DNA of 48,356 nt, from the UHGV virus genome UHGV-1370646; one strand, given 5' to 3'. Below the pieces are notes generated by a model. It was not told the DNA's origin. It made no database searches and was given only the letters and a program-made list of their open reading frames with translations. The translations under genes and the position numbers were made by a program. Of the stretch, positions 1 through 48,356 are shown one piece after another (positions within the stretch are counted from its first letter, which is position 1; every line of letters begins with the position of its first letter). Source of the stretch: a virus.

Positions 1-46
1 CTTCTAAGCCGTAGGTCACAGGTTCGAACCCTGTAGGGCGTACCAT
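1..46 (+). tRNA. argU: 3' half of a host tRNA-Arg (anticodon loop CTTCTAA = UCU, argU-like). Likely the attL core.
   Basis: The window opens inside the anticodon loop (cttctaag). A T-loop GGTTCGAACCC, acceptor 3' strand, discriminator and CCA end at base 46. Very close to E. coli argU. Confidence 0.7.
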
Positions 47-60
47 TAAGAAACAGTAAC

Positions 61-1224
61 TTACGCCAGTTTTAAACCAGCCTGATTTCCTCCTTGTGTC
101 GTATTTGTGTCGCTAGCGCCAAAAATGGCGTCAATTTTCCGTGCGTGTTCGGTCAAATGGTTCGGCGCCAGGTGAGCATACCGACGCACCATCTCGATGC
201 TCTCCCATCCGCCCATTTCCTGCAAAACAGAAAGCGGGACGCCGGACTGAATCAGCCAGCTCGCCCAGGTGTGCCGGAGGTCGTGAAAACGGAAATCCTC
301 TATCCCCGCTTTTTTCAGCCCGGCGCGCCAGGCGTTATTGTCATCCACCCGCATTTTTCTCACCGCGGGCGTCAGCGTTCCGTCAGAGCGATGTTTTGCC
401 GTGGTATGAACGAATACCCACCGGGAGTGCTTCCCTATCTGATCCCTTAATACCCTGCATGCGGTATCATTCAGAGCTACGCCAATCGCCTTGCCCGCTT
501 TTGCGTTCTCCGGATTTACCCATGCAACCTTTCTCTGCATATCGACCTGCTGCCACTCAAGCCCGATGATGTTTGAGCGGCGCAGGCCGGTTGCCAGTGC
601 AAATATCACCACTGGCTTAATGCTCTCCGGCATGCACTCGATCAACCGCTCAGCTTCTTCTCTGGTCAGCCACCGTATCCGCTTACTGATAGGCTTGCGG
701 GTTTTGATAACAGGGGCTGTTTTTATCCAGCCCCAGTCATTCGCGGCGGCCCTGAGAAGGGACCGAATGAAGGAAAGGTGCTGCGCCTTCGTCGCCTGAG
801 AAACCTGCCGTGGTTTGTACTCAGGAACCGGCTTACCCTTCCTCACCGCGGCATCGCGTTTACTCTCCCATACCTGCAGGTGCTTACGGTTGATCATCCC
901 GTTAACGGCTTCGTGAACTTCCTCCGCCGTTATCTTCGAGACATCACGGCCGGAAAAATGCTGCAGCCAAAACTCAATTTTGGTTTTGTCATCATCCAGC
1001 GATCGCTTATGGTCTTTTTCCCGCAGCCACCTGATGCAGCATTCTTCGAAGGTTCTGACGGGAAGGTCTCCGATCTGGTCAACCCGCCACGCTTCCGCCT
1101 TCAGCTTGTCGTGGAGCTCCTGAGCCTGCTTTTTGTCCCCCGTGCCAAGAGATCGCCTAACTCTTTTTCCTGACGGCGTAAAGAAATGACAGTGCCACAC
1201 GCCGCCCCTGAGGGTGATTGACAT
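61..1224 (-). CDS. int: Phage tyrosine integrase
   Basis: 387 aa. C-terminal catalytic signature ...[39 protein letters not shown]. Adjacent to the tRNA 3' end and read toward it. Confidence 0.95.
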
Positions 1225-1436
1225 AAAACTTCTCCTTTATGTTCACCCGCGTTCGCGATGACAGGATCGCGCGGGGTTTTCAAATATGCAATACAAGCCG
1301 CCTCGGTCGTTCTGTACTTGTTGCCGACCTTGCGGCCGGCGAGCTCACCAGATTCAATGAGACGATAGATCACCCGCGCCGACACGATGAGCAAATCGGC
1401 GGCCTGCTGTGCTGTTATCGGTTTGTCAGACGCCAT
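1101..1436 (-). CDS. xis: Excisionase / AlpA-like HTH DNA-binding protein
   Basis: Small protein just upstream of int in the same orientation, with an HTH-like stretch ([18 protein letters not shown]). Overlaps the int start as lambda xis does. The 3' extent is uncertain. Confidence 0.55.
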
Positions 1437-1448
1437 ATTTCCTCCCGG

Positions 1449-1691
1449 TTACGCCGCCTGCTGGGCGCGCAGTTTCTTAATGTGTTCGCTCTGCTCCAGC
1501 TCTGCCTTTATCTGCTGGGACTCTTCGTGAGAGAGCGGCTCGAAGTCATTGTTAAAGCGGTCTATGCTTGCGGTGTTGATCCGCCCCTGGCGCCAGTAGC
1601 GAACCGTCTTTTCGTCGCTGCTGGCGATAATTACCGGCCATCCGTGGCAATCGGCAAAGAGCTGACCTCTCTGAATTAGTTTGAACATCAC
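1449..1691 (-). CDS. Hypothetical early protein
   Basis: 80-aa ORF in the leftward operon, tightly packed against its neighbours. Confidence 0.4.
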   Translation of the reverse strand: MMFKLIQRGQLFADCHGWPVIIASSDEKTVRYWRQGRINTASIDRFNNDFEPLSHEESQQIKAELEQSEHIKKLRAQQAA

Positions 1692-1909
1692 GGCCTCCGG
1701 TGTTTACCGCGTAATTCCTCATCTTCCTGACAGTCAGCGCAGCGCTGACAGCCCGCCACAGCTTCCCAGCGCGGTTCTGGTATCTCTTCCCCGCAGTCGC
1801 GGCAGTGAGTAGCCGATACCGCCGCATGGTTGATGCGCATGTTCTGGATGGTCATTTCCAGCCGGCGCTCTGCCAGCTCGTTGGCCTGATCGATGAGTTC
1901 TGCGCTCAT
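1688..1909 (-). CDS. TraR/DksA-family C4 zinc-finger protein
   Basis: 73 aa with CRDCGEEIPEPR...CQRCADCQ (CxxC-N17-CxxC). This is the typical phage TraR-like arrangement. Confidence 0.7.
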   Translation of the reverse strand: MSAELIDQANELAERRLEMTIQNMRINHAAVSATHCRDCGEEIPEPRWEAVAGCQRCADCQEDEELRGKHRRP

Positions 1910-2610
1910 GCTTCGACTCCTTTCACGGCCAGAAACGTAGCCATCGCTTTATCAACAATCTTCGCATTGTGGTATTTGCTGATTGCCCAGGTGATAGCGA
2001 ATAAAATCCACCGGAAATGGCTGGTATACGTCTTAAAGGTCAGCCCGTCGCAGATATCCCAGGCGCTAAACCTTTCGGGCCAGTCGGCATCATAAACAGC
2101 GTTATAGGCTTCAAAATCGTTGTTAAACTCAGCCAGACACAACTCACGGACGATTTCGCGCACCTTAGCCTTTTCGCTATCCGGAGTTTCGTCATCGTCG
2201 TCCCAGTCGTCATCTTCTTCTGGCTCCTCGCTTTCGTCGTCCTCCAGGTAATCACTCATAGACTCTTTCAGGCTTTTGCAGAACGCGTCGTGGTCATACT
2301 CTTTCGCCAGCATTTCGCGTGCCGAACATCCCGCGCCAGCCTCCAGTTTTTCAGCCCAGTAATGGGTATTGATTCCACCTTCCCAGGCGCCAAAAAAGTC
2401 GAACATGTCCGCGATGCGACTGAATGTCCACGTTCCCATGTCGCCGGTTACGGTTAAGTAACCAGGCCAGGTGATAACGTCGTAGTAGTAGCAGGATGTT
2501 CCAGGCTGCTGCATACGCAGGTGGCGATACAAGCCATCATCACGAATGATTTCCAGACGGTGAAATGCTGTATCGATCAAAAATCTGGAGTCGATTTCAA
2601 AGAAGTTCAT
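1906..2610 (-). CDS. Hypothetical protein with an acidic C-terminal tail
   Basis: 234-aa ORF. Stop/start overlaps with its neighbours. C-terminal DDESEEPEEDDDWDDDDE. Confidence 0.5.
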   Translation of the reverse strand: MNFFEIDSRFLIDTAFHRLEIIRDDGLYRHLRMQQPGTSCYYYDVITWPGYLTVTGDMGTWTFSRIADMFDFFGAWEGGINTHYWAEKLEAGAGCSAREMLAKEYDHDAFCKSLKESMSDYLEDDESEEPEEDDDWDDDDETPDSEKAKVREIVRELCLAEFNNDFEAYNAVYDADWPERFSAWDICDGLTFKTYTSHFRWILFAITWAISKYHNAKIVDKAMATFLAVKGVEA

Positions 2611-2798
2611 GCTGCACCGCCTTCGCTTTTTTCCGCTTCAACCGCCATCTGCTCAAGCTTTCGTGAAAGCTCGGCAGACAGTGCCTGGAACTCTTCCTCT
2701 GTCGCTACCGGGATCGGCACAAACCGGATGCCGATATGAGCAAGGCCATGTGCGGCCTCAAGGCATTTCCTTAAATCAACGGGAGAGGCTCTGTTCAT
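2607..2798 (-). CDS. Hypothetical small protein
   Basis: 63-aa ORF, start/stop coupled with its neighbours. Confidence 0.35.
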   Translation of the reverse strand: MNRASPVDLRKCLEAAHGLAHIGIRFVPIPVATEEEFQALSAELSRKLEQMAVEAEKSEGGAA

Positions 2799-3538
2799 GC
2801 TGCACCGCCTTCAACGCGCTTGAACTCGATAACCCAAACCCAACCGTTGGCCTTCCAGCTTTCCTCGCCGTAGATGGAGTCCCACAGGCTTCTGAATGAG
2901 GACCGATATAGTTGATTCATTTCTACGTAGTGGGGCATGTCATCGGACCAAAACTGGAAAAACTCATCACTTGCCACGTAATTTCTTGCAACTACTGTCT
3001 GGTCCCAAACCTCGGTATGAACTCCCTCGCGTTGTGCGTCCTCTTCGCTGATAGCGTTCAACCGCTCAACGCGCACGTCGGTGATTTCCAGCAGAATGCG
3101 GCTGGCTGCTCTCGGCATATGAATGGAAGGCTTCCAGCACGAACGACCATCTTCATAACCATCGTCATCACCCCAGGTAAAATCACCATCAGCTGCATAA
3201 ATGGCGTGGCCAGAGTAATAGCCATTGCCAAACGGCATTTCGTTAATGGCTTTAGCCGGTCGGTCTGGCGTCCATGGTTGGATTCGACCATCCTCATCAA
3301 GTTCGTGGCTGACGACTCCCCACGTCTCGCGCACCCAGATGCGGTCGCCTGGCTTGCAAAATGCGCTGTTCAGATAGTTCCCTGCCGACAGCTCCCCGGC
3401 CAGTTCATTGCCAGCCAGCTCGCACCCAAGGTTTTTATCATACACAGGGAATTTCACTGGGCGCCGGGTCTGCGTCTTCCGGCCGTCAAGAATGGCTCGT
3501 ACCATTTCAGAGTTGAAAATCATTCCGCGCTCAGTCAT
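2795..3538 (-). CDS. Hypothetical early protein
   Basis: 247-aa ORF. N-terminus MIFNSEMVRAILDGRKTQTRR. No family recognised with confidence. Confidence 0.5.
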   Translation of the reverse strand: MTERGMIFNSEMVRAILDGRKTQTRRPVKFPVYDKNLGCELAGNELAGELSAGNYLNSAFCKPGDRIWVRETWGVVSHELDEDGRIQPWTPDRPAKAINEMPFGNGYYSGHAIYAADGDFTWGDDDGYEDGRSCWKPSIHMPRAASRILLEITDVRVERLNAISEEDAQREGVHTEVWDQTVVARNYVASDEFFQFWSDDMPHYVEMNQLYRSSFRSLWDSIYGEESWKANGWVWVIEFKRVEGGAA

Positions 3539-3875
3539 TCCAGGCCTCCATTTCGTTCTCGATCTCTTCGTCGATTTCGTCGTTGGTAGCTTCTTCGTCC
3601 AGGTAGTCGCGTGCTTCTTTCAGGTACTGCTCATGGCGCTCCCGATACCAGGCCGAAAATTCTGGCGTCCAGCCGTTCGGCTCACCGTCATAGTCAACCT
3701 TGGCGTTACGTTCAGCCATGCTTTCGACCATGCTGTAGGCGGTGGTAAGCGCCGCCTCGCGGATATATCCGCGTAAGTCACGCTTGCGCCAGTAGGGATT
3801 AACTTTTGAATCGCAGAAAGGTTTGAATTCCACTTCCCAGCGACGAATGCAACGCGCGTTTAATGACTTGCTCAT
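3531..3875 (-). CDS. Hypothetical protein (115 aa, acidic C-terminus)
   Basis: Start chosen at MSKSLNAR (ATG 3873-3875), which overlaps the upstream stop in ATGA fashion. The track's longer ORF (to 3998) runs into the neighbouring gene. Confidence 0.45.
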   Translation of the reverse strand: MSKSLNARCIRRWEVEFKPFCDSKVNPYWRKRDLRGYIREAALTTAYSMVESMAERNAKVDYDGEPNGWTPEFSAWYRERHEQYLKEARDYLDEEATNDEIDEEIENEMEAWND

Positions 3876-4093
3876 GATTCCACTCCATAGCGGCCGCTGA
3901 GCCGCCCAATAACACTGACAAATTTCACCAGGCTGACACCCATAGGCCGGACCTTCTCGTAGTGCTTGCGAAGGATGGGGGGGCATACAGCGTTCCACTT
4001 CGGTTTAGGCTTTACGCTCATCGCTTTGGTTAGCTCTTCTGCGCAGCGACGAGCCTGGGCGCGGAGAGCATTTTCTTTTTCTTCTGGCGTCAT
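3872..4093 (-). CDS. Hypothetical small protein
   Basis: 73-aa ORF. ATGA-type overlaps on both sides. Confidence 0.4.
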   Translation of the reverse strand: MTPEEKENALRAQARRCAEELTKAMSVKPKPKWNAVCPPILRKHYEKVRPMGVSLVKFVSVIGRLSGRYGVES

Positions 4094-4617
4094 GCTGCCT
4101 CCAGAGTGCCAATCCGCTTTAACTCAGCCAGCGATACGGATGTGATGATGTGTCGCGGACTGATGAACGGTCGCCAGATAAACAGCAGCGAGCCTTTTGG
4201 GTTACTCCGGCGCTTGCCTGTAACGGATGCCGGAACAAACTGGACGCGACCACCGGTTATCAGCCTCAGTTCATCAGCTGACTGCATAGCCGAGATAAAC
4301 CAGCCGGTAGAGATGTCAGCCGGCAACAGCATCACTACAGCCTGAGACTGCGCTCTGGATTGTTCGGCAGCCTTTTCCACCCACGGTCCGATATCGGAAT
4401 AGGGCGGGTTACACCAGATCGCGCCGTATGACGTCCAGTCGCTGTTCAGCGAGTTATCCAGCTCAGTGAGGTAATGAGCGCAAAGCGCATTACTCTCAGA
4501 GGCTGCAGCGTCCAGCCAGAAGCCAAATTCGCGATCGAGCGCATTGAAAATTTCAATCGGCGTTTGCCAGTAGTCGCGTTCATTTTTTGGTGTTTTCGAT
4601 CCTCCGAAATCAGTCAT
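4090..4617 (-). CDS. Phage DNA N6-adenine methyltransferase (Dam-like)
   Basis: 175 aa. N-terminal WQTP motif and catalytic NPPY (CNPPYS), typical of the phage Dam MTase family. Confidence 0.8.
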   Translation of the reverse strand: MTDFGGSKTPKNERDYWQTPIEIFNALDREFGFWLDAAASESNALCAHYLTELDNSLNSDWTSYGAIWCNPPYSDIGPWVEKAAEQSRAQSQAVVMLLPADISTGWFISAMQSADELRLITGGRVQFVPASVTGKRRSNPKGSLLFIWRPFISPRHIITSVSLAELKRIGTLEAA

Positions 4618-4919
4618 TGCGCACCTCTTTTCGCGTCTGCCTTTCTCATGCGGCTTAAAGTCCTGGATACCGACGCAACGCTGCGGCCCATCTTCATGGC
4701 GATGCTTTTATGCGACTCGCCGGCAGCGCGCAGTTCAGCTGCTACCTGCTTCTCTTCTGGCTTCCATGGCTTGTAGACAAACGCTGTGCTGATGGAATAG
4801 CTCTGTGCCAGGCGGTAGAAGTTTGCCTGGCTAATCCCCAGCGCATCCGCTGCGCGACAGGCAGGCATGGTTCCGGCGACGGCGCGGAATTGCTCTGGTG
4901 TGATGCTCTGCTTATTCAT
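4614..4919 (-). CDS. HTH DNA-binding protein
   Basis: 101 aa. HTH-like ADALGISQANFYRLAQ. Confidence 0.5.
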   Translation of the reverse strand: MNKQSITPEQFRAVAGTMPACRAADALGISQANFYRLAQSYSISTAFVYKPWKPEEKQVAAELRAAGESHKSIAMKMGRSVASVSRTLSRMRKADAKRGAQ

Positions 4920-5218
4920 TGTGCCTCCCGTGGTAACCGGTATATTTCTCCGCCAAGCGTCCCGTTTCCCCAGCGCTCGACGGTCAGAAATGGCTTAACC
5001 ATTTCCAGTTCCGGCGCCGAGATGAACACTTCTTTCATCTCAAGTGCTGGCGCCCACCCGGCGTAATAAGGTTCATGAAAATTCAGGGTTATCCCTGCGT
5101 TGTGCCCGAGGGCACCTGCTGCGGTCTGCCAGCGATGAAATACCGTAATGTTGTTCCGCGCGTCCTTGCGCAGGATGGACAGGATTGACTCAGCTGTTAC
5201 TTTCATGGCTGCCACCAC
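4916..5218 (-). CDS. Hypothetical protein
   Basis: 100-aa ORF in operon register. Confidence 0.4.
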   Translation of the reverse strand: MVAAMKVTAESILSILRKDARNNITVFHRWQTAAGALGHNAGITLNFHEPYYAGWAPALEMKEVFISAPELEMVKPFLTVERWGNGTLGGEIYRLPREAQ

Positions 5219-5843
5219 TTGCGGCTTGTTTCAGCTCTCTCAGGCGGATGCCGGTAACGACCCTGCACTTCGCCTGATGCCCAGGGAAGCCATGAAGGCT
5301 GTTCCATGCTTTTCCGTAGTTATCCTGGAGGGCCTTCGGATCGTTCTCTGAGCCTGCGTAAGCAGTGAAATCAGCGAGAATCTGATCTGCGTCTGCTGGC
5401 CTTACCTGGTGAGCCTCATAGTCAGGGTCCACAGCCGTCTCTTCTGTAGGGATGCAGAACGCCTGAAAGGCTGCATATTTGTACGCAATCGACATGGCCT
5501 TGTTCGTTGCTTTATCGCCGCTATCCATCGCCTCGCCGTAGGTGACGACGGTATGAATGCTGCCGTCCTCCGTGCTGACAAAATCGAACTCAGCCCGGAC
5601 GGTTACATAAAACAACGCGCCACCATTTTTGCTGGTTCGTTCACAGCATGACCGCTCAGTACACCGCGGGAGGATCAGTAACTTGTGCTTCACCAGGGCA
5701 GGGGCCAGAGCGTTGTAAACGTCATCGATCCCACGGAATGCGTAGTTGACCTGGCTGCCCTGTTTTCTGGCCTTGCTGATGCCTTTCTCTGCCAGCTCTC
5801 CGGCCACAGCGCTGATAGCGGCGTATACTTTTTTATCCGTCAT
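5190..5843 (-). CDS. erf: Single-strand annealing protein, Erf family (putative)
   Basis: 217 aa. The central region KATNKAMSIAYKYAAFQAF resembles the ERF-family core. It sits where lambdoid phages carry their recombination gene. Confidence 0.55.
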   Translation of the reverse strand: MTDKKVYAAISAVAGELAEKGISKARKQGSQVNYAFRGIDDVYNALAPALVKHKLLILPRCTERSCCERTSKNGGALFYVTVRAEFDFVSTEDGSIHTVVTYGEAMDSGDKATNKAMSIAYKYAAFQAFCIPTEETAVDPDYEAHQVRPADADQILADFTAYAGSENDPKALQDNYGKAWNSLHGFPGHQAKCRVVTGIRLRELKQAASGGSHESNS

Positions 5844-6064
5844 TGAAAATTCCCCGCGAATTCATCCCAGCTGATCACCGGGTTCTGCCGTTCCGCAGAA
5901 AGGTTTACTGGTTCGTCATCGTCGAAATCACGTTCGCCGATCGCATCGCTCATCAGCTGAATGAATTCGTCGTCATCCCATTTTTCCGCCGCGCTCATGC
6001 TGCTTTCTCCCGATGAGTAATGACGTAGCCATGTTCCGCCAGACATTCGATCACCACGTCCCAA
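5840..6064 (-). CDS. Hypothetical acidic small protein
   Basis: 74-aa ORF. Overlaps the 5995..6198 ORF, so only one of the two may be real. Confidence 0.35.
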   Translation of the reverse strand: MGRGDRMSGGTWLRHYSSGESSMSAAEKWDDDEFIQLMSDAIGERDFDDDEPVNLSAERQNPVISWDEFAGNFQ

Positions 6065-6198
6065 TCCAGTTGCATGAGGACTTCACGACTGTTAACTGTT
6101 CCCGACAGCACCACGTCTTCCAGCTCGACGGTTAACGTGTTATGTGGGCCTACAGATGTGCGCATGTCTGTGCATTCACATTTGATGTTCATAAGCAC
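5995..6198 (-). CDS. Hypothetical small protein
   Basis: 67-aa ORF between the coiled-coil gene and the erf region. Uncertain. Confidence 0.3.
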   Translation of the reverse strand: MLMNIKCECTDMRTSVGPHNTLTVELEDVVLSGTVNSREVLMQLDWDVVIECLAEHGYVITHREKAA

Positions 6199-6199
6199 C

Positions 6200-7171
6200 T
6201 CAGTAACTGATACCGGTATGAGGAATGCGGCCGTCTTTAACCGCGGTGAGCACCTCGATAGCCTGATCCCGAGTAAGGCTGGTATTGGCCAGAAGAGCTT
6301 TGACGATTTCAGTGCCTACAGCCTTGCGGTGCTTAACGTCGGCTTCGCGTCGCGCCTGCTCATCGGCTTTGCGTTTATCCTCAGCCAGGCGGGCCTGTTC
6401 GCGTTGCTCTGCCTCGCGGCGGATGCGATCGGCTTCTTCCTGAGCTTTGCGGCGCTCCGCTTCGATAGCGGCCTGCTTGTCAGCCTCAGCTTTCTGCTCG
6501 GCTGCAATGCGATCTCGCTCTGCCTGCTCAGCTTGTGCTTTCAACACAGCTTCACGATGCGCCGCTTCTTCACGTTCACGCTGTGCGCGCTGCTCAACTT
6601 CGCGGGCTGCTGCAGCTGCTGCCAGTCGCTTAATTTCTTCTTCATGGGCAATGCGCTGGCGCTCAGCCTCAGCCGCTTTATCTGCCTGCTCACGATCGAA
6701 AGCGTCATTCATCAGCAGAGCCATTTCGTGGTCAGACTCAATACGAGCTGCCAGCCGCCGATCGAAGTTTTCATTCATGGCCAGTGCTTCGACGTGAAGG
6801 GCGAGCATGGCTTCTTCGGCCTTAATGCGTTCCTGCTCCGCCTCCCATTCGGTCAACGGGCGACGCACTTCATCTTTCAGTGCATCGAGACGCTCACGGA
6901 CAACGCGGCGGCTTTCATCAATCTGCTTTGGCAGCGCCTTCAGCTCAGCGACCAGGTCTTTACCTGCGTTGTCGATGTAGGTTTTAGAGCGCGCCACCTT
7001 GTGAGCCATGGATGCGATGGCGTCGCGGCCTTTTTTGGTGGTCACGTCCGGCACCAGACTGCGAGCCTCTTTTTCGATCGCTTCGATAAGCGGATCGAGT
7101 TGGTCGTTATTGGTGAAAACCGCCATCGCGTTCCTTTTCTCGATGACGACTAAATCCATTATTTCGCTCAT
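6200..7171 (-). CDS. Coiled-coil protein with Ala/Glu/Arg-rich repeats. A recombination-associated role is possible.
   Basis: 323 aa with a long low-complexity EAERQRIAHEEE.../AEQAERDRIAAEQKAE... segment. The large plus-strand ORFs over it are shadow ORFs of this GC-rich repeat. Confidence 0.6.
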   Translation of the reverse strand: MSEIMDLVVIEKRNAMAVFTNNDQLDPLIEAIEKEARSLVPDVTTKKGRDAIASMAHKVARSKTYIDNAGKDLVAELKALPKQIDESRRVVRERLDALKDEVRRPLTEWEAEQERIKAEEAMLALHVEALAMNENFDRRLAARIESDHEMALLMNDAFDREQADKAAEAERQRIAHEEEIKRLAAAAAAREVEQRAQREREEAAHREAVLKAQAEQAERDRIAAEQKAEADKQAAIEAERRKAQEEADRIRREAEQREQARLAEDKRKADEQARREADVKHRKAVGTEIVKALLANTSLTRDQAIEVLTAVKDGRIPHTGISY

Positions 7172-7692
7172 GGTTTCCCCTCCAAAAGGTTGTTATTAAT
7201 AACTTCGTTATTTGCAAATTTGCCATGGAGTTTCAGCCGATAATCCTTTATTGCCGACTCAGCATCTTTAAGTGACAAATAACTCCCTATTTCTTTGTTT
7301 TTCCCTTTTATGGATATGCTGGCCCGGAATCTTTTCCTTCTGCCATCCCAGCTAACACCCTTTACTCCTGTTTTGTTATTTTTCCCGGCTGCGCTATTCC
7401 ACATATTTTGTTCAGCGGTGGCTTCTCTTAGGTTATTGATTTTATTGTTTTCTCTGTTGCCATCAATGTGGTCTATCATGTTGACTGGGAATGTTCCATG
7501 CGTAACTAGCCACGCGAGGCGATGAGCAAAATAAAACTTCCCGTCAATTTTTATGAGAATGTAACCTTGTCCATTTTTGCTTCCTGCGATACATCCAGAC
7601 TTAGCCTTTCCCCGGCGGTTAACCTTCCAAGTAAATAACCCTGAATCAGGCGAATAATCTAATAACTCATCAAGTCTTTCTTTATTCAGCAT
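7168..7692 (-). CDS. Free-standing HNH homing endonuclease with an AP2 DNA-binding domain
   Basis: 174 aa. HNH motif HIDGNRENNKINNLR and an AP2-like GVKGVSWDGRRKRFRASI. Strong RBS GGGAGG. Markedly AT-rich compared with its neighbours. Confidence 0.85.
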   Translation of the reverse strand: MLNKERLDELLDYSPDSGLFTWKVNRRGKAKSGCIAGSKNGQGYILIKIDGKFYFAHRLAWLVTHGTFPVNMIDHIDGNRENNKINNLREATAEQNMWNSAAGKNNKTGVKGVSWDGRRKRFRASISIKGKNKEIGSYLSLKDAESAIKDYRLKLHGKFANNEVINNNLLEGKP

Positions 7693-7750
7693 GCGTGCCT
7701 CCCGGCGCGATGAAAGCCGCCTGATAGTTCAGTTAAATTCTTCGTTTCGA

Positions 7751-7957
7751 TTACCGGCTGAGACCTTGTCCCAACCCGTTCAGATAAACTTCAACCAGCA
7801 AGTCGGTTGTGTAAGTCCGCTCAATCCCGCGATGCAGGTACAGGCGGCCGCGTTTATTTGCTGATGCTGTCCAGGTGCTTTCCCGATGCTTAACGAGCAT
7901 CCCTGGGAGAACGGCGCCGCGGTTAACGGTCTGTGTCCCGTAATGATGACTAACCAT
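7751..7957 (-). CDS. Hypothetical small protein (68 aa)
   Basis: Its start overlaps the stop of the upstream micro-ORF (AATGGTTAG). Confidence 0.4.
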   Translation of the reverse strand: MVSHHYGTQTVNRGAVLPGMLVKHRESTWTASANKRGRLYLHRGIERTYTTDLLVEVYLNGLGQGLSR

Positions 7958-8060
7958 TGAACACCCCCGTAACGTGCAGAATTTTGATAATCAACGCTGT
8001 CCAGATAACGCCGCAGATCAGCAGGCAGTAAATCAGTGAACGAATGCCTTGTTTGCTCAT
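7950..8060 (-). CDS. Micro-ORF: 36-aa single-TM peptide MSKQGIRSLIYCLLICGVIWTALIIKILHVTGVFNG
   Basis: Not in the ORF track (below its size cutoff). Hydrophobic helix. ATGA coupling to the ORFs on both sides. Confidence 0.35.
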   Translation of the reverse strand: MSKQGIRSLIYCLLICGVIWTALIIKILHVTGVFNG

Positions 8061-8173
8061 GCTGAACCACCAGGTATCAGGCAGAATGCACTTGCTATCA
8101 GTACGCATACGACGATGGCGAATGCGTGTGCCAGAAACTTAAACCACTCAGTTTTATCTTCTTCGCGGATCAT
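8057..8173 (-). CDS. Micro-ORF: 38-aa single-TM peptide MIREEDKTEWFKFLAHAFAIVVCVLIASAFCLIPGGSA
   Basis: Not in the ORF track. Hydrophobic helix. Its stop overlaps the start of the next micro-ORF (ATGA). Confidence 0.35.
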   Translation of the reverse strand: MIREEDKTEWFKFLAHAFAIVVCVLIASAFCLIPGGSA

Positions 8174-8296
8174 CTCTTCACCTTTGCCTTATCGCGGCTA
8201 ACGGAGCGTTGTTACCTATTACCGGCGCCAACGTTGTTGTTTGGATACCAAAACCAGCTCGTAAACTGGCTTTGGTAACGCCTCTCGGGAGAGGCT

Positions 8297-8506
8297 TTAA
8301 CCGAGACCCTTCTCCTCTTTGCTCATAACTTCGTAGTCACTAATCATCTTCAATACCTCCGTAAGAGGCTGCTCTATGACAAAGCGACTGCCAGAAACCA
8401 AAATAACCAATGTTTTTTTTGTGTCTTTTTCACGCAGAAGGCACGCAACCTTTTCAAGGTCAATTGCTACGCCCTCATCTATGTTTGCTAAAAGTTTCAC
8501 GTTCAC
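8297..8506 (-). CDS. Hypothetical protein, first gene downstream of the PL-like region
   Basis: 69-aa ORF. Not Arg-rich, so not obviously N-like. Confidence 0.4.
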   Translation of the reverse strand: MNVKLLANIDEGVAIDLEKVACLLREKDTKKTLVILVSGSRFVIEQPLTEVLKMISDYEVMSKEEKGLG

Positions 8507-8526
8507 CTCATCGCTGTGTTGTTTGG

Positions 8527-8590
8527 ATGGCTTAAATTTAGCGCGATGCTAAATAAATGGCAATAGCAAAATGCTAAATTATCGCTATGT
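8527..8590. promoter_or_regulatory. OL-like operator cluster with TTAGC/GCTAA half-sites
   Basis: 17-bp palindrome TTTAGC-GCGAT-GCTAAA (8527-8543), TAGCA-AAA-TGCTA (8555-8567) and further half-sites at 8574-8590. Lies just downstream of the repressor gene, like lambda OL. Confidence 0.5.
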
Positions 8591-8656
8591 GGTATTTAGC
8601 GTTTTGATTTGCTTAGGGTTTAATTTTTGGATGAAGTGTATTGGGGAGTTTTTAGG

Positions 8657-8682
8657 CATAAAAAAACCCGCCGGAGCGGGTT
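8657..8682 (-). terminator. Rho-independent terminator downstream of the repressor gene
   Basis: GC stem ACCCGC-CGGA-GCGGGT, followed on the minus strand by a 7-nt U run. Confidence 0.6.
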
Positions 8683-8698
8683 TGTTAAAGGGGTATTA

Positions 8699-9376
8699 TC
8701 ATGGAATATTCAATATCTTAGCATCTACTACAACCCCTACAATCCTACAGTTTCCGTTAATTTCAATCATCGGATACTGTGGGTTTAAGGGCTTCAGGAA
8801 GCGCCTTCCAGCATCAATTACTAACTTTTTGAAAGTGGCTTCATTATCGCCTTCCAACTTGGCCACAACCAATTTCCCATTAATAGGCTCTACTTCAGGA
8901 TCAACCAGGATAGCTGCACCTTCAGGAATGCTAAGGCCGACAGGAGATGTCATAGAATCGCCGTGGACATCTAACCAGAAAGAATCGTCAGAGCATTCGA
9001 CGGTTGTTTCATACCAGCGGTCAATCGCTCTTCGGTGATAAGGCTCTACTGCTTCCATCCACTGTCCGGCACTAACCCAGCTGATCACTGGGTAGCTCCC
9101 CTGAGGGGTATTTACTGATCTGAATGTTACGTTCGTGTGGTTCTCTTTGGCATGTAACGTATCCATCCAGCCGAAAGGCAGATTGAGTGCAGATTCAATT
9201 TTACGAGCCATTTTATCGCCGATGTTTCTATGAGGTTTATCACCTATCAGCTGACTCAGAGCTGCTGGGCTTGTATCGATAAGCTCTGCAAATTGAGCCT
9301 TGTTCAGGCCTGCATCTACACGCTGCTGTTCGATCAAGTTCTCCAGATTCGCTTTTCTAATCTCTTTACTTTCCAT
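8699..9376 (-). CDS. cI: CI-like prophage repressor (HTH plus LexA-like S24 autocleavage domain)
   Basis: Start chosen at MESKEIRKANLE (ATG 9374-9376). C-terminal GDSM serine and KKL lysine fit the S24 peptidase family. Divergent from cro across an operator region. Confidence 0.85.
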   Translation of the reverse strand: MESKEIRKANLENLIEQQRVDAGLNKAQFAELIDTSPAALSQLIGDKPHRNIGDKMARKIESALNLPFGWMDTLHAKENHTNVTFRSVNTPQGSYPVISWVSAGQWMEAVEPYHRRAIDRWYETTVECSDDSFWLDVHGDSMTSPVGLSIPEGAAILVDPEVEPINGKLVVAKLEGDNEATFKKLVIDAGRRFLKPLNPQYPMIEINGNCRIVGVVVDAKILNIP

Positions 9377-9394
9377 CTGCTCATTTTTGTCATT

Positions 9395-9460
9395 TTTAGC
9401 AGAATGATAAATATGCAAATTGCTAAATCTTTCTTGATTAGTATTTAGCATAACGCTAAA
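9395..9460. promoter_or_regulatory. OR-like operators between cI and cro
   Basis: Perfect 17-bp palindrome TTTAGC-ATAAC-GCTAAA (9444-9460) and TTTAGCA...TGCTAAA (9395-9427). Same half-site as the OL cluster. Confidence 0.55.
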
Positions 9461-9491
9461 CTCCATTTTAAATAAGTCACGGGGAGGTCCC

Positions 9492-9725
9492 ATGAGTAAT
9501 GAACTTTTACGCTGGCGAAAAGATGCCAGCACAGGCGAGTGGGCTCAGTTGGCAAAACTGGCAAACACAACCGTTGGTTATCTGGATCAAATCGCCTATG
9601 GAAACCGTCGGGCATCGCCTGAGAAGGCAGAGGCAATAGAAGAGGCAACCAAAGGGTTTAGCCATTACCAACCCGTATCAAAAGAGAGCCTTGTTTTTTC
9701 ACGTCCGAGATGTTCCGCGGCTTAA
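9492..9725 (+). CDS. cro: Cro-like HTH regulator
   Basis: 77 aa. HTH WAQLAKLANTTVGYLDQIAYG. Divergent from cI. RBS GGGGAGG. Confidence 0.7.
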   Translation: MSNELLRWRKDASTGEWAQLAKLANTTVGYLDQIAYGNRRASPEKAEAIEEATKGFSHYQPVSKESLVFSRPRCSAA

Positions 9726-9743
9726 CAACAGGAAATATCACAA

Positions 9744-10064
9744 ATGCAAAGCGCAATAGCCCGCAACTTAGAACCGCCGATCCTCAACCCGATTGAGCTG
9801 GAAGGGGTTTTACTCAACCGCCTTTCATCCATTGGGCAGAAGGCTTACGCGGAGATATTGGGTATCAGTGAATCAACAGTCAGTCGCAGAAAGGGGGAAG
9901 GGCATTTCGCTGACATAGCAAAAGAGTTGTCCGTGCTTGGTCTGCAGGTTGTGCCGCCTGAAGCGGTAGTGGTTTCCCGGCATTACCTGCAGTCGGTAGA
10001 AACGCTGGCAGATATCGGATTACGTGCAGAGCGGTGCCGACCAGGACCGTTGGGATGGGACTAA
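9744..10064 (+). CDS. cII: CII-like transcriptional activator
   Basis: 106 aa. AYAEILGISESTVSRRKGE parallels lambda CII KTAEAVGVDKSQISRWKRD. Correct position after cro. Confidence 0.55.
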   Translation: MQSAIARNLEPPILNPIELEGVLLNRLSSIGQKAYAEILGISESTVSRRKGEGHFADIAKELSVLGLQVVPPEAVVVSRHYLQSVETLADIGLRAERCRPGPLGWD

Positions 10065-10150
10065 TGAAGGGTAGAAAAGGCGAAAGCCGCAGTGTTCGAG
10101 CACTAACGGCTTTCTACGCGAATTAACTGGATCAATTCACAGGAGTAATT

Positions 10151-10948
10151 ATGAGTTCACTTTACCAGCTTTACAAGCACAAAGACAAAAACGGCACCGG
10201 AACGGTGGTTAACAAAACTTACACCGTTCCTTTGTCAGAGCTGTACGTCGAGCCCGGACTGAATATCCGCGAAATCGACCAGGATCACGTCGCTGAGTTC
10301 CGCGATGCGTTTATCGCCGGCGAGTCGGTGCCTCCGCTGGACGTCCAGGTTACCGAGAAGGGCGTGAAGGTTATCGACGGCCACCACCGCTATTACGGCG
10401 CCATTGAAGCGACGAAAGCAGGCGCTGACATCATCCGGCTTGAGTGCAAAGACTTCGTCGGGAACGAAGCTGATCGTATCGCCTTCATGGTTACCCGGAA
10501 CCAGGGCAAGCCTCTCACTGCTCTGGAACGCGCAGCTGCATATCAGCGTTTGAGAAATCAGGGGTGGGAACCGGACGAGATCGCGAAGAAGGTTAAGCGT
10601 TCTCTGTCCGACGTCGACTATCACCTGCATTTGCTGACCTGTGGAGAAGAGCTGATCAGCATGGTGCGTGCCGGCGAGGTATCCCCAACAACCGCGGTTG
10701 CACTATCCCGCGAGCACGGCCCCCAGGCGGCCTCTGTAGCCATTCGCCAGATGGATAAGGCCAGAGCGTCAGGTAAATCGAAATTAACCCGCAGCGCGGC
10801 GCTGCCGCAGTTTAGCGCAGCAAAGGCGCGCCAGTTTCTCCAGATAGTCGCTGATCAGGCTGACATTGAACTGCCAGCTGATGCGCGCGCCATCCTGGAT
10901 AACTATCGCGAATTCCTGAAAGAGGCCGGCTGGGAGAGTGAAGCATGA
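10151..10948 (+). CDS. ParB-like nuclease-domain protein
   Basis: 265 aa. The N-terminal region with LNIREIDQDHV...IDGHHRYYG resembles the ParB/Srx fold. Confidence 0.55.
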   Translation: MSSLYQLYKHKDKNGTGTVVNKTYTVPLSELYVEPGLNIREIDQDHVAEFRDAFIAGESVPPLDVQVTEKGVKVIDGHHRYYGAIEATKAGADIIRLECKDFVGNEADRIAFMVTRNQGKPLTALERAAAYQRLRNQGWEPDEIAKKVKRSLSDVDYHLHLLTCGEELISMVRAGEVSPTTAVALSREHGPQAASVAIRQMDKARASGKSKLTRSAALPQFSAAKARQFLQIVADQADIELPADARAILDNYREFLKEAGWESEA

Positions 10949-11973
10949 ACACCGCAGAAATACTCAAGTTTCCCGGCGCCGCGCCGGGGCAATTCAGGAG
11001 CAACCGGATGGAAAACCAGAAATCTGGCTACATCCCGTTGTACCGGAGCGTTCTCAAGCAGTCCTGGGCAAAAGATGTGTACCTCAGAACCCTGTGGGAA
11101 AACCTGCTGCTTAATGCTGCTCGTCAGCCATTCAAAGCGACTTTCAAAGGTCATGAGTGGTCACTGCTGCCCGGACAACTGGTGGTCACAGCGGCCGATT
11201 TAGGGCTGCAGCTTTGCGACCGGAAAGGGAATCCTACTAGTCGCGATTCAGTGGAGAGAATGCTGGCCGTTTTTGTGCGCGAAGGGATGATTTCTATCGA
11301 AGGCGAGAAGCAAAAAGGGAGAGTGATCACCATCACAAATTTTGCAGAATATGCTCAAAAAACAGACAATTTACCCGCACATGAAGCCGCACATGAAGCC
11401 GCACATACTTGCGCACATGACGAGTCCAGCAATGGCGCGGGTTTGAAGGTGGTACCCGCACATGATGGCGCACATGAAGCCGCACAAACAACCGCACAAC
11501 ATGAACAAGAAGGTAATAACAAGAATAAAAACATTAAAAGATCTTCGTCCGAGAATTCTGGCGAATCCTCTGACGCCCGCCTGAAGAAATTTTTGTCTGC
11601 TCATCCTGATGCTGCGGTTTACACACCCAGCGGCAGCAAGTGGGGAACCGCCGAAGACGTTCGCGTTGCCGAGTGGATTTTCTCCAGGGTCAGGATGATC
11701 AACCCAACCTGCAAAACCCCTGACATGACCGCTTGGTCAAACACGGTTCGACTGATGCGTCAGATCGACAATCGTAGCCACCAGGATATCTGCGGCATGT
11801 ACGACTGGGCCAGCAAAGACTCGTTCTGGCATCGCAACATCCTGAGCCCTGATGCGCTGCGCAAGCAGTGGGACAAGTTGACCATGCAGCGCAGCGCGCC
11901 AGGGATTCAGGTTGCCTGGAAGCCAAAAGTCGACCTGAACAACACTGACTGGATTTACGGGGTGCTCGAATGA
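10945..11973 (+). CDS. O: Replication initiator, lambda O-like
   Basis: 342 aa. Origin iterons and an AT-rich block are embedded in the gene, as in lambda O. The C-terminal part (GSKWGTAEDVRVAEWIFSRVRMINPTCKTPDM...) resembles the O C-terminal domain. Followed directly by a P homolog. Confidence 0.75.
   Translation: MNTAEILKFPGAAPGQFRSNRMENQKSGYIPLYRSVLKQSWAKDVYLRTLWENLLLNAARQPFKATFKGHEWSLLPGQLVVTAADLGLQLCDRKGNPTSRDSVERMLAVFVREGMISIEGEKQKGRVITITNFAEYAQKTDNLPAHEAAHEAAHTCAHDESSNGAGLKVVPAHDGAHEAAQTTAQHEQEGNNKNKNIKRSSSENSGESSDARLKKFLSAHPDAAVYTPSGSKWGTAEDVRVAEWIFSRVRMINPTCKTPDMTAWSNTVRLMRQIDNRSHQDICGMYDWASKDSFWHRNILSPDALRKQWDKLTMQRSAPGIQVAWKPKVDLNNTDWIYGVLE
11374..11545. repeat. Replication origin inside the O gene: about 8 iterons with core (C)CGCACA(T/A)G, then an AT-rich block
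   Basis: Tandem CCGCACATGAAG x2, CCGCACATACTTG, CGCACATGACGAG, CCCGCACATGATGG, CGCACATGAAGCC, GCACAAACAACC, GCACAACATGAAC. Then AAGGTAATAACAAGAATAAAAACATTAAAAG. Confidence 0.65.
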
Positions 11974-12707
11974 AATCAATCGCTGAAAGCATGCACAACT
12001 TCGATCGGGAAAATTTCCAGCGCGTGGCTGCCGGGCTTCCTGAAATGCAGGACGAGCAGGCAGTAAAGCGCCAGGCGGCAAAGACTGCGGAGATCTTCAA
12101 CGAACTGTTCCGCCAGTTGCTCGCTGTGTTTCCGGCGCTGGCCAGCAAAACACCCGAGGAGATGAACGAGATGCGCCGGCAGTGGCTCCTGGCGTTCAAG
12201 GAAAACGGGATTGTCTCCATGGAGCAAATCAACGCCGGAATGCGCGTTGCCCGCAAACAGGATCGCCCATTCATGCCATCGCCGGGTCAGTTTGTCGCCT
12301 GGTGCAAATCGGAATCAGCCGTATCTTCCGGACTGCCGGATGCAGTGGAGCTGGTCGATATGGTTTACCAGTACTGCAGGACCCGCGGGCAATACCCGGA
12401 TGCTGAATCCTATCCGTGGCCAGAGCACAACGTCACACCGGTAACGCTGAAGCACAAAGCCTGCTACTGGATGGTTACTGGCCTGTACGCAGACATGCGC
12501 GCAAACGGCCTCAGTGACGCTGAGCTGCGTCGTAAGGCGCAGGATGAGCTGATGCGTATGGTGCGTCGTTTAAACGCAGGAGAAGCGATTCCAGAGCCGG
12601 TTAAGCAGATTCCAAAACTTGGCGGTCGGCCATTAAGTCAGGAGCAGGGGTTAAACAAAATCGCAGAAATTCGGGCGAAATTTGGACTGGGGAGAGGGCG
12701 GTCATGA
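11970..12707 (+). CDS. P: Replication protein P (DnaB helicase loader)
   Basis: Near-collinear identity to lambda P along the whole length (MKNIAAQMVNFDRE... / ...GEAIPEPVKQLP..GGRPL...AKIAEIKAKFGL). Confidence 0.95.
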   Translation: MKSIAESMHNFDRENFQRVAAGLPEMQDEQAVKRQAAKTAEIFNELFRQLLAVFPALASKTPEEMNEMRRQWLLAFKENGIVSMEQINAGMRVARKQDRPFMPSPGQFVAWCKSESAVSSGLPDAVELVDMVYQYCRTRGQYPDAESYPWPEHNVTPVTLKHKACYWMVTGLYADMRANGLSDAELRRKAQDELMRMVRRLNAGEAIPEPVKQIPKLGGRPLSQEQGLNKIAEIRAKFGLGRGRS

Positions 12708-13006
12708 AAAAGAACTCTGGCAAACAAGCCGTTATTAACTTCATCGGCCAGCATCCTGGCTGCAACTTTCAGGATATCCGCCGCGGCACCGGGCTTGACT
12801 CTTCAGTGGTCAATTCCTCCCTGTGGCAGATGCACCGTGACGGCCAGGTTAAGCGTGAGGGTGAGTGCAGGAGCTACCGCTACACCCTGATTGACACAAC
12901 AGCCGTAACCGACAGCGATCCGTCTGTTCAGTATCGCCAGCGTCCTGGCGGTGTAAACCCAATGACCAAACTGTTTAACCAGTGCCTGGCGGGAGTAAGA
13001 AAATGA
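12704..13006 (+). CDS. Hypothetical nin-region protein
   Basis: 100-aa ORF, ATGA-coupled to P. Confidence 0.45.
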   Translation: MKKNSGKQAVINFIGQHPGCNFQDIRRGTGLDSSVVNSSLWQMHRDGQVKREGECRSYRYTLIDTTAVTDSDPSVQYRQRPGGVNPMTKLFNQCLAGVRK

Positions 13007-13227
13007 TTTTTCTGAAATTAACACAAAAAATCGTGGTACAGCACCAGGGTGCATACGGTTGGGAACCAGAAACAGTCTACGAGCCTGTGTTTGTTGCTGC
13101 AGACCACATCGCCAGCATGTATTTCGCTGGTCTGACGATTCTGAAAATGACCTCCGGAGAACGCATTGACGTGAAAGAGACCCCGGAAGAAATCATCGCC
13201 ATGCTCGCAGAAGGAGCCGCCAAATGA
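13003..13227 (+). CDS. Hypothetical protein
   Basis: Start at MIFLKLTQK, overlapping the upstream stop. The track's longer form starts at 12982. Confidence 0.4.
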   Translation: MIFLKLTQKIVVQHQGAYGWEPETVYEPVFVAADHIASMYFAGLTILKMTSGERIDVKETPEEIIAMLAEGAAK

Positions 13228-13673
13228 CTATCACACTACAGGCTGTAAATGAGCTCATCGCCTCCCTTGAGAGCGCAGGCGAGCCGTCGATCAGAGAGCA
13301 GAAGTTCCTGAAGCTGGCGAAAGCGTACCAGCAGCTGGCTGCGGAGAATGCGGGGCTGAAGGCTGGCATTGCAGAAGAAATTGAAGTTATCAATCGTGGC
13401 GGTCAGGCGTACTGCGTGAAGGACGGCATGTCCATAAACCCGATATATGCGCGCGGATGGAATGACCACCGGGCTAATTTGGCAGCGGAAAAAACCCCCG
13501 CCACCGATCGCATCGTAGCCGGGATTAAGGCTGATGGGGTGGAGGATATGGCTAACCTTTTTTTCAAATTAGCCAAAGATGAGGCGAATAGTTTGATTGC
13601 CGAGCAATGGCGCGAATCAGGTCGAGTTGCTAATGAGCAGGCCAAGCAGCTGCGCGAGGGGGCCGACAAATGA
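13224..13673 (+). CDS. Hypothetical protein
   Basis: 149-aa ORF, ATGA-coupled. Confidence 0.45.
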   Translation: MTITLQAVNELIASLESAGEPSIREQKFLKLAKAYQQLAAENAGLKAGIAEEIEVINRGGQAYCVKDGMSINPIYARGWNDHRANLAAEKTPATDRIVAGIKADGVEDMANLFFKLAKDEANSLIAEQWRESGRVANEQAKQLREGADK

Positions 13674-14314
13674 GCAACCGTTTTTACATGCTTTGCACGC
13701 GAGAAACTGTGGGGAGCAACGCCTCGTTTCATTGCCATAACGGAAACGGATACAGCTCCAATATCGACCGCGCGCACGTTTATACGCAGGAAGAGGCGCA
13801 GAGATGCTGGGACTACGGGAGAGAGATTGACCAGCCGATTTGCGCTGATGCTGTTGATGCCCTGGCTGTATGGCATGTGGATTGCCAGTACATCCCATGC
13901 GATAGCGTGGTTGAGCAAGGTTGCAGCGCATACGTTGCGTATAAAAAAGGTGACTGGAACGGGAACGATGTTTACTGGTTACAAAGCGGAGGGTTGCCAA
14001 CCGATGATTTCAGCAAGGCATTCGTTTTTGTATCAGCCAACACGGATGAGCCAGGCGTTGTGTGGCTGCCCTTCCATATGGCAGATGCAGTAAAGCGCCG
14101 CACGTTCAATATCAATGATTTCAACCGCCGAACTATGGTTCAAGGTGCCGGACTGGTGATGCCTGAATGGCTAAAAAAATACAATCGCAGACAGAAGGCA
14201 AAAAGTGGAAAGGTTCGCTGGAACTGCCCACATTGTGGCCGCATTACCTGGCAATACAACCCATACGACTTTGATGGATGCAGCAATTATAGCTGCGAAG
14301 GATGGCGAGCATGA
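13670..14314 (+). CDS. Cys-rich hypothetical protein with a C-terminal zinc-ribbon (WNCPHCGRITW...CSNYSCEGW)
   Basis: 214-aa ORF with many conserved-looking Cys/His. No family recognised. Confidence 0.5.
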   Translation: MSNRFYMLCTRETVGSNASFHCHNGNGYSSNIDRAHVYTQEEAQRCWDYGREIDQPICADAVDALAVWHVDCQYIPCDSVVEQGCSAYVAYKKGDWNGNDVYWLQSGGLPTDDFSKAFVFVSANTDEPGVVWLPFHMADAVKRRTFNINDFNRRTMVQGAGLVMPEWLKKYNRRQKAKSGKVRWNCPHCGRITWQYNPYDFDGCSNYSCEGWRA

Positions 14315-14838
14315 CAACTGATATCACCGAACTGGCGGCAGCTATGAAAGCGGCAGCTATGAAAGCGACGCCCGGTCAATGGGTGGCATTTACCCATACA
14401 GACTCTCGGACCTTCTCAGTGCATACGCCAGATGACAAACGTTGCGGGGACGTCATTAAGTGGGCTGGTTTTGACGGTCAGCGCAAAGCAAAGGCGAATG
14501 CAGAGTTTATCGCCCTGGCTAACCCTACCAACGTCCTCGCGCTGGTAGAGGCGCTGGAGAAGGCGCAGACCAAAGCAGATGTATACGACATGCTTCGGGA
14601 TGGCTACGGTTTACGCGAAAAAGGTGTTGGCCTTGCAGACTTAGTTGACTGGCAAGCTAAGCGCATCGCCGAGCTGGAGTCCCGCACCGTCACCGTGAAG
14701 CTGCCACAACGACTTCAGCCAGGCGCTGATGGTTGGGATGACTGGTATGTGCACAGCGACGATGAAGGAGAATATCTCAAGTTTGATGATGTGCTGGCAA
14801 TGCTAACCGACGCTGGCATCAAGGTGGAGGCTGAGTGA
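14302..14838 (+). CDS. Hypothetical protein (possibly Ead/Ea22-like)
   Basis: 178-aa ORF. The family is only a guess. Confidence 0.45.
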   Translation: MASMTTDITELAAAMKAAAMKATPGQWVAFTHTDSRTFSVHTPDDKRCGDVIKWAGFDGQRKAKANAEFIALANPTNVLALVEALEKAQTKADVYDMLRDGYGLREKGVGLADLVDWQAKRIAELESRTVTVKLPQRLQPGADGWDDWYVHSDDEGEYLKFDDVLAMLTDAGIKVEAE

Positions 14839-15014
14839 TGTTCATGATCGAAAGCCCTGAGCAGCGCCTGAAGCGAGTTCTCAAAGAAAACGCAGGTAAA
14901 TTCACCATCGACGAAGACGGCGGCATCCATACCAACTGGCGGCATCCAGATGTGCAGGAAACCATGCGTAAGCATTTTGAATCGCTGAGAAAAATTAAGG
15001 TGGAACGGCAATGA
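14838..15014 (+). CDS. Small hypothetical protein (58 aa)
   Basis: Not in the track. TGATG overlap upstream and ATGA overlap downstream. Confidence 0.35.
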   Translation: MFMIESPEQRLKRVLKENAGKFTIDEDGGIHTNWRHPDVQETMRKHFESLRKIKVERQ

Positions 15015-15604
15015 CCAGCAAATTATCCAGAGATCGCCTGCAGGAAATCGCTGAAGACGGTTTCCTGAAGCATGGCGAAAGCAAAGCGTTGGCCCGTATG
15101 GCGCTGGCCGCAATGGACAGCGAGCCGGTGGCGCTTCAACCTGAGCTGGCAAAAGTTATCTATCACTTCCGTGACTGGAATGAAGGATTTCCGGTTGAGC
15201 GGTTCAAGGCCGACTACGTCATTAGTTGGATGCTGGCAAATTATCCGCCAGCGCCGCCAGCGCCGGTAGTTCCTGAATTGATGGTGGATTGGCAGGAAAA
15301 TGAGTTTAGCGCAGGCTGGAACGCCTGCCGAGCCTCCATGCTAGCAGCCGCCCCGCAGTCACCCGGCAGTGAACCCGCTACCGTGCCGGGTAAATGGATT
15401 CCGGTAAGCGAGCGCATGCCGCCCAATCGTCATGAGGTTTTGGTCGGGTGTTGGTGGGGAGAGAAGCCGCGGTGGTGTTGCAAATGGGCAACGTATATCC
15501 CTGGACACCCTGATGCGCAGAGTAGCGGCTGGTTGATCCCCGGCGCGTCATGGACACCAACTCACTGGATGCCGCTGCCAGCAGCGCCGCAGGAGGTGAA
15601 ATGA
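15011..15604 (+). CDS. DUF551-like phage protein
   Basis: 197 aa. C-terminal WIPVSERMPP...THWMPLPAAP matches the DUF551 signature as I remember it. Confidence 0.5.
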   Translation: MTSKLSRDRLQEIAEDGFLKHGESKALARMALAAMDSEPVALQPELAKVIYHFRDWNEGFPVERFKADYVISWMLANYPPAPPAPVVPELMVDWQENEFSAGWNACRASMLAAAPQSPGSEPATVPGKWIPVSERMPPNRHEVLVGCWWGEKPRWCCKWATYIPGHPDAQSSGWLIPGASWTPTHWMPLPAAPQEVK

Positions 15605-15792
15605 TGCCGTACTTCTTCCTGATTTTCGTCATCAGCAGCAATACATCGAATATGCAGGTGGTTCCCATGCAGAGTATGGAGCAGTGCAAAGCAGCCATTA
15701 AGGCGATGAAAGTTGCAGATGATAAGAGGTCCTGGGACGACGTTTCGCCAAGCGTAGATAATATTCAATGCGTAGAGGTAAACGGTGCCTAA
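15601..15792 (+). CDS. Small secreted/membrane protein (63 aa)
   Basis: Start MMPYFFLIFVISS directly after RBS AGGAGGTG. ATGA overlap with the upstream gene. Hydrophobic N-terminus. Confidence 0.4.
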   Translation: MMPYFFLIFVISSNTSNMQVVPMQSMEQCKAAIKAMKVADDKRSWDDVSPSVDNIQCVEVNGA

Positions 15793-15829
15793 ATCCCCCG
15801 CAGAACGCAAAGCCATCCGCTAATCTCAA

Positions 15830-15852
15830 CCCCTCTCCGGAGGGGTTTTTAT
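15830..15852 (+). terminator. Rho-independent terminator
   Basis: CCCCTC-TCCG-GAGGGG followed by TTTTTAT. Confidence 0.65.
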
Positions 15853-15948
15853 CGTATATGCTCATTTTGCTTTTCTCCCCGGGAAGGGCGATAATTACCT
15901 CGTCAGCCTGAGCAACTGACACGATTATCCGGCGCCAAGTGGGGACAC

Positions 15949-16545
15949 ATGGCGCAAACACTGCAATTTGAGAAGAGTTATCAAAACGTACTGATTCCCG
16001 CAGAGCCGGGAACCAGCGAATACCTGCAACTTATCCCCGTGGGGCAACTGCTTTGCGGTGAGTTCCGCAAGCCCCGGAATTACGCATTCCACAAGAAGTT
16101 CTTCAAACTTCTGACTCTCGGGTATCACTACTGGACGCCTTCCGGTGGTCTCATTGAGCCCGCGGAGCGCAACCTCATATCCGGGTTTATCGACTTCCTT
16201 TCATCCGACCTCGATCAGCGCGCTGCACTCCAGAACGCCGCGGAGATGTATCTCTCCTCGGTCGGCATTTCTCGTTCCCGCGATATGGCGCTTCTGAAAC
16301 ACTTCGAATCCTTCCGCGAGTGGGCAACCATTCAGGCTGGCTTTTACGACGAATACCAGATGCCTGACGGTAGCCGTCGTCGTGTCGCAAAGTCGATCTC
16401 CTTCGCCAGCATGGACGACAGCCAGTTCAACGGCGTCTACAAATCAGTGCTGAATGTGCTCTGGAACTACATTCTGCGTCGCAAGTTCCACTCGCCGGCT
16501 GAGGCTGAAAACGCCGCCAGTCAGCTGCTGAGCTTTGCGGGGTGA
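15949..16545 (+). CDS. Hypothetical nin-region protein
   Basis: 198-aa ORF upstream of the ybcO-like and rusA genes. Confidence 0.5.
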   Translation: MAQTLQFEKSYQNVLIPAEPGTSEYLQLIPVGQLLCGEFRKPRNYAFHKKFFKLLTLGYHYWTPSGGLIEPAERNLISGFIDFLSSDLDQRAALQNAAEMYLSSVGISRSRDMALLKHFESFREWATIQAGFYDEYQMPDGSRRRVAKSISFASMDDSQFNGVYKSVLNVLWNYILRRKFHSPAEAENAASQLLSFAG

Positions 16546-16751
16546 TGGCGATGAAATACTCATGGTTCCAGCATCCCGACTGCACAACCGAGCAGGCCGA
16601 ACAGTTAGTGTCCAGATATCAGGCGCGAGGCATTGTCACAGAGAAAAGCCTTAACGCGGATTATCTGAGTTGGACGGTCAGCGCCCGGCTGCCGGTTTGT
16701 GTTCGCCCGGAGCATACTCCGCGATCACTTCGTCAACGTATATGGGGGTGA
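16542..16751 (+). CDS. Hypothetical small protein
   Basis: 69-aa ORF, ATGA-coupled. Confidence 0.4.
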   Translation: MMAMKYSWFQHPDCTTEQAEQLVSRYQARGIVTEKSLNADYLSWTVSARLPVCVRPEHTPRSLRQRIWG

Positions 16752-16753
16752 GC

Positions 16754-17044
16754 ATGGCCAATCTTCGTAAAGCAGCTCGCGGTCGTGAATGCCAGGTTCG
16801 CATCCCGGGCGTCTGCAACGGCAACTCAGAAACCACGGTATTGGCCCATATCCGCATTGCTGGATTGTGCGGGACCGGGATTAAGCCGCCTGATCTGATC
16901 GCCGCTATCGCCTGTTCATCCTGTCACGATGAAATAGACCGCCGCACGCGCCTGGTAGATGCGGAGTATGCGAAGGAGTGCGCGCTGGAGGGAATGGCCA
17001 GAACGCAGGTTATCTGGATGAAAGAGGGGCTGATAAAAGCATGA
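16754..17044 (+). CDS. ybcO: YbcO-like (DUF1364) putative nuclease
   Basis: Start [24 protein letters not shown]... after a GGGGGTGAG RBS. Conserved Cys/His cluster. Lies just upstream of rusA, as ybcO does in DLP12. Confidence 0.55.
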
Positions 17045-17403
17045 ACCAATATCGAATTTCATTACCCTGGCCACCAAGCAACAACCGCTACTACCGGCAT
17101 AACCGGGGGCGCACACACATCAGCGCGGAAGGGCAGGCATACCGCGACAGTGTCGCCAGAATCATCAAAGACTTGATGCTTGATATCGGCCTTTCCACGC
17201 CACTGAGAATCCGTATTGAGTGCCACATGCCGGATCGCCGGCGCCGTGACCTGGACAACCTGCAAAAAGCTGCATTCGACGCCCTGACGAAATCGGGTTT
17301 CTGGCTCGATGACCAGCAGGTTGACTACTACAGCGTGAAGAGAATGCCTGTCGTCAAAGGTGGGCGGCTTGAGCTAACCATTACCGAAATGGAGGCCGCA
17401 TGA
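17041..17403 (+). CDS. rusA: Holliday-junction resolvase RusA
   Basis: Start [26 protein letters not shown]... Near-identical along its length to E. coli RusA ([31 protein letters not shown]...[25 protein letters not shown]). Confidence 0.95.
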
Positions 17404-17540
17404 ACCGTGAAGTTATCGAACGCATCCACGACCGCTGGCAAAAGCTCCGTCTCTGCCGGCACCGCGGCACCGTACTGGTTGACTACCGAATTTTGAAGAA
17501 TTTCGTCCGCATCTATCAGGCTTCAGGAGAGAAAGCATGA
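17400..17540 (+). CDS. Small ORF (46 aa) coupled between rusA and Q
   Basis: ATGA overlaps on both ends. Not in the track. Confidence 0.3.
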
Positions 17541-18226
17541 ATACCCAGTATCTTGAGTATGTTCGCCAGCAGCTGATAGTGGCCACCGCCGATCTGAGCG
17601 GCGCGACGAAAGGACAGTTGGTTGCTTTTGCAGAAAACGCGCAATTCACCGCTACGGCGCGCAGCCGGGGAAGGAAGAAAATAGCCGATCCGGTAACCGG
17701 CCGCATGGTAAACCCATCCAGCCCACCAATTCCCGGGCAGCAGTCCCGCGCTAAGGGTTCATCAATCGCTCTCGTTCTGCCCGTTGAGTATTCGACGGCC
17801 AGTTGGCGCCGGGCTCTGCTGTCGCTGGAAGAGCATCAGAAATCGTGGCTGCTGTGGAACTACAGCGACAATATCCGCTGGGAGCACCAGGAGACGATCA
17901 CCCGGTGGGCATGGGAGCAATTCTACGAAAAGCTGGCCGGCGTGCGCATTGCAAAGAAAACAGTCGATCGCCTGCGTCAACTCATCTGGCTGGCCGCGCA
18001 GGATGTCAAAGCCGAGCTGGCAGGGCGGGAGACGTATGAATACCAAAAACTTGCCGCTCTGGTCGGAGTGACCCCGAAGAACTGGTCAGAAACGTTTACG
18101 GAGCGGTGGGAGGAGATGAAAACAACCTTGCGGCGCCTTGATAGCGATGCCCTGTTGCAGGTAACGCGATCACGTTCACAACAAAAGGCGACAAATTTTG
18201 ACTCAAGTCTTGCAAAACTGGATTAA
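17537..18226 (+). CDS. Q: Late-gene antiterminator Q (phage 82/21-type family)
   Basis: 229 aa. Sits between rusA and the tRNA/lysis region, where lambdoid Q lies. Size fits the Phage_antitermQ family. Confidence 0.65.
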   Translation: MNTQYLEYVRQQLIVATADLSGATKGQLVAFAENAQFTATARSRGRKKIADPVTGRMVNPSSPPIPGQQSRAKGSSIALVLPVEYSTASWRRALLSLEEHQKSWLLWNYSDNIRWEHQETITRWAWEQFYEKLAGVRIAKKTVDRLRQLIWLAAQDVKAELAGRETYEYQKLAALVGVTPKNWSETFTERWEEMKTTLRRLDSDALLQVTRSRSQQKATNFDSSLAKLD

Positions 18227-18642
18227 ATGCGTCATATTTGAGTCTACTTTGATATGCTGCCTTAACTTTAAGTGGCGGCATGATGAATAAAAAGGCCCTG
18301 GCGGAAACGTCGGGGCTTTTGCGTTTCTGGAGGCAGGAAATGTGAATAGGAACGGGTCGACCGCGGCCTAATGGCCATGCTGCAGTAGTGATGCTGCCCC
18401 GAGTCGCGTAATTGCGAGCCTGTGTGGTGATGGGTAAGGGTTCATAAACAACACAAGCCCCGGTAAAGCAGCGCGAATGCCAGACGCGCACCGGTTATAA
18501 GCGGCGATGATGCGGCAGGTACTCAAGGGCATGAGCGCGAACCACTGCGAGAGTGTGGTTGTGCGATCCGGTCAGGGCTCTTGGGTAGAGACGTGCTGCA
18601 CGACACGTTGAAACCCGCCGCGCAAGAGCCCTGAACCAGATT

Positions 18643-18720
18643 GTTCGCATAGCTTAACAAGGTTAAAGCACCCGACTCATAATCGGATGATTTCAGGTTC
18701 GAACCCTGATGCGAGCACCA
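18643..18720 (+). tRNA. Phage tRNA with anticodon CAT (ileZ-like Ile2/lysidine type, or Met)
   Basis: Cloverleaf traced by hand. Acceptor GTTCGCA/TGCGAGC, anticodon loop CTCATAA, T-loop GGTTCGAACCC, discriminator A plus CCA. Confidence 0.8.
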
Positions 18721-18725
18721 ATTCA

Positions 18726-18802
18726 GCGCCATTAGCTCAACCGGAGAGAGCAATAGCCTTCTAAGCTATCGGTTTCAGGTTCGAGTCCTGAATGGTGCAC
18801 CA
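18726..18802 (+). tRNA. Phage tRNA-Arg (anticodon TCT, argO-like)
   Basis: Acceptor GCGCCAT/ATGGTGC, anticodon stem ATAGC/GCTAT with loop CTTCTAA, T-loop GGTTCGAGTCC, CCA end. Same isoacceptor as the host att tRNA. Confidence 0.85.
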
Positions 18803-18938
18803 GATAATGGCCTGACCTGATGACGGGCTCATAATCCAATCCATCAGGGCGTTGTTGGCGCAACGCAACAGGCCACCATATCCCTCTACCTTGGGACCAT
18901 TACGGCTACCGCCGTCGCTTTTACCCTTGGTATTTCTT

Positions 18939-18965
18939 CCCGCCTTGAGCGGGTTTTTTATTTTC
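18939..18965 (+). terminator. Rho-independent terminator (tR'-like) between the tRNAs and the lysis genes
   Basis: CCCGC-CTTGA-GCGGG followed by TTTTTTATTTT. Confidence 0.6.
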
Positions 18966-19070
18966 AGGGTCGCGGGAATCACCCTCGACGCTTTGTTGGT
19001 AAATCAGCCCGACGGCCCTGAACCTTTTACTGACTACAGATAGCACCCCGAACATTATCGGAGGTGAGAG

Positions 19071-19385
19071 ATGCAACGTATGAACCCAACCGATGGTCAC
19101 AATCTGCCTTACTGGTGGTCAGCCTTGCTTGGTATCTTTTCCGTCCTGAGTCTGCAGGATTATGTCTTCATCATTGGCGCCCTGATCTCTGCCTTCTTCA
19201 CAATCAAGACGTATTACGCAAAGCGTAAAGAAGAGCGAGAGCGACTGGATGAAGAGAAAAAACGCACGCAGCTGTTGGCCAGTTATCTGGCTGATGTCTC
19301 CGACAAGCCAGGAAGTGACCGCCCGGCTTCAGCCGAAGTGGTAACCGAGGCCTTGAAGCGGATCGCAAATGATACACAGGGGTGA
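19071..19385 (+). CDS. Holin
   Basis: 104 aa. Transmembrane segments ([14 protein letters not shown]...[13 protein letters not shown]), then a charged C-terminus. First gene of the lysis cassette, RBS GGAGGTGAG. Confidence 0.7.
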
Positions 19386-19891
19386 GCATGACGCCATCAA
19401 TGAGGAAAAAACTGATTGGCGTGATCGCCGGCGGTGGTGGCGCCATAGCCATTGCCTCTGCGCTCATCACCGGCCCAACCGGTAACGATGGTCTTGAAGG
19501 TGTGCGATACAACCCTTATCAGGATGTGGTAGGCGTCTGGACTGTCTGCTATGGCCACACTGGCAAAGACATCATGCTCGGCAAGAAGTACACCGAGGCT
19601 GAATGCCGTGCGCTGCTCAATAAAGACCTGAACACCGTCGCCCGCCAGATTGATCCGTACATCCAGAAGCCGATCCCCGTAACAATGCGCGGGGCCCTCT
19701 ACTCATTCGCCTATAACGTCGGTGCTGGTAACTTCCAGGCCTCCACGCTGCTGCGCAAAATCAACCAGGGCGACCAGAAAGGTGCCTGCGATCAGCTGCG
19801 CCGCTGGACCTATGCCAAGGGCAAACAGTGGAAAGGCCTGGTAACTCGCCGCGAGATTGAGCGTGAAGTTTGTTTGTGGGGGCAGAAATGA
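19382..19891 (+). CDS. R: SAR endolysin (phage-21 R-type lysozyme, GH24)
   Basis: N-terminal signal-anchor-release segment ([23 protein letters not shown]). Near-collinear with P21 R ([47 protein letters not shown]...[37 protein letters not shown]). Confidence 0.95.
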
Positions 19892-20355
19892 GCCGGTTAA
19901 CCGCCATTATCAGCGCCATTGTGATCTGCCTGATAGTCAGCCTCGGCTGGCTGGCCAGTCACTACCACAGCAATGCCACCGAGTTCAAAAGGCAGCGGGA
20001 CAAAGTGACTGAGCAACTCAGCCTGGCAAATGACACGATCGCGGACATGCAGACTCGACAGCGTGACGTCGCAGCGCTTGATGCTAAATACACGAAGGAA
20101 TTAGCCGATGCAAAAGCTGAAAATGATGCTCTGCAGCGCAAGCTTGATAATGGTGGTCGGGTGCTCGTCAAAGGCAAGTGTCCAGTGTCAGCCGCAACCC
20201 AAACCGCCGGCGCCGCCAGCGTGGGCGATGATGCCACCGTCGAACTCTCTGCAGTTGCTGGACGAAACGTTCTCGGTATCCGGTCCGGAATCCTCAGCGA
20301 CCAAACAGCCCTGAGGGCGCTGCAGGAATACATCACCACGCAGTGCCTTAAATAA
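19888..20355 (+). CDS. Rz: i-spanin Rz
   Basis: Start [21 protein letters not shown] (N-terminal TM), then a coiled-coil periplasmic domain. Overlaps the R stop. Confidence 0.8.
20108..20314 (+). CDS. Rz1: o-spanin Rz1, embedded in the +1 frame of Rz
   Basis: Lipobox LIMVVGC and a Pro-rich mature part ([12 protein letters not shown]). Lies entirely within Rz. Confidence 0.8.
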
Positions 20356-20987
20356 CCTGGCACTGAAAATCAACAAACAGGAGTAAATCCATGGTCAGTT
20401 TGCGTCATATGTGTTCGCGCTTCATCTCGGCTTGCTGGGCAATTATCACTACCATTTCGTTTGAAGACATCTCGGTGAGCCGAGCGGTTAGTAAGTTGCG
20501 CCGGGTGGTGGAGCGGGTCATTTCCGCAGTCTCCGTGAAAGCCTCGCCTGAAAAGGCTGACTGGCGAATCGTAGAGCGAATGTGCAGTGAAAGCGTGCGC
20601 GAGCAAGTTAATATTTTCGGCCGCCGTCCTCGCAACACCGGCGCTTTGTGCAGTCCGTTGCTATAGGCATTACAGAGCCACTTCAAGAGGTGGCTCGATA
20701 ATGTCACAACGAGGTAAGCCATATGCGCACCACTGGAATCCTAATGGCGGAAATTACGCTTCGCCCATACATGAAGCCGCTGCTGATTCTTTCAGTGCTT
20801 TTGCGCTGGGGTTGGCTCACTAAGAAGTGCATCCGGATTGGCCCTGTAATTGGCAAGCAGGCGTAATTATAAAGATCTGCAAATGGTGCATTAAAAGCGC
20901 CATTGACAGAGTTTTATATAAGTTTGTTGATGCCTTGATGTCGAAATTACCGAGCAAGTATGTTTGGTTTCCAGAGGATTGTTCTGC

Positions 20988-21623
20988 ATGACTGAAAATG
21001 ACAATCGCAGACCATACCCTCCCGTCAACTTCACTGGCGAAAACTGGCTGCCGTATACCCGGCTGATCCCTGCTGCCGAAATCGGGGAATGGGTAAATCA
21101 GAACATCCTCTCCGAAGACGGCCGAATCCATAACCCTGACCATGCGCACTTGCTCGACGCTGATGTGGCGTTCTTGTGGGCTTCTGGCTCATTCGCCAAA
21201 AGCGGCCGCATTGTGCTTGGCCAGTGTGAGCAGGTAATGATGCGCGCCGGCGGCTGGCAGAAAGCCCGAATGGAGCAACAGATGCATGAATGGTTCGGTC
21301 GCATACCGAAGTTCATCATCACCCTGGCTGCTGACTACTGCGAGCAATGTAACGATCTGGAGTTCTGCGCACTGGTAGAGCATGAGCTTTACCACATCGC
21401 CCAGGCTACCGATGACTATGGCGCGCCGAAGTTCAACAAAGAGACCGGGATGCCGGTGCTCAAACTTCGCGGCCATGATGTCGAGGAATTCGTCGGAGTG
21501 GTCCGGCGTTACGGCGCCAGCAAAGATGTGCAGGAAATGGTGGATGCGGCGAACAGGCCGGCGGAGGTTGCTCATATCGATGTTGCCAGAGCTTGCGGGA
21601 CGTGCATGCTGAAACTGGCGTGA
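20988..21623 (+). CDS. HExxH zinc-metallopeptidase-like protein
   Basis: Start at MTENDNRRPYPP (the track's longer form starts at 20964). Motif VEHELYHIAQ. Lies between the lysis cassette and the small terminase. Confidence 0.5.
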   Translation: MTENDNRRPYPPVNFTGENWLPYTRLIPAAEIGEWVNQNILSEDGRIHNPDHAHLLDADVAFLWASGSFAKSGRIVLGQCEQVMMRAGGWQKARMEQQMHEWFGRIPKFIITLAADYCEQCNDLEFCALVEHELYHIAQATDDYGAPKFNKETGMPVLKLRGHDVEEFVGVVRRYGASKDVQEMVDAANRPAEVAHIDVARACGTCMLKLA

Positions 21624-21653
21624 TTTTATACTGCTTTATACGGACGGTGGGTT

Positions 21654-22139
21654 ATGGCTGCACTAAAACCAGAAGTGAGAGCCTTTATCGTTCAAGAGCT
21701 CGCTTGCTTTGATACGCCATCCCAAATCGTCGAGTCCGTACAAAAAGAATTTAAGGTTCAGGTGACGCGCCAGCAGGTGGCATCGCATGACCCGACAAAG
21801 GTGGCTGGGAAAGGTTTGGCTCAAAAATGGGTAGACCTTTTCAACTGCACCCGAGACCGATTCCTCAACGAAATCTCCGACATCCCGATCGCCAACAAAG
21901 CCTATCGCCTACGCGTCCTTCAGCGAATGTCTACGACTGCCGAAGGTATGAAAAACCTCGGCATGACAGCTCAGCTACTGGAGCAGGCGGCAAAAGAGGT
22001 TGGCGATGCCTACAGCAACAAGCAAAAGGTCGAGCTGACCGGTAAAGACGGCGGCCCGCTGAATCAGGTGACGTACACCGCTGAAGACTATGCGAAGGCC
22101 CAGCAGAAGCTGGAGGGAAGGTTAGAAGGGCTGGACTGA
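21654..22139 (+). CDS. Terminase small subunit (Sf6 gp1-like)
   Basis: 161 aa. Stretches KAYRLRVLQRM and VELTGKDGGPLNQVT parallel Sf6 TerS (KARLRVDTRKW / NELVGKDGGAIQIET). Directly upstream of TerL. Confidence 0.65.
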   Translation: MAALKPEVRAFIVQELACFDTPSQIVESVQKEFKVQVTRQQVASHDPTKVAGKGLAQKWVDLFNCTRDRFLNEISDIPIANKAYRLRVLQRMSTTAEGMKNLGMTAQLLEQAAKEVGDAYSNKQKVELTGKDGGPLNQVTYTAEDYAKAQQKLEGRLEGLD

Positions 22140-22140
22140 T

Positions 22141-23817
22141 ATGAGCGGAATTATCGAATGGGATGACCTGTCATTCCCGGAGCGCGTGATCATCCGTTCA
22201 AAGTCTACGAAGTCATTCCTGAACTTCACCCGGATATGGTTCGAGCTGATTCAGGGTGATCGGCTGCTGGTTAACTGGCATCACCGCCTGATGGCTTCGA
22301 AAATTGATGATCTGCTTGCCGGGCGCCTTGTCCCGCGAAACCTGATTATCAACATCCCGCCAGGCGGTACGAAAACTGAGTTCTTCTCCATCCACTTCCC
22401 GGCGTATGTCAACGCCCTGGTGCAGGAGAAGCGGCTTAAACGCTTTCGCAACCTGAATATCTCTTTTGCTGACACGCTGGTAAAGCGTAACAGCCGGCGC
22501 ACCCGCGACATTATCGCCAGCCGTGAGTATCAGGAGTTCTGGCCCTGCTCGTTTGGTGTCAACCAGGCAGAAGAGTGGGAGATAAAGGACGAGCGAGGGC
22601 GCTCTATAGGCCAGACAGTATCGCGCTCAAGCAACGGGCAGATCACCGGGGGTCGTGGTGGCTACTACGGACCAGAGTTCTCCGGCATGGTGATGCTGGA
22701 CGACTACAACAAGCCGGTGGACATGCTCAGCGAGTCCCGACGCAAAAGCGCGAATACGCTGCTGGTAAACACCATTCGATCACGCCGCGGCGATAAGTCG
22801 AAAGAGCACCCGACTCCGTTTGTGAGCATTCAGCAGCGCCTGCACACCGACGATGCAACGGGATTCATGCTTGCCGGCGGAATGGGGGTGCCGTTTCACC
22901 ATGTCGCCATACCGGCCATGATCGACGAGAAGTACATCCAGTCGCTCGATGAGCCATGGCGTTCGCTTTGCTGGGAAACGGTCAAAGATACCGATTCTGT
23001 GGTCGTTGGTGGTGTTCGCTACTGGTCCTACTGGCCGCAGATGGAAGACGTTAACGACCTCCTGCAACTGTGGGAAAAGGATCGCTATACCTTCCTGTCG
23101 CAATACCAGCAAAACCCGATGGCGCTGACTGGCGGGATTATCGACACCAGCTGGTTCAGAACGTACACCACGCTGCCGAAGCTTACGCACCGCGCCGTGT
23201 ACGTCGATACGAACAGCGGGAAGGTAGAGGACTGGCTGGATTACACCGTGTTTACGCTGGCTGGCATGGGCGTGGACGGGAACCTGTACATCATCGACGT
23301 CGTTCGCGGACGGTGGGACCCGGAAGACCTCCTGAAGAAAGCGGAAGAGGTTTGGGAAAAATGGCGCCTGTCTGGCTCCATGCGGGTTATGCCGCTCCGC
23401 CATATGGCCATTGAAGAGAAGCAAGCCGGACAGGGCCTCATCACCACGCTGAAAAAACGTAGCCAGACGCCCGGGCAACTCGCCATCCCGGTGAGGGAAA
23501 TCCCGCGCGGCACCGGGCAGAACAAGCTCGTTCGCTGCCTTAACGTCATCCCTCAAATCAAAACCGGGAAAGTGTTTGTCCCCGCGACGCACACCGACGA
23601 CGGACAGAAGCTTTCCAGAATCTTCTACGAGGACGGCACGATCGCAGGCTCAACGGAGTGGGTGCTGACGGCGATGACGGAATGCGCTGCTTTCTCCGCT
23701 GATGACAGTCACGACAACGACGACATCCTTGATACCTGGATGGACGCAATCGACGACAACCTGATTTCCGGCCCGCAGCCGATGGTTATCGACCCGAATC
23801 AACTCAGGAGAATTTAA
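22141..23817 (+). CDS. Terminase large subunit
   Basis: 558 aa. N-terminal ATPase region (IPPGGTKTEF) and a C-terminal nuclease-like region. Followed by portal. Confidence 0.85.
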   Translation: MSGIIEWDDLSFPERVIIRSKSTKSFLNFTRIWFELIQGDRLLVNWHHRLMASKIDDLLAGRLVPRNLIINIPPGGTKTEFFSIHFPAYVNALVQEKRLKRFRNLNISFADTLVKRNSRRTRDIIASREYQEFWPCSFGVNQAEEWEIKDERGRSIGQTVSRSSNGQITGGRGGYYGPEFSGMVMLDDYNKPVDMLSESRRKSANTLLVNTIRSRRGDKSKEHPTPFVSIQQRLHTDDATGFMLAGGMGVPFHHVAIPAMIDEKYIQSLDEPWRSLCWETVKDTDSVVVGGVRYWSYWPQMEDVNDLLQLWEKDRYTFLSQYQQNPMALTGGIIDTSWFRTYTTLPKLTHRAVYVDTNSGKVEDWLDYTVFTLAGMGVDGNLYIIDVVRGRWDPEDLLKKAEEVWEKWRLSGSMRVMPLRHMAIEEKQAGQGLITTLKKRSQTPGQLAIPVREIPRGTGQNKLVRCLNVIPQIKTGKVFVPATHTDDGQKLSRIFYEDGTIAGSTEWVLTAMTECAAFSADDSHDNDDILDTWMDAIDDNLISGPQPMVIDPNQLRRI

Positions 23818-25338
23818 GTGTGGTGGTTTAAAAAGAAAGAAGTCGCCGCGCCTGAGCCGGCAAAAGAACCGGAAGCACCGAAGGTCGGGATCAGACCAGA
23901 GGCCGTGGCCGAAGTCCGTGCATTACCGAAAAGAGAGTTTCAGCGCTACGAGCCGCCGAAAGGGGTGATCCCCGAGGCTATCAAAAGCGCCATTCTGGCA
24001 ATGGACTCCACGCCTTACGATGATCTCAATGCTGCGTATGGCGGTTACGGCTACGGCGACTTTGATAGCTTTCCCGGCTACCCGTATCTGGCCACGCTGG
24101 CGCAGAAGCCTGAATATCGCAAGATGGTCGGCACCATCGCGGAAGAAATGACCCGCAAATGGATAAAGCTCAAAACTGTCGGCGATGAAGACAAGGCAGA
24201 TCGGGTGAAGCAGCTCGAAGAGGCCATGAAGCGGTTTAAGGTGCGCGAGCGCTTTAAAGAAGCCGCAGAGCATGACGGTTACTTCGGCGGCGGCCAGATT
24301 TACATCGACGTTCGTTCGCCGCGGGGAATCTCCGCATGGATGGACGACAACGAGCTGCAATCGAAGCTCTTCATGAGCGACAAGAAAATCACGAAAGGCA
24401 GCCTGCAGGGGTTCAGGGTCATCGAGCCTATCTGGACCTATCCGGGTATTTATAACTCCGACAACCCGCTGAGCCCGGATTTCTACAAGCCGACGCAGTG
24501 GTTTGTCATGGGCCGGACCGTACATGCAAGCCGGATGATTGATTTCGTCTCGCGGCAGGTCCCTGATCTGCTGAAAGCATCGTATAACTTCCGCGGCCTG
24601 TCTCTCTCGCAGATTGCCGAGCCATACGTCAATAACTGGCTTCGTACCCGCGACAGCGTCAGCGACATGATTCACTCGTTCTCAGTTCCGGTAATCGGAA
24701 CAAATATGAGCACGATTCTGCAGGGCGGTGGGGCAGATAGTCTTCTGGCAAGGCTTGATGTCTTCAACCGATGCCGCGATAACCGTGGCGCATTCGCTAA
24801 AGACAACAACCCTACCCAGCCAGAAACGGTTGAGTTCGTTAACGCCCCGCTTAACGGTCTGGATGCCCTGCAGGCACAGTCGCAGGAGCACATGTCTGCG
24901 GTTTCGAGCATCCCGCTCGTCAAACTGCTGGGCATTACTCCAAATGGCCTTAACGCAACGTCTGACGGCGAAATCCGCGTTTTCTACGACTACATTCACG
25001 CCCTGCAGCAGTCTGTTTTTAAAGACAACCTGAAGCGTGTGATGGACATCATTCAGCTCTCTGAGTTCGGCGACATTGACGATGGCATAACCTTCGACTT
25101 TGAGCCGCTGTATGAAATGAGTGCTAAAGAGCGGGCGGAAATTCGAAAAGTAGACGCGGACACAGACGCTGTCTATGTAGGCGCCAGCGTGCTCTCTGGC
25201 AACGAAGTCCGCGAAAAAATCGCCGGTGACCTGGACTCTCCTTATCACTCTCTGGACCTGAATGATGACCTCGAAATCGAAGACGACTACGACGAAGAGG
25301 AAGAAGCAGACCCTGACGATAAGGGCGGTTCATCCTAA
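23818..25338 (+). CDS. Portal protein (Mu gp29/DUF935-like), acidic C-terminal tail
   Basis: 506 aa. Sits between TerL and the MuF-like gene. C-terminal LEIEDDYDEEEEADPDD. Confidence 0.7.
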   Translation: MWWFKKKEVAAPEPAKEPEAPKVGIRPEAVAEVRALPKREFQRYEPPKGVIPEAIKSAILAMDSTPYDDLNAAYGGYGYGDFDSFPGYPYLATLAQKPEYRKMVGTIAEEMTRKWIKLKTVGDEDKADRVKQLEEAMKRFKVRERFKEAAEHDGYFGGGQIYIDVRSPRGISAWMDDNELQSKLFMSDKKITKGSLQGFRVIEPIWTYPGIYNSDNPLSPDFYKPTQWFVMGRTVHASRMIDFVSRQVPDLLKASYNFRGLSLSQIAEPYVNNWLRTRDSVSDMIHSFSVPVIGTNMSTILQGGGADSLLARLDVFNRCRDNRGAFAKDNNPTQPETVEFVNAPLNGLDALQAQSQEHMSAVSSIPLVKLLGITPNGLNATSDGEIRVFYDYIHALQQSVFKDNLKRVMDIIQLSEFGDIDDGITFDFEPLYEMSAKERAEIRKVDADTDAVYVGASVLSGNEVREKIAGDLDSPYHSLDLNDDLEIEDDYDEEEEADPDDKGGSS

Positions 25339-26089
25339 CGCTGGCGTCGAAGCATGGTACCGCCGACAGCTTGATAAGCAGGTGCAGGAAATGCAGGCAT
25401 CTGTTGTCTACTGGCTGTCGGCAAACTATCGGGCCAGCGGCGCGGCTGTCGCCATGGATGCATCACCTGCAGTGATGATGCGGAATGCCATGCAGAAACT
25501 GGCTAAGCGCTGGACGCGGCGGTTTGATGACATGGCGCAAAAGCTGGCCGACAGGTTCGCTAACGACGCCATGAAAAACGCGGATGCTTCACTGGCCACA
25601 GCCTTCAAAGATGCGGGGTTTACTGTCAAGTTCAAGATGACCTCGCAGATGAATAACGCTCTTCAGGCGACCATCGCCGAGAATGTCGGCCTAATCCGAT
25701 CCATCCCCGAGAAGTATTTCACCGAGGTGGAAGGGCTGGTTATGCGGACGGTAGCGCGTGGGCGCGACTTGTCCTATCTCACCGATGAACTCCAGAAGCG
25801 ATACGGGATTACCCGGCGCCGTGCGGCGTTCATTGCCCGAGATCAGAACAACAAGGCTACCTCATTCGTTCAGTCTGCGCGACAGCAGGCGCTCGGCATT
25901 ACCCAGGGAATATGGAAGCACTCCCATGCAGGCAAAAAGCCTCGCCAGTCCCATGTAAAAGCTAATGGCAAGCTGTTCGATCTCTCAGAAGGGATGCTCA
26001 TCGATGGCGAGCACATCATGCCAGGCGAATTACCAAATTGTCGTTGCACCTGGGAGGCTGTCATTCCAGGGCTTTCAAAACAGGATTGA
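25262..26089 (+). CDS. Head morphogenesis protein, Mu gpF / SPP1 gp7 family
   Basis: 275 aa. The MuF-type core RSIPEKYFTEVEGLVMRTVARGRDLSYLTDELQKRYG...ARDQNNKATSF...W is conserved. The true start may be an internal ATG near 25391, since the first 77 nt overlap the portal gene. Confidence 0.75.
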   Translation: MMTSKSKTTTTKRKKQTLTIRAVHPNAGVEAWYRRQLDKQVQEMQASVVYWLSANYRASGAAVAMDASPAVMMRNAMQKLAKRWTRRFDDMAQKLADRFANDAMKNADASLATAFKDAGFTVKFKMTSQMNNALQATIAENVGLIRSIPEKYFTEVEGLVMRTVARGRDLSYLTDELQKRYGITRRRAAFIARDQNNKATSFVQSARQQALGITQGIWKHSHAGKKPRQSHVKANGKLFDLSEGMLIDGEHIMPGELPNCRCTWEAVIPGLSKQD

Positions 26090-27262
<1,173 letters not shown>

Positions 27263-27263
27263 C

Positions 27264-27746
27264 ATGGCAGGTTTTCAGACACGAATTAACCAGTATCCGG
27301 CCCCCGGCGTCGAAGGGGCCTTTGCTGGCACCAACCCTCACGCGACCTATCAGGCTGGCGAGGGCGCTCTGGTTGCTGGCGAGGATGGCCTGACTGTCGG
27401 CCGCTTTGCCTGGGCTGTTGACGGTGTGGCTTCCAATGCCGGTAGCGGTGTTCCGTCTGGCTTTGTCCATCGTGACGGTCAGGCGTCGATCACCATCTGG
27501 CTGGGTCAGGCATCCATGCTTATCCAGCCCGGACGCGAAATCACCCTGATGGTTGCCGGTGACTTCTGGGCCAAAACGTCAACCGCTGCCACCCGCGGGC
27601 AGAAGGTTTTTGCATCCCTGACTACCGGTGAGGTGCAAGTCGCCGCAGCCGGCGCAACCGTGGCCGGTTTTATCGAGACCGAATTCTATGCCGCAAGCGA
27701 TTGTGACGCTGGCGAGCTGGTCAAAATCAGCACCTGGAGCAAGTAA
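27264..27746 (+). CDS. Head-associated structural protein (decoration/scaffold-like)
   Basis: 160 aa, Gly/Ala-rich. Immediately upstream of the major capsid gene. Confidence 0.4.
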
Positions 27747-28783
27747 TGAACGAATTTCAGCGACACTACGCCGCAGCCAGCGGGAAATATGGCATTGTGC
27801 TGCCCGGCGCGAAGGACTACCTGAAGCCGGAGTTTGCGGAGAATTTCGCGCTGGCGATGGATGCTCAGCCGCAAATGGTTACTGCGAATAACGCCGGTAT
27901 CCCGGCCTACTTCACGAACTACGTCGATCCGGAACTTATCCGCGTTCTCGTAACTCCGATGAAGGCTGCAGAGATTATCGGTGAAGTGAAAAAAGGCGAC
28001 TGGACGACGCTGACCTCGCAGTTCCCGATCGTCGAGTCGACTGGCGAAACCAGCGCTTACGGCGACTTCAACAACAACGGCATGACGTCCGCCAACGTCA
28101 ACTGGGTGCCGCGCCAGTCGTTCCATTATCAGACTCACACCCGCTGGGGTGAGCGCGAGCTGGACATGTACGGCGCCGGGCGTATCGGCTATGCCGCAGA
28201 GCTCAACGTGGCCTCTGCGCTTGTGCTGAACAAGTTCCAGAACAAGTCCTACTTCTACGGCATCGCCGGACTGGAAAACTATGGTCTGCTCAACGATCCG
28301 TCTCTGAGCGCTCCGGTGACGCCGGCGGCGACTGGTTCCGGCGGTAGCGTTGCCTGGGCAACTAAAGACGGGCAAGCCGTATATGACGACATCTCCGGTC
28401 GTCTCTATAAGCAGTTGGTCTCTCAGACCAAAGGCCTCGTAGAGCGTACCGATCGCATGGTGCTCGGTATGTCTCCGGAAATGGAAGTCAACCTGACCAA
28501 GACGAACCAGTACAACGTGAACGTCACCGATCAGCTGAAGAAAAACTTCCCGAACATGCGTATCGAAACCGCTGTTGAATACAGCACCGACGCGGGCGAG
28601 CTTGTACAGCTGATTGTTGAGCGTCTGGGCGAGCAGGACACCGCTTACGCAGCATTCACCGAGAAGATGCGCGCGCACGCTGTCGTGGTGGAAGAGTCTT
28701 CCTGGCGGCAGAAAAAATCCGGTGGCACCTGGGGTGCAATCATTCGTCAACCGCTGGGCATCGCCAGCATGATCGGGGTGTAA
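27746..28783 (+). CDS. Major capsid protein
   Basis: 345 aa, in the head module after the scaffold-like genes. The large opposite-strand ORF 27686..28813 is its shadow. Confidence 0.65.
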
Positions 28784-28784
28784 C

Positions 28785-29111
28785 ATGGCCGAAACAGTAA
28801 CTGTAGGATGCAAACTGCCGAACGGCCTGATCCTGGAGCAGGGCGGCTACAAAGTGGAGCTTAACGGCTCCAACTCCTCTCTCGTTTTCGGCGGCTATGG
28901 CCTGACCGAAAACGTGGACAAGGAAGCCTTTGAGGCGTGGCTGGCAGTACATGCTGATCAGCCCTACGTTCGCAAAGAGCTGGTGTTTGCCCAGGCGAAA
29001 ACCAGCAGCGCCCAGGCGAAAGCGAATGAAAACGCTTCGGAGAAAACTGGTCTGGAAGGTCTGGATCAGAACAACCCGGCTCCGGGCATTGAGAAGGCGG
29101 ACAAAAAATAA
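28785..29111 (+). CDS. Hypothetical head-module protein
   Basis: 108-aa ORF, tightly coupled. Confidence 0.45.
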
Positions 29112-29554
29112 TGGCGATCGTTGTCTTTGATGTTGCCGCATTTCGTGAGCGTTATCCGGAGTTCGATGCCGTAAGTGAAACGCTGCTTAATGCGTACTTC
29201 ACGGAGGCAACGATTTACCTTGATAACACGGACCGCAGCCTGGTTGCGGATGTTGCTGTCCGCGCCGTCTTCTTGAATATGCTGGTTGCTCACATCGCGG
29301 CTTTGAATTCAGGCGTAAACGGCGAGAAGGCTTCTGGTCTGGTAGGTCGGGTGGCAAGCGCATCGGAGGGGTCTGTATCGGTTTCGACTGATGCGGGGCC
29401 TTCCAGCGCGTCATCGTGGTGGTATCTACAGACGCCATACGGTGCAGCTTACTGGCAAGCTACGGCCCCTTATCGCACTGTGCGATATGTCCCTGGGTCC
29501 TCTCCTTCGATGTACCCTGGCCATTATAACCGCCGCTCTTTCATCCGGAGGTAG
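29111..29554 (+). CDS. Head-tail connector-like protein (DUF4054-like)
   Basis: 147 aa. The N-terminus [18 protein letters not shown] matches what I recall for DUF4054. Confidence 0.45.
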
Positions 29555-29556
29555 CT

Positions 29557-30120
29557 ATGGATGGAATGTCAGGCGGAGATAAGCTGATGGAGCACCTGCA
29601 GTCGATCGCAAAGGGGCTGTCCTCTGGCGATGATTTGAAGGTTGGTTTCCTTGAAGGGTCCAAATACCCCGACGGGACGCCGGTAGCACTTGTGGCAGCC
29701 ACCAACGAATTTGGCGGCACTGTAAATATCCCGGCGCATACCAGGGATTTGAACTTTTACGTTCGCCGTGACGGCGTTTCTCGCTTCGCTAAGCCATCAA
29801 AGGCCAATTTCGCGCAGTCAGTAATGATACCCGAGCATATCGTTACGATCCCATCCCGACCGTACTTCAGGAAGACCATTTCTGAACATGGTCCGGAGTG
29901 GGGCGGAGAGCTCGGGAAGCTCATGAAGGCAAACGATTTTGACGCCCGCAAAAGCCTGGCGCTGATGGGGGAGCGGATCAAGGGGCAGATTCAGTCGTCA
30001 ATCATCGCTTTTTCTGAGCCGCCGAACGCAAAAAGCACGGTCGACAAAAAAGGGTTTAATGACCCGTTAATCGACTCGGCACACATGCTGAACTCGGTCG
30101 ACTACGAGGTGAAAGAGTGA
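29557..30120 (+). CDS. Hypothetical virion protein
   Basis: 187-aa ORF between the head and tail modules. Confidence 0.45.
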   Translation: MDGMSGGDKLMEHLQSIAKGLSSGDDLKVGFLEGSKYPDGTPVALVAATNEFGGTVNIPAHTRDLNFYVRRDGVSRFAKPSKANFAQSVMIPEHIVTIPSRPYFRKTISEHGPEWGGELGKLMKANDFDARKSLALMGERIKGQIQSSIIAFSEPPNAKSTVDKKGFNDPLIDSAHMLNSVDYEVKE

Positions 30121-30485
30121 ATCTTCATTCCATAGTGCGAAGCGCCATTAGCGCGGTTAATCCTCGCGTCGAGGCGCAGATTTACCGCTCGATCGGACCA
30201 ATCAAAAACCCGGATTACTCGACTTCTCCTGGCTTCGCGCCGCCGGTAACGATGATGGTGCAAAAGCAGGCGCTGAGTCAGGCTGATATCAGGCACATGG
30301 ATAACATGAATATCCAGGGTGTACTGGTCAGCATCTGGACGGATGGCAACTGGTGCGGGATTAACAGGGATCGGCAGCAGGGTGGGGATAAGTTCGTTAT
30401 CGGCAATGAAACATGGCTGGTTGTGGCTGTTCCTGAAGTCTGGCCGGACTGGACGAGGGTTATCGCATGTCAACAATTGACGTAG
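30117..30485 (+). CDS. Hypothetical virion protein
   Basis: 122-aa ORF, ATGA-coupled. Confidence 0.45.
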   Translation: MNLHSIVRSAISAVNPRVEAQIYRSIGPIKNPDYSTSPGFAPPVTMMVQKQALSQADIRHMDNMNIQGVLVSIWTDGNWCGINRDRQQGGDKFVIGNETWLVVAVPEVWPDWTRVIACQQLT

Positions 30486-31018
30486 GCCTGCAGGTCACTG
30501 AAAGCGATCTGTTTAAGGCGACCGGCGATTTCCTTTCAGCTCTTTTCCCGGACGCAGAAGTCACGCAGACACAGCAAAACCAAACCCCAATGCCGAAAGG
30601 CGGTTTCATTACCATGACGCCGCTTTTTTTGACTGACCTCTCAACCAGTGCTGTTGATTACGAGTATGACGGCGTCAGTGATTACGGGCGGGCAGAACTT
30701 CGCCGCGTTGATGAATGGCAGTGTCAGCTCGATTTCTACGGGGATCAGGCGCAAAACAATGCCACCATCTTTTCGCGCATCGCACGCTCTGAATTCGCAT
30801 GCACCTGGTTCAGGGAAAATGCGAATGTCCTAGTGCCGCTTTATTCCGGCCCCCCGCGGCAAACCTCGATGATCAACGGCGAGAAACAGTGGGAATCCCG
30901 CTGGACGCTTGAATTCCACGCAAACCCGCTGATTGTCGTCAGCGTTCCTCAGCAGTTTATGACAGGCGCAGATGTGATATCGCAGCCGGTCGACGTGAGA
31001 TTTCCTCCGGAGAAATAA
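30467..31018 (+). CDS. Hypothetical virion protein (tail completion-like position)
   Basis: 183-aa ORF just upstream of the sheath gene. Confidence 0.45.
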   Translation: MSTIDVGLQVTESDLFKATGDFLSALFPDAEVTQTQQNQTPMPKGGFITMTPLFLTDLSTSAVDYEYDGVSDYGRAELRRVDEWQCQLDFYGDQAQNNATIFSRIARSEFACTWFRENANVLVPLYSGPPRQTSMINGEKQWESRWTLEFHANPLIVVSVPQQFMTGADVISQPVDVRFPPEK

Positions 31019-31021
31019 TAA

Positions 31022-32503
31022 ATGGCAATTTCGCTATCAAAAATCGCCCAGATGCTTCCCGGCGTACTGAAGGCGACAGGGACGGCTATTGATCTCAATG
31101 GCCTGTTCCTGACCGACAGCGCATACGCGCCGGTTGGTGCAGTACCCTCATTTGCCAGTGCGGATGAGGTAAAGGCGTACTTCGGCAGCGCGTCGATTGA
31201 GTACACCGCCGCGGTGCTGTATTTCGCTGCTTTCAACGGCAAAACGCAGATGCCCGGCAAGCTGTATTTTAGCCGATTCAATACTGCGGCAGTGGCTGCA
31301 TTCCTTCGTTCCGGATCGCACGCCGCGACCACTCTGGCACAGCTCAAGTTACTGAGCGGCACGCTGACTCTGACCGTCGACGGTACGGAGGAGACTTCAG
31401 CGGCTATTAACCTCAGCGGCGCGACCAGTTTTGATAACGCGGCAGAGCTGATTGAAACCGGGATTGGCTCCTCGGTTGTGGTGACCTGGGATAGCGTGCT
31501 GAAGAAATTCATCATCACCTCTGCCACCACCGGCTCAGAGAGTTCGATCACCTTCGCCGATGACGGTACGCTGGCCGCTGGCCTCAAGCTGACCGAGGCG
31601 ACTGGCGCGGTAATTTCCCAGGGCGCTGCGCCGGCAGTGGTTGACGATATTTTTACTGCCATTCTTGCCAAAGAGCAGGACTGGGTAACATTCTCCACGA
31701 CGTTCGCTGTAACCAAAGAACAGGCCAATGCGTTTGCGCTCTGGGTAAACAGCAAGAACCACCGCTTTGCCTATGTCCCCTGGGACGCATCAGGAGCGGC
31801 GATCGTGGCGGGCAGCTCGAACGCACTGGTGTATGACATCATCAACACCTACGCCTACAACGATACCTGCCCCGTGTATGGTTACCCGAACCACGCAGCA
31901 AACGCGATGGGTTTTGTGGCCGCGCTGAACTTCACTCAAGCCAATGGGCGCTGCTCGCTGAATGGCCGTCAGGTGTCCGGCCTGTTGCCGATGATCAGTA
32001 ACGATACTGATTACGAGGCTGCCAAGGCCAACGGCTATAACTTCTATGGCAACTATGCCTCGAATGCCGTCGAAACCAATCAGTGGGCGCCCGGCTCTAT
32101 TACCGGTGATTACGCATGGCTTGACGCCTGGGCGGGTCAGGTATGGGTAAATGCTCAGCTTCAGGCAGCTCTCGTTGCGCTGTTCCAGCAGGCGAGCAAT
32201 CTGCCCTATGCTGCAGCCGGGAAGGCTCGCATTGAGTCGTGCATGAAGCCGACCATTGAGCAATTCAGGGCGTGGGGCGGTATGACGGCGGGCACTGACC
32301 TTGACCAGTCGCAGATCGACCAGATTAACGCCATCACTGGCGTCGACGTTACGGATTCTCTTCTGGCTGAAGGGTATTACATCTACATCGGCCCGTTCAC
32401 CCCGGCAATGCGCGCCTCGCGTACCAAGCCAACGGTTTACTTCTGGTACACCGACGGCGGGATCATCCAGGGTATTACCGTTAATAGCACGGAGGTGCAG
32501 TAA
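31022..32503 (+). CDS. Tail sheath protein (DUF3383-like)
   Basis: 493 aa. Followed by a small tube gene, a chaperone and a tape measure. The size and context are typical for a sheath. Confidence 0.7.
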   Translation: MAISLSKIAQMLPGVLKATGTAIDLNGLFLTDSAYAPVGAVPSFASADEVKAYFGSASIEYTAAVLYFAAFNGKTQMPGKLYFSRFNTAAVAAFLRSGSHAATTLAQLKLLSGTLTLTVDGTEETSAAINLSGATSFDNAAELIETGIGSSVVVTWDSVLKKFIITSATTGSESSITFADDGTLAAGLKLTEATGAVISQGAAPAVVDDIFTAILAKEQDWVTFSTTFAVTKEQANAFALWVNSKNHRFAYVPWDASGAAIVAGSSNALVYDIINTYAYNDTCPVYGYPNHAANAMGFVAALNFTQANGRCSLNGRQVSGLLPMISNDTDYEAAKANGYNFYGNYASNAVETNQWAPGSITGDYAWLDAWAGQVWVNAQLQAALVALFQQASNLPYAAAGKARIESCMKPTIEQFRAWGGMTAGTDLDQSQIDQINAITGVDVTDSLLAEGYYIYIGPFTPAMRASRTKPTVYFWYTDGGIIQGITVNSTEVQ

Positions 32504-32946
32504 TGTCCGGTCAAAACATTACGTCGGCTGACGCCATCATTGAGCTGGTAATCGCTGAGCTATACCCGTCTGGGTTTAACCTGGAACAGTTCGAAGCGCA
32601 GAACATCTTCGAAATGGGCGATACCGACATGGCAGAGTATCAGCGTACTGCTGACGGTAAACTGCTGGGCGGTTTTGTTTATGGTGATCTGCCGTGGACA
32701 TTCCATCTGGCTGCATCCTCTCCGTCGATTAAGTACATCGACAACTGGCAAACCACGCAGATAACCACACGGTCTGTACTGCGTGTCAATGGCACGGTGA
32801 TCCTGCCGTCGCTGGGTAAAAAGTACATCATGACCAACGGTATCCTGCAGCGCGCGCGACGCATGCCATCCGCTGGTCGCGTGCTTCAGCCGGTAACGGG
32901 TCTCATCCAGTGGGAAACCGTCACCCCGGCAGGGTACTCAGCGTAA
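32503..32946 (+). CDS. Tail tube protein
   Basis: 147 aa, directly after the sheath. Followed by a strong terminator. Confidence 0.6.
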   Translation: MSGQNITSADAIIELVIAELYPSGFNLEQFEAQNIFEMGDTDMAEYQRTADGKLLGGFVYGDLPWTFHLAASSPSIKYIDNWQTTQITTRSVLRVNGTVILPSLGKKYIMTNGILQRARRMPSAGRVLQPVTGLIQWETVTPAGYSA

Positions 32947-32952
32947 ACAATC

Positions 32953-32979
32953 AGCCCGGCTAAGCCCGGGCTTTTTTAT
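32953..32979 (+). terminator. Rho-independent terminator after the sheath/tube genes
   Basis: AGCCCGG-CTAAGC-CCGGGCT followed by TTTTTTATT. Confidence 0.65.
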
Positions 32980-33007
32980 TGCCAGATAACTCATTCAGGA
33001 AACAAAA

Positions 33008-33484
33008 ATGGCTCGTAAAAGCATCGTATTTACGGTTGAGGCAGATAACCGTGACAAGGGTAAGCAGTTCAAAATAACCGAAATGCCGGCGCGCAAAGCA
33101 GAAGAATGGGCGATCCGCCTGGCGTGTGCCGTGATTGGCGCCGGCGTTACCGTTCCCGACAATATGATGATGGCCATCGGTGCTGCGGTGGCGCCTGCCC
33201 CATCTGAGGATAACGCAGAAGCTCGCGAGCTGTACGAAAGCGTGATGGCCAGCGGCATGGCAGGTCTTGCTCAGTGGGGTATCACTTCACTGGCCAAAGT
33301 TCCGTTCGCACAGTCAAAGCCTCTGCTTGATGAGCTGCTTGGCTGTGTGAAATTCCTCGGCGGTAACGGTATCGAAACAGCGCTTGTTGACGAAGGGCAG
33401 ATCGAAGAAATCAGCACCTGGTCGCGCCTGAAAATCGAAGCCTTCAAACTCCATATCGCTTTTGTAGCAGCCACCGCAAGTTAG
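33008..33484 (+). CDS. Tail assembly chaperone
   Basis: 158 aa, upstream of the tape measure. An open -1 frame overlaps its 3' end. Confidence 0.55.
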   Translation: MARKSIVFTVEADNRDKGKQFKITEMPARKAEEWAIRLACAVIGAGVTVPDNMMMAIGAAVAPAPSEDNAEARELYESVMASGMAGLAQWGITSLAKVPFAQSKPLLDELLGCVKFLGGNGIETALVDEGQIEEISTWSRLKIEAFKLHIAFVAATAS

Positions 33485-33708
33485 AAATCCCCTTATCCGT
33501 CCCGGAAGACTCAGATCGTGGCTTCATTCAGTACGAGAACGTGCCGCGCAGTATCGCCGCGGTGATCTCCGGGAAAATGGCGACACTCCACGAACTGGAC
33601 ACGGTATACAGCGTCCAGGATATGTGGTGGCTGATTGAAATAATGACCGTGGATAACACCAACAGAGCCATAGCGGCGGAGAGTGATCATGGCAGCAACG
33701 GTAATTGA
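33391..33708 (+). other. Open -1 frame overlapping the chaperone 3' end and running into the tape-measure start: candidate programmed-frameshift extension (G-T or E-E' type)
   Basis: The -1 frame is open from 33391 to about 33708 and encodes protein-like sequence (...PEDSDRGFIQYENVPRSIAAVISGKMATLHELDTVYSVQDMWWLIEIM...). A T-run C-TTT-TGT at 33459-33465 could allow P-site slippage. Alternative: an independent 43-aa ORF from ATG 33579. Confidence 0.35.
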
Positions 33709-35605
33709 CGCCCTCCTGGTAACGCTGGGCCTTGATACTTCTCAGTTCCGCAAAGGCCAGCAGGAAGTCAGTGACGACCTGAAAAAGCAGCGCGAAGATG
33801 CCAAAAACACCGCCAAAGAAATGGCAGAGCAGGGCAAGAAAGCCGCTTCGTTCTTCAGCAGCATAAAGACGGAATTGCTGGCACTGACTGGCGTTACCGT
33901 CACTGCCGGCGGCCTGATGAGCCTTGTTAAAAATACCACGTCTAGCCTGATGGACCTTTCCATTCAGTCAAAGGCTCTTGGCATGACAGCCAGAGAACTT
34001 GATGGCTTCGGGAAGGCTGCAGAATCAGCCGGAAGCTCTTTTGAGAGGATTACGGCCGCCTTGCAGGGGTTCCAGGCTGCAAAGCAAGGTTCTCTATTTG
34101 GGGATACCAGCAGCCCGATCTTTAGCGGAATGCGAATGCTTACGGCGTTAACTGGTGATACTTTTGACGTCTATTCAAAGGATGCCAAGTCACTTGCAAG
34201 GTCTTATCTGGAGTCACTCAGGAAAGTTAAAGACCCAAACATTCGGCGCCAGATTGGTGCTATGGGTGGCTTCGATGATGCCACCATTCAGCGAAACCAG
34301 GAGGGTAGATTTCTTCCGGATGTTGACCGCTTAACAAAAAGCTCCGGCATTACAGACGCCTCAACCAAAGGCGCAAAGGAATTTACAGCCGCATGGGCGG
34401 AGCTGGGGCAAAATCTCGACACGGTAAAAAACCAAATTTATGAAGGTCTGATACCAACCATTCGAGACCTAAATGGCTTGCTAAAAGAATGGTCATCAGG
34501 GAATGTTAAATCCTCTTCATTCTTTAAAGAGCTGAAGCGGGACATTAACGATATCACAGGCATTGACCTTGGTGGCTGGACGCTATCAAGCGATCTGCGC
34601 AACCTCAAAGATAACTTTTCCATGCTCGGAAAAGTGCTCAACCATTTGGGTAACGCTTTAAACGAGCTCAACAACGGCAACTTCTCCAAGGCTGCCGATG
34701 AGTTTAAAAAGGCGTGGTACGGCACTGAAGACGGAAAGCCTACCGGTAATGATGCGCTGCCCGGGGTGACAAGTAACTCCCAAAGCATTTACGAAAACAG
34801 CACGTATAAAAAATATAATGACCTCCTGAACAAGTATCTACCCGAGTGGCTGGGGGGAACACCTTCGGACAGAAAGAAGGACCAAGATGAGAAGTCTTAC
34901 TGGGATACGACAAAGACTCTGCTTTCTAAAATAGCCGATGCCATTGTCACCCCTGCTGGCGCCTCCTCTTTAGAGCCAAGTATCGGGGGGTATCAGCCCA
35001 ACGTCCCGCTTAACGCTCAGGCCGCTCGTCTTGGCGCTAAAGGAAAGGCATTTCTTCAGGCAATGGCTGGGGAGTTCGGATCGCTGGAAGGTAAATATGG
35101 CCTTCCAGCCGGTCTGCTGTCTTCGGTAGCTGCTACTGAATCAGGTGGTGACCCGTTTGCGGAGTCGAAAGCTGGAGCCAAAGGCTTGTTCCAGTTCATG
35201 CCAGGCACCGCAAAGGATATGGGGCTGAAAGGTCGTGATGTTTTCGACCCCCACAAATCTGCAGATGCCGCTGGAAGATATCTGCGCTTTCTGCTGGATG
35301 CTACCGGCGGCGATCTTGAAAAAACTCTTGCCTCCTATAACTGGGGGCTCGGAAACGTCCAGAAGAAAGGCATGGATAACCTGCCGTCGGAAACTCGCAA
35401 TTACGTACCTAAAGTCATGGCCGGGATGCGTCCCGGCGCCGGTATGGCTGTAGACCGAGCGATGCCCGGGCAGGCTGGCGGTGTTTATAACTTTTATGGC
35501 ACCAAAATCACTACCCAGGCCCAGAACGTGCAACAGCTTACCAGCGACATCAAAAAGCACGGTGACAACCGCGTCATGCTAATGGCTGGCTACTCAGGAC
35601 AATAA
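33683..35605 (+). CDS. Tail tape-measure protein with a C-terminal lytic transglycosylase (SLT) domain
   Basis: 640 aa. Helical N-terminal two-thirds. SLT motifs ATESGGDPFAESKAGAKGLFQFMPGTA...YNWG. Confidence 0.8.
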   Translation: MIMAATVIDALLVTLGLDTSQFRKGQQEVSDDLKKQREDAKNTAKEMAEQGKKAASFFSSIKTELLALTGVTVTAGGLMSLVKNTTSSLMDLSIQSKALGMTARELDGFGKAAESAGSSFERITAALQGFQAAKQGSLFGDTSSPIFSGMRMLTALTGDTFDVYSKDAKSLARSYLESLRKVKDPNIRRQIGAMGGFDDATIQRNQEGRFLPDVDRLTKSSGITDASTKGAKEFTAAWAELGQNLDTVKNQIYEGLIPTIRDLNGLLKEWSSGNVKSSSFFKELKRDINDITGIDLGGWTLSSDLRNLKDNFSMLGKVLNHLGNALNELNNGNFSKAADEFKKAWYGTEDGKPTGNDALPGVTSNSQSIYENSTYKKYNDLLNKYLPEWLGGTPSDRKKDQDEKSYWDTTKTLLSKIADAIVTPAGASSLEPSIGGYQPNVPLNAQAARLGAKGKAFLQAMAGEFGSLEGKYGLPAGLLSSVAATESGGDPFAESKAGAKGLFQFMPGTAKDMGLKGRDVFDPHKSADAAGRYLRFLLDATGGDLEKTLASYNWGLGNVQKKGMDNLPSETRNYVPKVMAGMRPGAGMAVDRAMPGQAGGVYNFYGTKITTQAQNVQQLTSDIKKHGDNRVMLMAGYSGQ

Positions 35606-35608
35606 CTC

Positions 35609-36451
35609 ATGTCGTTTTCTCTGAATGTCTCGACAGTGCTATCCGCCATTCAGGGAGGAAGCCTGTTATCCGTCCTTAACAGCGCCCTGTCGCCAACTTA
35701 CCGGATCACCTACAACACGGTGGATAAGTCAATTTCAACCGCAATAGCCGGGCAGGAGGTTTTCTCTCCGTCCGGCTGGGTTAGTGTTGATCGCTACGGT
35801 GATGCTAACGTGACGAAGGGGCCGGTTGAAAATGGGCAGTATACTTCGTACAACAAGGTCCGGCAGCCATCGGAGTTAAGGGTGATCCTGGCGCTTGAAG
35901 GATGGACCGCATATACAGGAGCGCTTCCAAATCTGACAAACTTCTCTCTTCTTAGCCGAAGTAATTTCATCAAAAAGCTTGATGAGATGAAAAACACGGC
36001 TAGCACCTACAACATCGAGACACCTGATACGGTGTATTACAGCTACGATCTGACCCACTTTGATTACTTTGTGGGGTCGTATCGTGGGCAGACGTTGTTG
36101 ATGGCGAACTGCACTTTCGAGGAGATCATGGATAGCGGTGAAGTAATTATCGCTAATGGGGTTTCCGGTAAGGCACCGACAAATAACGACAAAACAAACA
36201 ACAAGGGCGCTGCAAAAACAGAGGTGATCACTGCTTCAACTAAAGAAGTAACACTTACTGACGCAAAAAACGCATGGACAAGCGGAAATTCATCGCTATC
36301 AAGCGCTATTGATCTTACCGGCAGTGCCATAGTTTCAGGTGTCAATTCGGCGGCCAAATCGGTATCGCAAGTATGGGATAACTCATCTACAGCGGTCTCA
36401 AAACAGATCAAAAGCACGGTGGCTGATTTTCTTAAAAATAAGGTGATGTGA
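35609..36451 (+). CDS. Tail/baseplate protein (hypothetical)
   Basis: 280-aa ORF directly after the tape measure. Confidence 0.5.
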   Translation: MSFSLNVSTVLSAIQGGSLLSVLNSALSPTYRITYNTVDKSISTAIAGQEVFSPSGWVSVDRYGDANVTKGPVENGQYTSYNKVRQPSELRVILALEGWTAYTGALPNLTNFSLLSRSNFIKKLDEMKNTASTYNIETPDTVYYSYDLTHFDYFVGSYRGQTLLMANCTFEEIMDSGEVIIANGVSGKAPTNNDKTNNKGAAKTEVITASTKEVTLTDAKNAWTSGNSSLSSAIDLTGSAIVSGVNSAAKSVSQVWDNSSTAVSKQIKSTVADFLKNKVM

Positions 36452-36452
36452 C

Positions 36453-36758
36453 ATGCAGGAAATTAGCTTATCACCGTCACTTTCTCAAAAGGTGTATGTT
36501 ACGCTTGGTGGACAGAACTGCGCGATCAAGCTTCATCAGCGCTCAACTGGATTCTACATAGACCTGTATGTTGATGACACGGCAATTATGCAAGGTGTTC
36601 TCTGCCTTAACTGTATATATCTTGTCAGATATAAGTATCTTGGATTTAATGGTGATCTCATTTTTGTAGACACAAAAGGGGATTCCGATCCGGTTTATGA
36701 CGAAATAGGGACGCGCTTTAAGCTTTATTATGCATCGAGCGATGAGGTGGGCCGATGA
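36453..36758 (+). CDS. Small baseplate-associated protein (hypothetical)
   Basis: 101-aa ORF in the tail module. Confidence 0.45.
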   Translation: MQEISLSPSLSQKVYVTLGGQNCAIKLHQRSTGFYIDLYVDDTAIMQGVLCLNCIYLVRYKYLGFNGDLIFVDTKGDSDPVYDEIGTRFKLYYASSDEVGR

Positions 36759-37609
36759 GTTACAAGGAAAGAGAGATAACGGTTGAGTTTACTCTGGCCA
36801 ATGGGACCTTTGACGGTAAAAAAGGTAACACGCTCATAGCCGAAGGGTTCAAGTGCGAGCTTTCTGTTTCGGCTTATGGGGGAGCTACCGGGACGATGAT
36901 GGAGCTTAGCCTGTGGGGCTTATCCCTTGATAACATGGCTAAATTGACCACCAACTCCGAAAAATTCTTCGGTGAGCAGCAAAACGCCATACGGGTTTTT
37001 ACTGGAGATGTTTGCGTGTTTATGGGCACGATAATATCTGCCAGGGTTAATCTGAATCAAATGCCTGATGCTCCGATTGAAATAACGGCCTCCGCTATTG
37101 GAAAGGAAAAGCTTGTCGTATGCGAGCCAACTTCAATTGAAGGTGAAGCGTCTGTCGCTGATATGATAAAAGCACTGGCCTCTAAGGTGGATTTGAAGTT
37201 CGTAAATGTTGATGTTAAATCGGTGCATAGCAACCCTTATTATGAGGGAAATGCTATTGAGCAAATTCAGAAAATTGCGGCCGATCACAATATTATTGCA
37301 GATATAGACTTTGGGACGGTTACAATCTACACGGGGGAAAGCCCTATTGATTCTGTGGTTCCATTTATATCTCCAGAACATGGACTAATTGGCTATCCTA
37401 TTTTTTATGATATTGGTATAAATTTTCGCTGCATTTATTCACCATCAATAAAGCTGGCTCGAAAAATAAAACTGGAAACCTCTCTCCCTCACGCAAGCGG
37501 GGATTGGATAGTCCAGTATGGAACCACTCATTACTTGTCATGCAGGGTCCCCGGTGGTCTATGGGAAACATTCGTTGTAGCTTATCCCGGATTTGTATTT
37601 GGAGTGTGA
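36755..37609 (+). CDS. Baseplate hub-like protein (hypothetical)
   Basis: 284-aa ORF preceding the spike gene. Confidence 0.5.
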   Translation: MSYKEREITVEFTLANGTFDGKKGNTLIAEGFKCELSVSAYGGATGTMMELSLWGLSLDNMAKLTTNSEKFFGEQQNAIRVFTGDVCVFMGTIISARVNLNQMPDAPIEITASAIGKEKLVVCEPTSIEGEASVADMIKALASKVDLKFVNVDVKSVHSNPYYEGNAIEQIQKIAADHNIIADIDFGTVTIYTGESPIDSVVPFISPEHGLIGYPIFYDIGINFRCIYSPSIKLARKIKLETSLPHASGDWIVQYGTTHYLSCRVPGGLWETFVVAYPGFVFGV

Positions 37610-37610
37610 G

Positions 37611-38201
37611 ATGCTTACCAAGCAAAAGCCTAGTGACATGTCGTGTCAGGGGAATGCTGTTCTTTCGCTTATAGCCGGAGCCATAAAGGGCTGCGTATTT
37701 GCCGATATCGTTTTAGTCAAAAAAGTGAATGGGAAGACCCTTACCGTTTTTCCTCTGGTTACTGGAACAAACGCTTCTGGCGGATCAATTGAAAACCAGG
37801 ATGTTTACAATGTTCCATTCATTCAGTACCAGGCTGGAAATAGTTCGGTAAAAATGACGCCCAGAGTAGGTGATATTGGCTTGGTGATTGCCTGTGATAA
37901 AGACATCACAAATGTGAAAAAAACTAAAGGCGGAGGCCCTCCACCAACTCAGCGGCGCCACTCATACTCAGATGCTGTTTACATCACGGCGATCGCTAGC
38001 CTGAATGATGAGCCGACGGAGCTTGCAGAGTTCACCGGTAGCGGCATAAACATCAAGAGCCCTGGCGTAGTTAACATCAACGGCATGAAAGTACACCCAG
38101 ACGGGAAACTTGAGCTTGTCGATGGCTCTATCGTTGATGGGCATACTCATGGTGGGGTAGTATCAGGAGGAAGCCGAACCGATCCTCTGGGGGCGGCATA
38201 G
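37611..38201 (+). CDS. Baseplate spike/assembly protein (gpV-like)
   Basis: Start MLTKQKPSDM. An OB-fold-like N-terminus, then a Gly-rich C-terminus (HTHGGVVSGGSRTD). Position is typical of gpV. Confidence 0.55.
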   Translation: MLTKQKPSDMSCQGNAVLSLIAGAIKGCVFADIVLVKKVNGKTLTVFPLVTGTNASGGSIENQDVYNVPFIQYQAGNSSVKMTPRVGDIGLVIACDKDITNVKKTKGGGPPPTQRRHSYSDAVYITAIASLNDEPTELAEFTGSGINIKSPGVVNINGMKVHPDGKLELVDGSIVDGHTHGGVVSGGSRTDPLGAA

Positions 38202-38212
38202 AGGGAATAAAA

Positions 38213-38593
38213 ATGTCGTTTTTAGTTATTGCAGCATTGTTGGGATTAATACCTGCGTTCATTGCGCAAAGTAAGGGGCGATCTTTCGGCGGTTGGTGGC
38301 TCTATGGATTCTTGCTTTTCATCGTTGCAATTATTCACGTTCTTTTCGTCCCCTCGCTTAATTCTTCTGGCGCTGCCGTAGCTGATTCTAAGGGCCCAAT
38401 GAGGGACTGCCCCTACTGTGCAGAGCCAGTGAAGTATCAGGCTACGAAGTGCAAGCATTGCGGGAGTGAGATTACCCCGATGGTATTACCAGAGCCAAAA
38501 TACAACGGCACTCAAATTGCTTGGGATCGGGTGCTGATTCTCATAGGAGGTATTGTGGCTGTTGCTTTGCTTTTCGGAGCTATGCACGATTGA
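38213..38593 (+). CDS. Membrane protein with a cytosolic C4 zinc-ribbon (accessory gene)
   Basis: 126 aa. Two N-terminal TM helices, CPYCAEPVKYQATKCKHCGS, and a C-terminal TM helix. AT-rich. It interrupts the baseplate gene series. Confidence 0.6.
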   Translation: MSFLVIAALLGLIPAFIAQSKGRSFGGWWLYGFLLFIVAIIHVLFVPSLNSSGAAVADSKGPMRDCPYCAEPVKYQATKCKHCGSEITPMVLPEPKYNGTQIAWDRVLILIGGIVAVALLFGAMHD

Positions 38594-38619
38594 TGATGCC
38601 CACGTGTGTGGGCACCTCC

Positions 38620-38826
38620 TCAGCCGAATCTGTCTTTAAAGCTGATGTCACTTTTTCTTTTTTTCATTTTGCTATTGCAGTTCGGGCAAAGGTGTTGCTT
38701 TTTGCCGTCGATCTTCCAGGTGTAGTAGTTACGTTTAAAACCTGTGCCGCATACATCGCAACGCCTTGGTTTGAAAAGGTTAACGAGAAACACTATTACG
38801 ATTACGCCAATAATCCATTCCATCAT
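38620..38826 (-). CDS. Small membrane protein with a C4 zinc-ribbon (accessory gene), convergent with the gene above
   Basis: 68 aa. N-terminal TM (WIIGVIVIVFLVNLF), CDVCGTGF...CPNCNS, and a basic tail. AT-rich. Confidence 0.5.
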   Translation of the reverse strand: MMEWIIGVIVIVFLVNLFKPRRCDVCGTGFKRNYYTWKIDGKKQHLCPNCNSKMKKRKSDISFKDRFG

Positions 38827-38843
38827 GTTCTCCAGAGGTTTTG

Positions 38844-39208
38844 CTATTTATCGTTGTCAAGATAACCCATGCGCTTCCCAAGGATTGCAGCAAGCCTTCT
38901 GTTATGTTCCTCTCCCTCACGAAGAATTGCAGCGGTAAAGGGGTCTCTTTTTTCAAGCTCAGCGAGAAACGCGGCTTTTTCCTCTGGCGTGGATTTTGAA
39001 TCCAAGGCCGCCTGAGTTGAATCAAAATCGACAATGTCGCTTTCAGCTATCAGCTTTTCTGTCTCCAGCGCATCTTGAAGGATCTGGACAATCTCAGAGT
39101 TCATAGACCTTCCGTTGCGCTTGGCCCGCGCAGCTATGGCGTCGCGCATACCATCAGGAAAGCGAAGGTTGAACTTGTCGTAGTCTTTTACTTGTTTTTC
39201 GGCCATTG
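38844..39208 (-). CDS. mnt: Mnt-like ribbon-helix-helix repressor (Arc/MetJ family)
   Basis: Start MAEKQVKDYDKFNLRFPDGMRDAIAARAKRNGRSMNSEIVQILQDAL, close to P22 Mnt (FNFRMPMEVREKLKFRAEANGRSMNSELLQIVQDAL). Divergent from an arc-ant pair. Confidence 0.75.
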
Positions 39209-39313
39209 CAAATCCCTCAAAAAAAATCATGGTGCCATATTGCCATACGATTTCAATGGTGGCACAGTGGCCTACATGGCGTCACTCTGGCACCAAATAA
39301 AGGAGATTAGATA
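39209..39313. promoter_or_regulatory. Divergent promoter/operator region between mnt and arc, with repeated GGTGCCA / TGCCATA motifs
   Basis: GGTGCCA (39231), TGCCATA x2 direct (39233, 39241), GGTGGCA (39259) and the inverted TGGCACC (39289). RBS AGGAG before arc. Confidence 0.45.
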
Positions 39314-39487
39314 ATGCAAGATACACTTTTCACTGAGCGCAAAAACATCAAAATCAACCTACGTCTTCCATCACGACTAAACGAGGAAGTTCGCCGCCTA
39401 GCTGAAATGGACTGTATTTCTCTTAATTCGGCGATTGTTCGTTTGCTGGCAAAAGGCGTGAGGGAAGAGGTGGCGAATGGTCGCTAA
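39314..39487 (+). CDS. arc: Arc-like ribbon-helix-helix repressor (57 aa)
   Basis: Not in the track. MQDTLFTERKNIKINLRLPSRLNEEVRRLAEMDCISLNSAIVRLLAKG. An RHH pattern like P22 Arc (FNLRWPREVLDLVRKVAEENGRSVNSEIYQRV). Confidence 0.6.
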   Translation: MQDTLFTERKNIKINLRLPSRLNEEVRRLAEMDCISLNSAIVRLLAKGVREEVANGR

Positions 39488-39560
39488 AAACAGCGAAGCC
39501 CGGAAGTGCGCTAACACTATCCGGGCCTCTATCGAAAATAACCGCGAAGGAAATATCGAC

Positions 39561-40196
39561 ATGAACATTGTAGCTAAATCAGATTTCAACTTCCATGGTG
39601 TAACGCTTAATCCGGTAGAAAATGTCACAGGTGTCTGGCTGACATCTGCAGATATTGCGAAGGCTCTCGGTTACAAAAGCACCAAGTCAATTTCTAACCT
39701 CTTCGCTCAGTACGAAGATGAGTTCTCTCAGGGTATGACAATGGTCATTGAATCAGTGACCAATGGAATAAATGGCTCTACCCGCAGGATGAAAGTTCGC
39801 GTCTTCTCTATGCGCGGTGCCCATCTTATCGCAATGTTTGCCCGCACTCCGGTAGCCAAAGAGTTTCGCCGCTGGGTTCTGGATATTCTGGATCGGGAAG
39901 TGGCGCATTCGCCGATTGCGAAGCAGTTCAGTGATGATGAGCTTTGCTCTTTGGCATGGTTATGGCGTGCCAGCGACATCATGCTCAAGGCCTGCGATAG
40001 CGTCACTCCGTTGTTGAAAGTGGCTGGGCATCGCCAAGCTGGGCATTTTCATTCAATCGGGCAGGAATTGCCACGATCGATTAACAAGGCAAGAGAAGTG
40101 ATTAAGCGCGAGACGGCGCATATCGAATTTCACCCATGGAAGGATGATAACTGGAGCAGGGTATTACCACACCTGCGTCAGGAGATGTTGCAGTGA
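39561..40196 (+). CDS. ant: Antirepressor (Bro-N / AntA-like N-terminal domain)
   Basis: Start MNIVAKSDFNFHGVTLNPVENVTGVWLTSADIAKALGYKSTKSISNL after RBS GAAGGA (the track's longer form starts at 39477). Directly downstream of arc, as in P22 immI. Confidence 0.75.
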   Translation: MNIVAKSDFNFHGVTLNPVENVTGVWLTSADIAKALGYKSTKSISNLFAQYEDEFSQGMTMVIESVTNGINGSTRRMKVRVFSMRGAHLIAMFARTPVAKEFRRWVLDILDREVAHSPIAKQFSDDELCSLAWLWRASDIMLKACDSVTPLLKVAGHRQAGHFHSIGQELPRSINKAREVIKRETAHIEFHPWKDDNWSRVLPHLRQEMLQ

Positions 40197-40265
40197 TGCA
40201 TAAATAGAAAAGCCGGTAGTTACGAGCTACCGGCCATCCATAAATCTGTCATAAGGGTCCAACCA

Positions 40266-41018
40266 ATGACTTCATTAAATTTAGCACCAAAAAGCAGTGT
40301 TGTCACCGATAAAACCATTGACAGCCAGTCTTTGCTGATGATGGTCAATCAGGCTCGCAAGCAGTGCGGGGAGCCAGAGGTACGCAACAATAAGTTCATT
40401 GAAAAAGTAGTCGACGAACTTGATGGGGAGTTTTACACAAAAAGTGTAAAACCCTCCGGCACTAATGGCGGCCGTCCTGTTGAGGTAATTGACATGACGA
40501 TCAAGCAGGCCCTTCGCGTGGCGGCCCGTGAGTCTAAAGCCGTTCGCCGCTCTTTGGTTGATAAGCTGGAAGACATGCAGGCTATCCAGGTGCCGACCAA
40601 AAGCACCTCAGGGCTTACTGAATATCGGCTTGCCAAAGCTGAACAACTCAAAGCTCAGGCGCTGGAGAAAAACATCGCATCGGCCCGCGAGCTGATGTCA
40701 ATGTTCCCTCGGCTTGGTGAATCGGCTAACCAGGTGATCGTCGCCACTCTCGTTAACCCACTTCTCGGTCATGAAGTTGTGCCACTGCCGGCGATTGAAG
40801 AGCATTACTATACGGCGGGTGAAGTGGCGGCGCAGCTCGGTTGCACTGCGAACAAGATCGGTCGTGTGGCTAATAAACACAATCTGAAAACAGAGCAGTA
40901 CGGCAAGTTCTTTCTGGATAAGTCGAGACACTCAGATAAGCAGGTTGAGGCGTTCCGCTACAATGCAGAAGGTGTAAAGGCATTGCGCCACCTGATCCAT
41001 GGCGCAGATGTAGCCTAA
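40266..41018 (+). CDS. Second antirepressor-like / phage regulatory protein
   Basis: 250 aa. A C-terminal HTH-like stretch (YTAGEVAAQLGCTANKIGRVANKHNL). Same operon as ant. Family uncertain. Confidence 0.45.
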   Translation: MTSLNLAPKSSVVTDKTIDSQSLLMMVNQARKQCGEPEVRNNKFIEKVVDELDGEFYTKSVKPSGTNGGRPVEVIDMTIKQALRVAARESKAVRRSLVDKLEDMQAIQVPTKSTSGLTEYRLAKAEQLKAQALEKNIASARELMSMFPRLGESANQVIVATLVNPLLGHEVVPLPAIEEHYYTAGEVAAQLGCTANKIGRVANKHNLKTEQYGKFFLDKSRHSDKQVEAFRYNAEGVKALRHLIHGADVA

Positions 41019-41062
41019 CTATCTGATAATAAATCTAAGCACTAATTAGTGCTTCGAAAACC

Positions 41063-41089
41063 AAACCTCGCTTCGGCGGGGTTTTTTTA
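41063..41089 (+). terminator. Rho-independent terminator closing the accessory cassette
   Basis: CCTCGC-TTCG-GCGGGG followed by TTTTTTTAT. Confidence 0.55.
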
Positions 41090-41101
41090 TGGGCGAAATC
41101 C

Positions 41102-41458
41102 ATGAAAACAATCTCTCTCAAACTCGATCCCGAAACCTGGGACCTTGTCCTTGATGAGCTGGGTAATATCGCCACGGTAGAAAACCCCTACGCCTGCGCT
41201 CAGGACGTAGCGACGGCATGCCTGGCTATACGCGGTGAATGCATTTACGAAAAAGATACCGGCGTTAATTACAAAGAGCTGCTGAACGTTAAGGCCAGCA
41301 CTGGCGCCATGGCGGCCGCGCTTCAGGTTGAAGCGTTGCGGATGAGCTATATCGCACGCGCTGAGCCGACGCTGATTAACAACCGAGATACGCGCCGCAC
41401 TACCGGCGTTATTGCGATCGTGGATACCAACGGCCTGGATTCCAGCGTCACCCTGTGA
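41102..41458 (+). CDS. Baseplate protein (gpW/gp25-like position)
   Basis: 118 aa, directly upstream of the Baseplate-J-like gene. Confidence 0.5.
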   Translation: MKTISLKLDPETWDLVLDELGNIATVENPYACAQDVATACLAIRGECIYEKDTGVNYKELLNVKASTGAMAAALQVEALRMSYIARAEPTLINNRDTRRTTGVIAIVDTNGLDSSVTL

Positions 41459-41465
41459 GGAAAAA

Positions 41466-42698
41466 ATGACGACAATCTCTACGGCAGTACCGGCCGTGAC
41501 ATTTTCCACCACTGGCCTTGATGTTCCAGATGAGGGAGACATTCTTGCCGGGCGTATAGCAGATATTGGTTCTGCATTCGGGACGGCGATGAGCACGAAC
41601 CTCAAGACGCCGCAGGGGCAACTGGCTGTCACTGATACTGCAATCATTGCAGACAAGAACGATCAGCTTCTGGCCATCGTAAACAACATGAACCCGGACT
41701 TTTCCTCCGGCAGGTTTCAGGATGGCATCGGCAGGATTTACTTCCTCGATCGCATTGCTGCTGCGGGTACGGTTGTAACGGCCACATGCTCCGGCGTACC
41801 GGGAACGGTGATCCCGGCACAGTCCTATGCAACCGACGACAACGGTTATATGTACGTGTCCCTGGCGGCCGGAACGATAGGCGCAGACGGGACGGTAAAG
41901 ATCGAGTTCCAGAACCTGACTACCGGGCCGATAGCTTGCCCCATTGGTACGCTGACAAACATCTATGTCGCGGTAAGTGGCTGGTCGAGTATCACCAACG
42001 AGACCGCGGGTGTACCGGGCTCGAATGTTGAAGGGCGATCTGCATTTGAGTATCGCCGTCGCCAGTCAGTGGCACGTAACGCCTTCAACACGGCAGCGGC
42101 TGTGCGGGCTGCTGTCCTGGAAGTCGATGGGGTGCTTGATGTTTATGTGATCGACAACAAAGAGCCGACTTCTGTCGAAAAAGGTTCCACGAATTACACG
42201 CTGCTTGCCAGCTCGATTTATATCGGGGTTTATGGCGGGGCAGTGGCTGAGATTGCAGCGGCCATCAATAAAAAACTCCCCCCGGGCACCGTTATGAACG
42301 GTGACACCACCGGAACCGTGCAGGATACCGAAAATTATGACGCCCCTTATCCGGAGTACACCTACAGGTGGAAAACGCTGGATGCGGTGAGCGTTCATAT
42401 CAAGGTGGAATACGAAGCGAATGATGGCCTTCCGTCAGATATCAACGTGCAGATCAGAGCGGTCGTCCTGAATGCCTTCACCGGCGCAGATGGCGGTACC
42501 CGGGCGCGTGCCGGCGCGCGAATTTATGGCAGCCGCTATATCGGACCCATTCAGGCGCTTGATGCACAGAACATGAACGTTCTTTCGGTCCAGATATCTC
42601 TGAACGGAACAACATGGTCTAGTGCGCTGACCATGGGCATTGATCAGGAACCGACCCTCGATACGACAAACATCATAACGGAGGCGGTAAGTGAATAA
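41466..42698 (+). CDS. Baseplate J-like wedge protein
   Basis: Start MTTISTAVPA after RBS GAGG (the track's longer form starts at 41412). Size and position are those of P2 gpJ. Confidence 0.65.
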   Translation: MTTISTAVPAVTFSTTGLDVPDEGDILAGRIADIGSAFGTAMSTNLKTPQGQLAVTDTAIIADKNDQLLAIVNNMNPDFSSGRFQDGIGRIYFLDRIAAAGTVVTATCSGVPGTVIPAQSYATDDNGYMYVSLAAGTIGADGTVKIEFQNLTTGPIACPIGTLTNIYVAVSGWSSITNETAGVPGSNVEGRSAFEYRRRQSVARNAFNTAAAVRAAVLEVDGVLDVYVIDNKEPTSVEKGSTNYTLLASSIYIGVYGGAVAEIAAAINKKLPPGTVMNGDTTGTVQDTENYDAPYPEYTYRWKTLDAVSVHIKVEYEANDGLPSDINVQIRAVVLNAFTGADGGTRARAGARIYGSRYIGPIQALDAQNMNVLSVQISLNGTTWSSALTMGIDQEPTLDTTNIITEAVSE

Positions 42699-43278
42699 TG
42701 TTGACTGGACGATCTACGCGCAGTACGTGAACTCAACCAGCCTGCGGTCACTGATTGACACCTTTAACGCTTCTGTAGCGCCAGAGGACTGGATAGACAC
42801 GTTCTATGACCTCGTATTCAACATCGAGACCTGCGGCGATTACGGGCTGATGTGCTGGGGTAAAATCGTTGATGTAGAGCGTTTGCTGACTGTGACGCCA
42901 TCCCAGCAGTTTCTGGGGTTTGGCGAAGCGACCAGCACCCCGGCAGAACTCACCGACCCGCAACCCTTTAACCAGGCGCCTTTCTATACCGGCGTACAGG
43001 ACACGAACACAGTGGTCCTGACCAATGATGCATACCGCAAGCTGATCATGTGCAAAGCGATGGCTAACATCAGCGACTGCACCGTGCCGATCATGAATCG
43101 CATGCTGATGTACATGTTCGGCTCCAGCGGGCGAGCTTACGTGCGTGATGATGGCAACCATGTCATGAGCTACGTATTCGAATTTCAACTTTCCGAATCT
43201 GAGCTGGCCATAGTGCAAAGCTCGGGCGCGCTTCCTTCCCCGCCTGGGGTAAAAGTAAACATCGTTCAGGAGGTCTGA
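42691..43278 (+). CDS. Baseplate protein (gpI-like)
   Basis: 195 aa following baseplate J. Confidence 0.5.
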   Translation: MNNVDWTIYAQYVNSTSLRSLIDTFNASVAPEDWIDTFYDLVFNIETCGDYGLMCWGKIVDVERLLTVTPSQQFLGFGEATSTPAELTDPQPFNQAPFYTGVQDTNTVVLTNDAYRKLIMCKAMANISDCTVPIMNRMLMYMFGSSGRAYVRDDGNHVMSYVFEFQLSESELAIVQSSGALPSPPGVKVNIVQEV

Positions 43279-43279
43279 A

Positions 43280-44323
43280 TTGAACAATTCAGCCATGCCG
43301 TCGCGTCTGACGGTTGTTTTTTCTGCGAGTGGCGACAAAAACACGATCCCGGTCAATTCCACCTCTGAAACGTTGGCCAATGGCCTTGCGGCGATGGACT
43401 CAGGATTTCCTCCGCTGACCCGCATCGCTCTATCTGCTGGCGGTAAGCCGCCAAAAGGGCAGGATTTTAATGGGATTTTTAATGATGCCTATACTCGCCT
43501 TCAATGGGAGCAAGCAGGAGGTTTCTATACATTCGACTCTGCATTTTCTGCAGCTATCGGTGGATACCCAAAAGGCGCGATTCTTATCAATTCAGCCAGG
43601 GATGGGTTCTGGCAAAGCACTATCGAAAATAACACGACAAATCCTGATGCTGGCGGGATTGGATGGATTAATTATTCATCCGGACGACTCCTGAACGTGC
43701 AGACATTTTTATCATCCGGCACCTATACGCCGACCCCTGGTACCAAGTCAGTTGTTGTTGAAATGGTTGGCGGTGGTGGAGGGAGCGACGCTGCCCCAGC
43801 CACTGGAGCGGGGCAGGTGTCAATAGTTTCAGGTGGTGGGGCCGGGTCATATGCTAAGGGTAGATTTTCAATAAATTTCACCAGCATTAGCATCGTTGTT
43901 GGCGCTGGCGGACAGGGAGGGACCGCAGCATCTCCGGTTGGCTCTGTTGGTGGCTCAAGCTCATTTGGATCGCTGATGGTTGCGCCTGGTGGAACAAGAG
44001 GGCCATCTGCCGGACCAGCAAATCCACCTTTTCTTCCTCAGGGTAATGTCGCATCAAGTGCCCCGTCCGGAGCCAATATCATAGGTTCTCCAGGAGCCCC
44101 ATCTACACCTGCATACGCTAACGCGACCCAGTCATTTCTCGGCTCACCTGGGGCAAGTAGCGTTTTTGGAGGCGGGGGATGGGTGCCATCATTTGGAGAC
44201 CCGGCTATTGATGGACAGGCATATGGTTCAGGCGCATCTGGTTCTTCACAAGGACCATCCTCTCCGGCAGTGAATGGCGCCCGGGGGAAAGAAGGCATCG
44301 TGATAATTTATGAATATTCATGA
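43280..44323 (+). CDS. Tail fibre protein with a glycine-rich C-terminal domain
   Basis: 347 aa. C-terminal GGGGGSDAAPATGAGQ...GGGAGSYAKG...GAGGQGG repeats. Confidence 0.55.
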   Translation: MNNSAMPSRLTVVFSASGDKNTIPVNSTSETLANGLAAMDSGFPPLTRIALSAGGKPPKGQDFNGIFNDAYTRLQWEQAGGFYTFDSAFSAAIGGYPKGAILINSARDGFWQSTIENNTTNPDAGGIGWINYSSGRLLNVQTFLSSGTYTPTPGTKSVVVEMVGGGGGSDAAPATGAGQVSIVSGGGAGSYAKGRFSINFTSISIVVGAGGQGGTAASPVGSVGGSSSFGSLMVAPGGTRGPSAGPANPPFLPQGNVASSAPSGANIIGSPGAPSTPAYANATQSFLGSPGASSVFGGGGWVPSFGDPAIDGQAYGSGASGSSQGPSSPAVNGARGKEGIVIIYEYS

Positions 44324-44332
44324 GAATAAAAA

Positions 44333-46558
44333 ATGACAATCACCGAAACGCAAAAAACTGCTCAATTAGCAGCAGATGCCGCCGTTAGTGCCGCAGAAGC
44401 CAAACAATACATGCTGGAGGCTGAGAAAGGATATCAGGATACTAGTGCTGCCGCCCAGCAAGCCCAGGATGCAGCTGGATCAGCTCTTTTATCCAAGCAG
44501 AGCGCGGCTACATCAGAAACCAATGCCGCTCAATCTGCAGAAGAGGCTGAAGCAGCAAAAATAGAGGCTGCCGCCGCTGCAGCTAACGCCTCCGACTACG
44601 CTAAAAACAAGTTCACTTTTTACAAAACACCAACTGATCCGGACGGCACCATTGCAGGGCTGGCAGCAACTACTGATGGCCAGTCGTTCTGGGTAGCCCA
44701 GGGCCCAGATGCGCTTTCCGCTGCATGGCAGTATCAAAACAAAGCAGGCGTGGCCGTATTGCAGGCGAAGCAGCCGGGTACAGCGGCCATAACAGGGACA
44801 ATCCGCGAGTTTCCGACGCTGGCTGCGGCGCAGGCAGACGCAGATGCTGGCAACATACCGGTAGGATCAACTGCGTATTACCGTAGCCCCGATGATAGTG
44901 CGCTGGCTATTGAAGTCATCAATAACGGCGGGACGCTGCAGCCTACCGGGCGGAAAATGCCCTCACAGGAAGCTATAAACGCAGTTTTTGATTTCATCAG
45001 CAAATTTATTGTCAGCGCTGACGTTGGAAACAACTATTTCCCGTTCTTCACTGATGGCGCTGACAACGTTCCCTTGTGGTGGGATGATGGGTTTGCGGTA
45101 TCACGAATTTCATCTGAGCTCTATCAGATGATTTATGATGATGTTCACTCCCGACTAGGGGATGCGCTGAACTCGGTTGTTAATGACGTATCAAATTCTT
45201 TCTTCCCGCTGTTTATTGATGCCAGCAATAACGTTCCGGTTTGGTGGGATAATGGTTTTGATGTTTCCATAATTTCTGAAAGCTTGAAAGCGAAAATATG
45301 GAACTATATTAACTCCATTATTTCACCAGCTCTTAATAAAGCGGTCCCGCTTGTATCGACGGGATTCGTTCCGGGCATGACAGATGGTGCTGATAATGTA
45401 CTGTTCTGGTTTCAGGATGGGAAATTTGATACGTATGAAGTGGGGCCAAACATTAGCGCCTCACTCGCCAGTGCTTACCAGCGCAGGATGTATACCGCAT
45501 ATTACAACATGCCTTTGCATACCGACGGCCGCACATTGTGGCGCTGGCGTGCGAAAAAAGCGCAACTCAAGGCAGGGATGGCTACGCAGCCTAATTTCCT
45601 TCTCACAGGTGACAGTTGGACGCAGAACAATGAACTTGCGACCGCTATTGCAAGTGTCCTGAGCGCTGAATATGGTGACGCTGGTTTAGGCTGGCGAACT
45701 GTGAACTATGGCGCATCGCGCGATGGTTCAAATATCTTTCGCTCTGCCGGCTGGGATTTATATGACGCCTCGCCAACGAGCGGCGCCCCGCTTTATGGTT
45801 GCGGCATTGACGGCCAGTCCATCAACACCACCACGAACACGGCCTATTTCAACGTGACTAATGTCCGCTGTACTGATTGCCGTATTTATTATCAGGACCT
45901 GAATGGCACCTTTCAGTACGGCTACGACGTTGGCGGAGTGACACAGTGGACCACTGTTGTGTGTGGAAATACAGGCACGACTAAATCAGTATTGCTGACA
46001 GGGATGACTGATGAGGTCAGGACGATTTATACCAAGACTGATGGTAACACCGGGCGGGTGGCCATACATGGATTCTATTTCTGGCGATCTGGTGTCTCTG
46101 GTTGCGTGATGAGTAAGGCCGGTAATGCTGGTATTCTCGCTGATCAGTTTTTGCTGTTTTCCGACAAAATAGCAACGTATCTCAGCACCATTCAGCCTGA
46201 TGTGATCGCTATCGTCATCGGTAACAACGACTACCGCATTTCGACAGGGACCCAGACATTTCGCACAGCGCTGCAAACCTATATGGCTGCCTGTCGTGCT
46301 GTGTTGCCTGATGTGGGTTTCATCCTCATGGCTCCCCCGAGAACCAACGGCACAGCGGTAACGCCGCTCGTTGATTTCCGTGATGTAATGTACGACCTCT
46401 CTCAGACGCTGAACTGTGAATTTTTCAGCATTTATGACCTGTTCGATACCTGGACGGAAATGAACGGACTTGGCTGCTTCATTGATAATCTTCACCCCAG
46501 CACCGTCGGTGGAAACATGATCGCTTCATCCCTTAATAACGCGCTGATCAAAGGCTAA
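44333..46558 (+). CDS. Tail fibre/spike protein with a C-terminal SGNH/GDSL hydrolase (esterase) domain
   Basis: 741 aa. Ala/Gln-rich anchor N-terminus. Three internal repeats of about 57 aa. GDS motif LLTGDSWTQN and a DNLHPS (DxxH) near the C-terminus. Confidence 0.75.
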   Translation: MTITETQKTAQLAADAAVSAAEAKQYMLEAEKGYQDTSAAAQQAQDAAGSALLSKQSAATSETNAAQSAEEAEAAKIEAAAAAANASDYAKNKFTFYKTPTDPDGTIAGLAATTDGQSFWVAQGPDALSAAWQYQNKAGVAVLQAKQPGTAAITGTIREFPTLAAAQADADAGNIPVGSTAYYRSPDDSALAIEVINNGGTLQPTGRKMPSQEAINAVFDFISKFIVSADVGNNYFPFFTDGADNVPLWWDDGFAVSRISSELYQMIYDDVHSRLGDALNSVVNDVSNSFFPLFIDASNNVPVWWDNGFDVSIISESLKAKIWNYINSIISPALNKAVPLVSTGFVPGMTDGADNVLFWFQDGKFDTYEVGPNISASLASAYQRRMYTAYYNMPLHTDGRTLWRWRAKKAQLKAGMATQPNFLLTGDSWTQNNELATAIASVLSAEYGDAGLGWRTVNYGASRDGSNIFRSAGWDLYDASPTSGAPLYGCGIDGQSINTTTNTAYFNVTNVRCTDCRIYYQDLNGTFQYGYDVGGVTQWTTVVCGNTGTTKSVLLTGMTDEVRTIYTKTDGNTGRVAIHGFYFWRSGVSGCVMSKAGNAGILADQFLLFSDKIATYLSTIQPDVIAIVIGNNDYRISTGTQTFRTALQTYMAACRAVLPDVGFILMAPPRTNGTAVTPLVDFRDVMYDLSQTLNCEFFSIYDLFDTWTEMNGLGCFIDNLHPSTVGGNMIASSLNNALIKG

Positions 46559-46563
46559 AAAAT

Positions 46564-47373
46564 ATGAGCACAATTTATATTCCAAAACTGGGCGACATTG
46601 TTATTCCGGGGAGCCATCCCAAAAAAGGGCACTTCATGGTGCCCGATTTACCTGTTACTACCGGTCTGAAAGGGATGCATATTCAGGGTGGTAATGCTGC
46701 ACTGAGCATCAGGAATCTGGCGGATAGTACCACCCCGCTGACCATGGTAGGAACGCCGACAATCTCCCCGACCTTTGGCGCCGTTTGTAATTTCAGCAAC
46801 TGTTTTGATACGGGAAGGGTGTCCAGTCGGAACCAGACACACATCGTCATCTGTAAGCCAGTAAAGCCAACTGCAGCTACTGAGCAGCAACAGGCTTTCA
46901 TGATGGGTAACTACAATTACTCAGGGTCACCGATTGTTTATCGTGGTGATGGCCTCGCATTTATGTATACGACCACTGCGCCTAACACGATCTATGGCGC
47001 TTTCGTTGAGGATAATAATGCCACGCCGACCAATCTTATTAATAACTTCACGACCAACTATGACGTAACCAAATGGGCAGCTTTTGTGTCACTGATCGAC
47101 GGCGATAACAACATTGCCCGAATCGGTGGGCGGCAGGGAGGGGCGCTTGCATGGCAGGGGTCGCGAACGCTAACTAACAGGACGGCATACACTGGCAGAA
47201 CCATCAGGATTGGATCGCATCATGCCAGTGCTGCATACCCGGCCGGAGCGGATATCACCATGGGTATGGAACTGATTTTTGAAGCAGCGCTAACGCAGGC
47301 CGAAGTAGCATCTGTTATCGACAGCATCAGTGCGTATCTGAACGCTGCGTGGGGCATTAACGATTTGGGTTAA
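46564..47373 (+). CDS. Tail-associated hypothetical protein
   Basis: 269-aa ORF after the fibre gene. Confidence 0.4.
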   Translation: MSTIYIPKLGDIVIPGSHPKKGHFMVPDLPVTTGLKGMHIQGGNAALSIRNLADSTTPLTMVGTPTISPTFGAVCNFSNCFDTGRVSSRNQTHIVICKPVKPTAATEQQQAFMMGNYNYSGSPIVYRGDGLAFMYTTTAPNTIYGAFVEDNNATPTNLINNFTTNYDVTKWAAFVSLIDGDNNIARIGGRQGGALAWQGSRTLTNRTAYTGRTIRIGSHHASAAYPAGADITMGMELIFEAALTQAEVASVIDSISAYLNAAWGINDLG

Positions 47374-47451
47374 TGCAGTGATTGTAGAGACTTGCGGCTG
47401 TCATTTAAATTGATAGCCGCAACCTCTATTGATCCTATTTCTGATAAAAAA

Positions 47452-47471
47452 TACTGTATATGCAAACAGTA
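47452..47471. promoter_or_regulatory. LexA box (SOS operator)
   Basis: TACTGTATATGCAAACAGTA fits CTGT-N8-ACAG. Lies 19 bp upstream of an RBS and ATG. Confidence 0.7.
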
Positions 47472-47489
47472 TTTATCGGAGGGCAGATC

Positions 47490-47729
47490 ATGCTTCGACA
47501 GTCAGACATCGCCGCGGCTTTCCGCGAGTCCATTTTGCGCAGTTCCAAGGGGTTTCAATACCTTCACACCCGCGACTTCGTTACTGCGCTTCGCCGGCGC
47601 GGCATTCATTTTACCGAGGTGGAGGCGAATTCCTGGATCGCGCGGGAACAAACGTATTTTGTCGATAAGACGCCGGACCATAGCGAAAACCGCCTGTGGA
47701 TGATGGCAGGGATGGGGAGGGTCATCTGA
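47490..47729 (+). CDS. SOS-regulated hypothetical protein (79 aa)
   Basis: Start MLRQSDIAAAF after RBS GGAGGG. The LexA box lies in its promoter. TGATG overlap with the next gene. Confidence 0.5.
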   Translation: MLRQSDIAAAFRESILRSSKGFQYLHTRDFVTALRRRGIHFTEVEANSWIAREQTYFVDKTPDHSENRLWMMAGMGRVI

Positions 47730-48046
47730 TGGGATTCCCTTCACCCGCGACGGATTACGTCGAGCAAAGGTTGTCTGTTAACTCGATCTGCAATGTCGGC
47801 CCTAACACCCGCGTTTTCGAAAGGGATGGCGGTTATGTCGTAGTAGATATTGGGCTTAAACCCAAGCAGGGAAGCCAGCTCATTATTTTATACGATGGCA
47901 GGTCTGAGCTTGCAAAGCTGATGGGGCGATCGCTTATAACCGAAGATGGCGAAGCGATTGAAGGCGAGGCTCTGGATGATGTCACTGTCGCCGGCGTCGT
48001 GACACATATCATTTGTGATGTGCGAGGCGATAGCCTGGCGGTTTAA
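47729..48046 (+). CDS. UmuD-like protein (LexA/UmuD S24 fold). The catalytic-serine motif appears to be absent.
   Basis: Start MGFPSPATDYVEQRLSVNSI, near-identical to the UmuD N-terminal motif GFPSPAADYVEQRIDLNQL. The C-terminal VAGVVTHIICDV parallels UmuD VFGVVIHVVK. ERDGGY replaces ASGDSM. Confidence 0.6.
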   Translation: MGFPSPATDYVEQRLSVNSICNVGPNTRVFERDGGYVVVDIGLKPKQGSQLIILYDGRSELAKLMGRSLITEDGEAIEGEALDDVTVAGVVTHIICDVRGDSLAV

Positions 48047-48356
48047 CCATGAAAGAGTGGTGCGCACCGAAAATTACATGATTAACTAGCGCGCTAATGA
48101 TGCGTCCTTCCGGTGATGAGGTAAACCGGGGATTTTGCGATCTGGATAGCTGCTCGCAGATTTTGGCATCTCAGGAGATGGCGCAAATGGAATCCTGATC
48201 CTGGAAGAAGTCGCGTGACGGGTGTGTCGTAGTTGTGGCGTGACAGGAATGCACGATAAAGACAGGGATGTATTCAAACGACACGAAAAGACACAAAACC
48301 GGATGCGAACGCGGAAAACATGTGTGATTACAGTGTGTTATTTAACGCTCTACTTT

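Follow-up and report, generated by a model that had tools for sequence, protein, structure and literature searches.

Two probable membrane-microprotein genes directly precede kil in the leftward early operon of a Klebsiella lambda-like phage

Two micro-ORFs of 38 and 36 codons, here termed p38 and p36, directly precede kil on the minus strand of a Klebsiella lambda-like phage, and comparison of related loci indicates that both are very probably genuine coding genes. The sequence analyzed (the window) is the whole 48,356-nucleotide virus genome UHGV-1370646. An earlier sequence-only reading had reported the two ORFs, and both were found on the minus strand with translations exactly as it gave them. 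The overall explanation developed below, in which p38 and p36 would be early inner-membrane effectors translated in a chain with kil, is one that we consider about evenly balanced between right and wrong. Features of the locus are given below by window coordinates.

8057-8173, minus strand: p38, 38 codons, MIREEDKTEWFKFLAHAFAIVVCVLIASAFCLIPGGSA; probable single-pass membrane peptide
7950-8060, minus strand: p36, 36 codons, MSKQGIRSLIYCLLICGVIWTALIIKILHVTGVFNG; probable single-pass membrane peptide
7751-7957, minus strand: kil, 68-aa KilR-type cell-division (FtsZ) inhibitor, as judged by sequence
7780-8070, minus strand: 96-aa ORF with a GTG start, lying across p36 and kil in the third frame; considered spurious
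8061-8108, minus strand: in-frame upstream extension of p36; judged non-coding
8174-8186, minus strand: Shine-Dalgarno (SD)-like purine-rich stretch, CAAAGGTGAAGAG, directly 5' of the p38 ATG; read from the sequence
8067-8071, minus strand: SD-like GGTGG, 6 nt before the p36 ATG, within the p38 coding sequence
7962-7968, minus strand: SD-like GGGGGTG, 4 nt before the kil ATG, within p36 codons T-G-V
8297-8506: 69-aa ORF between the repressor and p38
8535-8579, minus strand: pL-like promoter (promoter scan) and operators (palindrome sites)
8683-8664: terminator at the repressor
8699-9532: S24/HTH repressor
9744-10064: CII (PF05269 match)

Coding potential was assessed in 89 related loci, which yielded 46 distinct p36 DNAs. 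p36 was open and exactly 36 codons long in all 46; of the other five frames over the same segment, four were closed in 45-46 of the 46 and the fifth, that of the 96-aa ORF, in 5. The chance that a frame of 36 codons stays open after a given ATG is approximately 0.18 ((61/64)^36), and an open frame of 36-38 codons is not significant by itself; the micro-ORFs are placed beyond chance because of their conservation and a frame-specific synonymous excess, not because of open frame length. Because pairwise pN/pS over all sequences was uninformative (approximately 0.70 for p36 and 0.61-1.30 for other frames, with 0.61 in one opposite-strand frame), the synonymous excess was determined by counting events along a minimum spanning tree, with kil as positive control (synonymous fraction 0.70). 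The synonymous fraction of p36 was 0.42 against 0.27 expected (p=2.5e-6), with no excess in the other two frames, and its first 90 nt, which lie away from the kil start, gave 0.38 against 0.27 (p=9e-4). Purifying selection on p36 is much weaker than on Kil. For p38, 22 distinct DNAs of its type (type A, see below) gave 0.53 against 0.25 expected (p=6e-4), in the p38 frame only, and the 35-aa upstream types gave 0.38 against 0.24 (p=8e-4). The synonymous-constraint check in relatives that the sequence-only reading had proposed thus returned an excess in the micro-ORF frames only. At the peptide level, p36 is conserved as MS(K/R)xG(I/W)RSL at its N-terminus and as GVFNG at its C-terminus.

The 96-aa ORF had been called probably spurious, and the comparison bears this out. 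It has no match in Pfam or PHROGs and its frame shows no synonymous excess; it reaches at least 90 aa in only 32 of 40 distinct KilR-type regions, being broken in the other 8, and does not exceed 59 aa in any of the 39 regions with another downstream gene (p64-type). It is most likely spurious and should stay out of annotation. It had also been proposed that retention of this frame in relatives together with loss of the micro-ORF frames would speak against the micro-ORFs, and the opposite was found. p38 and p36 could still be chance open frames, with a non-coding RNA, the 96-aa ORF or an ORF on the opposite strand as the real gene: short ORFs readily arise by chance, 32 close relatives keep the 96-aa ORF whole, and MK714353 annotates a 45-aa opposite-strand ORF across p36. 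Given the breakage and shortening of the 96-aa frame and its lack of synonymous excess, however, together with stops in the opposite-strand frames in 45-46 of 46 distinct sequences, an absence of Rfam families over the p38 and p36 ORFs, no similarity of the region to the K-12 sRNA kilS (which lies upstream of kilR) and no unusual folding, this explanation is extremely improbable.

p38 is type A of a variable family with the common N-terminus MIRE(E/H)(D/E), whose members are 35-38 aa long in all relatives having one. One and the same p36 core is preceded by a gene of type A, B, C or D or by none, and is followed by either KilR or the 64-aa protein described below; by sequence comparison p36 is the constant core of a cassette made up of a variable upstream gene, p36 and a Kil-type gene. 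A co-evolving p38-p36 heterodimer was considered and is unsupported, since the same p36 pairs with every upstream type. The p36 frame also forms the distal part of a 52-aa ATG ORF at 7950-8108. Its upstream extension (8061-8108) corresponds to frame 2 of p38 and differs or is missing where the upstream gene is of another type (41-aa and 62-aa database calls); the 52-aa version was rejected as coding, with 0 synonymous against 32 non-synonymous changes in the extension and no retention across types. Fused database proteins of 70-76 aa span both p38 and p36, with junctions that differ from one another and most represented by singletons; one frameshift fusion (P0001) is present on 7 contigs, including a 5.58-Mb genome. 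Derivation of the pair from a single ancestral gene with two transmembrane segments was likewise set aside, and the fused proteins were read as frameshift alleles or sequencing errors.

Both products are predicted, with good confidence, to be single-pass membrane peptides. The hydrophobic core of p38 (residues 15-33) has a mean Kyte-Doolittle (KD) value of 2.59 over 19 residues and that of p36 (residues 9-27) a value of 2.42 over 19 residues, with an N-flank charge of +2, and AlphaFold2 predicts a single helix for each (p38, residues 5-32, pLDDT 81; p36, residues 3-31, pLDDT 85), in agreement with the one hydrophobic helix per peptide described earlier. The 18-residue core of p36 carries zero charged residues, and the cores of both peptides have mean Eisenberg hydrophobicities of 0.82-0.83 and hydrophobic moments of only 0.07-0.13. 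Every micro-ORF variant retains a mean KD value of 1.8-2.9 over 19 residues, despite identity down to 40-53%. A predicted spanning helix, with hydrophobicity kept across variants, places the peptides in the class of single-pass inner-membrane proteins, which have one such helix of about 19-21 residues. An N-in orientation is predicted for p36.

The p38-p36-kil setting is a pL-type operon. Its placement as leftward early, suggested from the outset, agrees with the S24/HTH repressor (whose start is more likely at 9376 than at 9532), the terminator, the promoter-like site and the operator palindromes. The promoter scan gave a pL-like promoter, TTGCCA-17-TAAATT, at 8563-8535, which is overlapped by two operator palindromes (ATTTAGCnnnnnGCTAAAT sites at 8536-8554 and 8561-8579), and three further ATTTAGCnnnnnGCTAAAT sites are located at 9394-9461, between the repressor and cro. 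This promoter is the likely source of the p38-p36-kil transcript. The micro-ORFs had been described as lying just beyond the repressor, which is right as to the operon and wrong as to direct adjacency, as the 69-aa ORF and a 123-nt structured spacer intervene between the repressor region and p38. On the other side, kil is followed in this phage by an HNH endonuclease gene.

TisB, Hok, Ibs and Ldr are type I toxins, which are small and combine a hydrophobic helix with a basic N-terminus, and p38 and p36 resemble the TisB/Hok class in size, basic N-terminus and single hydrophobic helix. Type I toxins have an antisense RNA and their own promoter, whereas neither was detected for p38 and p36, which are chained within a phage operon. 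A consensus scan, which weak promoters could escape, found no promoter-like site within 7950-8173 on either strand, whether for the micro-ORFs themselves or antisense to them. Rfam searches found no antitoxin RNA in or beside the micro-ORFs, the weak matches (including istR) being approximately 500 nt away, at the repressor terminator, and PADLOC, Pfam and NCBIfam gave no toxin match. Early membrane depolarization would moreover hurt phage growth. Type-I-toxin-like or holin-like membrane damage that arrests or kills the host is very unlikely as the role of these peptides, and the type I toxin reading offered earlier was not upheld for ORFs that form part of a coupled polycistronic chain and not a stand-alone locus.

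At 8057-8060 an ATGA joins the stop of p38 to the start of p36, whereas the p36 stop and kil start overlap by 8 nt (ATGGTTAG, 7950-7957); the ATGA chaining first proposed for both junctions applies to the former only. Among relatives, the upstream overlap of p36 is 4 nt in all loci with an abutting upstream ORF, and with a single exception every locus shows 8 nt of overlap downstream. The same AAGGTGAAGAG-ATG is found before the first micro-ORF in most relatives, and the phage Mulock record annotates a ribosome-binding site there. GGTGG, GGAGG, GGGTG or GGAGT is present 5-8 nt before the p36 ATG in every upstream type, despite their different C-termini, and GGGGGTGTTCAATGG is present at almost every p36/downstream junction (two variants are off by one base), for all three downstream genes. 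Folding of the junctions was no better than that of shuffled sequences (z = +0.27 and +0.70), and because no RNA structure hides the downstream starts, we infer translational coupling of p38, p36 and kil from the overlap geometry by itself. A ribosome ending p38 at its TGA could restart at the overlapping p36 ATG, and one ending p36 at its TAG would just have crossed the kil SD and ATG within the last codons of p36, such that p38, p36 and the KilR-type division inhibitor may be translated as a chain. Coupled co-expression of p38 and p36 with kil is probable.

The micro-ORFs might instead be relay ORFs, with peptides of little or no function, whose translation would supply the toxic kil with ribosomes and thereby fix its dosage, or would carry the mRNA to the membrane. 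Such a role would fit the invariant overlap geometry (4 nt upstream, 8 nt downstream), the weak amino-acid constraint, the tolerated p38-p36 frameshift fusions (P0001, 7 contigs) and the embedding of the kil SD and ATG in the last codons of p36, which accounts for the conserved GVFNG. A pure relay would not, however, need the fixed 36 codons, the conserved N-terminal motif or the retained transmembrane helix, nor does it sit well with a synonymous excess that is specific to the p36 frame over its first 90 nt, with Kil genes of other genera that manage without p36, or with the lack of a detectable sequestering RNA structure. We regard relay ORFs as quite unlikely, and return to p38 and p36 as effectors in their own right.

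The 68-aa ORF matches PHROG 294 (phrog_294, 'Kil protein for bacterial septation inhibition') with E=5.2e-34 and NF008465 ('FtsZ inhibitor protein') at 6e-19, below the curated cut-off, is 38% identical to E. coli K-12 KilR and is annotated as 'cell division inhibitor protein' in relatives; by these sequence matches it is the kil gene of the phage, encoding a KilR-type FtsZ inhibitor. p36 and p38 gave no Kil-family match (phrog_294, NF008465, PF06301) in Pfam, PHROGs or NCBIfam, and the suggestion that the micro-ORFs occupy the place of kil was dropped in favor of the adjoining ORF. Although this neighbor belongs to the family of KilR from E. coli Rac and shares an operon and expression unit with p38 and p36, KilR and lambda Kil are soluble proteins, whereas p38 and p36 are predicted to be transmembrane and fall outside the Kil families. 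The downstream partner of p36 in related loci is KilR-type, lambda-Kil-type or a 64-aa protein (phrog_3722), the second case including MK416007, where a p36 of 53% identity lies ahead of a Lambda_Kil (PF06301) protein. The possibility that the 64-aa protein is a diverged KilR was examined and is unsupported (hhalign probability 0.8%). p36 is missing from the prophages of Leclercia, Citrobacter, Kluyvera and E. coli K-12 (Rac) that carry KilR; K-12 Rac has no p36-like ORF before kilR and carries the unrelated sRNA kilS in that place.

Following early transcription from the repressor-controlled leftward promoter, p38 and p36 would each insert one hydrophobic alpha-helix in the host inner membrane. 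Four kinds of upstream gene and three unrelated downstream genes are found in free combination with p36, which therefore most likely acts alone on a host target; on this comparative ground, that p36 is an autonomous host-directed effector has, in our estimation, an even chance of being correct. Such an early membrane effector would bind a host inner-membrane protein complex, for which the leading candidate is FtsH/HflKC, with p36 as a functional stand-in for CIII, and the next is the membrane-embedded division machinery.

The stand-in idea arises because p36 holds the slot upstream of and overlapping kil in a phage that bears CII and no detected CIII homologue. Lambda CIII and P22 C3 are, like p36, encoded by small early pL-operon genes directly upstream of kil that overlap its start (lambda cIII by 32 nt, P22 c3 by 20 nt, p36 by 8 nt); P22 c3-kil is followed by arf-erf, as in this phage, and both proteins accompany CII, which this phage also has (PF05269). 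A tblastn search with lambda CIII and P22 C3, run on the window and on 102 related loci, gave no match at E<=1, and the Pfam search gave no CIII match for the micro-ORFs. CIII is present in 360 phage records, for the most part of Escherichia, Salmonella and Stx phages; Yersinia and Shigella are also represented, and Klebsiella is absent among the genera listed. CIII is a charged amphipathic helix (residues 14-37: hydrophobic moment 0.83, mean hydrophobicity -0.40, 10 charged residues), whereas the cores of p36 and p38 are uncharged, uniformly hydrophobic transmembrane helices. p36 is also found beside a regulator of YdaT type (PF06254) rather than lambda-CII type, in MK416007, which keeps a p35-p36-Kil chain. 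CIII has been reported to be membrane-associated, and Kobiler et al. (2007) suggested that proteins differing from it in primary sequence may exert CIII-like functions (PMC1838920). The FtsH idea is an analogy drawn from gene position only, and an FtsH-directed p36 acting as a CIII stand-in is possible but doubtful.

Caulobacter SidA and DidA are small single-transmembrane division inhibitors, and p36 (perhaps also p38) might be a transmembrane inhibitor of the late division or elongation machinery that reinforces the FtsZ-level block by Kil. p36 always lies directly upstream of and overlaps a small gene, and two of the three kinds of gene found there are known division inhibitors. A precedent exists in gp56 of the Bacillus phage SPO1, an early protein of 79 residues that has one predicted transmembrane segment and blocks division through DivIC/FtsL (bioRxiv 10.1101/2020.02.06.938217). 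gp56 is like p36 in being short, in having one transmembrane helix with predicted N-in orientation and in belonging to a phage early operon, but its 79 aa include an essential extracellular C-terminal domain, whereas p36 would have only approximately 8 residues outside the membrane, and the two show no homology. Adjacency in lambdoid phages, moreover, reflects slot order and not common function (lambda cIII abuts kil without a division role), p36 has no sequence similarity to any known inhibitor, and its third partner (the 64-aa phrog_3722 protein) has no detectable relation to KilR. Reinforcement of the Kil block is unlikely, and a divisome-directed p36 is to be doubted to the same degree. 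Equally speculative is a broader formulation, in which p36 would represent a Klebsiella-specific class of transmembrane micro-effectors in the cIII slot, acting either as FtsH/HflKC modulators (CII stability, lysis-lysogeny) or as divisome inhibitors whose co-translation with the Kil-type gene of the given phage, of whatever kind, would be obligatory.

If the function implied by position is true, Klebsiella lambdoid phages would control FtsH or cell division by a 36-residue transmembrane peptide and not by the amphipathic CIII. A textbook regulatory step would then have been solved a second time by unrelated means, and prophage induction and lysogeny in a major pathogen might be open to manipulation. 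As it stands, the locus holds a conserved pair of hypothetical membrane microproteins, a common kind in phage genomes, and is of modest interest. Frame-specific conservation can validate genes of fewer than 40 codons in phage early operons.

Protein database searches were carried out with a concatenated 74-aa p38+p36 query. Matches of p36 and p38 in Pfam, PHROGs, NCBIfam and PADLOC were sub-threshold noise only, the PADLOC defence models gave no match for p36, p38, Kil, the 69-aa ORF or the 64-aa protein, and the supplements of an Enterobacteriaceae microprotein catalogue (PMC11188072) contained no sequence match to the micro-ORF peptides. An exhaustive phmmer search of p36 against 1.84 billion representatives returned 16 matches at E<=0.001, all from the same narrow family except two long hydrophobic proteins judged spurious, and revealed no distant named relative. 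p36 is confined to Klebsiella phages, and the cassette is one of Klebsiella/Raoultella phages. The description of the micro-ORFs as unannotated was accurate for the ORF track on which it was based and inaccurate elsewhere, as related phages annotate both and RefSeq has p36: phage Mulock lists p36 as gp043 (QFG06745.1, 36 aa) and p38 as gp044 (QFG06746.1, 38 aa, 'putative membrane protein'), phage GZ7 has records UVD31883.1 and UVD31884.1, one of them called 'membrane protein', and the RefSeq entry for p36 is WP_032429701.1. At identities of 94-100% (p36) and 95-97% (p38) these hypothetical proteins are products of the same genes, and the Mulock and GZ7 relatives have the same p38-p36-kil order and overlaps, with no substantive difference beyond the HNH endonuclease gene after kil and the 69-aa ORF ahead of p38 in the present phage. 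p38 and p36 are therefore already catalogued as hypothetical or membrane proteins and are not newly found genes. The exact p36 sequence is carried on at least 1000 contigs as 'hypothetical protein', and a p38 variant differing by one residue (I33M) on 57 contigs. Annotation of the locus is inconsistent: PGAP calls p36 without p38, one phage record annotates the wrong strand, and other database calls extend or fuse the p38 and p36 ORFs.

Two micro-ORFs proposed in the sequence-only reading, p38 and p36, were found on the minus strand of the window with exactly the translations given there. What that reading observed is essentially right except for one overlap and the word "unannotated", and its interpretation is right in part: the two are real single-transmembrane (TM) micro-genes, and they are coupled to kil. 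The window itself belongs to a temperate Klebsiella phage of the lambda/P22 type. The frames concerned are as follows.

8057-8173, minus strand: p38, 38 codons, translation MIREEDKTEWFKFLAHAFAIVVCVLIASAFCLIPGGSA; SD-like motif before the start, AAGGTGAAGAG
7950-8060, minus strand: p36, 36 codons, translation MSKQGIRSLIYCLLICGVIWTALIIKILHVTGVFNG; SD-like motif GGTGG, 6 nt before the start
7751-7957, minus strand: 68-aa ORF, assigned below as kil; SD-like motif GGGGGTG, 4 nt before the start
7780-8070, minus strand: 96-aa GTG ORF in the third frame, covering p36 and most of the 68-aa ORF

Chaining by ATGA overlaps holds at the p38/p36 junction, where stop and start share an ATGA (8057-8060), but not at the next, where the end of p36 and the beginning of the 68-aa ORF share 8 nt (ATGGTTAG, 7950-7957). 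SD-like motifs stand ahead of all three starts, and that of p36 (GGTGG, GGAGG, GGGTG or GGAGT) is retained even when the upstream gene is very different. Both micro-ORFs would be translated together with kil through termination-reinitiation, a step that rests on this geometry because no sequestering RNA structure was detectable for the micro-ORF/kil chain.

The 104 related loci came from phage and genome records with annotation, from 15 GTDB genomes located with Kil as the anchor, and from 80 of the 239 IMG/VR contigs encoding a relative. A p36 homologue was present in 89 loci (46 distinct DNA versions, 29 distinct peptides, identity down to 40-53%) and its frame was exactly 36 codons long and open in every one, while the +1 frame and the three opposite-strand frames over p36 contained stops in 45-46 of the 46 DNA versions. 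Substitutions were counted along a minimum spanning tree, and a synonymous excess was confined to the micro-ORF frames: 90 of 216 changes were synonymous in p36 (0.42 vs 0.27 expected, p = 2.5e-6), with a fraction of 0.38 in its first 90 nt, clear of the kil start (p = 9e-4), 17 of 32 in type A p38 (0.53 vs 0.25, p = 6e-4), and 0.38 vs 0.24 (p = 8e-4) in the 35-aa relatives. The positive controls, Kil and a 64-aa alternative to it, gave 0.70 and 0.72. Judged by these substitutions, the micro-ORFs are under genuine amino-acid constraint, though a loose one, as transmembrane microproteins commonly are. The 96-aa ORF, already suspected of being spurious, had no family match and no synonymous excess in its frame; of 40 distinct KilR-type regions just 32 had it at 90 aa or more, it stayed below 60 aa in all 39 regions with another gene after p36, and it is judged spurious. 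Relatives thus keep the micro-ORF frames and not the 96-aa frame, the reverse of the refuting outcome named in the sequence-only reading, which favors the micro-ORFs; that these are non-coding or chance ORFs is very unlikely. A 52-aa upstream extension of p36 was rejected as coding (0 synonymous vs 32 non-synonymous changes in that p38 frame) and is not kept in other contexts. In the related phage MK714353 (locus L005, 2022-2159), GenBank carries a 45-aa ORF opposite p36 and leaves p36 out; this looks like a misannotation, given the stops in opposite-strand frames in 45-46 of 46 distinct relatives.

Every variant of either peptide retains a 19-residue stretch with a mean Kyte-Doolittle value of 1.8-2.9, and AlphaFold2 placed one helix in each (p36, residues 3-31, pLDDT 85; p38, residues 5-32, pLDDT 81), in agreement with the one hydrophobic helix per peptide seen earlier. 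With a mean Eisenberg hydrophobicity of 0.82-0.83 and a hydrophobic moment of 0.07-0.13, the helices are transmembrane, not amphipathic. The N-terminal flank of p36 carries a charge of +2 and its C-terminal tail (8-9 residues) is uncharged, which suggests an N-in, C-out orientation. A type I toxin had also been proposed, as small TM peptides of this kind might be; no sign of one was found, and a type-I-toxin-like role is very improbable.

The micro-ORFs lie in a repressor-controlled early operon, the control region of which contains the following.

8699-9532: S24/HTH repressor, 277 aa as mechanically listed
8683-8664, minus strand: terminator after the repressor
8563-8535, minus strand: promoter-like (pL-like) site, overlapping two copies of the palindrome ATTTAGCnnnnnGCTAAAT

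This operator-like palindrome occurs in five copies, two over the pL-like promoter (8536-8579) and three between repressor and cro (9394-9461); the latter fall inside the listed repressor ORF, which makes the Met at 9376 its probable true start (225 aa). Leftward, the operon reads 69-aa ORF, 123-nt spacer, p38, p36, 68-aa ORF, HNH endonuclease, 323-aa phrog_1376 protein, 67-aa ORF, arf and erf, followed by more genes, among them dam, xis and int. The label "pL operon" is therefore fair, although the 69-aa ORF, not a micro-ORF, comes first past the repressor. Family searches assigned the 68-aa ORF to PHROG 294 ("Kil protein for bacterial septation inhibition", E = 5e-34); a second match, under the model's curated cut-off, is to NCBIfam NF008465 ("FtsZ inhibitor protein", 6e-19). 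The ORF shares 38% identity with E. coli K-12 KilR, and its relatives are annotated "cell division inhibitor". It is the kil of the window, and the micro-ORFs, for which a kil role had been considered, are therefore upstream neighbors of kil and not kil itself. Window-like DNA was found among phage records in Klebsiella phages only, and in 58 of 5426 complete E. coli genomes.

The 69-aa ORF (8297-8506, minus strand, GTG start as listed), first past the pL-like promoter, had no credible family match (best FlbD, E = 0.0065), is not Arg-rich, unlike N proteins, and is missing in phage Mulock, whose pL genes begin with the p38 homologue; no N-like gene was recognized. The spacer between it and p38 (8174-8296, minus strand) folds with an MFE of -51.1 kcal/mol (z = -3.29, 0/200 shuffles equally stable) and contains two strong hairpins (8295-8280 and 8277-8246) without a trailing U-tract. 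A scan of 86 related loci showed both again in just 2; possible roles are processing, antitermination (nut/put-like) or something Rho-related. The HNH gene (7168-7692, minus strand; PF13392, 5e-15; weak AP2 domain; phrog_99, 4e-66), whose stop runs into the beginning of the 323-aa gene (overlap 7168-7171), has the appearance of a homing-endonuclease insertion, since kil and the 323-aa gene adjoin each other in Mulock, E. coli Ec1117 and GZ7.

Across relatives p36 is the constant element of the cassette. An abutting upstream gene always overlaps it by a 4-nt ATGA (in some loci nothing abuts), and the downstream 8-nt overlap, ATGG(T/C)TA(G/A), is present in all loci but one. The neighbors are as follows.

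Upstream: p38 (type A)
Upstream: 35-36-aa type B or C peptide, sharing with p38 only the N-terminal MIRE(E/H)(D/E) and a TM helix
Upstream: unrelated 72-89-aa phrog_2201-like protein
Downstream: KilR-type gene
Downstream: 64-aa phrog_3722 protein
Downstream: 97-aa protein in MK416007 with a Lambda_Kil domain (PF06301, 1.8e-10)

The same p36 core was found in nearly every upstream/downstream combination, which speaks against co-evolution of p38 and p36 as a pair and against a specific protein complex of p36 with Kil. It was absent beside the KilR-type genes of Leclercia, Citrobacter, Kluyvera, Enterobacter and the E. coli K-12 Rac prophage. The conserved p36 C-terminus, GVFNG, is at least partly accounted for by the embedded kil SD and start codon. 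That the micro-ORFs are no more than a translational relay for the toxic kil gene is unlikely. The 64-aa protein takes the KilR slot in about half of related phages (e.g. locus L006, 2104-2298, and locus L024), with the same 8-nt overlap and a synonymous fraction of 0.72; a relationship to KilR was not detectable (hhalign 0.8%), and the protein could be a third Kil-slot effector. In Rac (locus L102, 2906-3003), the sRNA kilS lies 176 nt upstream of kilR, at the place of the Klebsiella micro-ORFs and without sequence similarity to them; different lineages appear to put different small elements before kilR.

By position p36 is the counterpart of cIII, which overlaps kil by 32 nt in lambda; in P22, the overlap of c3 with kil is 20 nt and arf-erf come next, as they do in the window. 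What sets p36 apart is that it fills this position as an autonomous, invariant module, always chained to a Kil-slot gene. The window encodes CII (PF05269), and no CIII/C3 match was obtained in it or any related locus; phage records with CIII (n = 360) were mainly Escherichia, Salmonella and Stx phages, with Yersinia and Shigella also present and Klebsiella not among the listed genera. CIII is a charged amphipathic peptide (PMC1838920), whereas p36 is transmembrane and thus physically different, and the regulator of one p36-bearing phage is of the YdaT type, not of the lambda-CII type; the analogy with cIII thus counts as a lead and not as a result. The peptide would enter the inner membrane with its N-terminus inside and act on a host inner-membrane protein there. 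FtsH/HflKC ranks first as the target, tentatively; the membrane-embedded division machinery, by analogy with SPO1 gp56, is a slightly weaker candidate, and a third possibility is that p36 may have another membrane target.

The micro-ORFs had been called unannotated, yet both are already in databases as hypothetical or membrane proteins. Mulock annotates gp043 (36 aa) and gp044 (38 aa, "putative membrane protein"), with an RBS for each, GZ7 annotates both, one as "membrane protein", and PGAP calls p36 (WP_032429701.1) and skips p38. Contigs with the exact p36 sequence, labelled "hypothetical protein", number at least 1000, and those with the commonest p38 variant (I33M) 57. Neither peptide is covered by a Pfam, PHROG, NCBIfam or PADLOC model, and exhaustive phmmer (1.84 billion representatives) returned only a narrow Klebsiella/Raoultella-group family; they are uncharacterized phage early-operon membrane microproteins, a familiar kind. 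Among the database proteins P0001-P0011 are 70-76-aa alleles that join p38-type and p36 peptides via junction frameshifts, P0001 having 9 member sequences on 7 contigs, one a 5.58-Mb genome. Such fusions would yield a two-TM hairpin protein; they may reflect errors in sequencing or natural variation that is tolerated.

Follow-up and report, generated by a model that had tools for sequence, protein, structure and literature searches.

Two independent zinc-ribbon membrane-protein genes in a variable tail-operon slot of a Klebsiella prophage, with a possible role in superinfection exclusion

T4 Imm, HK97 gp15 and P22 SieA are reported to act by blocking DNA entry (PMC11436027, PMC6832632, PMC3594210, PMC10883804). 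SNIPE, a membrane-bound nuclease, shows that injected DNA can be a target for proteins tethered at the cytoplasmic membrane face (PMC13190303). Prophage morons with small inner-membrane products are a well-known kind of gene, and the two zinc-ribbon families which we describe here are uncharacterised variants of this kind. Small membrane exclusion proteins are poorly catalogued, as they escape defence-system finders (PADLOC returned nothing at this locus), and Klebsiella prophages shape which therapeutic phages infect clinical strains.

The stretch of DNA analysed here (48,356 nucleotides, hereafter the window) comprises an entire Klebsiella prophage, a temperate myovirus, and its region of interest is approximately 89% identical to Klebsiella phages KP12, KpnBHU6 and klb_E. 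It carries genes for an integrase (61-1224, reverse strand), a large terminase (22141-23817), a sheath protein (31022-32503) and a tape-measure/lytic tail protein (33683-35605), the last being followed by the baseplate hub, spike, gpW-like and gpJ-like genes. The gpV-like baseplate spike gene (37593-38201, forward strand) encodes a Pfam N-terminal spike domain (E 8.6e-6) and a GpV Apex motif, and its stop codon forms the left edge of a cargo slot. The tail operon picks up again at position 41102 with the gpW-like baseplate wedge gene (41102-41458, forward strand; PHROG 120, E 3e-29) and continues with the gpJ-like gene (from 41412). Just 5' of gpW, a conserved intrinsic terminator (41064-41089, forward strand; CCTCGC-TTCG-GCGGGG followed by T7) forms the right edge of the slot; the same element is found in four related loci (L022, L024, L028 and L030), and it is present too in relatives carrying gene A only.

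In the window, the slot is occupied by two small genes, A and B, and by an immI-type block. Gene A (38213-38593, forward strand, 126 aa) starts 11 nt past the spike stop codon and is organised as a cassette (ribosome-binding site of its own, ORF and terminator) placed straight after the spike gene. Gene B (38620-38826, reverse strand) encodes 68 aa; public annotations start it at the second Met, which gives 67 aa. The two genes are convergent and their stop codons lie 26 nt apart. Upstream of B lies a gene for an Mnt-like ribbon-helix-helix repressor (38844-39206, reverse strand; Pfam Arc, E 1.7e-19; PHROG 1287/7906), whose ORF is open up to 39230 and whose KP12 annotation begins at the Met equivalent to 39206. 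B starts 17 nt past the mnt stop codon and has a GGAG ribosome-binding site, which places it at the distal end of the mnt operon. The divergent mnt/arc control region (39207-39313) contains repeated TGGTGCCA-like motifs and two candidate promoters which are consensus matches only, Pmnt (TTGAAA-19-CATGAT, 9/12 consensus), presumably used by B, and a rightward one (CTGGCA-17-GATAAT). In our promoter/terminator consensus scan, such sites were no more numerous than in shuffled sequence. The remainder of the immI-type block (39314-41018) consists of arc (39314-39487), ant (39477-40196; Bro-N and P22_AR_C domains) and a second anti-repressor gene (40266-41018), all on the forward strand. For A, the consensus scan yielded no convincing promoter, the best candidate (8/12) being located inside the spike gene; in this phage, A may be expressed only late, together with the tail genes.

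This layout agrees with a preliminary description of the locus, in which both ORFs, the arrangement of their transmembrane (TM) helices and cysteines, their convergent orientation, their location between the gpV-like spike and the gpW/gpJ-like genes and their proximity to an Arc/Mnt-type gene were all correctly given. That description also opposed two AT-rich genes to GC-rich tail genes, which is true of B (GC content of 40.6%, 2nd percentile of the window) but not of A, whose GC content (48.0%) is like that of the adjoining spike gene (48.3%) and above that of the hub gene (43.6%).

To what extent A and B belong together was assessed with an unbiased census anchored on gpW, comprising 78 loci with both spike and gpW. 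The gpV-like spike gene is kept throughout, and the spike-gpW slot ranges from 458 to 5292 bp in size, with more than 20 configurations. This gap is a recombination hotspot gathering accessory cargo, and the two unrelated cassettes found in the window abut by chance. In the slots that we examined, the cargo other than A and B is mostly directed to the envelope and includes a lipoprotein of 218 aa and two secreted proteins of 263 and 116 aa (the latter in PHROG 13007), the exception being an ORF of 149 aa on the reverse strand that lacks an evident targeting signal. A search of the region against Rfam returned no match.

A is present in 15 of the 78 loci and B in 12: twelve loci carry A only, nine B only, three both, and 54 neither. 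As so many loci of the same backbone lack both genes and the slot is variable, A and B are accessory insertions, as the preliminary description had proposed, and not tail components. The same description had linked a structural or assembly role in this tail family to the occurrence of homologs in phages lacking mnt, arc and ant. Such homologs do exist for A, with 11 census loci showing the order spike-A-gpW without immI, which indicates that A is independent of immI; nevertheless, A is absent from most relatives, and a structural role was rejected for both genes because of their patchy presence. Co-occurrence of A and B is at the level expected by chance, with both genes in three of the 24 loci bearing A or B (Fisher odds ratio 1.5, p=0.69). 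In the same tail family, an earlier IMG/VR survey seeded with A and B also returned all three arrangements, namely A alone, B alone and the two genes together.

The A/B junction points in the same direction. Between the two stop codons lies a GC-rich hairpin (38597-38614; TGCCCAC-GTGT-GTGGGCA) with no U-tract in either direction; RNAfold gives -17 to -19 kcal/mol for the 50 nt of this region, and the terminator scan made no call there. Relatives with A but not B have an intrinsic terminator proper to A, AACCCACC-ATCA-GGTGGGTTTTTT, behind this gene, and in relatives with B but not A the sequence behind B is GCCCAC-ACAA-TGGTGGGCTTTC. A canonical stem with a T-run is found after A in three loci (L021, L024 and L026) and after B in five (L002, L007, L009, L011 and L015). 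Judging from these stems, the hairpin of the window is a fusion of the A terminator and the B terminator in which the U-tract has been lost. Two hallmarks of a moron, in the sense of Juhala and Hendrix (an insertion in a phage operon that is transcribed independently), are observed for each gene, namely presence in some collinear relatives and absence from others (A in 15/78, B in 12/78) and, in single-gene relatives, a terminator of its own. We conclude that A and B are independent accessory genes and not a two-part system.

A and B are genuine genes under purifying selection, with dN/dS values of 0.08-0.24 for A and 0.06-0.11 for B (comparisons with unsaturated dS), and all eight of their Cys residues are invariant. 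Protein A is predicted to contain three TM helices (residues 2-20, 25-45 and 104-125) and a CPYC...CKHC motif at residues 66-83, and AlphaFold2 (pLDDT 79.7) places a zinc ribbon at residues 63-85. The first two helices would form a hairpin with an invariant IPAxIAxxKGRSF..WW.YG motif, followed by the ribbon (CP[YF]CAE...KCKHCGS) and the C-terminal TM3. The conserved core of the family corresponds to residues 1-87, of which the TM1-loop-TM2 part is almost invariant (AALLGLIPAFIAQSKGRSFGAWWLYGFLLFIVAIIH) and the part after TM2 reads CP[FY]CAE.[IV]K..A.KCKHCGS. The C-terminus varies among members: it is either a third TM helix or a soluble stretch, the latter being a short tail or a domain of about 90 aa, and TM3 is missing in many members. 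The positive-inside rule would place the ribbon of A in the periplasm (loop 1 has 2.1 K+R and no acidic residues). Such a placement is unusual for a four-Cys ribbon.

The preliminary description could name no family for either protein. For A a family can in fact be given, as it belongs to PHROG 8436 (E 9e-43), of unknown function, and scores 27.1 bits against Pfam Zn_ribbon_3, for a cut-off of 27 bits (E 2.7e-6). Its 477 homologs come nearly all from Enterobacterales and are named 'zinc ribbon domain-containing protein'. Other searches were less informative: the BFVD structure search returned only unnamed 'zinc-ribbon containing' phage proteins, PDB sequence searches only ribosomal or eukaryotic zinc fingers (E>1e-3), NCBIfam only noise at the level of the ribbon (TcaA and aMBF1, for example), and the PADLOC-DB v2 defence HMMs only LmuB for A (E 0.093, on the ribbon alone) and no match for B. 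These searches and the Foldseek comparison of B yielded neither a solved structure nor an informative fold match.

The genomic settings of the A family provide further clues. In the HK97-like Salmonella phage FSL SP-016, a member lies between the tail chaperone and tape-measure genes, which is the exact slot of HK97 gp15, and gp15-type positions are also occupied in Pseudomonas D14Q and Klebsiella ST11-VIM1phi8.2. An E. coli lambdoid prophage carries a member 3' of the tape-measure gene, and in Serratia prophages a member is located directly downstream of an S24 cI-type repressor gene, on the same strand. A distant relative, gp065 of Pseudomonas phage YMC11/02/R656, likewise has a gp15-type position, adjoining the tape-measure gene inside the tail operon. 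This protein, our positive control, matches Pfam PF14373 Imm_superinfect (E 1.6e-18, 66.8 bits) as well as Zn_ribbon_3, and also matches the PHROG 8436 family of A (E 1.7e-18); a SPOR-like C-terminus, which would place its ribbon in the periplasm, was considered and discarded, as Pfam detects none. The PF14373+PF13248 architecture is widespread and bears the NCBI name 'superinfection immunity protein'.

Proteins with this architecture resemble A in their domain order, in which a predicted membrane hairpin of two helices joined by a basic loop precedes a linker and a CPYCAE...KC[KR]HCG ribbon. They differ in that the second helix of A (WW.YG.LLFIVAIIH) lacks the GWT..GW..AL.WA signature of PF14373, and in that A has an extra C-terminal TM helix compared with Imm_superinfect+Zn_ribbon_3 proteins. 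An hhalign comparison of the A family (113 sequences) with the Imm_superinfect+Zn-ribbon family (104 sequences) is collinear over 83 columns (Prob 99.7%, E 1.7e-25), with a score dominated by the ribbon, whose homology between the two families is clear. When the ribbon is removed, the N-terminal parts still align over 21 columns covering TM1 and the loop, TM2 being unaligned, with a score of 22.8 (Prob 48.5%) as compared to maxima of 18.3 and 15.4% among 22 reversed or shuffled controls. A itself does not match PF14373 even at E<=0.1 (gathering score of 27.9 bits), nor does it reach the threshold for PHROG 1039. Ribbons of the CPYCAE...KCKHCG type may also be frequent in proteins other than Imm fusions, and T4 Imm, an early gene product of a lytic phage, has no zinc ribbon. 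As the ribbon drives the hhalign score and the searches with PF14373 and PHROG 1039 failed, we file A as a relative of Imm+ribbon proteins only: the relationship is architectural and probably evolutionary, rather than a demonstrated membership of Imm_superinfect.

Protein B comprises a 2-residue N-terminus, one TM helix, KPRR, a CxxC...CPxC zinc ribbon (CDVC...CPNC) and a basic helix, with 15 K/R against 4 D/E residues past the TM helix (AlphaFold2 pLDDT 72). No family model for B was found in Pfam, PHROGs, NCBIfam or PADLOC, and Foldseek against the PDB returned only generic treble-clef or RING matches (E>=1). The JGI name 'ribosome-binding protein aMBF1' was rejected as an artefact of the ribbon, and homology to P22 orf59a, which occupies the same operon position, was rejected as well (E 9.7). 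B itself has 15 close clusters, and a profile search of 1.84 billion representatives retrieved 346 proteins at E<=1e-3 (105 of them at E<=1e-10). The shared module is a TM helix followed by C.[IV]C...[IL][KR][KR]..Y.W.I.GK...CP.CN...E[RK][RK].S. Longer relatives carry extra predicted periplasmic domains on the N-terminal side and, in occasional cases, a C-terminal HIRAN or HNH domain; these two fusions carry little weight, as they are sporadic (one each among 42 long B relatives). Given the predicted periplasmic N-side domains of longer relatives and its own charge distribution, B is probably bitopic, N-out/C-in, with its basic zinc ribbon on the cytoplasmic side.

In this tail family, mnt-B adjacency is observed in 12/12 B-bearing loci, and 11 of the 23 Mnt-bearing loci lack B. 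Edwardsiella phage Edno5 also shows Mnt followed by B, with divergent arc-ant, and the Mnt-B gap is 17-24 nt in Klebsiella phages and Edno5. Elsewhere, B stands alone between spike and gpW (Serratia prophage L080), or is found as a stand-alone gene antisense to the tail genes, just 5' of the tape-measure gene (Phytobacter prophages), and a B-family gene also occurs beside an integrase gene. The family further includes orphan chromosomal genes, syntenic within Photorhabdus, Proteus and Enterobacter/Lelliottia. As they lie amid housekeeping genes, these orphans point to a host physiological role, not a dedicated anti-phage one. Outside the tail family of the window, then, relatives of A occupy classic moron slots, and B is encountered either as a moron standing alone or as a chromosomal orphan. 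The term 'undescribed', also used there, is fair insofar as we found no functional study of either family in the literature, and is less so for A, whose relatives are named 'superinfection immunity protein'.

Considering this context, we put at about even the chances that A and B are two independent lysogen-expressed inner-membrane morons, most likely interfering with superinfecting DNA entry. The lysogen expression, topology and exclusion activity that we infer for both proteins would fit together as follows. A would be a small inner-membrane protein blocking the step where the tail tip/tape-measure complex of a superinfecting phage opens a DNA channel, its near-invariant TM hairpin serving as a core for membrane or partner binding, with specificity tuned by the variable C-terminus. 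B would be co-transcribed with the mnt repressor of the immI-type secondary immunity block, and, because of this co-transcription, its expression is expected in the lysogen. With its basic zinc ribbon on the cytoplasmic membrane face, B would provide a second, independent lysogen-expressed envelope function, and would, like A, most likely interfere with the entry of phage DNA. Exclusion is better grounded for A, because of its Imm-type architecture and the occurrence of its relatives in gp15-slot and cI-operon settings.

The alternative that survives best, though we deem it rather unlikely, is that A and/or B are lysogenic-conversion or physiology morons which alter the host envelope (stress tolerance, transport modulation or virulence) in ways unrelated to phages, like many small enterobacterial inner-membrane proteins. 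The chromosomal orphans of B, conserved within genera, make a host-physiology role a serious rival for this gene; HK97 gp15 itself has a chromosomal family, YebO, without phage phenotype (PMC3594210), and the lipoproteins and secreted proteins of the slot could serve either purpose. For A, however, this possibility is hard to reconcile with a family that is almost always prophage-borne and located beside tail-tip genes or a repressor, and with the Imm_superinfect domain found among its relatives.

It is also conceivable, but improbable, that A acts in the lytic cycle of its own phage, as a holin/antiholin-like protein or a tail-tip/genome-delivery helper expressed from the late operon only. 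The immediate vicinity of the spike stop codon, the lack of a detectable promoter and the three TM helices, as in class I holins, are compatible with such a role, and T4 Imm is said to resemble a holin (PMC6832632). Yet 63 of the 78 phages sharing this tail module do not have A, TM3 is missing in many members of the family, lysis genes do not adjoin A, its Serratia prophage counterparts lie in the repressor operon, and in relatives A is followed by a terminator of its own, as expected of a moron.

We find it very doubtful that B regulates the immI circuit, for example as a membrane tether sequestering Ant or Mnt. In favour of this reading, B shares an operon with mnt in all 12 B-bearing loci of the tail family and in Edno5, and its zinc ribbon and basic tail could serve for binding to a protein or a nucleic acid; by contrast, Mnt does without B in nearly half of the loci in which it occurs (11/23), B does without Mnt/Arc/Ant in Serratia L080, Phytobacter and many chromosomes, and P22 has at the same position the unrelated, soluble orf59a. 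Finally, the two-component membrane sensor/effector defence module put forward in the preliminary description is hardly tenable: A and B are adjacent, convergent, both membrane zinc-ribbon proteins with one hairpin between their stop codons, and the A+B arrangement recurs in KP12 and three IMG/VR contigs, but they co-occur only at chance level, are each found alone in unrelated phages and chromosomes, belong to different transcription units on opposite strands, have terminators of their own in single-gene relatives, and have no PADLOC match.

If, as in our preferred reading, A and B block DNA entry, new exclusion genes could be drawn from the slot, and its content would help to predict host range in phage therapy; otherwise, they would be two ordinary morons of unknown function. 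The locus offers an Imm-related zinc-ribbon family recurring beside tail-tip genes or a repressor, a broad Pfam-less family combining a membrane anchor with a basic zinc ribbon in phages and enterobacterial chromosomes, and, in a common Klebsiella prophage lineage, a hypervariable slot holding mostly lipoproteins, secreted and membrane proteins. A bolder extension, which we consider a long shot, would make A and B each the founding member of a distinct class of inner-membrane exclusion factors with a zinc ribbon. B would then be a widespread module (phage genes and chromosomal orphans, with at least 346 clusters at 50% identity) binding or diverting incoming phage DNA at the injection site on the cytoplasmic face, a nuclease-free or nuclease-recruiting counterpart of SNIPE, and the slot would amount to a naturally assembled library of exclusion genes acting at the envelope.

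SNIPE resembles the predicted B in its periplasmic N-terminus, single TM helix and basic, possibly DNA-binding domain on the cytoplasmic face. It differs in that B has neither a nuclease domain nor DUF4041, and there is no homology between them, so that SNIPE is a conceptual analogue only. HK97 gp15 is closer in its genomic setting, being a small inner-membrane protein encoded by a moron in the tail operon, in a slot where an A-family member is also found, and, like B, gp15 has chromosomal orphan relatives (YebO; PMC3594210). However, gp15 lacks a zinc ribbon and has a single TM helix, and its exclusion activity is demonstrated, whereas A and B are putative exclusion proteins. In BLASTP comparisons with gp15, A gave no match and B only a 12-residue match in the TM region (E 0.026).

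P22 provides the last comparison. At the level of individual genes, the differences are clear: orf59a is hydrophilic and unrelated to B, and SieA (162-164 aa, 3 TM helices) has its own promoter, its gene lies further on past orf59a, and BLASTP detected no match to it with either A or B. In its layout, the analogy with the P22 immI/sieA neighbourhood drawn in the preliminary description is nonetheless apt, as both phages carry a Mnt/Arc/Ant block within the late operon, beside injection or tail genes, with a small mnt-distal ORF, and P22 has its inner-membrane exclusion gene on the same side (PMC10883804).

The stretch between the gene for the gpV-like spike and the gpW-like gene (window 38202-41063) is a cargo hotspot in this Klebsiella prophage lineage. 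Across 78 related loci (L098-L176), the gap varies in length from 458 to 5292 bp and shows more than 20 configurations. Late-strand cargo is envelope-targeted in the slots examined, and comprises a 218-aa lipoprotein with a LAGC lipobox as well as two secreted proteins of 263 aa and 116 aa, the shorter of which belongs to PHROG 13007. Relatives also carry in this slot a 149-aa reverse-strand ORF without evident targeting signal.

A canonical intrinsic terminator (CCTCGC-TTCG-GCGGGG followed by T7; window 41064-41089) lies 12 nt 5' of gpW, within the late tail operon, and is kept across relatives whose cargo differs. Its position and retention imply that late transcription would have to cross it by antitermination, and that cargo transcripts would be capped there. 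The hairpin separating genes A and B (window 38597-38614), which encode the two membrane zinc-ribbon proteins, looks like a recombinant of terminators from the A cassette and the B cassette. As it lacks a U-tract on both strands, convergent read-through is possible, in which case late transcripts would run antisense to B and mnt.

Further along the slot, the mnt-arc intergenic region (window 39207-39313) contains the repeated motifs TGGTGCCA, TGGTGGCAC and CTGGCACC, which could be operators for Mnt and Arc. Two different anti-repressor genes follow in tandem 3' of arc (window 39477-41018), one combining Bro-N and P22_AR_C (PHROG 245) and the other belonging to PHROG 1726; relatives have both, one or neither. 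Elsewhere in the window, there are phage-borne tRNA-Met(CAT) and tRNA-Arg(TCT) genes only 5 nt apart (18643-18802). The protein at the tape-measure position (33683-35605; PHROG 2013, "lytic tail protein") has a lytic transglycosylase-type domain, with endolysin/transglycosylase matches spanning residues 400-615.

Two proteins related to A point to domain shuffling within the family. In alignments, two Klebsiella proteins (P0047 and P0038) are near-identical to A over the C-terminal half (zinc ribbon and TM3), while their N-terminal membrane domain is wholly unlike that of A. Klebsiella phage ST11-VIM1phi8.2 carries two consecutive small "zinc ribbon domain-containing" genes directly upstream of its tape-measure gene (L071, 3366-3922), at least the first of which matches the ribbon region of A.

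Among the 42 long relatives of B, fusions are rare: P0343 and P0315 each carry an additional domain C-terminal to the B-like TM and zinc-ribbon module, an HNH endonuclease in one and HIRAN in the other (one case each). B-like genes also occur as single orphans at chromosomal sites conserved by genus, in Photorhabdus (L078, L092, L094), Proteus (L082, L095) and Enterobacter/Lelliottia (L062, L077, L084, L086, L090, L091, L093, L096). These sites are a position beside an ABC transporter, the rbsD-dxs gap and the yicJ-SymE islet. The relation of B to these genes mirrors that of HK97 gp15, the superinfection-exclusion moron of a tail operon, to its chromosomal family YebO: in both cases, a phage gene has chromosomal orphan kin.

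Follow-up and report, generated by a model that had tools for sequence, protein, structure and literature searches.

A probable P22-type immunity-I module in a variable tail-gene slot of a temperate Klebsiella phage

We conclude that a variable block in the viral genome UHGV-1370646 very probably holds a complete P22-type immunity-I module (mnt, arc, sar and ant), together with the accessory genes orf68 and ORF250, carried as a moron in a late-operon slot that is hypervariable. The window, that is, the whole stretch of DNA analysed, spans 48,356 nucleotides and represents a temperate Klebsiella phage of mosaic construction, with a lambdoid early region and a contractile-tail module. An earlier sequence-only reading had proposed a P22 immI-like mnt/arc/ant cassette within the tail and baseplate genes, and domains, homology and synteny upheld that proposal. 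In order, orientation and spacing, the components of the module follow the annotated P22 immI region nearly feature by feature. The cassette is a known kind of module in a usual kind of place, and the findings leave current understanding standing. The slot and its flanks contain:

37593..38201, plus strand: gpV-like baseplate spike gene, left flank, backbone (Pfam PF18352 spike N-terminal domain, 26.1 bits)
38213..38593, plus strand: orf126, first gene of the slot (Pfam Zn_ribbon_3; phrog_8436, function unknown)
38620..38826, minus strand: orf68, 68 aa, from the ORF list, with a hydrophobic helix at the N-terminus and a zinc ribbon (CxxC...CxxC)
38844..39206, minus strand: mnt-like RHH repressor gene, 120 aa, start MAEKQ with the ATG at 39206 (Pfam Arc, 69.8 bits)
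39207..39313: predicted divergent promoter/operator region with three ~20-bp direct repeats
39229-39248, 39256-39275 and 39276-39295: repeats R1, R2 and R3
39240-45 (-35, TTGCCA) and 39263-68 (-10, CACAGT), plus strand: putative promoter Pant
39265-60 (-35) and 39245-37 (extended -10), minus strand: putative promoter Pmnt
39314..39487, plus strand: arc-like RHH repressor gene, 57 aa, opening the ant operon (Pfam Arc, 22.7 bits against a cut-off of 20.4)
39486..39560, minus strand: sar-like antisense RNA with two hairpins (Rfam RF00262, sar)
39572-39567 (-10, TACAAT) and 39595-39590 (-35, TGGAAG), minus strand: putative promoter Psar
39561..40196, plus strand: ant antirepressor gene, 211 aa from the favoured start, with an N-terminal Bro-N and a C-terminal P22_AR_C domain
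40211..40235: GC-rich hairpin, 15 nt past the ant stop codon (terminator scan)
40266..41018, plus strand: ORF250, 250 aa, conserved, function unknown (phrog_1726, E 6e-89)
41063..41090 (41063-41084 also given), plus strand: intrinsic terminator directly 5' of gpW (terminator scan)
41102..41458, plus strand: gpW/gp25-like baseplate gene, right flank, backbone (phrog_120 'baseplate wedge subunit', E 3e-29)

The gpV-like spike gene, which also had a weak C-terminal match to TIGR01644 (phage_P2_V), was kept in 78 relatives; the gpW-like gene had a weak Pfam match to Sheath_initiator. The insertion had been drawn at 38213-41090. The cassette is present there, but BLAST against cassette-less relatives confined the variable block to ~38594-41062. 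This leaves orf126 outside the insertion proper, because it was also found in a cassette-less relative; it is the sole slot gene in cassette-less relatives L002, L105 and others, and is a separate moron. Its product has a zinc ribbon and, judged by eye from the residues, would be a membrane protein. On the right, homology with cassette-less relatives picked up again at 41063-41065. The terminator at 41063-41084, previously taken to close the cassette, was kept immediately ahead of gpW in 11 of the 12 slot variants examined, even though the sequence preceding it was unrelated, and relative L102 carried a compensatory change in its stem. We assign it to the backbone, where it marks the right-hand limit of the variable slot, and not to the cassette. 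An AT shift of the block against its flanks held on the right only (cassette 48.2% GC, right flank 53.9%), as the left flank is at 46.9%; the whole window is at 52.8%, and ~12% of windows of cassette size were equally or more AT-rich.

We compared relatives to assess whether the cassette belongs to the tail module, as the earlier reading had recommended. Between gpV and gpW (the V-W slot), the gap ranged from 457 to 5291 bp and held at least eight content types among 78 relatives with near-identical gpW. Cassettes resembling immI, of several Mnt and Ant types, occupied the slot in 34 of 80 gpW-anchored relatives, while 44 of the 80 (gpW identity at least 83%) had no cassette and carried unrelated cargo. 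Given this variable gap and a cassette in only 34 relatives, the cassette does not count among the conserved components of the tail module. The suggestion that gpV and gpW might be adjacent in relatives failed: they were never directly adjacent, and the slot was never empty, holding at least one gene for a small membrane or secreted protein in every relative. In some relatives the slot encoded an Mnt 61-64% and an Ant 74-80% identical to the P22 proteins. The module was also found elsewhere in unrelated phages, either between other tail genes or in nin or replication regions; in all contexts ant was co-directional with all identified flanking genes. Ant types were shuffled relative to Mnt/Arc types and to phage backbones, and near-identical cassettes recurred across many independent contigs.

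All cassette ORFs were intact, each with a Shine-Dalgarno element. As had been described, a minus-strand Mnt-like RHH gene stands divergent from the gene for the 57-aa Arc-like protein and a Bro-N antirepressor, with the ORFs at the positions first given for them. The top solved-structure match of the Mnt-like protein was P22 Mnt (1mnt, E 8e-8), with 54% identity over 41 RHH residues. BLASTP similarity to P22 Mnt ended at Mnt residue 47; in a MAFFT alignment the C-terminal half had few columns in common with P22 Mnt, and the alignment was unconvincing over the tetramerisation domain. Residues 1-25 were of the type found in Stx phages and the remainder of the type found in Klebsiella phage KP12, so the mnt gene is a recombinant. 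The Arc-like protein, at 57 aa close in size to P22 Arc (~53 aa), was 33% identical to P22 Arc and 95% identical to the Arc of the Stx phages.

Two parts of the cassette, orf68 downstream of mnt and the sar-like antisense RNA, had escaped the earlier reading. The orf68 gene begins 17 nt 3' of mnt with a GGAG Shine-Dalgarno element of its own; in the lysogen the two genes probably share a transcript. Searches with its product returned weak zinc-ribbon matches only, and no PHROG or PADLOC family. It occurred in many but not all cassettes, at 91-100% identity.

Between mnt and arc, the predicted Pant and Pmnt overlap face to face, a geometry that is P22-like when compared with the annotated P22 record. 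The TTGnCA motif and the A/T positions of the -10 element were invariant in four cassette types. A consensus promoter scan of the region returned nothing but one weak site, overlapping the arc ATG. Repeats R1 and R2 form a repeat family (D1) with 75% identity, and R3 was clear in relatives L025 and L076. The candidate operators are thus ~20-bp direct repeats rather than P22-style palindromes, and the operator logic may therefore differ from that of P22.

The minus strand between arc and ant matched the Rfam sar family over 68 of 68 model positions (RF00262, 30.1 bits, E 3.5e-4), below the family's gathering score of 43 bits; no other antisense-RNA family scored better in an Rfam scan of the cassette. 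Hairpin 2 is a terminator followed by a U-run, and the loop of hairpin 1 is complementary to the ant Shine-Dalgarno element (AAGGA at 39548). The folding energy gave a z-score of -5.4. A sar-like element lay at the matching site in KP12, ST512phi13.1 and an Stx2a phage, and the Rfam model detected the RNA at the syntenic site in four cassette types. With a sar-like RNA model built in this analysis (the R1 model), the RNA was found in 79 of 80 Mnt-anchored loci; among the 80 gpW-anchored relatives it was present in all 34 cassette-bearing slots and in none of the 44 without a cassette. The RNA also covaried: 92% of cells were paired, against 32-52% in slid controls, and 13 of 20 pairs had changed on both sides, in an alignment that was fitted to the model and favours pairing.

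The position of this RNA bears on the start of ant. The ORF had been begun at 39477, and we favour 39561. All of the 20 distinct cassette types that were scored (a further three were left out) resembled P22 here: the 5' end of the sar match lay 0-3 nt away from the ant ATG, and an SD-like purine run preceded that ATG by 7-9 nt. The in-frame extension 5' of the ATG was 5-16 codons in four types, and in L066 and L067 it had no start codon. On this evidence, ant most likely starts at 39561, and the longer ORF from 39477 is probably an ORF-calling artefact. The protein matched phrog_245 ('anti-repressor Ant', E 1e-67) and the Pfam domains P22_AR_C (56.1 bits) and Bro-N (40.5 bits). BLASTP similarity to P22 Ant (E 2e-4) lay in the C-terminal P22_AR_C domain; at the N-terminus, Bro-N stands in place of P22_AR_N. 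The hairpin at 40211..40235 has a T-run on its minus-strand side only.

A second antirepressor-like gene had been claimed downstream of ant, and this claim we do not retain. ORF250 had no Pfam or NCBIfam match, and its 'anti-repressor' label comes only from the name of PHROG 1726. Nearly all of its 1972 homologues are annotated 'hypothetical', none with a Pfam domain. An AlphaFold2 model (pLDDT 70.6) returned weak Foldseek matches (E 0.1-1), in which the C-terminal ~65 aa look like a winged helix of the MerR/RacA/Xis type. The presence or absence of ORF250 was independent of ant type.

The likeness to P22 immI extends across the whole arrangement. Both regions have divergent RHH repressor genes around overlapping, facing promoters, a small ORF 3' of mnt, and an ant operon that opens with arc. 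In both, an antisense RNA of ~70 nt has a terminator that meets the arc stop codon and a 5' end that meets the ant ATG. An Ant with a P22_AR_C domain is followed by a hairpin, and the P22 record annotates an ant terminator at the equivalent site. Each region occupies a late-operon slot, 5' of distal tail genes, whose content differs from relative to relative. The sequence-only reading correctly placed the cassette in the tail, away from the immunity region, but the site is not unusual: P22 immI is flanked by ejection gene 16 and tailspike gene 9, and here the cassette lies in the spike/gpW slot. In P22-like phages the immI region has been described as the late operon's fast-changing 'ant moron' (PMC2629481), and the block described here answers to that term as a non-morphogenetic late-operon block whose content varies among syntenic phages.

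The two regions also differ. The phage described here has a simple baseplate on a contractile tail, its Ant has a Bro-N N-terminus, the C-terminal half of its Mnt lacks a convincing alignment, its candidate operators are direct repeats, and it carries the extra ORF250 and no sieA. P22 orf59a occupies the same position as orf68 and is not homologous to it, and the sar-like RNA falls below the Rfam threshold.

Closer relatives of parts of the cassette were found in other phages. Stx-converting lambdoid phages (for example Stx2a_WGPS6, phage 2851, YYZ-2008) shared 88.8% DNA identity with window positions 39055-39500, a stretch running from the mnt N-terminus through the intergenic region and arc to the bases just past arc. 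In these phages Arc is 95% identical, Mnt residues 1-25 are identical, a sar-like RNA occupies the same site, and the module is also within tail genes. In contrast, their module lies between the siphovirus genes for a minor tail protein and a C40 peptidase (the equivalents of lambda L and K); their Ant is 307 aa with a different body, the C-terminal half of Mnt is unlike, and orf68 and ORF250 are absent. The Klebsiella phages KP12, KpnBHU6 and klb_E carry the same cassette in the V-W slot, at ~90% DNA identity over 84-94% of the block. KP12 differs in its immunity specificity (Mnt N-terminus, intergenic region, and an Arc at 63% identity) and has one additional 96-aa ORF.

The window contains a primary immunity region as well, in keeping with an earlier claim of cI and cro:

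8699-9370, minus strand: CI-like repressor (HTH_3 and Peptidase_S24)
9744-10064: CII homologue
17537-18226: Q antiterminator

The CI-like repressor stands. The cro label is positional only, because the 77-aa ORF at 9492-9725, which is placed like cro and divergent from cI, had no family match. Like Gifsy GfoA/GftA, N15 AntC and P1 immI (c4 RNA-icd-ant), the cassette would encode a trans-acting inactivator of prophage repressors, and it lies away from the primary immunity region, as do the antirepressors of those systems. It differs from LexA-controlled antirepressors in its predicted control by two RHH repressors and a cis-antisense RNA; no LexA box was found in or near the cassette, and the sole match in the window (47452-47471) is ~8 kb from ant.

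By homology with P22, we infer that the cassette would work as follows. In the lysogen, Pmnt would drive Mnt, probably with orf68 on the same transcript, and Mnt would repress the facing Pant, so that no antirepressor is made. Upon infection, a brief firing of Pant would yield Arc and Ant, after which Arc would shut both divergent promoters. The sar-like RNA (~70 nt), from a promoter inside the first ant codons, would pair with the ant ribosome-binding site and block translation of Ant, including that from Q-antiterminated late transcripts. To reach gpW, gpJ and the fibre genes, such transcripts would have to traverse the cassette together with its terminators. Once made, Ant would inactivate CI-type repressors by non-covalent binding.

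We give even odds to a broader proposition: that mnt-arc-sar-ant is a self-contained mobile module, with a sar family reaching far beyond P22-like podoviruses, captured in rightward operons and coupled to read-through. Repeated capture in rightward, mostly late or tail operons, with ant co-directional, suggests such coupling to read-through transcription. Here the RNA might shield ant against late transcripts; alternatively, the cassette might adjust distal tail-gene dosage. The sar family would on this proposition extend to contractile-tail Klebsiella phages, Stx lambdoid siphoviruses and others, with copies left unannotated because they score below the Rfam threshold. If the proposition is true, natural chimeras, in which the Mnt N-terminus, operators and arc move as a block, would define interchangeable anti-immunity specificities.

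Less probable, though worth weighing, is that the module is intact and that Ant acts in trans on the repressors of other prophages, or that the Bro-N protein does another job, such as DNA binding or counter-defence. The role of P22 Ant is not fully understood; P22 itself can be induced without it, and the repressors on which it acts are those of phages L, lambda and 21 (PMC3121763). Because the resident CI carries an S24 self-cleavage domain, its SOS induction would need no antirepressor; the shuffling of Ant types against Mnt/Arc types and backbones likewise argues against tight co-adaptation with one CI. However, P22_AR_C and the regulatory architecture point to a bona fide antirepressor operon, a counter-defence role had no PADLOC match, and a target in trans would refine the target of Ant rather than change the mechanism.

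Setting this aside and returning to an intact P22-type module, we consider it very unlikely that the cassette is a decaying, non-functional remnant. Some P22-like 'ant morons' do hold a degraded ant or arc (PMC2629481), and mnt expression was undetectable in lysogens of the P22-like phage Kapi1 (PMC12922286). Against decay, the ORFs here are intact with Shine-Dalgarno elements, sar pairing is kept by compensatory changes, the -35 and -10 positions are invariant among cassette types, and many contigs hold near-identical cassettes. Less credible still is a toxin-antitoxin or ParG-like partition module. Several PHROGs matching Mnt and Arc are named 'partition protein ATPase', and the RHH domains weakly match the FitA and HicB antitoxin families; but 'partition protein ATPase' is the RefSeq product name of P22 mnt, from which the label may have spread, no toxin or ParA gene is adjacent, and the genes flank an ant operon with a sar RNA. 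The mnt operon holds no toxin, its sole other gene being orf68, which encodes a zinc-ribbon membrane peptide without a toxin or PADLOC family. We reject, as having next to no chance of being right, a conserved functional part of the baseplate module, with which the co-directionality of ant and ORF250 with the tail genes would agree, since 44 of 80 gpW-sharing relatives have unrelated cargo in place of the cassette and the module occurs in other contexts of unrelated phages.

P22-like podoviruses are thus not the only carriers of the textbook P22 anti-immunity circuit with its antisense RNA, which also occurs as shuffled cargo in Stx phages and in Klebsiella prophages of clinical relevance. In Klebsiella and Stx-producing E. 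coli, trans-acting antirepressors could couple the induction of prophages resident in the same cell. The natural chimeras offer a ready panel for mapping repeat recognition by Mnt and Arc, and the Rfam sar family could be broadened. Many records have an ant start to correct and a sar-like RNA to annotate. On the broader proposition above, public records would routinely begin ant ~28 codons too early, across the RNA gene. The KP12 record annotates the cassette genes as hypothetical, Rha or KilA only.

The reading made from sequence alone, a P22 immI-like mnt/arc/ant insertion amid the tail genes, was supported by comparison with relatives, and the ORF coordinates it gave were borne out by our ORF list. 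We sampled 80 IMG/VR relatives anchored on gpW (at least 83% identity), 78 of which had both flanking genes, and found immI-like cassettes of several Mnt and Ant types in 34 of these 78 at the same site, the slot between the gpV-like spike gene (37593-38201) and the gpW-like gene (41102-41458). To that reading our analyses add a sar homologue, a corrected ant start, the recognition of the V-W slot as a hot spot, and the wide range of settings that the module occupies.

The window is essentially a complete temperate phage genome, with these regulatory and integration features:

61-1224, minus strand: integrase
8699-9370, minus strand: CI-like repressor with HTH_3 and Peptidase_S24 domains
9492-9725, divergent: 77-aa ORF at the expected cro position, matching no family
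9744-10064: CII homologue
17537-18226: lambda-type Q antiterminator

The tail module is of contractile type (DUF3383 sheath, SLT-bearing tape measure, Pam3/E217-like plug and hub, gpJ). Megablast identified a mosaic Klebsiella pneumoniae phage whose closest records (ST15-VIM1phi2.1, KpnBHU6 and klb_E) share 94-95% identity with it over about one third of the first 25 kb. The stretch from the Q gene to the lysis region contains an adjacent pair of tRNA genes (18643-18799).

Protein comparisons tie the cassette to P22. The Mnt-like protein, encoded on the minus strand, has its best start at MAEKQ (ATG 39206, 120 aa, with a GAGGG Shine-Dalgarno); it matched Pfam Arc at 69.8 bits, its closest solved structure is P22 Mnt (1mnt), and the two are 54% identical across the RHH domain. 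The 57-aa Arc-like protein scored 22.7 bits against a Pfam Arc cut-off of 20.4 and is 33% identical to P22 Arc. The ant ORF carries Bro-N and P22_AR_C domains and matched the PHROG 'anti-repressor Ant'. PHROGs 795 and 2685, which match the Mnt and Arc homologues, bear the misleading label 'partition protein ATPase', the source of which may be the P22 RefSeq record (NC_002371), where the mnt product (14519-14770) is so named.

The antirepressor status previously given to a second gene, a 250-aa ORF, is unsupported, since its sole family match is phrog_1726, labelled anti-repressor, with no family in Pfam or NCBIfam, and its Foldseek matches are weak and confined to MerR/RacA/Xis-type winged helices over the C-terminal ~65 residues (AlphaFold2 model of moderate confidence, pLDDT 70.6). 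PADLOC returned nothing usable for it, and nearly all of its 1972 database homologues are named hypothetical. This ORF showed no similarity to P22 Ant, and orf68 (38620-38826, minus strand, downstream of mnt) showed none to P22 orf59a; both proposed homologies were rejected.

A component missed by the sequence-only reading lies between arc and ant. The one notable match in a permissive Rfam scan of the cassette was RF00262, the P22 sar RNA, at 39492-39559 on the minus strand, with an alignment that spans the full 68-position model and scores 30.1 bits, short of the gathering score of 43 (E-value 2.4e-3 for a 2.7-kb search space and 3.5e-4 for one of 401 nt). This strand folds into two hairpins (-35.4 kcal/mol, z-score -5.4). 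At the syntenic site, and on the equivalent strand, RF00262 also scored 34.8 bits in KP12, 37.6 bits in ST512-KPC3phi13.1 and 29.5 bits in an Stx2a phage; their helices vary in sequence but remain paired. A MAFFT alignment put helix 1 out of register and was dropped, so we instead built a covariance model, R1, from these four sequences and P22 sar. R1 found one full-length element, without exception on the mnt strand, in 79 of the 80 loci that a search with the Mnt protein retrieved; the remaining locus was truncated on that side. In the gpW-anchored set (1.0 Mb searched), R1 matched exactly the 34 cassette-bearing loci, always within the slot and antisense to the late genes, and matched none of the 44 cassette-less loci. 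Across 23 distinct but related sequences in the model-fitted alignment, 92.2% of cells were paired, versus 32-52% with slid partners; 13 of 20 pairs changed on both sides, and none of 500 shuffles reached the 77 compensatory cells observed. We conclude that the cassette contains a sub-threshold but well-supported sar homologue.

The position of this RNA bears directly on the start of ant. The P22 record places the 5' end of sar directly against the ant ATG, Psar inside the first ant codons, and the sar terminator across the arc stop codon. Here, as in P22, the U-run of the sar-like RNA ends at the arc stop codon (39485-39487), its 5' end (~39560) adjoins an ATG at 39561, and a TACAAT -10 element lies three bases past that ATG on the minus strand, at a spacing equal to that of the P22 TATACT. 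Upstream of this ATG, AAGGA (39548) is complementary to the hairpin 1 loop of the sar-like RNA. Twenty distinct cassette types were scored (three further types stood outside the count), and in every one an ATG lies within 0-3 nt of the sar-match 5' end, with an SD-like purine run 7-9 nt ahead of it. Upstream of that ATG the reading frame stays open for only 5-16 codons in four types (P22 and loci L025, L066 and L067) and lacks a start codon in the last two. Hence the genuine ant gene most probably spans 39561-40196 and encodes 211 aa. A start at 39477, as also used in public Stx-phage and KP12 annotations, probably crosses the RNA gene, and public ant starts in Stx and Klebsiella phages are probably ~27 codons too early. 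The start ATGs of three public homologues (L004, 4423-5427; KP12, L001, 4983-5666; L005, 4003-4716) overlap arc and cross the sar-like RNA gene.

A consensus promoter scan yielded no convincing Pant or Pmnt at the scan threshold, and candidate promoters were derived from conservation across cassette types. TTGnCA at 39240-39245 and the A and T of the hexamer at 39263-39268 are invariant in four types, and together these two elements fit a candidate Pant. On the opposite strand, an extended -10, TGgCAATAT (39245-39237), with a -35 at 39265-39260 fits a candidate Pmnt, which would overlap Pant face to face in the same arrangement as in P22. The intergenic region holds three repeats of ~20 bp (39229-39248, 39256-39275 and 39276-39295, the third plainer in relatives); unlike the P22-like palindromes, these are direct repeats. 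The ST512 type carries ATGTCACGGTGACAT in this region, which we take to resemble the P22 mnt operator. In natural chimeras, a single block carries Mnt residues 1-25 (recognition strand included), the intergenic region and arc; in the window this block (39055-39500) is of Stx-phage type (88.8% DNA identity, Arc 95%), and the remainder of mnt together with orf68 is of KP12 type. Within the block, 39207 to ~39272 co-travels with the Mnt N-terminal type and the downstream part with arc; ST512phi13.1 and KP12, however, share the same Arc beta-strand yet differ in sequence downstream of the -10. A scan of the cassette for SOS control of ant found no LexA box.

We compared slot contents to define the insertion. 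Homology to PDP110P1 extends to 38524 and resumes at 41063, and its spike-gpW gap holds only a homologue of orf126 (38213-38593, plus strand), the zinc-ribbon membrane protein gene that comes first in our slot. Homology to RCIP0114 extends to 38190 and resumes at 41065, around an unrelated 263-aa ORF with a signal-peptide-like N-terminus. KP12 has the entire cassette and one additional 96-aa ORF. Besides the 34 cassettes, some with Mnt 61-64% and Ant 74-80% identical to P22's own proteins, slot contents in the 78 relatives included orf126 by itself (6 loci), an unknown ~730-bp block (12), the RCIP0114-type ORF by itself (14, and several more beside other cargo) and the KP12 96-aa ORF. At the right border, a conserved terminator, AACCTCGCTTCGGCGGGGTTTTTTT, stands directly 5' of gpW in 11 of the 12 variants examined; in L102 (~6960-6990) its stem (window 41063-41090) shows a compensatory change from CTCGC/GCGGG to CCAGC/GCTGG. 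Late transcription must cross this terminator, presumably aided by the Q antiterminator (17537-18226).

From these homology limits and the conserved right border, the insertion proper spans ~38594-41062. The cassette insertion proposed at 38213-41090 thus stands but its limits do not: orf126, which occurs in the cassette-less PDP110P1, is a separate slot gene, and the terminator thought to close the cassette is backbone. The slot is variable among relatives; gpV and gpW are adjacent in none of the 78, the gap being 457-5291 bp and never empty. The proposed AT shift of the 2.9-kb block against its flanks did not hold (GC 48.2%, versus 46.9% in the left flank, 53.9% in the right flank and 52.8% across the window); because AT content is higher in the left flank than in the cassette, composition was ruled out as a sign of foreign origin. 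The comparison of slot contents shows the V-W site to be a hot spot for cargo.

In 12 of 12 relatives examined, the gene that immediately follows the spike gene has a small membrane, secreted or lipoprotein-like product. This post-spike position is a second, independent cargo site, reminiscent of superinfection-exclusion morons. The gene was inspected in the window (38202-38593) and in L002 (PDP110P1), L003 (RCIP0114), L007, L092, L099, L102, L133, L147, L161 and L166; its families vary (orf126 type, 'MIKK...LSGCA' lipoproteins, the 263-aa RCIP0114 ORF). The left flank (36002-38524) is only ~72% identical to PDP110P1 and RCIP0114, and the right flank (41063-43000) 96.6%; given this sharp mosaic joint, the slot coincides with a recombination boundary inside the baseplate module.

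The module also occurs elsewhere. It lies between genes annotated as minor tail protein and C40 peptidase (lambda L and K equivalents) in Stx2 phages, between major tail and tape-measure genes in ST512-KPC3phi13.1, and between the sheath side and baseplate genes in a second contractile-tail lineage. Further copies adjoin NinG and terminase, replication or head genes, ruling out confinement to tail modules. Wherever flanking genes were identified, ant was co-directional and mnt opposed, although these loci are not independent samples. At L078 (794-2002) and L086, from one contig group, the module sits beside a replication O-like gene and a transposase with no tail genes, and is thus not confined to late operons.

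In P22, gene 16 and tailspike gene 9 flank immI. Villafane et al. (2008) refer to the region as the 'ant moron', described ten types in sixteen genomes, listed mnt, arc, sar, ant, sieA and small unknown genes as its content, and noted that it may influence late read-through into the tailspike gene (PMC2629481). Our cassette is an element of this kind, at a site of the kind that immI occupies in P22. What sets it apart is the tail type of its phage, the precise slot, the Bro-N domain of Ant, the Mnt C-terminal half, operator style and accessory genes. P22 Ant targets several repressors and is dispensable for P22's own induction (Lemire et al. 2011, PMC3121763). The literature searched contained no account of this cassette from Klebsiella phages and none of sar from Stx phages.

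A perfect LexA (SOS) box, TACTGTATATGCAAACAGTA, lies near the window's right end at 47452-47471, ~20 nt 5' of a GGAGG Shine-Dalgarno, with an ATG at 47490. The operon (47452-48046) encodes a 79-aa protein (phrog_3893, function unassigned, no Pfam) and, in an overlapping gene, a 116-aa UmuD-like protein (phrog_3469). The 79-aa protein may act as an SOS-inducible antirepressor like Tum or those of Gifsy, and would then add one more layer of induction control.
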